NCBI GenBank assembly: GCA_001655205.1
Contig: LPNZ01006560.1
Span: 1-58,352 of the forward strand
Direction of reading: 5' to 3'
DNA from: Lenisia limosa
Lineage: Eukaryota > Protista > Breviatea
DNA length: 58,352 nucleotides
Shown piece after piece: positions 1 to 58,352 of this stretch. The notes beneath the pieces were generated by a model. It was not told where the DNA came from, made no database searches, and saw only the letters and a list, made by a program, of their open reading frames with translations. Made by a program: the position numbers and the translations under genes. Each line of letters begins with the position of its first letter. Position 1 is the first letter of the stretch.

Positions 1-3000
1 GTGATAGTGACAGTTTGCTGTTTACTGCTGCGTGGAGTTGTACTATTGAGATTTCCCCTTTAGAAGCTGGTTGGTATTTTTACTTACCCACCTATTTCTT
101 CCCATAAGCCCACAATTTAGGATGTATGAGAGTCTTATGCTGATGTTCCTCGGTCTGTTCTGTCTGGAGCTGCTTGTCAAGCTTGTGGCCCTCGGAAGGG
201 TGGAGTTCTTCTCAAGCGGTTTCAATGTGTAGGCTCCTTGATGTTCTCCTTCACCTCAGACGCTTGCTTCACATTGGTGTCATAATTTTGATATCAAAGT
301 ATCTAATGTGATCTAGGTTCGACTTCTGCCTTGTACTGGTCAATATTACGTTCCTCATTATTGAAAAGTTTTTTGGCAGTAACAGTAAGCGCTCCTTGTG
401 AAACATCAACCTTCACTTCTGGACATGAATGTTTTGAGTTACCATTTTTATAAACCAAAATGAAACGAGTCACATCAGTGATATTATTATTATTTCTATA
501 ATTACTCAGATTTCACATCCGTCTTCCTGACATTCCGGCTGGTTCGGTTCACACGAGCTTTAAGAAGTTTGCGTCTATTATCGGCCAGTTCGAGACTCCA
601 AGTGACGGGGTTTTCCTTTTTCTTTTCATAAACAAACAAATCAAGTGGTATTTATTGACTTTTTGTGAGCCGTTATTTACGGGGCGTTCTAACCGTTTCA
701 GGTTATGGCAGTTACATTCCTTCGGATCATTCCTGCCATCTTAGTCATTGGTAGGTTGTTGCAAGGACTTACGTGGTTTCTGTCAAAGGTTGTTGCAAGG
801 ACTTAGTTGTCAAAGCCATGAACTGCCAAACTTCTTTTCTCCTTACTTTTTGGCTTGAGTCATGCTGAACTATTTACTCTAGCTCAGACAACTTTCTTAT
901 CCCCCCCCCCCAGCTGCCCTGATTATGATTGTGTTCTATTCGTTCAGTATCATTGGCATGGAGATATTCGCGACCACGTTAGACAAGGTTGGTATGCCTC
1001 CTTTCAATAACACTTACACGCAGGTTCCCTCATACAACAACCCTGATGCAAACTTCAACTCCTGGGCTTCTGCCCTGCTCACTCTCTTCCAACTACTCAC
1101 AGGTTCCAATTGGCATGAGATCATGTGAGTTCCTTGGTTTCCATTGTCCCTTTATAATGGTCTTTCTTCCATCTTTGTCACCCCCCCCCCCAGGNNNNNN
1201 NNNNNNNNNNNNNNNNNNNNNNNNNNNNNNNNNNNNNNNNNNNNNNNNNNNNNNNNNNNNNNNNNNNNNNNNNNNNNNNNNNNNNNNNNNNNNNNNNNNN
1301 NNNNNNNNNNNNNNNNNNNNNNNNNNNNNNNNNNNNNNTTCAACTTCATTGGAATCCAGGTGTGTTGATTCCCCACGATTTGGTCAACAACATCCCAGCT
1401 ACACTCACCCAGACACCCGTGATTTTTTTTTTGATTTTTTTTTTCAAAAACCCTTGTGTGTTTTGGTAAATGTCTAATAGATCAGTGTTAAACATTTCCA
1501 TTGTCTCTCAAACCTCTTGTTTCTATTTGAATCTTTTTCTTTGTTGTGGAATTATCTGCATATATTTTGCCATTTTGAACCCCCTCCCCCCCAATGTCCA
1601 CACTGTATCAAATGTTTAGCGAATAGAGTTTTTATTGGTACAAAAGTCTCTTTTCACCATCAAGCTCTTCCTCAATGTTGTTGTTGCCCTAGTGCTGGAA
1701 ACGTTCTTGGCGCAAAAGCAGATTGTTGAGGCCAAGAAGAACGTCATTATTCAGGTACAGGGTCTATTCCGGTTTTTTGGACTTTATTCCTGTTAGTCGA
1801 TTAATGTTTGAGACGTCTTATCTTCAGAGAGGACATTTTACCTACTTTTAATTTTGCTTGTCTTATTTCCCGTATTAACGTCTTTAGGTCTATGAAAACG
1901 ATAGTGATGATGAGGGTGTTAGAGCTCCATCCAGTGGGAGTGGGGATGGTTCAAAGCAATATATCTATTAGATAGAGAGGGCGATTTCACTCACGTGAGA
2001 CCTCTAACATGCCATGTCTAATCCTTGAATCACAGGCGTTCGGTCCACGACGGGAACATTCACCAGCCTCAAAGACGGGAACGCCCCCGCAGCTCCGAGT
2101 GCCACCTCACCTGTCGAAGTCTGGAAGGTTGATTTCAGACAAAGATGGGACTCGAGCGTTTTCCTCAAGGTTGTCCAACATTATAATAATGTTGCTTTTA
2201 TTGCACTCCATTATCAACACTACTATTGCCAACGCCCCTTGCTCAGTTGACGATTTAGTCCGACGGAGAAGGAGACATGGACCAAAACGAGCTTGACGAC
2301 CTCAATCGCGAGTACCGCCAAGTGAGGTCAAGGCTTGGTCTAATTTGCTTTGTTTGAAATGAGCACTACATCTCGTCGTCAATACAGGCAGATAAAACTA
2401 GAGTATATTGCACTTAGTATGTATTATATTAATATTAATAGTTTATTGCCCGGAGCTCTAAGTATTATTATTTTACTATTATTTTACATTCTCAAAATAT
2501 CAATATATTGATCTTTGAACATATTTATTTTCCTTTTGATCTTGATGACAGGTCAATCTCAACACAATGCGGCAGCGTAGAGGGTCATCAATCAACCTCA
2601 ACTCCCCGAACTCGAGTGGTAACATCTTCAGTGTCCTTAAGAGTTCGAGGGTTCCATCTGATGAGGGTATTTGATTTTTCCATGATTTCACCTGTTTGAG
2701 TTGTCGGCCATTCCCAAACTTTTCAAGCACACAGTTCCTCTGACTCTTTTAGGTGCGCGAGACTCTCGAAAAGGCAAAACACCCTCTTCTCATGGCAGTT
2801 CGTCAGATGGCCATCCCCCGAGGGTTCGTTTCTGAGTTATCTGCTTGCTTTTTTTATCTCAGATACATTTTATATTCCCTGTTAACATGACCCCCAGGTT
2901 AATCGCCAGCATTCATCTTTCGCTATTCGAAACCTGGAAACGGGTAAAACGGTCAGCCGAACTTGGGGAATTTGCTTTATGCTATTGCTGTTATACTAAC

Positions 3001-4038
3001 ATACGGTTCTTTTAACTTGTCTAGAAAAACCTCTGGAAAATAGCACGCAGGACTGTACATCAGACAACAAGAGACAGTCTTACTTCAAATGTAAGAATGA
3101 ATACTTTTGTTCAGTGATTTTCCATCTTCCTGACACGAAAAGGAAGACATCGCTCCACCCTTTGCAACAAGGTCAATGTCATCCAAGTAAGACTCGGCCG
3201 TCAACTCCAATATCAACTCATCCATTTCACTTCATAATCATTGTCCAGGTCGGGGCTGGTCGCTCCACCCGTCCCAGCCAGGAGTTCGCTCAAACATGAT
3301 GCCCCCATGATGGACGCGACAGTGTCAATACCTGTGCCTGGTGATGAAGGTTATATTGAGCCAAGCGGCCTGGACCTGACCGATCTCGAGCTGTCTAATG
3401 TGGAGGAGGCCGTAAGCATGGCTTGCTCATATACTACTTTCTCTTTCAGCCTAACACTCCAGAGCGAACTCTCTGAGGAGGAGCTCAGTGAACTTGAAGG
3501 TGAGGACGCTTGTAATGCTGGTGTTGGACATGCAGATACATATATAGTCATATATCAAATGAAGAACACGCATATCTCCAAGTCTCACCCATCTTATAAT
3601 CCAAATGCAAGTGTTTTTTCACAGCCTTGTGATAAGGGGTTGACGAGTGGCTTATTGTGATATCGCCTTCTGGTATCCCAAGTGTGGACATTAACCTTGC
3701 AGACCAAACACCATTTGCTGCAACCCCACAGTCAGTGGCAACTAGATCCGTGCCACCGCAACCATCCATGTTGGTCTCCTCGCCTTCCTACCTTATCCAT
3801 CCACTATGTTATCATATTGACTAAGACCCTCTCTTCCAATGCCCCCAGGACTGTGACCAATGAGAGTGGCGATGAGGGCGATGTGGACTTCCACTCAATG
3901 GACGTCATGGCCGCCAAACGCCTCATTGCGCTGGAGGAGCGCAAAGTCCGACGACGCCAAGCTGCAATGTTGCGCAGACGCAGGCTTGGTGACTTCAGTG
4001 CCCCGTGTGCAGGGGCAAGGAGAAAATGCAGTGGATAA
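1..4038 (+). CDS. Two-pore channel / voltage-gated cation channel, 3' part (last S2-S6 repeat plus long low-complexity C-tail); 5' end lies outside the window
   Basis: Spliced exons give S2/S3 (LFCLELLVKLVALGRVEFFSSGFNVFDFCLVLVN), S4 with five Arg at every third position (FRLVRFTRALRSLRLL, ~510-600), S5-pore (IVFYSFSIIGMEIF...NFNSWASALLTLFQLLTGSNWHEIM, 913-1124) and the S6 end (LFLNVVVALVLETF, ~1665-1705). Acidic and Ser-rich exons follow, with a stop at about 4038. Confidence 0.8.
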
Positions 4039-5155
4039 TTTTATAATAAACGAAATCTCCAGTAGTTCGACCAGAATACGTGAATGAATAGTTACTGTTG
4101 GTTCATCTATTACCTGTTTTTGCCTCGATCCATCCCACCCTCTGTACCCCTTGAATTCATTTTACTATTTATATTTCGGCGGATTTAAGGTGGTCCAGTC
4201 ATTGTTTTATTTTGGCAATCATGTTTAAACCCCAAAAAAATAAAAATAAAATATGTAGAAGCCAAAAACGTCCAAAATTGGAACAACCTTGGAGTCGAGG
4301 AAATGGACAAAAATATTTTTTCTATTCGATGCGATTTTGTTTTTCAAAATTGCACACGGCTTCAAATTAGCAAAACAAAACAGCAACTGAACCACCTTAA
4401 TACCCTATATATATCATATATCATATAATACTTCTCTGTGTGCCATCGCAACCCCCCCTTCCCCTTGGAAAAAATAATTCGAAATTATCACAGCGTGATG
4501 GTGGGAACAGCTCAGCCAAATACAAAACTATTTTTTATTTCTCATCACTATATGATTTGACATGTTGTGGGTTTGTTTACCGGTTAGAGCGAAAGGCCAT
4601 GCCCGCTCAAAGTCAATGCAAGGTCCTGGAAAGAAACCGTAAGGAGGGGGGAGGGGGGGAGTAAACGAAGTTACTTTTAGTATAAACAATTTATAATTGC
4701 GTTGTCTGACTTAACTAGTCTGAAAAGATCGAACACAGATCTCCGTAAAGTGGCTCTATCCTTTCAAACGGTTTGTGTTTGGTTCACTCTTGCACCTTCT
4801 TATACCATTTAGGCAATTCCACACACCTCTCCAATGAAAGACCCGTCAGACCCTCTCCCAGCGCTCCCGGAAAATCAGGCCCGAGGTCAATAATTTGATG
4901 TTCCCTATTTTTGTCTATGGTACTTTGATGTTCGATATTTCTGTTCTCATGATAGGTAACCATCAATACACATGTTAATCAGCTATTGTACAAACACCTC
5001 GACAGTCTATCTTGTTCGATTGGTGCTGGTGGTGGAGGGGCGCGTTCTTCGGGGCTGGAAAAGTCAAAAAGGCTTTTGGCGGTAAATGTTCATATTGACA
5101 GTCTGATAGGAGTATTCAAACTTGGTTTGCCACCTTGTCAAGGGCTTCGTTCCCA

Positions 5156-8100
5156 TCATACCGAACTGCTTTTTTTCCTTCCCTTGCGCTTCTTCTTTGC
5201 GAGCTTCTTCCGTTCACTGTAGCCTCTGAAGACAGCTTGAATTGCCGTTGCGGCCTGAGATAACTTCCAGAAGTAGGCTTGTTGTTGCTAGGAGAGTGAA
5301 CTGAATAGACACCAGAGAGCAAAGAAACATGAACAGCATCCCACCGCTTCCTTCATCATGACAGCCTGCTTCTTTTCCATTATAGCGTCNNNNNNNNNNA
5401 AAGATAAAGAAGAGAAAAAGACAAATCGGCGTACAACATACAGTCCTAGACCTGGCCTCCATCCATAGTATTATCAAAACAGCCGTTACACAGAGTCAAC
5501 ACAAGATGAGTGACTCATGGGTGCCCCTTGGCGAACAGGAGATGTTTAAGGACGTTGTTCCCCTTCCTCAAGATGACGGAGACGCGCCCGTAGTGACAAT
5601 CGCTTACACCGAAAGATGTAGGCTTTAGTTCACTTGAGGGTGGATGGGTTCAAGGGTACTTTCTGAAACACTTCTTATTTTACCACTCAGTTAACAATGT
5701 TATGGGATACTTCCGAGCATTAATCCAAACGGACGAAAAGACTGAGGTGAGAACTGACAAGTGACTCTTTTGAGATGATGTTTTATGTTGTAGCGCATGC
5801 TGCATTTGACAGAAGAAGTTATTGCAGTCAACCCAGCCAACTATTCTGCCTGGTGAGGTAACTCATGTATTTCCGCTTTCAATTTTCCCCGAGTCAGAAA
5901 GTGTTACCCGGAGAATGTGACCCCCCGTTTTTTTTTACCGAAAATGTTTAATCCTCTCTTAACAGCGCAGGCATGTTCGTCGTGAAGTCATGGAGCACCT
6001 GGGTTCCTCGGTGAGTGAGGAGCTGGAGTACACTGAGCTGCTGCTTGAGAGCAATCCCAAGAACTATCAGATTTGGTGGGTGTGTGGCCATCCTACGAAG
6101 CTCTAGCTCAGTATCCTCTGTTACCCCTAAGGCATCATCGTCGGCTGATGGCCAAGAAAATTGGGTCCGGCTCGGAGGAGTTCCGAGTCACTGCAGAGAT
6201 CCTCAAAGAAGACAGCAAGAACTACCATGCATGGGGGCATCGCCAATGGGCTGTTAAAGAGTTCGGCACGTGGCAGTCCGAGCTTGCCTTTGTTGCAACT
6301 ATGCTGAAGGAAGATTTGCGTAACAATAGCGCATGGACTCAAAGGTATGTTGATATGCGTTATTCATAAGAGCTTTGGTGGTTTCTATATTTATTGCCTT
6401 TTTGGTGTTATTTGGAGAGTGTCCATTTGAAATAACCTTGAACCTTGAACTGGAAGACTTTCATAGTACAGTAATACGCCCCTTGTTTGTTTTCAAATCA
6501 CAAGGTGGAATTGACTCCGTGAAATTACTTTTTTGAAGAAAGTAGTTGAAACAATTTGAAACCAAAGTGTTTGGAGCCTTGATTTTTTAAAATATTTTGG
6601 ACTTGAAATCCGCAAGTCCATACAGATTGTGTCTTTGGGGGTTGTAAAACAACAAAAATAAAATTAAAAGTAAGAACTTCTAATGAGTACAGGTACTTTG
6701 TGATAACACAAGGGGAGCGACAAATTCTTGATCTCCAAACTATTCAAAATGAAATTGAGTAAGAGGATGGACTTTCATTGAGTCTTGCACTGTGTTTTTT
6801 CTACCTGTTTGCTTACGATGCAGGTTTGCATTGACATATTTGAAGAAAGCCCCCAACAACGAATGTCCGTGGAATTATATCAAGGGGTATGGCGGTCCTT
6901 CTTATATCAAGGGGTCCTTCTTATATCAAGGGGTATGGCGGTCCTTCTAATAATCATTGGGTTTTTGTCTTCTTTTTGAACACAGTTCACCTTTTCAGTC
7001 TTTGCATCGGACACAGATACTCAAACATTGAGGGACTGAGGAACCTGGTAGAAAAGGTGAATCTTGGCTGACACAAACTGTTAAAACCTTGAATATATAA
7101 ATCAGAATCCTTGTACATGTATAAAGAAAATGACCTCTTAATGTTCCCCAACTTTTTTTTTCAATTTTGAGCAAGTGTCAAAATCCGTGAATTTGGTCTC
7201 CCTGGTGGCCCCTTTTGCCTTTTCACGGGATTTTTTTTTCGAAATTTATCCCTCTTTTAGTGCTAAGAAACAAAAATTTGTACCCCTCGGAGTAATTGGT
7301 TATGGATTTCCCCTTGCTTTGGCTATGTAATGGTGAATTTTGAGAGAAAAATGTTCACAATAGTGCTTTCTACAAGGTCAAACTTTCCCGGATAGTTGCC
7401 ATTTATTCCTTGAATGTGAACAGCATCCCACCGCTTCCTTCATCATGACAGCCTGCTTCTTTTCCATTATAGCGTCTCGCTCCTTTGAAAGCTCTTCGTA
7501 CTTCTTCTCAAGGTCTTCAAGTTGGGCCACTTCTTCCTCGTGGATGCCCTGGGATGTAATATGGGGAGAAGTATAGACTATATAATACAATATTATATTT
7601 ATATAGCAGCTTACTTGTAGTGTTGTGAGCATTGAGTGCTTCTCCTCCATATCACTATCATATTTGTTGATCCAGTTCACAACCTGAAGCAATGAGAAAA
7701 TGAAGTCTGTTGAAGAGAGAGCAATGCCCAAAGAGTTTCTGAATATATAAAGACAATAGTATTGGTAAATTAGAATTGTCCTTTAAAACTACCTATATGC
7801 CATGCGAATACCCTATCACCTCTTGTTCTACACGGACTTTCATTTTCCTTAAAGAAACTTCGGTTTCCAAGTTGGCTTTTGTCACCTACAGAGGTCAGCC
7901 CCTAACAAAAAGACATACCTCGGCCTTGGTTGCTGTCAGCCGGCTGCGATCTTGGGTTAAAGTCACCACCTACTCCGTTAAAAACAAACAAACACCATGG
8001 GTTGTATGTTAGAGTAAAGAAAAAAAAAAAAAATAGAAAAAAAAAAAAAAAAANNNNNNNNNNNNNNNNNNNNNNNNNNNNNNNNNNNNNNNNNNNNNNN

Positions 8101-11100
8101 NNNNNNNNNNNNNNNNNNNNNNNNNNNNNNAAACGGGTAGCCAAGTGAATTAATTTGGGTTTGAGCCAAGAATATGTAAAAATCGCATTTTATCCTGTGA
8201 TTATGACTGAAATTACTTTCGAAAATAACAAGAAAATGAAATTTATAGTACTTTTATAGGGAAAATTCAAGCTGTCCGGGAGTTTTGATATGTCCGGAGC
8301 TTTGACTATAATTATCTATCATATATTTTAAAACTCAAAACAACCCGTTAAAATACGCGTGTTTCTGGATTTGACCACCCAGTTGATGGCCCAGTTCCCT
8401 GCATGCCCACATGCTGTTGCTTTGCTTGTTGACATCTATTCCCAAGGATCTCAAGAAGACGTTTCCAAGGCGAAAGAGGTATGTTGTGCTTCACTGCTTT
8501 ACTCCGTAGCTGGCAATGTCCCTTGCCTCCAACCTCGATCCTCTTCGGGTGAAGTATTGGACTTGGATTGCCGACTCTTTGAAAGGAAAGTAATGGTACA
8601 TAGTTGAAATGTGAGAATTGCGAAATCAAAATAGGAAACAATAATTAAAAGGAAACGTAAGTAAACCATACTGTACAACATAAAGCATTATTTTAACTGG
8701 TGGTCGAGGTGTGACTATGTCCTGGTCTAAAGAGTCAGTTTCAGACCCTTGGAGAGAATACGATTACGGTGCTTATACGCTCAAAAGACCGGGAAATGTC
8801 GATAGCTTTCGAGGATTAATGTCCCTTTTAGTACACCCATGAGGCAACATACGATAGAGGAGGCAGCAGGCGTGGGCCGCGACTGGAGCCGAGACCCCTG
8901 CTGAGTGTGGGGCTTTGGTCTGGCAGGACCAGAGCCGTCGGCTCTGCTAACTCCGCATCAGGAATCGGTGCGGACCTTTCGTCACTTGCACCCTGCGGAT
9001 GTCAGGTCACCTTTTTTATACAGTAACTCACCACTGAGTCGTCAGGCTCGATTACCCGCAGTTCACACACCACTTTGGTGACGTGGCGCTCAGAAGGGTC
9101 GCATTCGTTCAAGTTCGTGGGGTTCTGGATTCCTGATCCGTGAGTCCAGGTATCCCAGGCAGAAGTCAACCTTGAGAGTGGTCGTCAGCCTCCTTGGTCC
9201 GGTTGGATGCTTTGCAATGGCTCGAAGGCGTACATGACCCCTACGATGTCAGTATCTCCAAGACACCCAATACATGCTGATTTAGTAATAGTGGCACACC
9301 AGGACGGGGAGGGAGCTGGAGCTGGAGGTGGTGGCTGATGGGTTGACAAGGATTGCTGCAGAGACTGAATGCAATAAGAGGGTATGATGAAGTTGAGACA
9401 AACCCCCAGCGAGAGGACTTGGGTTGGCTGGTAGATGCTTCGTTGCTGCTGGAAGATGACGATTGGAAGTATCCGACGACGACGAGTTCGCAACCGACGC
9501 CAATGTCCCAGTACTCTCATTGGAACTGCACAGATAAGTTTGAAAAGAGAAGATAGTAAAACTGACATCAGGGGGTTGGTTCTCTCTTGCGATGAACCCA
9601 TGCTGTTTTCAAGAGAACTAAACAGTGAATGGGAAAATCATGACTTGAATTGGAATCGGGTCCTACGTTTTATTCGAAAAGAAGCCCAGAACATTGACTT
9701 TGAACGTGTCAAAGGCTGGAGACACAAAGAAGACTTTTTCGCGGTCCTTCTCAACCCTAGACCATGAAATCTTGCAAAACATTTTTTGAAAGAGTGCTCC
9801 CAAAAAAGATTGCATACTGTTCATCGACAAGCTTAAACAGAAGAGCTCTTTGAGACTGAGTATTCTGACATTCTCGTCTCACAATTTCAGTACACACGAC
9901 ACTTGAAGGGGGCATGGTGAGGTGCTGTCAATGTCAAATACGTCAAAGTGCTACAAGAATACAAAAAGCAAACACTTCAATAAAACAGTATTTGAGCATA
10001 CCAGCGAGTAGCACGTGTTGATTGCATCAGAAGCAACAATGAATTTACTGGAAAGCAACCCACAATAAAGGTCGCCAATATGGACCGCTGCTGCTACCTG
10101 GTGTTGTCACTCGAGTTTTAAGGGAAAGTCCAGAACGTTCAATCACCCAACCCAGTTCAACAACGCAGCAACAGGCTCCCCTCACCTCAATATCGCGGAT
10201 ACACGAAGATTGCGATACTTTTACTGCGGCGTCCACGATCTCGAGAGCCAATAGACACATGTGGGCGGCCACGTTTGGGGAAGGCTTGAACAGACCGCTC
10301 AGGATCAAGATTTCGCAATCCGTGTTGTCAACTAATTATGATAAAATGTAACAGTCTCGGCCACTTACGTTTGAAGGCATAATGGCGGTCGAGAAGATGG
10401 CCTAATTCCCTGGAACATGAAAAACACTTGAGAGGGAAGGGAAATATACTCGTCAAACTTCTCGAGAAGGAACATGACTTGAACCGGTTGAAGGGAGTGG
10501 CTCAGTCGAGCAAAGTCCGAGATTCCGGCAACGACAATACCGCAGTTATCAACCTTGTCGTCCACATTGCTACCAACCTAACCAGATGAGGGAAGACAGT
10601 TTCGAGAATGCCTACTCGCATTTTTTCGAGAATTTCTGGCGGGAGCATTCGAGAGGCAAGCACCTATGATGTCAAAAAAAGAAGTCAAATACCCCCCNNN
10701 NNNNNNNNNNNNNNNNNNNNNNNNNNNNNNNNNNNNNNNNNNNNNNNNNNNNNNNNNNNNNNNNNNNNNNNNNNNNNTTGGCTTCGATGCGACTGAGAAG
10801 CTGGTTGACATTTCGGCCTACATCTTCAAATACAAAGGCCAATAGTTGTTCAACATATCACATATTACAGTCCAAGTTTGAACAAATGAGATAAAGTTGA
10901 CCTCACCAAATCCTTTACACCATCACAGCTGTAATACTGAATATGATAGTAGTGAGAAAAGGAGACAAGGAATATTATTTTTATAGTCCATCATACCCAT
11001 GTTTCCAAACTCATCATTCGTGCTAGCGCGAACTCTTCTTGAAAGGGTTTTCAGTGCTGACACCGCTGAAATCTGAACAGTAACAAAGCAGTGTCATCTT

Positions 11101-14100
11101 GGTTGCCTTACATCTTGCGACATTCGAGATATGGTGGAGAGAACTGTTAGCTCCAAGCACGTGACACCCACGACAATCTACAGTGTCAGAATACAAACTT
11201 AATCTCTTTAAATGGTAAAATAGAGTACCTGGAAGACACCAGCCAGAGTGACACTGACAAGCAGCCTTGTTTCTGACTGCCTCTGAAGATCGGACAAAGA
11301 CCTCTGTTTGGAATTAGTTCAGTTGCAACACTTTTTCTCAACAAATACTACGGAGATACGTACCTCAAAATCAGTACGCAGAAATAAGACATTTGTGGCG
11401 TATTTGTCGCTGATTGTGGCGTAGGCAGCCAGACGGGTCCCGCCAATCAAGGGGGCCACTACAGCACCCTAGTCAGTTAGATCTTGACTTTGTGTCCAAT
11501 AGCTTACAGTTTCTGGACACAGTCTTGTCTCATCATAGTCTGCCGATGAGATGAGAGAGGGAACAACCTGAATCATGAGCAACAAGTCCATCTTATCAAA
11601 TAATCCAACTTACAGTGGTTCTCTCGAAGACCAAAGCAGCGGAAGTCCCGGAATACGACTCTCCTTTCGGTGCAATAAGGAAGTCATCAGATGGGATGTT
11701 TTTGTCCTAGTGAATTAATACGGTTGCTGTTCAAAAAAGACACCACGTACAGGGCTATTAATTTGGTAGGTAACACATGCGTTCACAAGATTTGCATACT
11801 CTGCCTATTTGGAAATAAGAAAGTTGTGTGCACGGTGTTGTTAGGCAAATGATTGGGTGAAATAATAGCATACATCTCTTATAATCATGCGGCGTCAGCC
11901 AGATACTCCCATTCATTTCTACATATTATAGAAAAAGACACAAAATGTTAACCCATATCCACTAGTGATATGATCATATGACCGACTTTCAAGTCGAAAT
12001 GATGAACGAAGATAACACGAGGGTTAATCCCGAGTGTATCAGAGTATCATGAGACGCATCCTTAATCATCTTAAAGTAGCTAAGCAGTTGAAAGCGCCAA
12101 ACCTCTTGGAAGCTAAAAATTGTCCATGTCACCTTAATCCTGATTATATATATATGTCTATTTCCCATTCTGATTGTCCTACTTCCCACGGTAATCATGT
12201 TTTAACGAGTAATCTTGCATGTATTTAAATAGTAACCTCAATACACTATGTGGGTTGGGTTTCCAATGATGATGATGATTTACCTGCTGAAGTGGAAAAA
12301 AAGCTCGCTTGTTACATCAGAAATAAGGTTGCGGCTCTGGGTAATTCGGGACACTGTCCTCCCTTCTTTGCGTTTGCCGACTTTNNNNNNNNNNNNNNNN
12401 NNNNNNNNNNNNNNNNNNNNNNNNNNNNNNNNNNNNNNNNNNNNNNNNNNNNNNNNNNNNNNNNNNNNNNNNNNNNNNNNNNNNNNNNNNNNNNNNNNNN
12501 NNNNNNNNNNNNNNNNNNNNNNNNNNNNNNNNNNNNNNNNNNNNNNNNNNNNNNNNNNNNNNNNNNNNNNNNNNNNNNNNNNNNNNNNNNNNNNNNNNNN
12601 NNNNNNNNNGATTTACGCAGTAGTGGGGGAAAGTAGGGTAACCTAGCTGACGGTACCCTTCCTTACCTCTACGCACTCCCTAAAATGCACAAATCCCCAA
12701 TAAGCTTCAGATTCATCGCCGGCGGTAAAGATGTAATCGATTCCGTACCTTCTAAGCTTTTATGCTCCATGCTTACCCATATCGAGAGTACACTGCATGC
12801 TAAAGACCTTTGAATATTGCTTCATCTGGCCAACGCCGTCATATTATAACCCATTCTGCTGAGCAGGCTACACAACGAATTAATCATATTGGGACTGCTA
12901 ATTCGCTGTAAACATTTGATTTCTCAACACTTTATACCAAGTTCATACAGTCTGACCTCCTAAATGATGTTAAAGCCTTCACTCATATTTCTGAACGGGA
13001 TAACATCTCCAGTAACCATCTGAAATTATGTCTCAAATCTTGTCTAAATCTAATATCTATGATCTACTTCACTGGGTTGTTTCTAATATGTATTTTCATA
13101 ATGGTGATCTCACCTTTCATCAAACGGTCGGCCTACCCATGGGTACCAATGCAGCTCCTCTGCTCGCTAACCTTGGGCTGTATCGCCACGAAAGGGACTT
13201 TGTCTCGAGTCACCAGGACGACACAGTGATATCAACCTTCAACAACGCCTTAAGGTTTATTGATGATATTCTCTTGATTGACCTCATCATAGCTTCCATA
13301 AACATATTATCGCAACATCTGATGATATTGATCTGCAATTATCACAAACATCCGCTTCCACAACTGCAGTGGGTTATCTTGGTATATAGGTTAACATTCA
13401 TAGGAATCATATCAATACTTCAATATAAGATAAACGCAGGGATTTTTGTTTTAAAGTCAATCAATATCCACATATCCATTCCACTATTCCGAAACATATT
13501 GTAAAAGGTGTCTTGAACGGGTAACTCACGCGTAACGGTCGATTGTGTTCTCAACCGAGACACTTCGCCTACAACGCTGGTCGTCTCATCCGAACCCTTA
13601 ATACCAATGGATATAATCTTGCATCCCTCAAGAAATTAACGATATCGTTCATCTTCAAATTCAAGTTTGCATTTATGACACCCCATCGAACACAACTGAG
13701 GGCGCTTCTCCTAAGCAACCTCATCGGCCTCATAGACTAGGGGATCTCTCCACCTAGTCCAACAATTGAGCCACGTATAATTTGTTCTCCTTTGAGGACG
13801 TTATCAATATTTACGATAATATTTTCCAATAAAGCCTTTGATGTCTGCAATTCTAACTCTCTGGCACCTCCTGAATCTCTGGCATAAGACGGATTTAGGA
13901 GGGCCTACCTGGGTTATTATGCAGGGGCTATTATCCTTATTCATGAATCTAATCCTTGTAGGTATGCTGGGGAGGCACNNNNNNNNNNTCTATAGCAAGT
14001 ATTCAAATTTCAAATCCAGTTGTTGACAGATTTTTGAGATTTCAGTTTTAATGTTTAACAATTATACAGTTTTTGTCCTTTCAAAATCAATATTTTTTAA

Positions 14101-16768
14101 GGGCACAAATGAAAATATCGTTATATATAACCGTTATACTGAAAGAAGCCAAAGAAGGTTGTACTCCTAAACTTTTTTCTTTTATATTCCTTTTACGGTC
14201 CAAAATGCTTAATTTACGTTCAAAAATGAAGAAAACGGAACAAAATCAAACCGACCTTTTCTTGGAAGCTCTTGAGGTCAGCACCCTCCCTTGATTTAGC
14301 CTCACGCAACAGCCCCTTGTGGTCAATTGCAGACTGTGCTCTCACTGCTGCAACCTCCTCTGTGTTGTCATTTTAACAGAATGACAACAGGGATGCACAT
14401 GGGGGATAAAGAATGAGATAAAAAAGCAAAAAAGGAAATAAATAAAAGAAAATGAACCAACCTCTCAGCTTGGAAATCGTAGATTGGCGCTGAGAAGCTT
14501 CGCCTTCCCGTTCTCTTTTAGCCACTGCCAGCTCCTGCTCAAGTTTCAACCTCTCTGCTGAAGCCTGAATAGTTACATGTGTAGAATGTGTGTGCAATCA
14601 AAACGAAGAAATAGTCAACTTAGTACTTTTTTCTCCTTTGAAATGATTTGCGATGTGAAGTCTAATCGACTCTTCTCTTCTTCAACTGTAGTGGCCAAAC
14701 GCATAAAGGTCATATCTTGCAGCGCTTGGAGGGTCTTGCCAAGAACTTGAAGCTGCGGGATTAAAAAAGTACAAAAAATGAAGAATAAATATCCGTATTT
14801 TTCACAGGGCACAAAGCCGTGTACATAAAACTCTGAAGTCATTCTCTCGTTTATCGAACTCTGTATTTCAAGCCCCCGAGATTTCTTCACCATTTCGGGG
14901 GTACAAAACAGGGAGACTCGAGAGTGAAGATTGGTGACGAGCAGGAAACACGAATGAACGTATCGTCAATCATCTTCATCAGATTTATTTACTTTAACTT
15001 CTAAAAATAAAATTTAGCACTTAACTGGTTAAATGCTCCGGTAGGAGGGCATATGGTATTTTTGTGTGATATTACTTTTATAAAGGAATTTTGTTTTTTA
15101 AAAAAGTCTAGTTAAAACGAGATGTGCATCAAACTATTTCGGTCGCAAGTGTATTTTTTTTTGGAAAAAAAGAGAAGTGTGCTCTCATTTTTCTTTTTTG
15201 GATGATCTTAAACAATTTCCTGTTCTCTATCCTTTGCTCTCTGAATTGATTGTTATTGAAAGATACAATCATTTGAAAAGAGAAAAGAGAAAGAGATGCA
15301 TTGATCATTGAACATCGAGAAATCGTCTCAGACCGAGGCACGCTATTCTGTTTTGCGCGTCATATTGAACGTGATTCACGCCACTTTTATACCTTTACTC
15401 CTTTCTCAAAATTGACTTAAGAGTCATTATCAATACAAATAGAATAATTTATACATACTATAGGTAGATCGCACCAAGGAAGGCCTATTCTTCGAACTAA
15501 TCTACTATCCGAAACAACTTCCCCATTTGAAACCCTGTTTTCAAGGTCTAATCATGTAAACCCCATACTTCAGGTGAACGCTCAGCGTGAGTGTCTTGAA
15601 GACGTGAAGGCAACTCTGGGTCTTCCTGGGAGGGGGGGGGGGTAAAATTGGACAATTTATGAAACAACAAAAGCCCAAAATCAAACTCGGTTGGCTGACA
15701 ACACACTGGTTGAGAAAAACAAACAAATCCCGGGCCAGCCGCTTCTGTAGCACTGCCCAACCCTCGTGTGTTGCCAAGAGGGTTGATTTTGGGCACTCTT
15801 TTTTTGTTTCATGAAATTTCCAGGTATTAAAAGTATCATACGTAAAAGGTGCGAAAGAAAAAGAGTCCAAATAATATCCAAGTTATTCAGAAAATAAACT
15901 AACCAACTAAAACTAAGGGGAAGGGATTGAAACGAAGGAATAATTGCGTAAGGGTACTACTACTGGTCACGAAATGACTTCTCTGAAACTACCTCAAAAA
16001 CTAACAAATAGTCCATGTGATTTGGGGTGGAGGGAAATAAGAAACAAAAAAAGCCCAAAATCATCTATTGGCTGACAATACACGAGGGTTGAGAACAACA
16101 TGCGAGGGGGGGGGGCAGCGGTCTTAAAGAAACGTGGTGCTTTGGGATCGAGAAAGTAGTATGCACGTTGAACTCTCAACTTGCTCACTTTGAGGGATTT
16201 AACCAAGGTACGTGTTGATTGACGTAACTGTCGCGCCACCTCACGTACTTCACTTTGGTAGTCCTAGAGGATGAGGAAACGGAAAACTAAACAAAACCAC
16301 AAAAAAAACAAAAGTATAATGATGATTAATTGCCCTTTAATTGTTCATCAACTAATACGTCTTAGATCTGTAATAAAACGGCACAGAGAGTATCCTAATG
16401 ATATGCCTTTACTTCAAACCTTATATCTGTTTTTGTCAGGGCCCGCCTTCATTTGTCCCTTGATCGCAACCAAGTCATCAAATCGTTTTTCAAGGGCAAA
16501 CAGCTCTTCAACCTAAAATATTACCAACCTGGTGATTTCAATAGAAGGGAAGGATGAAGGCTCCTTTCAAAGGGGGGTTCTCTCATCCAAATAAGATACA
16601 CTTTGATAAACTAACCTCAGAATGAACTTCAGTTCCAAAAATGCCTTGAGGATTATCCATTTGTTTGACAGTTTCCGGCGTGACCCATGAAACCAGATTG
16701 GCACTGGAGGTGACCTCCTCCAGAACGGCCATCATCCGCTGCGCTTCAACATTAGTGAGGCGATGCAT
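5156..16768 (-). CDS. DRC10: Dynein regulatory complex subunit 10 (IQCD/DRC10), split across assembly gaps
   Basis: Exons resemble IQCD in order: MHRLTNVEAQRMMAVLEEV (16768), EVARQLRQSTRTLVKSLK, EDPELPSRLQDTHAERSPE (15576-15632), LQDMTFMRLATTVEEEKSRLDF (14620-14755), EVSLRKMKVRVEQE|VVNWINKYDSDMEEK (7620-7970), and the terminal IQ motif AATAIQAVFRGYSERKKLAKKKRKGRKK (5165-5290). Confidence 0.85.
5506..8593 (+). CDS. FNTA: Protein farnesyltransferase/geranylgeranyltransferase-I alpha subunit
   Basis: MSDSWVPLGEQEMFKDVVPLPQDDGDAPVVTIAY; PFTA repeats (ESNPKNYQIW.HRR, EDSKNYHAWGHRQW, EDLRNNSAWTQRY, KAPNNECPWNYIKG); C-terminal LASNLDPLRVKYWTWIADSLKGK with stop at 8591-8593. Confidence 0.92.
8700..13978 (-). 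CDS. Membrane receptor with TM-HAMP and a degenerate class III nucleotidyl-cyclase domain, followed by a Ser/Pro-rich tail; 5' end uncertain
   Basis: Spliced exons at 9600-11790 give a hydrophobic helix (LLVSVTLAGVFQIVVGVTCLELTVL), HAMP (ISRMSQDISAVSALKTLSRRVRASTNDEFGNMGRNVNQLLSRIE), then LASRMLPPEILEKMRVGSNVDDKVDNCGIVVAGISDFARLSHSLQPVQVMFLLEKFDEELGHLLDRHYAFKL...SGL...AHMCLLALEI...VAAAVHIGDLYCG...SDAINTCYSL. Probable further 5' exons lie at 13830-13978, and the tail exons reach about 8750. Confidence 0.7.
12034..13740 (+). mobile_element. Decayed Penelope-like retroelement (Naiad/Chlamys-type reverse transcriptase)
   Basis: N-terminal CPC...HVLTSNL motif, YALPKMHKSPISFRFIAGG (~12680), TFDFSTLYT (~12915), GLPMGTNAAPLLANLGLY (~13130), LRFIDDIL (~13250) and thumb DKRRDFCF...YPHIHSTIP...LCSQ...NGY. 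In-frame stops, deletions and a frameshift are present, and a gap interrupts it at 12385-12609. Confidence 0.85.
15654..16095. repeat. Three ~55-bp related repeats inside one DRC10 intron; two form a ~165-bp imperfect inverted repeat
   Basis: aaacaacaaaagcccaaaatc...ttggctgacaacacactggttgagaa (15661), an inverted copy ending ttgattttgggcactctttttttgtttc (15810), and a direct copy at 16041-16094. Confidence 0.7.
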
Positions 16769-17225
16769 GGTAGTGGGTGGGCCACACTCCCTGGCCGCTC
16801 TTTATACTCACTGAATCCACCCCTATGTCCCTATCCCTGATTTATAGCGCGTAAGAACGTGATGGGGGATTGGTGTGTGAAGAGGAATCAACAAGAAGAA
16901 CCCCGCTTCGAAATAAAAAGCAACCACTCTCTTTTATTTTATCAAATTATTTACAACCAATTGATTCTGTCTCTGTTGGTGCTGTTGGGCTGGGGGAAAA
17001 AACAATAATAATAAATATGTTTGTGGGGAGTACTGTTTTCCATTTACAACCAACCTTTCTAAACATTTTTTTATTTTGTGTTTTAGACTAAATATTGTTG
17101 ACTTAACTCAAATTAGACGGTTGGAGAAGTTGGTAGTTCGCTTTTTGTACCAGCTTTTTATCATTGACCATTAGTGGAAGAAGTAATACTTGAAAAGCAT
17201 TAACGCAACTGAAGGCGATTTTGAA

Positions 17226-20200
17226 ATGCGTGAAGCAGTCGGACAAACAGAATGGCGAGGATCGGCCACTCATTCTCCTCTTGATGACCCTCTGCAAGCG
17301 CTTGGAGGACTTAATATCTCGTCTAGTCCTAAACCTGATGTAATTCTCCAGCATGAGAGCACAGGCTCGCTTCCAGAGTATTCTAGGCTGAAGGCTGAGC
17401 AATCTCCAATCATATCTGCCCGCGCTGTTGCGCTTACTCATTCCTTTGAGTCACTTCCTGACCCGATTTCAACTCCTCCTCCCACTCACAATGATGATTC
17501 TCGACGTTTGTTGGGTACCCAGCCTCTAATTGGCCTAATTATCCGTTATATTTTCTGTTTAAGTATCAATTAATTGTTTACCGGCTTTAGGAACTCTTTT
17601 CCTTGGCGACCTCGACGACCTTATCACTGAGGTGGGATTTTTTGGTGGTTGGGACAATCTTATGTGGGTAAGTTTACTGTATGAACATTTTTCGTGTTGA
17701 AGATAGTGTTCGGAATTCACATTTTGCGAGCTCTCTCAATGAGCAGGATATTCTGCATGAGATTTGCACCAACTATGGCGAAGTGACTATGGTGAGTATC
17801 AAGCGCGACAGACTGACGGGCAAAAGCCTCGGTTACGGCTTTGTTCAATTCAAGGTGAGACCTCCCTCCAACTGATGTGTGAGTTATTATTCTTCCATCT
17901 TTTCTTTCGATAAGTTGGGCTTTTGGAGACATGTTTTCAGGCTTATTTTCTCGAGTTTTGACCTTGTCAAACCAAGTAGGCCGATATTAATGTTTCAGGA
18001 CTCTGACACGGCTATCAAAGCTAAAGCCCTGTTCCATCGAAGCCCTGTTTGTGGATTCCATTTTGAACAAAATAAAACTTCCCTGTTTTTTGTGACCTCT
18101 AAAGCCGATGTTCAATGGACGCTCCTTCCGAATCAACTGGTCCCATAAGAGTTCACACCTTGTCATCAACAACCTCTGCCCCTCCATCGACAGGTTGACT
18201 CTCATCTCAATCTTCAGGTAGGTTGGAATCAAGAACTATCTGATCAAAGTCGCATTTCAATAAAGCTCGTTAATCTACATCTTTTTAAGAGAAGCTAGAC
18301 GTATTTGACTTCTTAGGCCCTTCGGTCCGCTCAACGAAGAAGAATGCCGCATCAAAAACAGCAATAACCGCCTTGCCACAGGACACATTTCGTTTTCGTC
18401 ATCAAATAACGCTGACCTTGCAAAGAGAGAGCTGGACGGAAAGCCTTTGGGCGTTTGTAGGAGGGCTTACATCAGGGATTCATGTGACTATTTGTTGACC
18501 TCTCCAGCACAATCAGTTGTGCGTATCAGTTGGGGACAGTCTGAGGAATCTTCGTCCACTGTGCATGTGAAGTTTGATCGAGGAGATGTGGGAGGGAAAT
18601 TTTAAACCTTTATGGGAGGCACCCAGAAAGTTGTATGCTCACGGTAGTGCAGTCTTTAATGAGATAAGACATGTTGTAAGCTCCACTTGAATACCCAGTA
18701 TTGTTATCAATTCTAATCTCCAGCCTTGAGTTTGTTTACATTTTAGTCTCGAAGAGAGGTGTCTGAAGAAGCTATTAGGGAAGTATTCGAACAGTGGGAG
18801 TGGGGTCCTTTTTTTTTNNNNNNNNNNNNNNNNNNNNNNNNNNNNNNNNNNNNNNNNNNNNNNNNNNNNNNNNNNNNNNNNNNNNNNNNNNNNNNNNNNN
18901 NNNNNNNNNNNNNNNNNNNNNNNNNNNNNNNNNNNNNNNNNNNNNNNNNNNNNNNNNNNNNNNNNNNNNNNNNNNNNNNNNNNNNNNNNNGATCCCTGGC
19001 TTTGTATTGTTTTAATATGCATATAGTGTATCATATGTACATACCGTGTTTCTTGTTCTAATAAATGAGTTTTACTGTTTTTTTTTTGACAAACAATTGG
19101 ATAAATTTATTTTTAATGTTCCATTAGGTTTGGTACGGTAGAGTCCATCAACATGCCCAGGCAACACGACGGTGTTTGGAAGGGTAAGATAGAATTTCCT
19201 GGATTTTTTTTTTTATGGGAATATAAGGAGTAATCGCCTTTCAGGTTACGCTTTTGTCAGTTTCCCCGAGACCCTCCGTGGCCAAGAAATGGCAGTCAAC
19301 GCAGTCAGCTCCCCCGAGCCCCTCACCATTGCGGGATATCCGGTGAGTAGGAGTTTGTGTTTATAAATGTGATGGTGTGAGCTCGTTGATGCAGCGTTTT
19401 CATTCTTTCAGATTTCTACATTAACTTTGTTCAGGTGGAAACGAACCGTGGCCGTAGAGGTGTTGGAAGGGGAAGTCGTAACTATCACCGTCCAATGCGA
19501 AACAACAACTATCACCAGCAGCACGGCGGGGTGAGCTTTGCACATCCTATTTCCTTTCTTTTCTTTCCTTTCTAATCTTGCAGCACCGTCTCCCTCAGGA
19601 GATGATCATGCCTCCCCACCACCAAGGAAACCTATACATGCCAATGTGAGCTCATGATGGATTGTTCTCAATGTTGACATATTAGGCCCCCCAGTGACCA
19701 GCAGTACTACGTAGTTGTCAACCAGCAAGGTCAACCCCTTGGCCCCCCTCAAAGAAGTCGCCCAATGCATTCGCAAGGACAGGTACATTAACAACCCCCG
19801 CCCCCTCAACAGAGTTTTCCTTGATACTTTTCTGTTTCATTGTTCTCATTTGACCCCTTTAGTACCCTGGTCAGATGCAGTACATGCCTCAGCCTATGAT
19901 CCAACAATCTCCTAACTCAAGTCTCAACAACCTCCATCAGTCCAGTCCTCCCATAACCCCGCATATCTCGCCGCACTCAAGTCTCACCCACCTTCATACC
20001 GGGTAAGTGTTTCTTGGCTTTTTCTATTGACCTGGCAGATTTGCGAACGCAGCAATGTATAGTTATAATGAGCAGCTACCTACCGGGGGATGGAGCCTTG
20101 GTCCTAAGCGCCCTATTGTGGTAGGTCATGAAGCAAATAGATCCTCATCAAATTAACTTTTTTTTTTTTTTTCTCTTTATTATTGTTGCTCCAAGGTATT

Positions 20201-20259
20201 GCCTTTTGAAAAAGACTTCTAATATTTCTCATTCTTTTAGCCAGCAGAGGAAGTCTTAA
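17226..20259 (+). CDS. Three-RRM RNA-binding protein, RBP45/47-Nam8/Ngr1-like, with Gln/His/Pro-rich tail
   Basis: RRM1 TLFLGDLDDLITE...YGEVTMVSIKRDRLTGKSLGYGFVQFK; RRM2 TLVINNLCP...RELDGKPL...VRISWG; RRM3 FGTVESINMPRQHDGVWKGYAFVSF; followed by RGRRGVGRG and Pro-rich exons. Confidence 0.75.
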
Positions 20260-20399
20260 TTGAGCCTTAATTCCATGTGTTTTTCTTTGGCTGTGGGGCC
20301 TTGTGGGCTTTTCTTTTGTGGTTTCTTTTTTGACGTTCAGTTCCTAGGTTTTCTTGATGCTTCTTTGTCTGTATTTGGTTAATACATGGTTTTCAGTGT

Positions 20400-22936
20400 G
20401 TTAGGGGTAAGAAATAATAAATACATAATACAATCGGACTTTACATAAGATTCAAGTCTGAAGAGATGAGCTGTCGATAACGGAGGTATCAGGCTAAACA
20501 GGGTCAGAGAATAATAAATAAAAACTGTCAGTGGATTAAATCCCCCAAACAGTAATTGTTCCCCCAAGTATTCTCGAAACGCTTGACATTGTGACAACAT
20601 GCAGGCTAAATTGTTAGTATGCAACCTGTCAAAGAGTGGGTGAAGAGTGGTTTTGGATCTTCCTTCTAACCTGTTTATACAGGTTGACGTGGTTATTGTT
20701 GAGGTTGCAAAAAACACTCCATGACTATGGCCACTCAATAAGATACAGGCTGAGTTGTAAAACAAAGGGGAGGGGGGTTGTTTATACAAACCGTAACCCG
20801 CGGTGGTGGTAGACACAGAGAGTTCCCCAAAGAAGTCCAATTGTGCACCACTGGAAAGTGAACTTCGAAAAAAAAGGAGTCTTCAAGACTGTCCTGATGT
20901 AGTATGTATAATATGAAGTCATCATTCATACTTGTACAAGGTTATAGCGTGCTTGTTTTCCGGTGCAGAAATAGAGCGTGTATCTCCGGCTTCAGTGTCT
21001 GAAACGAAAACGCGAGATCTACGTCATTATTGAATATTCTTCAAACAGTGAATGCAATCCATTACTTACATGAGTTTGGGTATCTATTACTTAAAAGAAA
21101 GACGCATTTTGTAACAGAAAAGCCTCATAAATGAAGATACTTCATTGGACAAAAATATAGAAAGTTCCTTGATGTGAATAGACCCCCTCCCCCAACCGCT
21201 CATTATGAAAAGTGCATCCAGTAAGTGAGAATGACTTGTAGAGGTATAGATGGGAGTCCTAAGCAATAAATAAGAATCAGCAAGCTGCCTTAAAAAGACA
21301 GGGTAACTACCTTAGAACTGATACATGACTGTACACTATTGCCAGTTAGAACAAGGTTTCTCAAAGATGTGTGCGACTTTTCAAACACTCTACACAAAGT
21401 GTAATTCGAAGACTGCTTTCAGATTTGGGAATATTACCATATTTTTGACAAACTACCCCCCCTCACAAAATATCCCATTCTTGTGATTCCATTGTAATTG
21501 TGTCAATAAAACAGTCTGATAACAGAGCATAGACTGAGTAGAAGTAGGTGTTTGCCTCCACGTTCTAAACAATGAAGACTGTAACAGTACCAAAAAGACC
21601 GAAATATCAATTTAGATACATAATTATTTCGGAATGTGTTCACAAGCTTGTGACATTATTGATTCATAGATAACCTTACCGTCAGTGTGAGACCTCCATT
21701 TCTCATTGACAATCCACTTCTGCCTTCGTACTAAATAATGAATTGAAAACAGTCATAACATTGAACACGATAGCTACCACCCCTTCCAACTCTTGAGCTT
21801 GTCATAATAAGTGATCCTCCATGAGGGAAGCTAATCAGTTCATACACATCAATGAAAGGCTGTTTAAGCTGACATTCCTAAAACGACAGTAAAGAGCCTG
21901 ATAACATCATAAGAAAATCCTTGTATTATCATTTTCACGTCAGTTGAGTAACACTACTTGTTTTCAGTGTTTTCTTAATCCCCGCGTACAGTAACCAAGA
22001 CCTGACTGTTGACATGGGCGGATATGATCGTTTTTATTCCACTTGTTGCAGCCGCAGATGAAACCGTGATGTCAACACCAATAATATTGACCATTGAATT
22101 CTCAATAGAAAACACTGAGTCTAAAAAAAGTCATTCATTGAAGTTCAATTATTCACATTAATACAGTAATTTGGCAAATAAATAGTATTTCTCTGGTCAA
22201 CCCTGCTTACGTGCAGCCACATGTGCAAAGGTGTATCCAGGTACAGCTCCTTTAGATGGTCTAAAAAATGATACTCAGAAAACACCTTCACTCGAGATCG
22301 CCATCATACATAAGGAAAGAGGCAGCCTTCCCATCTCCAGTGATATGTAATTTCGAGCCTGGCGGGATAACAACCGGCGTTGTGAACCTTCAAAACGTAA
22401 GTAATGTCTGGATCTTTTATTTCAAAAATGTCAGCAGAGTAAGACCTGAAGATAACCCCCCACGAATGAGATCCAGCAGGGGCATGGCATGTCCATTTTG
22501 TCTGAAGTGGGAGAACAGAGCTAAGATACTCTTCCACGCAGTCATTCAGTGTGTATGTGGGCGTCAGTGTCTATCAAGGTAGGTGAGGGAGCCTAAAATT
22601 GAAATAATACCTTTGTAATGATATCTTCCGAAGCAAAAAGCAGAGACTGCTGTGAAACCGTTCCGACCTAACTCCAGTCAACTCAACTTAAACGCACAAC
22701 ATACAACAAAACAACAACGTTACCTTTAAGTCATCAATTTGGCCACTACCAAAAGCATATCGTTCAGAAGCATCAAATGAAACTACAAAATGAATTCAAA
22801 AGGTGAGAGTGATCCGAGAGAGAGAGAGAGAGAGAGAAAGAGGGAGAGAGCAGTATAAATAAAATTTTGGCTTACCACTATTCCCAGTGCCTGAAAAGAC
22901 GCAAGAGACAGCAACAAGCAGAAGAACAACAATCAT
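20400..22936 (-). CDS. Orphan secreted/surface protein, possibly with parallel beta-helix-like repeats
   Basis: A signal-peptide exon MIVVLLLVAVSCVFSGTGNS (ATG 22936) splices in phase to VSFDASERYAFGSGQIDDLK and VGTVSQQSLLFASEDIITK. Later exons read GSKLHITGDG, GGSLIMTSS, NGGLTLT and LRNLVLTGNS. The 3' end is uncertain. Confidence 0.45.
22816..22850. repeat. (GA)n microsatellite in the first intron of the orphan gene
   Basis: gagagagagagagagagagagagaaagagggagagag. Confidence 0.9.
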
Positions 22937-23289
22937 TGTGGTATGCTGAGGATCCTTGGCCGGTAAGCAGGATGTTTCTTCTTTCTTTTCTCTTCTTCTC
23001 TCCTGCTCTCCTCTCCTACTGCTCTCCTAACCAATCTATAACATATATGTTCCAGACCAAGGAGCAATGTAGGCTGAATGTGGGCAATGTTGTCTATTGG
23101 GTGAAATGATACACTGGTCCAACATTCAACTTGCCTTGTTGTTTGGAGAACTTTTGGTGAAAATTGGGTGAAAACAACCGAAATAAAGTGGGGATAATAT
23201 AGAGACATTTAAACTGCGTTCAAAGTTGACAAATAATGAGCATTGGATTCTGACTTTCTCGGAGTTTTTGATTTTGCACTTTTCTTCTG

Positions 23290-25740
23290 ATGACTATTCA
23301 ACCCATTGCCCCCCCGCCCAATGGTCGGCGAAGAGGCAATCAACTTGCACCGATTGACCAACGGCCGCTTCCACCAATAGGAGGCAGCGGACCACCCCCT
23401 GCTGATGAGGACTTTTCACCTCCACCTGCTTATTCGCCTCCTTCCCCCAGTCCTGCCCCAGTGAGTTTGGATAAGATCATTAAATACATTATGTAAACGT
23501 TACATTTGTTAATTAAAAGGGTATTTTCATGTTCATTGTTCAGAAGTGAATGTTATTGAATTGGAATGTTACTGGGTCTGAGAATTTTTACGGCAAGCAC
23601 TCTCGAAAAAAAATCAAAAAAAAATATCACGAAACACTGTTGTGCTCTTATGTGGCTCTTATTTTTGTTTATGATATGAAAGCATGCGTCTGAATGATAG
23701 GCTGATATTCGACCCATTGTGTGGGCTTTGTAATTGACTAGGCCACCTCCGTCCCGCTGACGCCTGTTTCCCAAGCCCCAGCCAGCAGCAACCCCCCTCC
23801 CCCCAGCAATAATGGTAAGGTTATACAAGGAAAAGCATGGAGGGGTGGTCATACATATAATCAATATGCATTTAAGGAGGCAAGGTGATAGTATCGTGCT
23901 TTTTATGTAAGTCAAAATGTGGCATTGTAATACGTGCAGTATTAAATGAAACTGAGTGGAAAATTATTTCTTCATTGACGGCTTAGAAATGGAAGAGGTT
24001 CCCCTTGGCCCCCCTCAGTCTAACTCACAACCTCCTTCAAGTATGCTTGTTTTGTATGACAGATCTTAAGATCCATCTAATAAAACAGGACCTCCGCAAG
24101 GCTTTCAACCCCCGCCCCAGCAAGGTTATCAGCCCGCACCCCAACAAGGATTTCAGCCCCCATCCACACAAGGGCAATATGCTTCTGGTTATCCTGCTGT
24201 ATGTTTTTGATCAATACCTTCAATCTTTTGCGTTTGTGANNNNNNNNNNNNNNNNNNNNNNNNNNNNNNNNNNNNNNNNNNNNNNNNNNNNNNNNNNNNN
24301 NNNNNNNNNNNNNNNNNNNNNNNNNNNNNNNNNNNNNNNNNNNNNNNNNNNNNNNNNNNNNNNNNNNNCTTTCAGTATCTTTCATAATTAGAATGCCTTA
24401 TTAACGTGTTTATTATACTAATTATTAACACAACAGGTATTCCTTCCAACATCCTGGAGCAGTTCCTGTTGCGGGCGGCATGGCCATAGCACCTGGTGGC
24501 CCACCCCCTCCTGGCATGCCTCCCCCACCGAGCTACTCCCCAATGGCTGTAGGTTCCAAATCTCTGATTATCTACTCAAAGAACAAATAAATGATATTGA
24601 TGCCGTTTATTTATTTACTAATCGCTACGGTTGAGGGAGCTAAAACCACAGAGTATATCCTTCGTTTTTTTGCCTCACTTTTTAGCAATACAATCCACCG
24701 AGGGTGCCTTTGAGTCAAAGGGTTACAACGAAACCTGAGTATAGTATGAAGGGGTGTTTTGCATTGGACAAGGATGTGAAGTTGACCCATCAGAGCAACT
24801 TCATAAGATGGCCGTGCATAAGTCAACTATGCTCATTGACGTTGGGCCTGATACCCTTCTTTTCTGCCCGGCCTTGCTTACTGCTTATCAGGTAATCTAA
24901 TGTGGCAGAAGACGCGTATTCAGTCAGTATTAACAGTATATTATACAATATGCATATATCGATATAAGCTATCATATCATAAGTAAAGCTGTGTGCACAG
25001 AGTTGTAGGCAAATGATTGGGTGTTAATCTTTTACTATAATCCAATATCACTGTCTCTTCTTTCATCAATGCTGTGTTCAGTTGACCTAGTTGAAACAAT
25101 ACCTATTAACTTTTCGTTTTGTAGTCTGGAGCTTTAGGAGTGAACGCACGATTCTTTCATCTCTACACCAACAAGCTGGTATGGAAAGGTTTCCCCCCTT
25201 GCTTTGTTTAACCAACTTGTTTCTGTGGCTTACTTCTTAGAATAATGTGTTTTACTTCAACCATCCGAGTCTCTTGCAACAGTCTATTCTCACAAACCTC
25301 ATGTTACAACATGTGTTCTCTCTCATTAAACAGTCAGATATGGCAGTAAGTGGAAAAGGGAGCGCAGTTAGTGAAGAGTTTAACTCTTTAGTGTGAAGTG
25401 ACCAACATGGATTTCGAAGATATTGCAAAACAGCACATCACCACTCGAACGCGAATGTACATCCATTACAAAGGACAGTTTGCGGGTAACGAGTTGTATT
25501 GCTTCGTATTTTACCAAGTACTTACTCATTACTTAGCTATTTGTGCCACTTTGAACCAGTCAACAAGCTGATGACAAAATCAGTTTTTGTGGATCTGCAC
25601 AATGGAGTTGTTCGTTCCAATCGACATAAGAAGGTGATAGTTCCCTTCGTTATTGGAGCAATTATTTTGCTTTAGGTTCTTTGTTTTTTATTGTTTTCCC
25701 TTTTGACATTTTCACTTTTTATGATACATCATATATAGTA
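23290..25740 (+). CDS. Orphan Pro/Gln/Gly-rich protein with a globular C-half and hydrophobic C-terminus
   Basis: MTIQPIAPPPNGRRRG...; PPQGFQPPPQQGYQPAPQQGFQPP; PGGPPPPGMPPPPSYSP; then several GT-AG exons (HKMAVHKSTMLIDVGPD, MDFEDIAKQHITTR, YLCHFEPVNKLMTKSVFVDL) ending in a hydrophobic stretch at about 25630-25740. Confidence 0.5.
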
Positions 25741-25897
25741 TATATGATATATATATATATATCAAGTACTATATCGATTACAAGATGCAAGTATCCGATA
25801 AAAAAGAAGTACCTTCCACATCAGTTACACAAGATATTGATTATGGCATTTGCTTTACTCTGATAGCTTTCTGCGAGCTTCATAATAACATAACCAG

Positions 25898-28277
25898 CTA
25901 TTCAATGAGCTTGGTAAGTTTACGCCTTCCCTCCAAATAGTCCTGAAAGGTCACCACTTATCACCAATTACCATAGATTCCTTATAAGATTCAGGGAGGA
26001 TTCTGGGCATTTGTACGTTTTCAGGACAGCGAAATGTCAAATGAAGCACGTTGGTGACTTCCTGCTGTGTCACAAACAGAAATGAGACAACGATACTTTT
26101 AGGATATTGTGTTTGTACTTACATGGCTAATATTTTCTTCCGGTCGGGTCACATCCGCAATCTAAAGGAGTTAAAAGTCATTTTGCTCTGTTGATGAAAA
26201 ATAATCTCTGGCAGGCTTCCCCTCAAACCACTTTGATGTGAATGAGGTTTTTATTAGTGTAAGTGACAGAAGAAGTAAATGTTAGAATATCAGCAACATG
26301 GACTGGGCGGTGGAACGTACTGGATAGTGAAGTCATACCATGATTGCTCCTCTTACACTCTGTCCAAAGCATGGAACACTGGTCTCTTCAAAGGGGTACT
26401 GAAGAGGTAGGAAGTTGAATAAGCAAGTTCGAATCCTGGTATGTGAATTGTTTTCAGCTAAAAGATACCTTTTCTCATTAGGAAGCCACCAAATATGGTA
26501 CCCTGAGGGTTGGTATCTTGGCGTTGGCACAGATGTGTGGATGTCAGACGTGTACTGGACATCGGAACAAGGGACTTGTCTCCTTTCTCGGCCTGGACTG
26601 GTCACCTATCACTGAACAAGAACAAAAAAACATCATGGCAACCTTGACGAAAAGTCCATGGATTAAAGCGGCTTCGTCAGCGGAAGGCGGCACGGAGTCC
26701 AGTGACTTGGTCCGCTCCACTTTCAGACGGGCCTGTGACGGTCACAAAAAGCGAAATTAAAAGTGGAGTTTGTCAACAACAAAACAAGACTGTTCCTTTT
26801 TCAATGGTTAATAGATGACCATACAGTGGTTCGAAAACTTGAGGTTGAAAGTTGCATACCTTGTTTTCTTCTCCTTGTACGTGCCATTCACGCTCAAGTG
26901 CTGTTTGGGGCTCAAGTTTATTTACTAAACCGGGTGAATGGATACATGAGGTATTGTTGGAAGGAGCATAGTTCCCACAAACATAGAACGGGTTTCCCAG
27001 TATGCTTGTCAATTCCAACCTTGAAGATGACAAATAAGAGCAAAGGTACTTGATTCATATGGGGGAAAGCAAAATAAAAAAGGTATGTGGATCTCAACCC
27101 TGGGCACAGCATACCATAGTCAGAACAGCCTCGACACAAGGAGACGCTCCATCCTCCTGGGGACTGATCTCGACTCTCACCTGCCAAATAAGGACGATTA
27201 AGGCAATCGCCTACAACAGCCGAAGAACTTCCGACATGCACAGTGCATCCTTGGATGACGTAATCTTTGTCCAGTGACACACGCTCATTATACACAATCT
27301 CGTCAACCGATGCTGAAATGCCAGTAAGCGTGGGTTGCTGCTCACAAACCTGTCACCATCGTCACTGGCCATAAGGGGTCAATTCCAACATGTTTGTACA
27401 CAATGCTAGAAAAATCAAACACATAAGGCCAAACTGAAGAAACTGTTCAAATGCCGCTCAATTCTTACCTTCCAGCCATACTATCAATGTCTTCTAATAA
27501 GAGTCCAAACCTCACCTACGACAGTCATGTAGCAAATTGCATTGTTACAAAGAGTCCTTAGAAATACGTTTCCTACCAGTCCATAAGGGTTGACATACTG
27601 CTTTGCAAGTTTTTCGTTTGATTTGAGATCAAGCTGGGTTGTATGAGATGTTTGATCCTAACCTTCAAGAAAATAGGAGGTTAAAGATTGGTATTCCTCA
27701 AAAGCGCGAAGGCTATTGTAATTTTGAGACCTACACTCAAACATGCCCATGAGTCAGACGGGTGCTTTGTGATAGGGGCGGGCCGTTGATTGATGGAGTC
27801 GTCAAAGTTCTCCATCAAAGATGAGATCGCCTAAATGGTGACAAGAAATGTGAAACTGACAACAGAAAAATAACCAAGTATCCCATATACCTTGCTTTTT
27901 CGCTCCCTTTTTGACTAAAAATTGTGAGAAGAGACGGGAAATAAACAGCATGATGTAAAAAGGTTCATACTAATTAATTATATTCAATCAGCCTAATACA
28001 GCTTTGGCTTTAAAGTAGGAATTTCAATTTCATCCGCCCAAAATGCAACATTCCGAAAAACAAATGCAAACCCAATGCAAACCTGAAAAAAATCATTCCT
28101 CTGCTTTTCTCTAATGACAGGATCTGCAGAAAGTTCGAGAGAAGGGGTTGTCTGTGCACTTTCAATGATTGTTTTTGAGATAGTTCCAAAGCACCGAAGA
28201 GTAATAGGTCTAAGAATTGAATGCGCAATTGGCCGGATCACTTTACTTGTATTTAATACATAATTCATGATGAACAA
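25898..28277 (-). CDS. ACOT9: Acyl-CoA thioesterase 9/10-like (double hotdog fold), probably mitochondrial
   Basis: N-terminal presequence-like MNYVLNTSKVIRPIAHSILRPITLRCF; KQYVNPYGLVRFGLLLEDIDSMAGSIVYKH...VTMVTASVDEI...YVIQGCTVHVGSSS; C-terminal VTFQDYLEGRRKL with stop at 25898. Confidence 0.85.
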
Positions 28278-28510
28278 GTAAAAAGAGTAAAAGAGTATTG
28301 TTATGTTTCACGAAAAAAGACAAGCATGGAGGGTATATTGTGGGCAATTTAACAAAAAAAAAAAGGCGTTTTAATGTCAGCACCGAGTAACTGCAGCCAA
28401 ACTGCAGCCATATTAACCAAGTATATTTACAGAAATTTCAACTTTCTTTTCGTTGCAAGTGACTTCTTCTACCGTCCCCTCCTGGCCCTTCTTGGTCACT
28501 ATCAAGCAAA

Positions 28511-31067
28511 ATGGAGATTACTAATGAGATATTAGTCACCGATTACCCCGATTTGGCAAAAACCAAAGATTTTCATCTCCAAAAGAAGGGTATCAAGAAG
28601 GTATGACTGGTTCTCTTAAAGTTTAAAGTGAGAAATTTCGGATCTTTTTAAGTGACTCTGATTCATACTTTTGGGGTAGTTTTAAGGAGTGTTATTTTGA
28701 TATTTGTCAGGTGGGTAACATTGCGAAATGCACATCAGCTCGAAAGATGTTCCTGCAAGGCAACTCGATCACAGCTCTTGGTGGACTGACTAGTCTCAAA
28801 ACTGTCACGTGGGTAGGGAATTTATTCTTGGATAAATCGATTTTTGGTTACTTGTTTTGTGGTATTCGATCTGGTTGTGAATGTTCGCCTTTGGTAATTT
28901 GCAGGATGCTTAACCTGAAGGAAAACCCCATGAAAAACTTCGGTGGTCTCAACAAAATGAAAGAAATTAACGTGGTTTGTTGGGGGAATTCTTGACCTTT
29001 TTGAAATGGGACATTTTGATGAAATTCAATCGTTATTTATGACGATCACAGCTCGATTTGAGTCATTGTGGTCTCAAAGAAGTCCCCGTTGAGGTTAGTG
29101 GGCATTTGACTTTTGCCCCATTATACNNNNNNNNNNNNNNNNNNNNNNNNNNNNNNNNNNNNNNNNNNNNNNNNNNNNNNNNTTCCAATGCTGTTTTCTT
29201 TATTTCCGATTCTAGGTTACAGCACTCCCCATTTTGAAGGCACTTGTGGCTGTCGACAACTCATTAACGGATCTGCCTGATCTCCAAACTTGTCCAGAGC
29301 TGAATAGCCTGAGTATGATATATTTTTTTTCCCTTACTTCTTTCTTCCTTTTTTGTTTTGAAATTTTGCGTTTCTCTTGTGATTGTGACGTAATTAATAA
29401 AAAAGTCTTCACTTCGGTCTAAAAAAAAAAAGACTATATTTGACAATATTATAAAACTATCAGTATTTTGCTGGACCTTTTTCGGACCAAAATGTAGCAA
29501 TAAAATTCTTGTGTGATTTATTTTCTTTGTCTTTGTTCATAGTTCCAGACAGCGCTGTTTTTTATTCTGTAGTTGTCTCGAGTAACAATCTTGGTAATTT
29601 GGCTGGCGTGCAGAACTGCCCTTTGATCTACAAGATCTCAGCATCTTCCAACAGTCTGTGTGAGTTTCCTGTTGTCCGTGGCTTCAAGAGCATGAAAGGT
29701 AGGATCTCTCTTTGTTTTCTTATCTCCTTCAGAACTGCGTTTGTCCAACAATCGCATTGCCAATATTCCGGAAGTGGAGTGTGCTGGCATGCCACATCTC
29801 AATATTCTTGATCTCGGAAATAACAACATCAAAACATTCGAAGACATCCAGGGCCTCAAGGCTTGTAAATTCCTCAGGTTTGTGCAATCTCGTAATACTT
29901 TGGAATGAGTGGAAGACTGAATGTTTAGGCAGCTCACTTTGAAAGGAAATCCGATTGCTGAGCTTCCCGATTATAAGGAGAAGGTTGGTTATCCTTTGTA
30001 TGGATTGGCTAATAGCTTACAGGTGATGGCACTGGTTCCTTCATTGAGAAGTCTGGACAATATCCGCGAGATTGGTTTGGGAAAGAAGGGACGTGAAACG
30101 GAGAGAGAAAAGAAGGAGCAGGATAAGAATGAGAAGAAAGCCAAATATATGGCCTTCAAGGAGGCGAAAAGAAAAGAGTACGAAGAAAAGACTGGAATGA
30201 AGGCTTTGGAAAAGGGAGAGATTTTGAAGAAGGTTAAGAAAGAAAAGGAAGAGAAGGTAAAGAAAATGAAGGATGATTACAAATCATTAGATAGAAAAGA
30301 GAGAAGACTCAATTACATGAAGAGAGAAACTGAAAAGGTCAAGAATGTTGAAGATGTTGAAAAGAGGAAAGAAGAGATTAAAGAAGAAGCCAGAAAGGAG
30401 TACGAGGAAGAGAAAGCTGCCAAATTGGCAAGGAAGGCCGAGAAGGAAAAGAAGAAGAAGAAAGACAGTCAAGAGGAGGAAGCCAAAAAGTTTGACCTCT
30501 TTGGGGACTCTGGGGAGAGTAGTGAGACTCCTGAAGATCTTTTCATGGGGGCGCAAGTGGAAGAGAAGAAAAAGAAAGAAAAAAAGAAGAAAGAAAAGAA
30601 GGAGAATAAAGAAAAGAAGGACAAGAAGGAAGAAATGCCCGTTGAAGAGAAGAAGGAAAAGAAGGAAAAAAAGAAGGACAAGAAAGAAAAGAAAGAGAAA
30701 CTGGAAGAAAAGAAGGCAAGGCAGGTGAGAAAAGACTTAAAGGCTTCTTTAAAGATGGAGAGTGCGTCTGTCAAGGTTGAACTTGGGGCCTTGCCTCAGG
30801 CTAAAAACTCGGAAGACATCGAGAAAAGAGTGGGCACTTGTTTTCTTTCTTTTCTTTTTACCTTCTTTTGAAATTCAACCACTTATATTTACAGGAGATC
30901 ATGAGACAATCAACTGGTGTTGCTAAGGTAGGAGGAAGATTGATTCTGATAATTTTCATGAAGCAGAGAGGAAGTATTATTCATTTTTTTAGATCCGAGG
31001 CAAGGCGGTGGAGCCAACATTTGATCCTTCTGCTTTGTCAAACGACGTTGAGGTCGACCAATGGTAA
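28511..31067 (+). CDS. SDS22-type leucine-rich-repeat protein with long Lys/Glu-rich C-terminal tail (possibly nucleolar)
   Basis: LRRs MFLQGNSITALGGLTSL, LNLKENPM, ELRLSNNRIANIP, ILDLGNNNIKTFEDIQGL and the LRR cap LTLKGNPIAELPDYKEKVMALVPSLRSLD; K/E-rich ORF 29921-30871; ends VEVDQW-stop. Confidence 0.8.
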
Positions 31068-31224
31068 CCCCCCCCCCCGTTTTCTTATAGTTTTCTATCA
31101 TCTATTGTCTAAATGCATATAGTGAAGCATATAAGATAATGGAGGGAGAAAAAATAAAACCAATTTAGCGAACATGGCGGATTCTTGAATACAATTAATT
31201 ATTACAAGACATTATCACAAATTA

Positions 31225-33221
31225 CTCAAGGAGACGAAGGAACGCTCTTGAGAAAGAAACAACAGCCCAGCCCCAAAGCAGGCCGATACTAACAAAGAGA
31301 CTAGGAGGTTAGTAAGTTATATAATGACGAAAAAAGAAATATTAATCAAGCAAGTAAAAAAAGAGGTTTTCAATCCAACTAACAGAGGAACATGCCACCA
31401 TGGAGTAATCTGCTGAAGAACAACTTCAATTGAGTTGAACAGGCGGTATGACAGTTTTTCCAAAACTTAAAAGGTTAGAAATGTAATATTTCAAACTCCA
31501 CACACATTTTTAGAATGAAAAATAAAAAATAAGGTTGTGCCGTCCCTACCATCACGCTAATAGAGATATTGGATTATAGTAAAATATAAATTCATCCAAT
31601 CATTTGCCTTCACAGCTTTCTGAGTGCCTCCCAGTATAAGACTGTTTATTGCATTTTCTTCAATTTCATACGCAGCTTCCACACACTATCACCACCAACT
31701 GAGAAGAAGGCTAGGGTAAGGGAAACTTTTTCGTGTCTTGAGAAGACCACTATTCAGAAGGTTCTCGGAGAACTAAGAAGTAAACATGGAAGTTAACTGG
31801 AAAGAGTAACACTAAGAAAACAGAAAATCCCACCTCCATGTCACCAAGTTTGTCGTATTGAAGCTGGAATTCTCCATCACGTGCAGCAACCAAGTAAGGC
31901 ATTGCAGCTAGGGCATGAGAACAGAACGCTGAGAATAAAGAGTCCGGTTTTAACTCACAAATGAGATTAGTTGCCTCCAAGAGGCCGAGTGTCAATTCCC
32001 GGTGTTCGAGAAGGAGAACGGCAATGCGATGACGTCCATGCTTCTGTCCAAGTTGGTTGTAGTCCTCAGCTGGGTTGTCACTTGAAAAAAACAAAACAAT
32101 ACTCTCAAGATGCACAGAAATGGAGTCCACTCGCTTGGAACGAATCTTGAACCTTACCAAATTTGGCACAGTCACTAGACCAGGCAGTACAGACGAGAAT
32201 CAGGCAAGTTTCAGAGTCACCATTACGATAAAGATTAAGAAGGTCGGCGGGCGAGTGGAGGACGGGAAGGGTGACTATACGGTTAGTTTGTACTCTTCCC
32301 AACGGCAATGTATCAACACTCGTCTCAGGCCTACATTTTGAAGCAACATCAGCGTTGAAGTTCTCAATTGAATATTTCGGTGCACCAATCGTGTCATCTT
32401 CTTAAGGGGTCAGCATTGATAGAAAAGGAATAATGCTTCAACAAACCGAAATCGTCTTCAGCAAGGCGTTCATTGAAAACGCTGGAGACCCATCTGGTGA
32501 GCTTCCTACACATTTAGCCCGAAACGTTTGATGGAAGTACTAACCTGACGGAGAGGGAGCGCGGGTTGGGGAAGATAAAAGTCTCGTCTCCACGGATAGC
32601 AATGATTTTCTATCAAGTTATAAGGGAAAGAAGTTGGAAAATAGCTGCCTGCTTGAATGTTCAATATTATTACACTTTACCCCAGAATACTGGATAACCA
32701 AGACTACTGTCGGAATAGGCACTGAAAATATTTGTGGCATCCATGTCATAAGACACATCCATGATGGCAAATCGAACCTAATGGCGGGGTTAAATAATAT
32801 TATACTGATGTTGGTGCATTCTGTTTTGGGGAAATAAGCCGAATCATATTACCAAGGGGAAATGGCTAAACTCACATCGGGGAAATACTCGAAACGAGAG
32901 TTAGCCACCTTCTCATAGTCTTTCTTTAAAATACTACACCATCCTAGAATGTCATTCAACAGAACTACTAAAGTGTAGTTGAAATTCCACGAAAGCCTAC
33001 CACATCTATGACCTTGAAGGAAGAGAACAATGGGATCAGGGTTGGCCTCGTCCCCAATGTACTTTTGGTAGTCAATAGGTGTGAAGAACTTGAGAATAAG
33101 TGCAAATGCAGCCACGGCTCACCTCAAGGCTTGACTGCTGAAACTGAATAATCAAACCAGCTGTAACCGCTAATGCTAGTATAATAGCGTAAAAGTTGGA
33201 CCCTAAGCTCCAGCTCAGCAT
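31225..33221 (-). CDS. Thioredoxin/PDI-fold protein with signal peptide, CGWC active site, second Trx-like domain and C-terminal TM (TMX-like)
   Basis: Spliced: MLSWSLGSNFYAIILALA...IVLFLQGHRCG|WCSILKKDYEKVA...VRFAIMDVSYD...GYP|KIIAIRG...RKLTRWV; second domain LILVCTAWSSDCAKF; hydrophobic LFVSIGLLWGWAVVSF near 31260-31310. Confidence 0.65.
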
Positions 33222-33409
33222 ATTGTCCCTTCAAAAAGAAATCGCAATTCACTAAATTAACAGAGGAGCTAACTATTGTTTTATCAAATTCAATGGCCAG
33301 TATATTTCAGGTATAAGTATATATACTAGAAAAAGGTGGGGGAAAAAGGCAAGCGAGAGCGTGAGTGTAGTGGGGGATTTATATATAGTTATATATAACA
33401 TAAAAAAAT

Positions 33410-33481
33410 CGAGCACGGCAGGGATCGAACCTGCAGTCTCTTGATCCGTAGTCAAGCGCCTTTCCATTTGGCCACGCACCC
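33410..33481 (-). tRNA. trnR-ACG: tRNA-Arg(ACG)
   Basis: GGGTGCG TGGCCAAATGGAAAGGCG CTTGA CTACGGA TCAAG AGACT GCAGG TTCGATC CCTGC CGTGCTC G folds as a cloverleaf with anticodon ACG; an oligo-T Pol III terminator follows immediately. Confidence 0.95.
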
Positions 33482-33845
33482 GATAAGAATGGTTGAGCGA
33501 GATTCACTCCCGATGCAAGTTTAAGACAAAACGCCAAAAAAGTTCGTTTCTGGCGTCTTCCTGTCGTTTTTTAGATACATTTAGATGAAATAATTAAATT
33601 AAGCAAATAAAAACACAGTTTTAAGCACAAGCTTTGGTGATCTCTCTGACGGTTAGACCTTTCTTGTCCCGTACGCATAGTACTCTAGGTTCAAGATTAA
33701 AAAAAAAGGCTTAAGGGTAAGATGTTAAAATAGGATGAGGTTTCCGATCTTTATTAAGAAACAGCCGTTCCCTTCCCACCATTGTTGTCATAACTGTCAT
33801 ACCTCCTTCCTTGTTATACATCATATTTCAGAATCAAACAAAACA

Positions 33846-36800
33846 ATGTCCCTTCTCCAAGACCTTCAGGGTGGGTATGAAAATCTTGCTTTCATTTCTT
33901 TGTCACCTTCTTAAACCATTTGCTGTATTTTCTTTCTGGGAGGGTTTAATTGTTCACAGGTCCTGGAGCAGGGTCAGTGAGATTGCGGCCTCGATTACCA
34001 GGGCAGCAAAAGAGCATATTGCAGAGAACGGAGCCTCAAGTAAGCGGGACACTTCGATCAGCTAACTCTTTCATAGTTTTCTCTTTTTTACCCACTAGGC
34101 TTCAGTTTCCCTTCGCTCCAACTCCCCCCCTGCATCCGCACTCTCTTCATACAGGAACCAACAATGCCCATCAAGCCAAAGGTTTGGGCCATTACCAGTC
34201 AACATTGAGATTAAGTATTGTTTGTATATGGGGTTTCTTCAAACTCATCTTGTCCCTTGGCATGTTTTGACACTTTGCTCTTATCCATGCCTGAGTGGGA
34301 TCCCTGGCGATCCTTAACTCTTGGAAAACCATGCCTAAAGCTGTTTGATACTGATCTGCGTTTTTTGTAACTTTGTTTTCAGATCCTCAATTCCATCACC
34401 TTCTCGACCTCCACCTCGTCCTCTCCCCCACCCCAGCAACCCCGAGCCTTCTGCGTCCCTCTCAGCTTCTCGAGCGCCTCTCCCCCACTCCAGGTTTGCC
34501 AGATGGAAGGACCAGTTTTTGGGAAAGTGCTTGTTTGTGTATAAGTATCAGAAACTACTTGGAAAGAATATTTTTCGTTTACCTTGTATGTTCAGTTTAC
34601 GGAAACCAAAGCGCGCAGTATATCCACCACCCTCTGCAGGGCCCTTTATGAATGTTGATGTGGTTGGTGCGGTGTGCTTTATTTCACTGCTACTTTCAGA
34701 AACGGAGGACTTGTTTACCCTTTTGAAGATTAATTTTAGAGAGGGTGTTTTCCTTACCAAACCAGGTCATGGCTGATTTAAGTTCTCCAGCTCCAGCACA
34801 GAAACCTTCAAAGACACACCGTCTCACAAGTGGGTTTTTGTGTTATTTTAGTGCTTGGGTGTCTACTTTGAGTTACAGTTGTTTCATATTGAAGGTAATG
34901 AAGATGGGGTCTCGCGCGCTCTTTCTTCTTTTCGGCATCCTGTTTCTGCTCTGGATGTATCACCAGCTAAATCCCAAGGAGGTTTGAGGACTGTCCGTTG
35001 TTTTATTGAAATATACCAATTACACTTCAGGAGAATCGCAATTGACGGTTGATACTGAGACACAATATCTAGAAGCTGATGGTTGGCAATCTCTCTTCCA
35101 CTCACAACTTCCTGACAAGAGTTATGTGTATTTAAAGTAATAACCATCAAGCAGCCTCAAATCCCGCAGATCCAAGCACTAGCGAAGTGCAGAAGGTCAA
35201 GTTTGATGCACCACAGCCTCCCCCCAAGCCCGATCTGGGATCATTATTACTGGAATCGGTGTACAAGTTGCCGCAGAAGAAAACGAAGAAAACCCCCGGT
35301 CGAATGGCCAAGTCATTAGCAAAGTCACGCCAGGGAATTAAACTACCTCAAAGTCAGCTAATGCGTGTGTCCTTTATCTTCTTAGAAAAAGTATCAGATT
35401 CCTCTCTTTTTCTTGAGGCAGCTGGTGTTCCCAGTACACCACCGATCACCCTGCTGAATTTAGCCAATACCCCTTCTGCAAAACGGAGAGAAGAAACAAC
35501 GGTATTTTATTTCTGGAGGCTTTCTCTTCATCCCATTCTTACGTTTAGAAAACAGCGAAGTCTGCGGGAGAGGTTCTTTCTGACAGATGGGCACAAAGCA
35601 CTCGGTGCGAATATATTGACACCTCGTTTGTGGTGATAAACAGAACGGTCAACATCTGGATCTATATAACTAATTTCCTAGGAGAGACCAGGCCATTTTA
35701 AAGCCACAGCCACCATCACGTGCTACTCAACCAAGAGGTGGGGATTGTCGATGGTGGTTCATGGTCATAGGACGTGCGCGTATCGAAGCGTTGAGAAGGG
35801 AAAAGTTGGCAAAACACCGGAAGTATCTTGCGAGACTGGCTGATCTTCATGACGGCAGAACGTGGGGATGGGAGCCTTCCAGTTGACAATTATTTTATAA
35901 AAACCAGGGTTCAAAAGCACATAGCTAGGGCTTCACTTCGTTTCGAAAAAAGACTGATTTTCTCGATAAATCCTCGAAAACTATCGATATTTTAAAGGTC
36001 TTTTTCGCCCTACACATAGCATGAATTAGGAGGGAATGGGGGATCTGTTTGGAACAATCAAATACTAAATCAGCATTTAAAAAAGAAGATGGTTATTTTG
36101 CTGATTATTCAGGCCACCTGAGGACATGGGTCCGCACATTCCGATTTCCTTTGCAGATGCACGTGATGTGGCCGAAGGTAATGGCGTTATGCCTTTTCTT
36201 ACCAGATAGGGCGAAACCAAGTTTGTGAATCAGCAGTATCAGAGCACCCCTGGAAGAATATGTACGAGTCAGCGAAGTAAGCATAAATCAGGCTCGTTCC
36301 TTGACAACGATCCAGATTTTTGTATCCTACTGATTACCCACTTCCTGCTGGATCTCCAAAGAAAATCAGAAGGACCAAGAAGAAGCCGTTGAGAGGTTGG
36401 AGTCCATCGATTTGCTCCTATTGTAATGTTATACCAATTTGAACAAACTGTCCAATCTTCTAATGTGCACCCCTCTGTTCTGAATCTTTTTTAGTTCCTC
36501 GGGTCCTTTTAGACATGACAAGTCAAGACAATGACACGGATAGCCTTCTTTTATCCCCACCGCTACACGTAGGGAGAGCAAACGGATACTTGCTGCAATT
36601 AATTTGCTCACTAACCAGGGTGAAGAAGAACAACCCATTTCACCCAGTGCTCTTCGTGCCTATCATAATGATAATGTTGCTGTGACGCCGGACTATTTGG
36701 ATAGTGATGACTCCCTTCGAGCCTCCCCAGAACAAGATCCCCAGGTTTATTTGGGCTACTGACACTGATTATTTAGTCGCCAATGCTGCCGCTCTATGCC

Positions 36801-37612
36801 CTTCCTGCAAGAGGGCCACCAACGTTTCCCATCGGTTCCCCAAGACGTAATAGGGGTCGTAGTTTTTTTTTAAAAAAAAAGGAGGGGTTGCTGTGTTTGT
36901 TTAATTACTTCAGGGGAACTATCTCCACATCAGTCAATGAACATGAGCCAGAATGCCGAAGGTGAATCAGGGACAAGCTTAAGGAGTTAGTTGTTTCTCT
37001 TATTGCTATTAGACGCAACAATGGACGTTGGCGACTTGGACCAGGACAATCTCTTCAATAACGACACGGAGGATGCCGAGGTCGAACCGACTCTCGCAGA
37101 CCTCGCAGATAATGATGGTTGGTCATCTAAGTTATGAGTCTCACCTCCGCCAGTTTTACAGGTTATGCCAAGCCCAATGTCAACAAGCCGAATTTTGACG
37201 TTGGAGGAAATAGCCATGGGCAACAACTACCAACCTGAACAGTTTGTGGATGTTGCGTTGTATTTTCGTCTTTGGGATACTGTTCTGGTCTGGTTAATGT
37301 TTGCAGTTTGAAAGCAACTCTCCCCCCTCGGCCTCCAAGGATAACTCCTCCTGTTGGAAAATGTTTGCAAGGGACAGTCTATTTGGGTGTTGTTTTGAAC
37401 ACTGCTATTTTTGTTACTCTGTAGTACCGCCCCAACCTGAGACCCCCAATTCACTCTCAAAAAAAGAATTGAAGAAATTGGAGAAAGAAAAGAAAGCAGA
37501 GGAGAAAAATGAAGAAAAGAAAAGGAAAAAGGCAAAAAAAGAAGAGGAAAAAAGGTTGAAACAGGAGGGAAAACTCAGAAAACAGTCGGAAAAAAGGTCT
37601 CGTTCTAATTAG
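33846..37612 (+). CDS. Orphan low-complexity Ser/Pro-rich protein with Lys/Glu-rich C-terminus (could be two genes)
   Basis: MSLLQDLQ|GSWSRVSEIAASITRAAKEHI, SSIPSPSRPPPRPLP, GRARIEALRREKLAKHRKY, GEEEQPISPSALRAY and terminal KKELKKLEKEKKAEEKNEEKKRKK; exons are flanked by GT-AG. Confidence 0.45.
35926..36012. mobile_element. 87-bp hAT-type MITE with 8-bp target-site duplication
   Basis: Ends TAGGGC...GCCCTA with internal inverted cgaaaaaagac/gtctttttcg; flanked on both sides by CACATAGC (35918-35925 and 36013-36020). Confidence 0.75.
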
Positions 37613-37862
37613 CTCTAAAATGTTGTTTTTAATTTATGTACATGTTTCAATTTCAATTATACCTTGTTTTCTGAATAATGGTGGAAACATTACGATGCCA
37701 GCTACTGCCGTGCAGAATTATATTATAAGGAGTATATACTACCATCTTTTGGCTGTTTTAGAGGTTTGTGTTAAAGGAGGGGGTCAAGGCAATCAAGTCA
37801 AAGAAACAGCATCTGTATAATAACACAAAGAAACGTAGACAATACCATAATAAACGACCACT

Positions 37863-39154
37863 TTACATCTTGACCTTACTCTTGGGATCCCTTTTTGCAA
37901 TTTCTAAAATGTTACACTCATTGGTAGATTTTTAATCACACTACAAGTTCCCCACCCACCCTTTTTAAGCTTGTTGACTTCGCCCATGTTCTTCTTCTTT
38001 TGAGCCTGTTTATCAAGGCGTTTCTGCTGCTGGATCTTCTTGCCGAACTTCTTGAGATGGCGGAGTTTTGTCCTCTTCTGTGCATCCTCAATGTTCTGCT
38101 TCTCGGTGACAAGCTTGCGCTTAACCTGGAAGGGGGAATTAATCCAAAGAGTGACTAAAGCTGTATGGTAGAAAAAGGGTAGGACGGCGTTTTCAACAAA
38201 CAACCCACCCTCTCCATCTGTTTATCTGTCTTGAGCATTTCAGCGTAGTAGTCCGCAGGACGGACATAAGGAACACCAAGCTTGTCAAGTTTGTTGTAAC
38301 CACGCTTTACCGCATCCAGAGTGGAATTGTAACTATTGGGTGAGAAATGGATCAATGAAGTGCAGGGAGAAAGAACCCCCAACAAAACCCCACAAACAAA
38401 GCGAATTCTCTCTCAAGAGAGGGAGTTTCAGGGGTGATCTTTTCTTGGATGGCTTCCTCTGTCGACAACTGGAGGGTTTCCAGCCAGTCAACCTTGTCTG
38501 TGTAGCCGAATTTGCCAAGGACGGTTTTCAGTGCTTCCTGAGGATATCAGATAAAGTTACCCCCCCCCCCCCCNNNNNNNNNNNNNNNNNNNNNNNNNNN
38601 NNNNNNNNNNNNNNNNNNNNNNNNNNNNNNNNNNNNNNNNNNNNNTTACATCCTATTTTTCCCCTTTCACCAACCTCATCATTCGCGAACACCTTCTCCT
38701 CAACAGCCTAAAGCGTAACACAGACGAAGATAGAAACAGAATTAAATCTGACTGAATTTCATGATTTGGTTCACGTCAAAGCACACAACCTCATGCGCAT
38801 TAATCGAATATCTCATCCTGCCCACCTCCTTGTCATCATCTTCCTCTTCCTCTTCCTCTTCCTCCTCAATCTCTTCCTCAATCTCTTCGTCTTCACTCTC
38901 CTCGTCTACTTTCTAAACGGTAAAGTCATGAATGGGCTAATTTACACAATACAAGTGTACTGAGATGATCAGCCTGAAAATGACCGTACCTCAACGGGTT
39001 CTTCGATTTTAGGAGCATCTGTAGTATTGGACTCCTAAAATGTCAAAGAACAGAGAAGAGGTGGTCAACTAACCAGTCCAGCTTCAAGAAAGCTGTCGAA
39101 GTCTTCATCTGAATCGTGAGGGGCTGGTTGCTGACGCTTTCTTGACTTTGCCAT
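37863..39154 (-). CDS. EBP2: rRNA-processing protein EBP2
   Basis: LDAVKRGYNKLDKLGVPYVRPADYYAEMLKTDKQMERVKRKLVTEKQNIEDAQKRTKLRHLKKFGKKIQ, preceded by an acidic N-terminus (MAKSRKRQQPAPHDSDEDF, EEEEEDD). Confidence 0.9.
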
Positions 39155-39502
39155 CGTAAACAGTAAGGATTTGCCTTGTAACGAGGTGAGATGGGCACTA
39201 ACACGTTCCAGCTGGACTGAACTTCTCTCCAACAATCTCCTTTAGAAACAATTTTACAATTACTGCTTTGGCAACAGGCGAAAAAAAAAGAAAAGAATCA
39301 AACTTTTTTCTTTTTTCTGCAGATGAGTCTACGGTGGCGCATGTCTGTCCTTACTCCTTTTGGTAAGTTGCCCTGGTTTGCCCTTTCAAGGTGATTTTTC
39401 CCTCTTTGGGATGATATATAAGTTTTTTTTCCTAAAAAAACAGTTACCCTTATCCAAACCCCTGTGGAATTGGTAATTGGCTTTATTTGTCTTCTTATCA
39501 GT

Positions 39503-42500
39503 ATGAGAGGCTCCTTTCTACTGAGCGCACTCTTGTTAGTGTCGCTACTCTCTGCATATTCTTATGCATCAATTTGTAAGATTCCCTGAAATCATCCTCA
39601 TCTTTTTAGTGACTACTTGTGGGCGGTCCACTGGCGTCAACCTTCTTACCAACTCATGGCATTGTGGAAAATGCAACCACGATTGTGGATGTAAGCACTC
39701 TCAGTGTTTACCTTATTTCTCTAGTCAACAGCTGCTGCAAGAAGGGTGTGTGCTCTCATCCTCAAAGTGAGTAGCATTTAAATTGTCTTTTGTAACATTC
39801 CGACGCCCTCTCATGTAACTAGAATGCAAGCCGGGGTTCACGTTCTGTAAGAAGACATGGAGATGTGTTGATACCAACAATGACGAATGCAACTGTGGTG
39901 GATGCGGCCATAAGTGTGACGCTCATGAACGCTGCCATGGAGGCAAGTGTTTAGGTTGGTTTCTTTCTTATTACATCCACCTTTTCATAAACTAGGATGC
40001 CCTCCCCTTCATGCTGTCTGTGGAAACTATGGCAAATGTGTTTCGATTAACACCGAGAAGCGCTGCGGTTCATGCTACAACAGCTGTGCCAACGGAGAGA
40101 CCTGCGTCAAAGGAGAGTGCAAGCCTCCACCATGTACCAACCCTTACCATCAGTACTGCCCTTCAGTCGGCAAGTGTGTCAACACGGCCTACAGTGAGAA
40201 GCATTGTGGAAAGTGTGACCACCCGTGTAAGAAGTACGAGTTCTGTCGCCATGGTGATTGTGTTCCCTCTGCCAAATGTCTTCCTGATGAAGCCCAATGC
40301 CCTGTTGACAAGAGCCACTGCTGCTTGAAGGACCAGAAGTGCCGCCTCCGCAACAAGACCCCAGAGTGCTACTGTCCTGATGGCAAGGAACTTTGTGGCA
40401 GGAAGTGTGGTATGCTGGGGTGCTAATTTTGCTGCAATTTTGACTATATAATATGAAACTGATGAATTAGTCGATCCCAAGGTATTCCACTATGACAACA
40501 AGAACTGTGGCAAATGCGGCAATGAATGTCCAGACGACAGCAAATGTGTCAAGGGCAAATGCGGTAGGCATTGGTTCTTTTTGGCGTTACCAAGATTTAA
40601 TTGACATTCCAGTTGCCCGTTGTCACGTGAAGAAGGGTGAGTTCGTCTGTCCTCTTGACCACAAAATCTGCTGTGCCAAGAACACCAAGTGCATCTGGAA
40701 CAAGTGGAAGAAGGCCATCTGCGTTTGCGACGACGACCATGAGAAATGCAACGGACACTGCAGTATGTTCAAGTACCATTGTTTCTCACCACTTTTAGAG
40801 GCGTACAAGGAGTATGAAAATGATGATAAGAATTGTGGTGAATGCGGTGTTGTCTGTCCTGAGAACTCTTTCTGTCATGAAGGATGCTGCAAACCTGTTA
40901 GTGACAAAAATAGCATTTTGTGTTTGATTCTATAGACCTGTGAAAGATGGGAGAAGTTATGTCCGGACGGAAAGACTTGCTGCGACAAGAACACCCAGTA
41001 CTGTGCCAAGGTCGGTCGCATTAATTTTCATTTTCTCTTACACAGTTTTAGGATGGACTTGTGAACAAATGTGCTTGTCGCAAGGGCTACGAGCTTTGCC
41101 ATGGCAAATGCGGTAATTATTTGGGATTACATTATGGCTTGTTATCTTTGGTTTGACCTTATTCAGTTCGTCCTCATCAATACCAAACCGACCCCAAGAA
41201 CTGTGGCCAATGGTGAGTTTTTTTGAAGGTTAATCCTTTGACCGTTTAGTGGAAAGGTCTGTCCATCAGGACAATGCTGGGAGGGAAAATGCAAGGACTA
41301 CTGTGATGGAACCGATTTCCCCTGTCCTACTGGTGGCAAACTCTGCTGCAGAGCTGACCAAATCTGTGGACTTCAACACAACAACGTAAGACCCTCACGT
41401 TTTAGTTTTCTGCATGTCGACTTCGACTTTGTTCTTAACAATTAAGGAGCACGCCTGTACTTGCAAGGGTGAGACTCTCGAGTGTGAAGGAAAGTGTCGC
41501 CACTTTGCTGTAAGTTCGTGAGACAATGTGCCTTCCTCTACGTATTCCTGTTTTTCACAACTTAGTACTTCTGGGACAAGAACGACCACTGTGGCAAATG
41601 CAACAACAAGTGTCCTGAGGGCTTCAAGTGCAAGAAGGGAGAATGCGGTATGAAATAGCAATATCACAGAGACTAAATGCTCACTCATATAGTATGTGCC
41701 TCTTCTAAGTGTCATGAATGCTCCAAACATGAAATCAAGTGCTATGACGAATGCGTGAAGGTAGGCTGTTGTAAAACCTTTTGCAATGGATTGACCGCAA
41801 ATAGGTTGACGAAGACAACTGTTACGCATGTGGCAAACGTTGCCGTACCAACCAGTGGTGCAGCGAGAAATTGGAGGACTGCGGTTGGTTAAATTAACTG
41901 TCAAATTACCTCTCAAATTACATGTCAAATATCTTTTATTGAAATTAGCAAATAACACATTTCTAATTGGTTTAGTGGACCATTGTCTTGCCGGTGAGAA
42001 GAAGTGTCCCTTTAAGGATGACCTCTGCTGCCAAAAGTAGGAAAAACACACAGTCATTACCTGTACTAACTTCTTAGGAATGAAGTTTGTATTTACGATA
42101 AGACTCTCAAGGACTTCAAATGCGTTTGCAAGAAACCTTTTGTCATCTGTGACCACAAATGCGGTATGAGAGGAAACAGACATACTGGTACTCTCGGCAA
42201 TTTTGTGACGGTTTAGTTAACCCCAAGTCTTTCCACACCTGGCATAAGAACTGTGGTCGTTGTGGTAACGAATGTGAATATGATGAAAAGTGCATCGGTG
42301 GTGTCTGTACTAAGGGCTGCCTTGCCAACGAGCTGACTTGCCCTGACAAGAAGACTTGCTGTGATAAGGATACTGAGAAGTGTCTTCTGGTTGGAAGGGT
42401 TGTGATTCTCAGAGATAGATAGATAGGCATTGGCTAGTTCATTTTTGACACTTAAGGACGGAGACGAATACGTGTGCCAATGTAACCACAAGCACGTTTA

Positions 42501-45500
42501 TTGCAAGGGCAAGTGTATTCCTAAGACCAAGCTTTGGGATGACGACAACAACTGCGGCAAATGGTGGGTGGTGGTGAACGCTTTGCTAGTATAGTGTCAG
42601 TGATCGTCTTACTATATAGTGGCAACACTTGTGAAGCTAATGAGAAGTGCAAGAAGGGTGTCTGTGTTGCTCAGTGCCCTGTGAATAACCAAATCTGTCC
42701 TGACCACAGCTGCTGCCGGGAGGACCAAGAGTGCACACAGAGAGTGGGTTCTTTTAATTTCATCTCCACCTCTGACCCCTTAGGCTGGCTGGATTGGAAA
42801 GTACACCTGCAAATGCAAGAAGGGTTACACTGAGTGCAATGGCGTCTGCAGACCTAAGAACGTTTGTTTATACCTAAGCTATGCAGTTATCTTATCCTAC
42901 AGTGGTTCCTCACCAACGAAGAAAACTGTGGACGATGCAATAGAGCCTGCAAGAAGGGTGAAGAGTGCAAGTACGGACGCTGCAGTGAGCATCTCCTCTG
43001 TGTATTATCACCAACTCACCATTTAGTCTGTACTGGTACTGAGTGTGGCTGCGCTGTTGACGAGATTGAGTGCAAGGGCAAGTGCGTCAAGATTTCCGAG
43101 TACAACTGCTTCAGCTGCGGCTACAAGTGTCTTGATGGCTCCAAGTGCGATTACCACTCAGAATCCTGCATATGTCCTGACGGCGAACCCATTTGCGGCA
43201 AGAAGTGCTGCCATGACGGCTACGTCTGTGTTAACGACAGTTTGAGGCATTCCTGCTTTTACAACTTTAGAATGTGTTGAGAAGCAGAAATGCAATAACA
43301 ATGAGTTCCCGTGCCCTCTCTGGGGTCTTGATGAGCAATTGTGCTGCAAGAAGAAGGACGAAGTAAGTCCGACGCAAATAAGATTTGGCTGACATTTTAG
43401 GTTTGCTCCTCTAGGAACGGCAAGTTTGTCTGTGATTGTGCCCATCGCAAGAAGCGGTAAGAGGGGATCTTTACTAAATGCTGTCAACTTGTTCTGTAAG
43501 CGACTCACCATTCAGCTGTGGAGGTGTTTGCATTGACATCTGGGAAGACCCTGATAACTGCGGCAAGTGCGGAAAGAAGTGCCCTAAGGATGAAGTCTGC
43601 CACGAGGGCAAGTGCAGTTTGTGGGGCTCATTTGACATGGTGAAATATATGTATATATGTACAAGTCTAACCATTTCAGAGCCCAAGAAGGACTGTCCTT
43701 ATGACATGAAGACTTGCTGCGGAAACAAGAGCATGTGCTGCCGCAATGACCAAATCTGTGTTGAGAACAACCTCTGGGTCTGGACCTGCAAGTGCCCCTA
43801 TGGACGTGACAACTGCCATGGTCGCTGCCGCACCAAGTGCTCTTTCTACTACGACAACCATAACTGGTGAGTCTTAGGCCGACTTGACTTATTTCGAACG
43901 CCTTCTGACTCTTTAGTGGAAAGTGCGGCAAGAAATGCGCTCACGGCCAAGAATGCAAGAAGGGAAAATGCAGTATGATGGGAACAGATCTCACGATGAA
44001 TTTGATGTTATGTCAACAGTTAATGTAATGTTCTCAGTTACCACCCAAACTGGAAACTGCAAGCCTCTTGTAGTAACTGATAACGACATGAGAACCCACG
44101 TCAGACTCACTCCTGCTTCCAACATCAGAGTAGGCTCTTCTTTCAGATTTTTGAGTGATTTTGGGTGTTTATGACAGCTTCTTAGGGGTCTCTCAACCTT
44201 GTTATTGAGTCCAACTACGTAAAGGACAGCACTCTCACCAAGATTGTCGTCAACATGGCTGTGAGCTTGGGTTTGCCTCTCTTTATGTTGCTTTCTTTCA
44301 GAATGGAATCTCATATTACAGCATGGAAGTACTTGCGACTTCCCTGGTATCCACTGGAGTACTCATTTCGAGAGCAACATTTGCAAGGTTTGAAGACGCG
44401 TTTTACTAACGTTAAATTTATTAACTGTGACCTTTCAGCATCTTGCCGTTTCCAAGATTCCCCTCATTGATGTTGAAACTGACTGCCCCTTGGACGTCAC
44501 CCTTTCCAACGGCATTCTGCACTACAGCGGACAGGCCGAGGTTACCCATGTGTAGGCATCTGGGACATCACGAAGTACCCTGGGAATTGTAATCTCAATA
44601 ATTCATGACTTGAATTGTCATCTCAAAATTAATTGCTTGAATTGTAATCTCAATTTGTTTTATTTGTAGTCCCACTGCCTACTCTTAGAGATAGATGGTA
44701 ATCTCAAACAGCCTTGAATTGTAATCTCAACAATTATAATCCAAATGTTCAGTATTCAACTGTCTCGCGGAGTTGTGAGAGAAGTCGTCACCATTCTTAA
44801 GTTCGTCATCACCCTTCCCAAGAACATTGACATCACAACCGAGACTCTGAAGGTTGCTTCTAAGCCCCAGGAAATCAGCGTTAGAGTACGAGGAGATTGA
44901 AGGCACTTCCTTTTCACAACTACCGAAGTCTTTTTCTCACTATTTAGACCTACCTTGTTTCCAAGCTCTGGGAGATGGAGACTAACCTTGGCAAGCTTGT
45001 TCACCGCACTGAGGTTTGCAGTTTTTTGTCGGTTTCCTGACTCACCATTCAGGTTTCGGATGATCACAGCAAGAAGGTCTACAACCTGCAGTTCCAGTCC
45101 AACCAATTCCCTGACGGTCTCCATGTTGATGTTGTTGAACTCGTTGACGAGCGTGACAACTGCGGCGCTTCAGCTGACCCCAAGAAGCCATGCATCCAAT
45201 TCTGGCAGTCTGTAATTCAGCTCAACGTTGGCCTCGTATATGGTTGATAACGCTCATTTTTTCAGGACGAATGTACGTTCACTGGACACTACACCTACGT
45301 TTTCAGTGCTGTTTGCCGCACCCATGGCTGGTGTGAATTTGAGACCCCCATTATCATCGAGAGTGACGTCATTAGTGACGACTCTATCTGCGGCGTATGC
45401 GGGGTCTTTGAATATTTCGACTATCTCGTTCTGAAGGACATATTTTATCTTTCAGGCCTTCGAAATTAATGTCAACGTCGACCTCGAAATGAGATCCAAG

Positions 45501-46540
45501 GGTGAGTGGTGATGTGTGCCTGCTGTCCACTATGCTATTGTTTGACCAATTAGGCGATCTTTCCATCTACTCTGAGTCGGAGCAGGTCAATATCGAAGTC
45601 ATTGCCTCCAGCAAGGACGTCCAGATCGAGACTATCATGCCGGTTATCATTTCCGTTTATGTTCATGGCAAGAGCGTAAGTGGCGCAGAATTATCCATTA
45701 CATTGTGCCATTTATTGACTGGTTTTTACAATTCAGATCATTCTTTTCAACAAGGGTGAGGCGACAGAGATTGCCCGTAAGAACGGATGGAAGCTTTTGC
45801 TTCCCAAGCCTGGAGCAACCAAGATTATCCTCTGCTTCTCTTTCGAGTATGCAAAGCCGTTTTGAGAGATATTACCATTTTTAACTTTTATTCTATTAGC
45901 TGCTCAGTTGGTGACGGCAAGTACCACATCTTCCCCAACAAGAAAACAGTCACATTCAACGTTGAGGCCACGTTCATGATCAGCTACATTGGACTGTCCC
46001 TGCCAACTCACCGCAGCCTCAGAGTATGTTCAGCCTTCATGCCATCAACTCCATTTATATTCTCTTAACTGTTCAGTCTCTTGAGAGTCTCACTGCTGGC
46101 GAAACTCTTCCTCTGAAATTCTCTGGCGAATCTCTTGATGAGGTTTGTTAAATAACACTGAACAACCATCTTGAGAGTGACTGCACTTATTCTTTAGTGC
46201 CCTGACACATGGGAGAACCCTTGTCTCAAGGACAACGGAGGGTGCAGCACCGAGCCTTTCAACGAGTGCAAGCCAGTCGGCTGCTCGCAGGAGGTTGTCT
46301 GTGCACGCTGCCCTTACGGCATAGACCAAGACGGCAACTGCAAGGTAGGGGGACCGAGTTTTAACCGGGTTGGAAGTATTAATCCTTGTTTTCTCTTTGA
46401 CCATTCAGGCTGCTTCCGAATCTTCTGAAGAGGAAGAAGAAGACAACACCAAGATGTACATTGCCGCTGGTGGAGCAGCCACCGCCCTCGTTGGTATCAC
46501 TGCCTTCGCTGTAGCCAAGAAGAAGAAGAAGTCAACTTAG
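39503..46540 (+). CDS. Large type I membrane protein: signal peptide, ~15 STIG1-like Cys-rich repeats, ~500-aa beta-rich domain, EGF-like motif, acidic linker, TM, basic stop
   Basis: MRGSFLLSALLLVSLLSAYS; repeated D/N-x-x-(N/H)CGxCxxxC...C...C units (for example DNKNCGKCGNEC, DPKNCGQCGKVC, DPDNCGKCGKKC); NPCLKDNGGCSTEPFNEC...VVCARCP; EEEEEDNTKMYIAAGGAATALVGITAFAVAKKKKKST-stop. Confidence 0.8.
44584..44730. repeat. Five copies of a ~17-nt motif (ttgaattgtaatctcaa) in one intron
   Basis: Copies at about 44584, 44610, 44637, 44696 (partial) and 44714, with spacers of 8-45 nt. Confidence 0.75.
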
Positions 46541-46732
46541 TTATTATTATTCTTAATATTTTTTTTGAAATATGCATATTACCCGTTTCAGTTTGAAATT
46601 AAAAAAACCATGGGAACCGACTTGACCACGACTTTAAATTAACACAACCCGAAAATAACTAAGGATATATCAATGGTAGATAGTCCTGATTAACAATTTG
46701 ACAACTTTGTGGTGCTTAGGGACTTGAAATCA

Positions 46733-49196
46733 TCAGACTGTTGGCTTGAATACCTTGAGGAAGTTCATTTGGGACGCGGTTGCAATATCCTGAGGGTCCA
46801 CGGATTTAACCTACTAGCATAAGGAATCTGACTTCATATTTTTATGGTTTCAGAGTAGCCCACAATACCTCAGCAATGCTGGATACAACAGCATGCAAGT
46901 TCTTGGGAGTGTTTGACTTTTCTCTAAGAGTTGTGAAAGTTGGCCGTGCACCAGCTTACCTTGGCTTAATTGAATGGGGGAAAAGGAACGGTGCATCGGT
47001 CTCAACATGAAGCCGATCCAGTGGAATAATTCCTGGGGGCGTCAACTCAATTGAAGCAGTGCTGCTATTATACACCATGGCGATGATCAACAAAATATGC
47101 TAAGACAGCCAATAGCATACTTGTTGATTCCTTTATTGAAGCACTTCGATGCGGACGGTTGTCACAAATCATGCCTACATGATGAGGGTGGTAGGTGAGC
47201 GTAGAAGGGTAAACAGCACATCTCATTTCCAACCGGTGATTCCAATGTCAAGTCCAAGGTCAAGATATGCCTGTGCCTGGTGTCTTTCACCTGCTGTGTT
47301 ACACTGAGAAACGGAAGAGCATGAGAACTTACCAGAGAAGCAGTGTACAATTCCGGATACTCGTCCTGAGTACTCTTTGAAAATCTAAAGTATCATACAG
47401 CATACTCCAAATCAGGATTATTCAGGCATAATAGCATTCCCTCATACTTCAACAAAGTCATCAAATGCTTCCCTTTCGTGAAGAAAGAGGGGAAGCCCGG
47501 TTTCCACAGCCAAATCTAAGTGTTTCTTGAAGACTCTAAATGTATTAAGCAGATAAATAACCCAGATATGAAAACAGTGTCAACCTCACGTTTTTTGGAC
47601 CTCCTTTGGGGAAAACATTCGATCATAGTCAAGTCCACATTCACCTATGAAATGAATAACATGAGGTTCTTTGTTAAGGTTCATTTCATTAAATAACCAA
47701 AATCATTCATCCCTTTGCCTACCAACTGCCAGACATTGCTTGTGTTTGTAGAGCCCTCTCAACTTGCTGGCGGATTCGTTGTTCCATTTTGACGCATCAT
47801 GGGGATGGTATCCTGAATATTTGATCAACACAAGACAATTGAGTGATAATTCAAAATGAAGTTCTGGATAGAGCTCACCTGCTGTGAAATACAATTTTAC
47901 AGGGCTGTTTCGATTGTTGTCACAGAGAGTTCGGGCTGAATTACTGGAATGTTAGAGACGGTCGCATAAAATGGAAAAATGAAGAAAGGAATTCCAAAAA
48001 AATCAATTTATCAAAAAATGCTTTCTGAGTGTTAGTTATTGAATATTTATTAGATGGGTTAAAAAAACGGAAAAATGGCGGATTTTTTAATGGTAAAACG
48101 TTCACATTCATNNNNNNNNNNNNNNNNNNNNNNNNNNNNNNNNNNNNNNNNTTGTGAAATATGATAGAGTATAAGCACCAACTTACGATGATGGTAAGTT
48201 GGTTCCAGTAATGACGATTGTCCCAACACCATATCGTTTTGCATCCTTCAACACCTGAAGTTTTAGAAAAAGATGTGAATAAAATGACAAAACAAACATA
48301 TCCCATGTTGAAAAGAGAAGTTTCTAGTAAGGCTGAGAAAATGAATTAACTCACCTCCGGGACATTGTGCTTAAACGACCGGTGTGACAGATTGGCGCCG
48401 ATGTCAACAAGGCCCAAGAAGTCGGTTATTGACTCTGAAGATAAGTAACAAGGTAAAACAAAGGAAAAGGACACAGGATCACCATAATATCATCTTGAAC
48501 AAAGAAATCATCATAGTATATTATCTCAATGACTGCCCCACCAATAGAATCTGCACCCTCATAAGGATCACGTGGACGATGAGTGTGATGAGAAGGAACC
48601 TGGAATTGTGAATTAGGTAAATATTAAAAAAAAAAAAATCAAAAGTACCTCCTCTTGAGTAGGTAGTGTAGGTAATTAAAAAACGTAATTTATTTAAAAA
48701 AATTGATAAGCAAATTTACGTAACTTTAATAATTTTACGTAAATTTACGCGAGGTCCCGAAGATGTAGCTCAGAAGTGGTCTGGAAGATGGATGACTGGT
48801 TCGAAAATTTTTGAATCTGGTTTTTTGAAGTTTGTCACAATGAGGTTTGAAGACTTCCGGAAGTGAAAAAGAGGCATTTTTGGGCAAAACCACGCCAGTA
48901 GAATCGGCCCTTCCGGTGAAGACAGATCCGAAAACATTTTACAGTCATTTTCAGGGTTATAACTTGTCAACCACGAAAAAAATTCCGTCAAAATAGCCGA
49001 CCTCGGCATAGCATGCCGAAAATAAAAATCTCTAGGAAACATAATTGATATGGAAACGTGGAACTGCCGTAAAAATATACCGCCAAATTCTGCCGCAGTA
49101 ATGTGAAAACAGACTTTTATTTTTCCCCATTCCTCAAACCTTCTCTGTCTCGGCAGTGTCAGTAGACTTGGTGTATCTTCTAGGGTGATGGGACAT
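46733..49196 (-). CDS. tatD: TatD-family nuclease (amidohydrolase TIM barrel)
   Basis: LVDIGANLSHRSFKHNVPEVLKDAKRYGVGTIVITGTNL, YFTAGYHPHDASKW, LAVGECGLDYDRMFSPKEVQ, LPLFLHER, IPLDRLHVETDAPFL; stop at 46733. Confidence 0.9.
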
Positions 49197-49686
49197 TTCT
49201 ATTTCATTAGAAAGAAGAAAGAGGATAAGCGCTCTTGTAGAAGAAACATAACACAGCGTACTAATTTAATTCAGTGAGAGAAGCTACACAGCGAAATGAC
49301 TGGCAAAAGCTGCAAAATGGCAAAATGGGTTCAAAATTAGTGGAATATTGGAATAACGGAGATAAAATATTCCTTTTATTCCAGGGGGTGGTCCGAGCTC
49401 AGGGCGAATGGCGACGTCGGTTGTCAGACACACAAGCACCATCTTTTCTTTTATTATAAAATTAATGCGATGAAATGCAACCCCTTGCAACGCACAAAAA
49501 GCAAGACAGCGATAAAAAGGAGTAGCATTGTTTTTGAGATAGCTGTCACCCCCAGAATTTAAACCTTAAAAATCATTCCGAGAAAATACCGCTGAACCCA
49601 GAAAACCTTACTATGTAGTGATTTATATATACATATGAACTGCATGTAAAAGGAAAAAAGTCGGATTTAGCCAAAAGAAGAAGGAG

Positions 49687-52600
49687 ATGGAACACATCTT
49701 TCCTATCTCTTGTCTTCTTAGCCTTCTTCTCTTTGTTCAATTCGTGGAATGTCATTTTTATACATCGAGAGAACCAAATATTCTTGAGAACCTAGACTTC
49801 CTCTCGTTGCGTGCTGACCTTTCCACTCGACTCAATGTTCAGCCTCTCCACGAAGGCGCCAAGGACCCTGATAAACTGTGAGCTCTTCTAGGGAAATCAG
49901 GGTATTTCTTAATATTAAATATTGTGCTGAAGTGATATCCAAGAAGAGCACCATGAGCAATTTTGTTCTTTATCCAAATAGGCTTTATTTTTTTATTAAT
50001 TTATCTCCATATTTGAAGATGCCCATTTGACTGAAACGTTGATTGTTGGATTTCTAAATGACTACATCTTTCCGATTCCCCTGTCAACGATTTACATTGA
50101 CACGTCAGACAAGTGGCCTATTTTCTTGAGTTTGTGTCTGGAGATGTGAGCGGCTGGGTGACGGAGTTGACCGAAGGAATCATGGAGGTTTGTCAGTGTT
50201 ACCTGAGGCTTAGTTTTCTATTTTTGGTTTGTAGATCATTGAGTTTTGGGGAGGCTCTAAACCCCACCATCATGTTCATGTTTTGGAGGCTCTAAACCCC
50301 ACCATCATGTTCATGTTTTGGAGTCGCATGGCAGCACACTAGACTGCCGATATATCATATCATGAGATCTGAGAAGTATATTTACGATCCAGGCTCAAGA
50401 ATCTTTGAAGAACGAAATTCAGATCACCCAATACTCTTTTGTTGACTCACCGATGTTCATCCCGCTGTCCTGGGTGTCAGGTTACGTCACAGATTCCGAC
50501 GTCTTCATTGGGAGTTCCGACATTTTCACCGTTTCTTTCCGACAGGTGCGTCCGGGGTGCAACGAATTAATAACGTATTATTATCACTCAACATATCACT
50601 CAGCCGTATAAGTTTGGTATACTGGTTTCAACATGCTGACTTCATTTTTATGATGCAGCTTGCGGCCCAACACCCCAGCAAAGTCTTTGGTATATTTGGG
50701 CATACGGAGCCTTGTTGCGGCTCCATTCCAAACTATTTGAGGCTGGATGTAGCGCTATACGAAGCTCGGTTCCTGTCAGGAGTTATCGCTGCTGGTAGGA
50801 TGCGGGTCTGAATGTCTCTCATTCCTGTAGCCACATCAAAGACCCATCATATCGGTTACATTGCGAGCCATTTTTCAGATTATACCTCACGTACAAATGA
50901 TGCTTTTTTTCTTGGTTTGCTGGAAGGGGTTTTTGATACGAGATTTCTCATCTATTTTGTGTTTACCTTTCAGGGGTAGTTGTAGCAGACGAGTTTCTTG
51001 GAATAAATGGTCAGTCGCAAGTTCAAAATGGCTCAATGTAAGCTGCACATCTGGCTGTCATCTTTTTAGACTGCATCTTACCTATCTCAATATTGCTCAT
51101 GTTGCCGACCCTATACGTTTTGCCCAGGTGAGTTTGTCTTTCTCATAGTTGTTCCCCTGAGCTATAATTGATGACTCAATTTAGGCCTCAAGAGAAACGA
51201 TTAGAAAGTCCAATGTTGATGTGGTGGCCTTCAATGCTCTTGGTGATGATGTGGGTATCCTTTGTTTTGAAGGGGCAACTGACATGCCAGGTGTTTTATG
51301 TGGCTCTCGAGAATAACGTTATGGCTGTTGGGATCCATACAGATGCGAGGAAAGTCTTTGGCAAGTAGGCTGACACTATCAGCGTTTCTTGTGAGTGGAT
51401 GTGACGTTTCAGTTTCGTTCTGACGAGCGATCTCGAAGTCTGGGGGGAATACTTCAAGAACTTCTTCAACGCTGTGTTGTCTGGTACGATGTACGCCTAC
51501 CAAACGTCATTCAGCGACTACGGCATCACCGAGGTAGGCAAGGCCAACGGCTACAGTAATGCTGCGGATCGAGTAACTTATTCTTACAGGGGTTTGTTCG
51601 CCAAGCAACTTACTCAGATAAAGTGGGCCAAGACGCACGCGATTTAGTGCGAAGGTTGGTTGACCAGATGGCTATTGATTGTTTTGTGTGTTCTCATTGG
51701 CATTTTCTCATTTGGAAGGATCACTCTCGGCGACCCCTCAGTCTGCAAACAGCCCCTTCCATTCTGTGGAAGTCTCAATGACCGCCTTCCGTCCTTCCAC
51801 CCAAAGTCTCAATTGGGCTATTTTCACTCAAGACAGTCTTTCCACGAAAGCCTTCGTTTTGAGTCTGAAGAAGCGAGACAGCTTTACAACGTACCTGCTA
51901 ACGCCTCATCCGTTGAACCAGCGGGCGATTTCTTTGACGATTACGCAAAAATTTCCAATAAACTAATAGGTATCCTTTCCAAATAAATATAATCTGATAT
52001 GATGATCTCTTTTGTTTTGAACAGGATGTTCACTTTCTTATTTTTTTTCCTAATGACCTTGTAGTGGAACCGTTTGACATGCCATTTGATCACGTAGACG
52101 TCAGCTTCGTGTCTCAGGGCACGGCTACAGTGGGGAATGACTGGGGATCCTGACCATTTTACTTTGCTAATTGCTTTAGGAAAGTACCCTTCGCGTTATT
52201 TTCCAATGTTCACGCTTCCAATCCACCGATGTCATCATTTTGGTGGGTTAAAGAGTCCAGTCTATCTTAGGCCAATAAGCTTCTTCTTCTTTCGAAAGCG
52301 GTGACATTATAGGACCTCCCTCTTTTGATCCGAGCCGGGTCACAGCGGTTGGCCGTCACGAATATGAACTTTGATGGCAGTGTGGCGGTCTTTTGGCAGT
52401 CAACAGGAGGTGGGTGACAGGCGTGCTTTGGGCGTTGGAGCTGTTTTGTTACCGATTTAGGAGAGCTGGTTGTGCAGAGAGTGGGGGACGGCAGTGCTTG
52501 GCAGGTGAGCCCTCTGGATATCATTTCTTCATCTGTATGTTTTAAGACATTACTGTACAATCTGCCAAATTCCCCCAAATTCTTTGGATTGAACCATCAT

Positions 52601-55600
52601 AAATTTATCACTATTAGCAGCATTTCAGATTTTTTATGCCTCTAGGGTGAGGTTTATCTTGAAATCCTTGGGCTACGGGGGCCTCAAGGGGCAACAGATT
52701 GTCAGTACACCACCGTCACGCTGATGGCTAGTATCTTCGGAAAATGGGTGAAGAAGGTGAGGAAGAGAGATTGCTTGCTTTCTAATGCTTGAAATCGAGG
52801 TTACTCGCTTTCAATCACAATTTGTAGTCGGAATCAACCAGGGTAAAGATGCCTGAAGTTCAGGCATTCAACTTTGGATCTCCCTCGGTTCGTATTGAGA
52901 CCCCTCTTGTTGGTGCAACAACTAGATTGACGGTTGAAATGCTGTATGAGGTTGAAATTTTTGGACATTGTTAAATTTCTTCTATAACATGATTCCCTTT
53001 AGGTCTGAGTCAGTCCCGCCAAATACGATATTCACGTTCAAATTTCCACCAATGGTTGGCTTTTCGCTGTTTGACCATTGTCACGCATCTTATTATTATG
53101 ATATACCTTACGATTTGCTAGGTTTGTGGTTACAACGAGGATGAGTTTGGTGTCGAAGTCATTGGGTAAGGGGAGATGGGCTGTGTGCATACGTGAATTA
53201 GCTTTACCCAGGCTCATCTTGTAGACTGCCAGGCTTTGTTGACATTTTATCAGCGAAGATGGATACTGGTACCAAGTTCCTCGTGGTACGTTCTTTGCAC
53301 TTTTGCGACCTGCTTACTCCCAGGTGGATTTGCTCCGAAAAGACGCCACTGTTGTTACCCGAAACGCCGAACTGAGATTTGTGTTCCATGCGCTTCTTCT
53401 TTGCAAGTGAGAAGCTACTCTTTCATAAGGAAAAACCAGAGGCACGTATTTTGAAGTTCACTTGTGGAAACTGCCTTTAACGTGGTATTCTGACTTTTCC
53501 AGCCAATCATCTTTCATCGACACTGTGCTGATCGTGCAAAGGGCCTTCGATATCACTCAAACGGTTCGTTCAATTGTATCACAACCTAAAATGCCTCGTA
53601 TTCGTCTTAATCTTCAACAGCTCTATATTTCGGGATCCGGCGTTGTGAGTGGGTTGACGCTGTCGGACCCCTCGACTCCAACTGAATATCATATGGTTTG
53701 TTTAGTTGACTTTGGGGATTGGACGAATATTTATTCTAACGTTGTAGTGGGACTTCCTGGCTATGTTTGTGCTGATTGTTTCGATTGTCCTCTCGTCCAC
53801 CTTGGCATTCTACACAACTTACAACAAGAGAATTGTTTGGGGGATAGTTTAACGCAACACCAACGCCAATCTACCTAGTAATCATCCTGTCACCATGTCA
53901 GAGTTCGACCTTTGTTGTTAGGGGACGTAGAATACCGCCGATGTCTTCTGCAACACCGTGGAGACTGATGAAAAGGTCCTTCCCGTTGGTGCCGCATGAG
54001 AGACTAGAGTGGGGAGGGGTAGTCATTTTGGCTGAACGCAACAATAAGCTGGAGAAACAACAACAAAAACAAATCAGACACTTCTCTGTTGCTTACCTTC
54101 ACAGTATCCACATTCCATTCGGCGGAGTCACTGCGAAATGTATGGCCGGAACTTTGGTAGGATGGGTTGTCCGCATTTTCGTGATGGTGTGATGTTTGTC
54201 CCATTCTGACTGCAGGTGACGATAACTCCCTTTCCTTCCGATGCGGTTCCCGTCTTTGTGGATCTCTTGGTCGCTTCAATGAGCTCTATTGCGTAGGGGG
54301 TTGTGGCCTGGAGTGGAACCTTTGGAACTCTTATCAATACCACAGCATTCGGTACTCTGATTGATTTTCACAGCCATCCTGCTGCGTCACAAATATTTGG
54401 CTACACGCTTGCGCCTGACTCAACAATGAACCTTGTTGAAGAGCGACTTGTGCATTGGCCAAATCTGGCATGTCTTGTGGCTGCTGATATTCAGGCGACC
54501 GTGTCATTGACACCACCTGCGAGTGAAAAGGAGAACTATGGTGAGCTTGGCTGTTTTGTCAGGTCATCTGAAGAGCTTAACGAATAAATGCCATGGTCCA
54601 ATTTCCAGCGATTTCGGATTTCTTTCTCTGATTTGTCAGGACCCATGGTGCGGCATCGAAAGAGCGGAAGGGGCGGAATTGAAGTGTCCAATAAATGTTG
54701 GTAGCCTTTCTTGTTACCATTATCGCCATACCACCTAACCGTTGCAGCCGCACTACCCACTATCCCAGCATCCCCAACTGTCAACCCCATCTCCACACTG
54801 GATCCAGGCAGCCCCATCAGCCTCAACCACCTTCCGGGACGGTAGGGGTGCCATGGGGTCAGTCTGATTGTTTAGGTCTTTGCGGCTTGAAATGATCCTA
54901 CATATTGCGTCAGATGTGGCTCAGTATTTGGTACGCCTCCACCAGGGGAAGGGAGAAAGCTGGGAAATGGTTCTTGTTTCTTACTTCCCAGAACGCCCTA
55001 CACTCTGTTGGAATTTATCATGGAGCACTATGCACGGGAAACGTTTTCATCTGCGTCCCTGAAACAGATTTGGGGTAGGAGAGGATGGCTAAACAGCATT
55101 TGGTTGGAGTTGAATAATTGTTAGTTAATTGTTGGTTTGAATTATCAAATGGTTTCCTTTGACTTTCAACTCTTTGCATGTGCTGGACCCGGATAGAGCG
55201 TCTATATACATACATACATGTACATATTTATAACAGGTATTTATTCCTCCTTTAGAAGCCCGAAAGATCAGGGTTTTGTCTCTATTCCTGACTCCCTCAA
55301 ACGCCTTCATGACTTGTCCCCGGGCATCATCCCCGATAGGTGGGTAGGAAATTGCTCTTCATTTAAAGGACGAACAATCATGAGTACCTTTACGCCAATA
55401 TTGTTCATCGAAAATTCCTTCGTTTTACNNNNNNNNNNNNNNNNNNNNNNNNNNNNNNNNNNNNNNNNNNNNNNNNNNNNNNNNNNNNNNNNNNNNNNNN
55501 NNNNNNNNNNNNNNNNNNNNNNNNNNNNNNNNNNNAAGACTCAAGAGAAGAGCCAAGCTCACTGCTGACCAGGTTGGAGGTTCAATTCTTGGCTCTTACT

Positions 55601-58352
55601 GACTGCCCAGGTGTATACCGACATTATATCAGTTGCACGTTTGATTGTGGACATGCTTCGTGGAACTGAAGTTTCTCGAGCCTTCCCTCAGCTGCCCCTG
55701 CCGCCTGTCTTGCCTCCTCCCGGTATGCCTTCTTCCACTTTCAACCTATTACGATCCAATTGGACCGTTGTCACTTCTTAGAAACTGGAGCACCCATCGT
55801 GAAGAACGGCTGGCTTGGTCTGCCGAATCTTGGCGTGAGTTCTCATGTCCTTTGTAAGGGCCTCACGTTCTAGGTGTGGCTTCCTCCCTCTCTTCCGGAC
55901 TCCCTCATCAACCTCCTTGAGTCATGCGCATCGCCCAACTCAAAGATTACAATGACACAGGTGGCAACAAGGCTTCAAAACTCCAAGTGAGTTGGACGGT
56001 GGACTACCAGAATGGCCGATTTTGAATTAATGAAATGGAATTGATCCTTCAGGCGGCAAATGGCAGTGGAGCGTCATGCTGTGCGCCTCAATGAACAGGT
56101 GTGTACGGGTCAAAGGTGTTTGTTTTATCAAGGCTTCGTGCCGAAGAAAAACAAAACAATGTCCACTTGATCCATTGATATCGATTTTCACTCCGATATT
56201 GATGGATCAAGTGGACATTGTAACAATTATCATACTGTCAGTCTGTAAGTCATTTTGATCTTCTAGGTTCTGGAGAGAACAGCCGAACTGCGGCACAGTG
56301 AAACTACAGCAAGACGATTCTTGGCAAATATTAGCCACGAACTGGTACGGTCCTTCTCTTGTCTTCTGATCTTTAGCGGACCCCCCTGAACGGTGTCCTG
56401 GGTATGACGGACCTTCTGATAGACACCGGATTCCAGGATGAGCAACAGGCACACTACGCCGGTGTGGGGGATATCTCGGACTCTTAGGATGATTCGTGCG
56501 TTGTCTTCATATTCATCATTGAATGCTCACAGTTAAACGGAAGGTTTTGTTCGGATCCACATTTAGACAAGTGACACTGTAGATGTCATTCGAACTTCCG
56601 GACAAGCTCTTGAGAGGATCCTTAATGATGTCCTTGACTTATCCAAGGTATGGATGAGTGTGTTGAGTAAGCTCGAAATTGGATCTGTCGCTTTCTTACA
56701 ATCGATAAGAGCTTGAATCAGAATTGACCCTGTAGTACCACGCGTCCAAGTTTGACTTATGCCCCCATCGAATGGGAATACGGTCTACCGTGGATGAGGC
56801 CGTTCGGATCTTTTCACTAAGGTGAGTGTTCTTTTTCTTCATAAAACATGACCCATTTTCGGCTTGAGAGATTGGTTCGTAATTAGGGCTTCACTTCGGT
56901 TCGAAAAAAGACTAAATTTCTCGATAAATCCTAATGCATTAGGGCTGAAGAGAGGGGAATCCGATTAGTGGTGCACATCGACAGTGCAGTGCCCGAGGTA
57001 AGGCTATTAAAGGGGTTCAAATGTGATTTCTGTAGGACGTATTCGGAGACGCTGGAAGGGTGAAACAAGTCATTTGTAACCTTCTGTCAAATGCAGTCAA
57101 GTTCACTTCCTCGGGTTTGTGGTCATCGTTATTTTCGTTTTCTATTATGTTCCTGGTGTATCTAAATTTTGCTCTTAGATATTTGTGTAACCTGCCCCTT
57201 TAGGTGGGTCAGTGCGAGTGGATGTAACGCCAACAAATGTCCCCTATGCCGCGGAGTCCTACTCGGTTGGTGCACCTTGGTTAAGATAGTCTCCACATCT
57301 CTGCAAAATTGTGCATATCATACGACAAGAACCACACTGTTTAACCTTTGACTGTTTAGGGTCCGCCATCAGCTGAAGCCTGTCGTAAGTTGGGGATCTT
57401 TGGGGTGTACATACATAGCTTTCTAAAACAAGTACATGCATGTTCAAAACAGCAATATTTATGTGTTTTTTTGGTCTAAAGCCCTTATCATTGCTATTCA
57501 GGCGACATGTGTCCCCTTCCCACCTCCATGGACTGCGGTCTCTTCTGCCCTTCAAGCCCTGGTGAGTCGAAATACGGTCCTGTTCTCATGGCTGCTAAGA
57601 GCTCACTGTTTTGATGAGCCTCGTTTTTCTCTACACAATAATGTTTTTTTCAGTTCATGTAATTCCGTTTTACTCCTCAGCATCACGATGTCGTCACCTT
57701 TCTTTCACGGACGAACCAAAAGTTGGCAGTTTTTTTAATGTGAATGATTTTCATAACTTTGTTACAAGTTTTAAGTGTAGTTACCCGCCAACGCAGTGAC
57801 ATTTTAGACTGCACCCACTCGGCGGCGATGTGTGTCGGGTGTACCGCCTCTCAACTCCGTCACGCTCCAAAGCCTCCGCACTTTAAAGGTATCATCCTGG
57901 CAATTCAAAGAATGCATTAACTTCCCGCTGCTTCTCACTTACCACATTAGGAAACCCGAGTTGACACAGCAGCCTGGATGGAGAGCCCATTTCCAGCAGA
58001 GCCCGATTCCGATTTTGATAGTCAACAGGCCACTTCCGACACCTCTTCCGACAACTCGGAGTACCCCATGGCTCGGCTGGATATTGAGATTGACCCCCAG
58101 AGTGAAACCTCTTCCAGTGCTGGTACGTCCTTTTGGTCCTCATGGTTCTCTTGTTCGTATACTCCATTTGTGCTGTCACCCTCCACTCCACTGCTCTTGT
58201 TTTTCATAGTGATACGTTGTATTTTGTTCATCCCCTCCCCTCCCCTCACCCCGGGTTGAAAATATAGTATCATAAGAAACATGATTTTTCAAAAAGTGGG
58301 CGCGGTTTTGTTGGTCCACCTATATAATATATATATCATATATATATATCAT
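49687..58352 (+). CDS. Receptor histidine kinase: signal peptide - BMP/PnrA-type binding domain - beta-rich ectodomain - TM - TKL-like pseudokinase - S-helix - HisKA - HATPase (3' end beyond window)
   Basis: Signal peptide [22 protein letters not shown]; BMP motifs [24 protein letters not shown]...[34 protein letters not shown]; [24 protein letters not shown] (53748-53815); kinase-fold motifs at 53960-55990; VLERTAEL...FLANISHEL|[14 protein letters not shown]...[10 protein letters not shown]; N-box [21 protein letters not shown] (57036-57105). Confidence 0.85.
50245..50322. repeat. ~36-bp perfect tandem duplication in an intron
   Basis: gaggctctaaaccccaccatcatgttcatgttttg occurs twice in tandem. 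Confidence 0.85.
56884..56932. mobile_element. Truncated second copy of the 35926 hAT-type MITE, intronic
   Basis: tagggcttcacttcggttcgaaaaaagactaaatttctcgataaatcct closely matches 35926-35974; no TSD is visible. Confidence 0.65.

Follow-up and report, generated by a model that had tools for sequence, protein, structure and literature searches.

A candidate receptor of Lenisia limosa with a BMP/PnrA-type ectodomain, a pseudokinase, and a histidine-kinase output

Positions 49,687 to 58,352 of a Lenisia limosa contig (58,352 nucleotides; the whole stretch is referred to here as the window) raise the question of whether one gene can carry a bacterial-type ligand-binding ectodomain, a eukaryote-type kinase fold, and a two-component output. 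A first-pass annotation of the locus had read it as one spliced frame running from a signal peptide to the N-box of a HATPase. Our analyses indicate that the locus is probably best explained as an intron-rich eukaryotic gene for a type I membrane receptor, in which a BMP sensor is followed by a dead kinase, a signalling helix (S-helix), and a class I histidine kinase. Computation on the spliced sequence shows which domains are present and in what order, that catalytic residues of the kinase fold are lost, and that both the H-box and the N-box are intact.

The gene was modeled with the splice rule GTNNG...YAG, which all 17 RNA-confirmed introns on the contig obey (17/17). A loose-rule dynamic-programming model ran through introns and lost RNA-confirmed junctions; it was replaced by the GTNNG/YAG rule combined with scoring matrices and hand checking. 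The resulting model starts at the ATG at 49687 and forms one open frame through the signal peptide, the BMP/PnrA domain, a further ectodomain, the transmembrane (TM) helix, the kinase fold, the S-helix, HisKA, and the HATPase N-box, as the earlier reading had claimed. From the TM helix to the N-box, it comprises 22 exons, all with GTNNG donors and YAG acceptors, whose phases give a single open frame on either side of an assembly gap. The joins proposed previously (TRLQNSK to a stretch of 15 residues and on to VLERTAEL, and ANISHEL to RTPLNG) were exactly reproduced. Some of the earlier exon limits were wrong: positions 54297-54373 are an intron, the removal of which joins ...SSIA to a stretch of 13 residues. 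The upstream neighbor is a divergent gene whose RNA stops at ~49384. The model contains only two hydrophobic peaks, which correspond to the signal peptide and the TM helix, and the part of the gene up to the membrane is organized as follows.

49687..49877, + strand: exon 1, with the start codon, the signal peptide (hydrophobic peak at residues 4-22), and the first ~40 mature residues; its donor is GTGAG
50109..51654, + strand: predicted BMP/PnrA-type (PF02608) ligand-binding domain, 10 exons, from the profile match of the spliced ectodomain
51655..53695, + strand: further ectodomain of unassigned fold, with a provisional exon chain on which dynamic-programming models disagree
53748..53834, + strand: single TM helix (residues 648-666; the strongest hydrophobic peak, 2.51), followed by NKR, with canonical splice sites

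The further ectodomain has neither RNA coverage nor a Pfam match, and the exons modeled between 51655 and 53500 should be taken as provisional.

Since single exons matched nothing in Pfam or the PDB, the BMP and kinase calls were made only on the spliced protein. For the ectodomain, a Bmp profile was built from 101 Bmp ORFs (3/3 template ORFs tested were Pfam Bmp). The spliced ectodomain matched this profile with 18.5 bits (E 4e-8) in hmmsearch and at 92% (E 6e-7) in hhalign, over 248 columns that cover both lobes. Shuffled controls gave at most 4.7 bits in hmmsearch and a hhalign score of at most 20.4, compared to 55.0 for the real sequence. These results bear out the BMP domain of the first-pass annotation. 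At the level of exons, Bmp was present in 88 of the 100 Atlas clusters nearest to exon 50659-50793, and a second BMP exon found no Atlas support. Single BMP exons had no Pfam match, a tblastn search of plasmids with a BMP exon gave no match, and the only matches to a 51-amino-acid BMP exon in a representative protein search were two repeat proteins, which scored via many weak stretches. In Bmp/PnrA proteins, the N-terminal DDxSFN motif contacts the ligand. This motif is not kept here, with only D and S retained in the aligned stretch (GDVSGWVTE), and its loss may point to a different ligand.

On the other side of the membrane, a kinase fold lies in two blocks separated by the assembly gap.

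53902..55339, + strand: kinase fold in 9 exons, from the N-lobe to the activation segment and including a ~70-residue insert ahead of alpha-E (hhalign, hmmsearch, and three RNA-confirmed junctions)
55429..55535, no strand: assembly gap, located within an intron or where the next exon begins
55536..55986, + strand: kinase fold from alpha-F to alpha-I, 4 exons, from alignment to the kinase profile

Single kinase exons had no match in Pfam, the PDB, or the Atlas; five kinase or BMP exons searched against the PDB gave no kinase or BMP match, and a word-indexed protein search with a 96-amino-acid kinase ORF yielded no candidate. The kinase call thus relies on a bacterial kinase profile and on a splice model of our own. 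As a seed, YegI of E. coli and its relatives performed poorly, and pairwise phmmer against a PknB failed; only profiles worked. When compared by hhalign with a profile made from 74 bacterial Hanks kinases, the kinase part matched at 83.7% (E 8e-6), and at 92.9% (E 3.8e-7) with the insert removed. The alignment comprised 96 to 145 confident columns, from alpha-C to alpha-F, with low confidence in the N-lobe, and its score of 46.1 compared to a maximum of 24.5 among 200 shuffles. In hmmsearch, alpha-E and the catalytic loop scored 8.7 bits, and none of 2,000 shuffles exceeded 1.3. Beyond the gap, a 16-residue stretch aligned with sDIYSMGVVMYEMLTG and a 12-residue stretch aligned with the alpha-H region. 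The kinase fold assigned previously to 53960-55990 is therefore matched by the profile over both lobes.

Key catalytic residues of this fold are lost. Where the alignment is confident, HRD has become HGA; in the low-confidence N-lobe, a threonine takes the place of the VAIK lysine (VAVK to VTIT). KPQN reads CTGN, with the Asn retained, while DFG reads DLG and SPE reads SPG. The loss of the HRD Asp and the VAIK Lys agrees with the earlier description of a dead kinase, and the alignment supports the assignment of the domain as a putative catalytically dead pseudokinase.

The first-pass annotation had called the join across the gap less certain. The phases fit, since the last exon ahead of the gap stops in phase 2 (AG) and the frame beyond it requires two bases ahead of 55536, and the order of the kinase halves agrees as well; the gap conceals one acceptor, and none of the reads or contigs was seen to bridge 55429-55535. 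A contig of the DNA run that spans 55536-56906 appears to reach ~73 nt into the gap. A high-copy repeat at 55383-55428 (word depth of 5550, versus ~42) adjoins the gap, and the contigs of the DNA run break there, as they would if the scaffold were a chimera of unrelated loci joined via a shared repeat. Such a chimera would, however, have had to bring together two halves of a single kinase domain that complement each other without overlap: subdomains up to the APE equivalent lie to the left of the gap and alpha-F to alpha-I to its right, with shared orientation and order and with compatible phases. We consider this highly improbable.

The kinase fold is followed by the elements of a histidine kinase.

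56053..56300, + strand: signalling helix carrying the ERT signature (a stretch of 15 residues, then VLERTAEL) and interrupted by a 168-nt intron, read from the sequence
56267..56821, + strand: HisKA/DHp domain with the phospho-acceptor His (ANISHEL, then RTPLNG), 4 exons (Pfam HisKA)
56943..57265, + strand: start of HATPase_c, with the linker, the N-box (10 residues), and the following strand (Pfam; two RNA-confirmed junctions)
57360..58122, + strand: continuation rich in Cys, Ser, and acidic residues, of uncertain exon structure and without a G1 or G2 box (dynamic-programming models)

The ERT signature is that described for S-helices (PMC1592074). As had been noted before, VLERTAEL lies between the kinase fold and the DHp; it is ~20 residues ahead of the His, and only ~45 residues separate the kinase fold from this His. 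The H-box is intact (SHELRTPLNG, with its His), also in keeping with the earlier reading, and three consecutive exons match Pfam HisKA positions 3-13, 14-39, and 43-62 in order, with 13.5, 21, and 17.5 bits (52 summed).

Whether the receptor and the histidine kinase belong to one gene depends on the intron at 55987-56052, which separates the kinase C-lobe from the S-helix exon. RNA contigs confirm five junctions in the gene: 54540/54640, 54696/54748, and 54841/54876 in the part from the kinase N-lobe to the activation segment, and 56821/56943 and 56997/57036 at the start of HATPase_c. RNA contig depth is equal, albeit low (2), over the kinase and histidine-kinase parts. RNA thus supports the spliced frame proposed earlier at these five junctions but at none between the kinase and HisKA, where no transcript bridges; RNA contigs cover only ~400 nt of the gene, and no further RNA runs holding it were found. 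The unspliced kinase frame ends at a TGA (55987-55989), and an in-frame ATG follows at 56059. With both a stop and a start codon present and no RNA spanning the junction, the locus could be read as two adjacent genes, namely, a BMP-TM-pseudokinase receptor ending at the TGA inside GTGAGT at 55987 and a separate soluble histidine kinase starting at 56059 (MAVERH...). The ~70 nt between stop and start would nevertheless be too short for a promoter as well as 3' end formation, and an in-frame stop within a GTGAGT donor is commonplace. The same stretch makes a textbook intron for this contig: it is 66 nt long, with a branch-like TTGAT, and when scored with a matrix derived solely from RNA-confirmed introns, its donor (8.2 bits) and acceptor (11.2 bits) both lie above the 95th percentile for background sites (7.8 and 8.0, respectively). 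Phase is kept across it. Moreover, a histidine kinase starting at its own S-helix would be sensorless, and it is nearly always between two signalling domains that S-helices are found (PMC1592074). Two genes are accordingly improbable. Given the strong splice signals and the phase continuity, rather than a bridging transcript, BMP ectodomain, TM helix, pseudokinase, S-helix, and histidine kinase are likely encoded by one gene.

The HATPase reported earlier was recovered in part. The N-box matches Pfam HATPase_c (positions 1-21 of 111; 17.6 bits, which by itself falls short of the gathering score), and the G1/G2 half was not seen in the window. ORF pieces from 57166 to 58264 had no Pfam match to HATPase_c or Response_reg, and a motif scan found no G1, F, or G2 box and no receiver pattern up to the window end at 58352. 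The gene could therefore be a single one whose histidine-kinase output is degenerate or truncated, lacking G1 and G2, so that the DHp would serve only for dimerization or as a phosphotransfer scaffold, or the locus would be decaying; the absence of these motifs over the last 1.1 kb and the Cys/Ser-rich low-complexity sequence after the N-box strand are in line with this. The H-box and N-box are nevertheless canonical, the open frame and canonical splice sites go on to ~58122, and the window simply stops at 58352. In eukaryotic hybrid kinases, the N-box and G1 are also commonly separated by long inserts. We regard a degenerate output as unlikely and prefer to read the locus as a receptor with a class I histidine kinase.

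In such a receptor, the BMP/PnrA-type Venus-flytrap domain and the second ectodomain would lie outside the cell, and one helix would cross the membrane. The receptor would presumably be a dimer, and closure of the BMP lobes on their ligand would be passed across the membrane to the pair of pseudokinases. The pseudokinase may act as an allosteric relay, like the kinase-homology domain of receptor guanylyl cyclases, such that the S-helix coiled coil shifts register and switches His autophosphorylation on or off. The phosphate could then be passed to a receiver beyond the window.

How the kinase-homology domain of receptor guanylyl cyclases relays a ligand signal to a dimeric output is still debated. 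If our reading is correct, the same layout occurs with a histidine-kinase output, which would make the relay by pseudokinase and S-helix independent of the output and would offer an easily read assay, His autophosphorylation. The receptor would also join a eukaryote-type kinase fold to prokaryote-type two-component signalling, two systems that a survey of S-helices found to be nearly incompatible, cyclases excepted (PMC1592074), and it would take bacterial BMP sensors, as parts of eukaryotic receptors, beyond the Dictyostelium Grl family. A more speculative possibility, which we hold only tentatively, is that pseudokinase and S-helix form a portable relay across the membrane that predates the animal receptor guanylyl cyclases and is more widespread than they are. 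This protist would then have a family of BMP receptors whose shared sensor and relay serve different outputs, here a histidine kinase, in a natural domain-swap series at the S-helix.

The first-pass annotation was not aware of a characterized case of this architecture. The full layout was likewise absent from the literature searched, and two narrow exon-level database searches returned no close relative, but its component pairings are known; only the specific order of BMP, TM, pseudokinase, S-helix, and histidine kinase appears to be undescribed. An inactive eukaryotic protein kinase (ePK) domain and a histidine kinase occur together in Dictyostelium DhkG and the fungal group X (PMC1420674, PMC6324907). 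DhkG, the group X hybrid kinases, and the cyanobacterial HstK-type proteins combine an ePK-like domain (predicted to be inactive in DhkG) and a histidine kinase in one polypeptide; they are cytosolic, with the kinase-like domain at the N terminus and GAF and other modules before the histidine kinase. In contrast, the protein described here begins with a signal peptide and has both an ectodomain and a TM helix, and its short stretch between kinase fold and His is helical. Bacterial sensor kinases of the BvgS/EvgS type resemble it in coupling a periplasmic-binding-fold sensor across the membrane to DHp/CA by way of a helical linker; unlike it, they have PBP type II domains, lack a kinase-fold relay, and are bacterial. 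BMP ectodomains are likewise known: within Amorphea, the class C GPCR-like Grl receptors of Dictyostelium and their Allomyces homologues are eukaryotic receptors that sense the outside of the cell with a bacterial-type BMP domain (PMC3251606), although their output is seven-helix and G-protein coupled, whereas a single TM helix, a pseudokinase, and a histidine kinase follow here. A comparable layout is found in the animal receptor guanylyl cyclases (NPR-A/GC-A type), which have a type I periplasmic-binding-fold ectodomain, a single TM helix, a dead kinase-homology domain, an ERT S-helix, and a dimeric output (PMC1592074). Bmp and ANF_receptor both belong to Pfam clan CL0144 (PMC3251606). The L. 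limosa ectodomain matches Bmp (PF02608), where the cyclases have ANF_receptor, and is extended by a second ectodomain, and its S-helix leads into HisKA/HATPase instead of a cyclase.

The window is eukaryotic DNA with numerous short introns. A polyA RNA run and the DNA run come from a single study; spliced contigs of the former confirmed 17 introns (12 in the upstream neighbour and 5 in the receptor gene), and all 17 are GT-AG introns of 34 to 540 nt with G at +5 and a pyrimidine preceding the AG. Across the contig, the 32 introns either seen in RNA or modelled measure 32 to 540 nt and have YAG ends and a +5 G. The upstream neighbour was defined as follows:

46960-49384, minus strand: TatD-like nuclease gene, 1062-nt RNA contig with 12 GT-AG introns of 42 to 540 nt

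Since the RNA of this gene stops at ~49384, the ATG at 49687 opens a divergently transcribed gene, ~300 nt away.

Loose splice rules were rejected for the receptor gene model because the resulting models ran through introns. The adopted approach from the TM helix to the HATPase N-box, a GTNNG donor and YAG acceptor rule with hand checking, gave 22 exons with canonical splice sites throughout and a single open frame on either side of the assembly gap at 55429-55535. The 5' part was modelled by matrix-based dynamic programming; exon models were unchanged across settings up to 51654 and varied within 51655-53500, with possible use of a non-YAG acceptor at 51718. The model contains just two hydrophobic segments, matching the signal peptide and single TM helix that the first-pass annotation had placed in one spliced frame. 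Predicted intron 50188-50392 contains a ~35-nt tandem duplication (ggaggctctaaaccccaccatcatgttcatgtttt; near-perfect) at 50235-50325.

Pfam searches with single BMP exons returned no match; exon 50659-50793 was placed among Bmp clusters in the Atlas (88/100, top score 0.92). A Bmp profile was made from 101 ORFs of 120 metagenome loci bearing the Bmp hallmark DDKSFNQSA, and 3/3 ORFs tested from these loci were identified as Pfam Bmp. The spliced ectodomain matched this profile by hmmsearch (18.5 bits, E 4e-8, versus a maximum of 4.7 bits for shuffled controls) and by hhalign (92%, E 6e-7, 248 columns; score 55.0, versus 20.4 for shuffled controls), bearing out the proposed BMP domain.

Single kinase exons matched nothing in Pfam, PDB, or the Atlas. 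The spliced kinase domain was then scored against a profile built on 74 Hanks kinases from bacteria: hmmsearch gave 8.7 bits across alpha-E plus the catalytic loop (0/2000 shuffles exceeded 1.3 bits) and hhalign gave 83.7% (E 8e-6); with an insert of ~70 residues removed, hhalign gave 92.9% (E 3.8e-7), spanning alpha-C to alpha-F, and the highest of 200 shuffles scored 24.5. In the alignment, VAVK, HRD, KPQN, DFG, SPE, and DIYS of the profile correspond to VTIT, HGA, CTGN, DLG, SPG, and DIIS of the receptor. Judged from these residues, the catalytic base is lost, and the VAVK lysine, in a low-confidence stretch of the alignment, appears to be lost also; the domain is a pseudokinase, in line with the dead kinase fold first proposed. 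Two kinase exons have a common 33-nt stretch (55280-55312 and 55888-55920; 76% identity, 11 residues each), which is due to chance or stems from an ancient internal duplication. Elsewhere, an ORF piece at 12028-12225 (plus strand) weakly matches the kinase-profile N-lobe (5.8 bits), and a VKIADLGIA motif lies at 48999-49013 (plus strand) within the 540-nt intron of the TatD gene; both may be chance.

The assembly gap lies inside the kinase-fold part, and DNA-run contigs break at two repeat sites:

55383-55428: high-copy repeat adjoining the gap, assembler word depth about 5,550 versus ~42 for unique sequence
56884-56932: related high-copy repeat piece within RNA-confirmed intron 56822-56942, assembler word depth about 55,000 versus ~42

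Exon 55256-55339, preceding the gap, ends in phase 2, and the frame 3' of the gap, set by kinase homology, requires two bases ahead of 55536, so the phases fit. Kinase subdomains keep their order, reaching the APE-equivalent (SPG) on the left and running from alpha-F to alpha-I on the right. Given that the loop joining the SPG and alpha-F sides already exceeds the usual length, the gap should conceal little coding sequence, if any. The join, initially considered less certain, is thus upheld in phase and order, while its acceptor lies unseen within the gap.

Two adjacent genes, split between the kinase and HisKA frames, would accommodate the stop that the unspliced kinase frame meets at 55987-55989, the ATG at 56059, and the finding that none of the RNA contigs crosses the kinase-to-HisKA junction. 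However, the 66-nt stretch there (55987-56052) scores as an intron (donor, 8.2 bits; acceptor, 11.2 bits; both exceeding the background 95th percentile) under a matrix built from RNA-confirmed introns only, phase is maintained across it, and 70 nt is insufficient for an intergenic region, making two genes improbable. On splice score, phase, and spacing alone, the two parts very probably form one gene. The consistent phases originally noted from the kinase C-lobe to the N-box stand.

Three consecutive exons cover Pfam HisKA positions 3-13, 14-39, and 43-62 (13.5, 21, and 17.5 bits), the phospho-acceptor His is intact, and the N-box exon scores 17.6 bits against HATPase_c (positions 1-21), all consistent with the first-pass annotation. 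The open frame extends to ~58122 in sequence rich in Cys, Ser, and acidic residues; no G1/G2 box, receiver motif, or Pfam match, Response_reg included, was found within 57166-58264. Because the kinase output is incomplete, a single BMP-TM-pseudokinase-S-helix-histidine kinase receptor gene is, as an overall explanation, likely, a step below the one-gene conclusion. The segment 56648-56735, modelled as one 88-nt intron in a region without RNA, holds an in-frame LEIGS; were two non-canonical splice sites used, the second DHp helix would regain its usual "iEaGk" following DLSK. Within the 168-nt intron splitting the S-helix lies a possible small foldback element, an inverted repeat at 56156-56221 whose 28-nt arms are 93% complementary and flank a 10-nt loop.

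The literature searched held no description of the BMP-TM-pseudokinase-histidine kinase arrangement, and narrow tests with two exons found no close relatives. The suggestion that this architecture is uncharacterised appears to hold for the full layout, although its component fusions are familiar. The S-helix with an ERT signature couples histidine kinases, as well as receptor guanylyl cyclases, to sensors (PMC1592074). DhkG and the fungal group X kinases, like the receptor, fuse an inactive ePK domain to a histidine kinase, but theirs are cytosolic, with modules between the two (PMC1420674, PMC6324907). Dictyostelium Grl receptors share the BMP ectodomain (PMC3251606). As read from a draft genome, the receptor credibly combines known modules in a new domain order.
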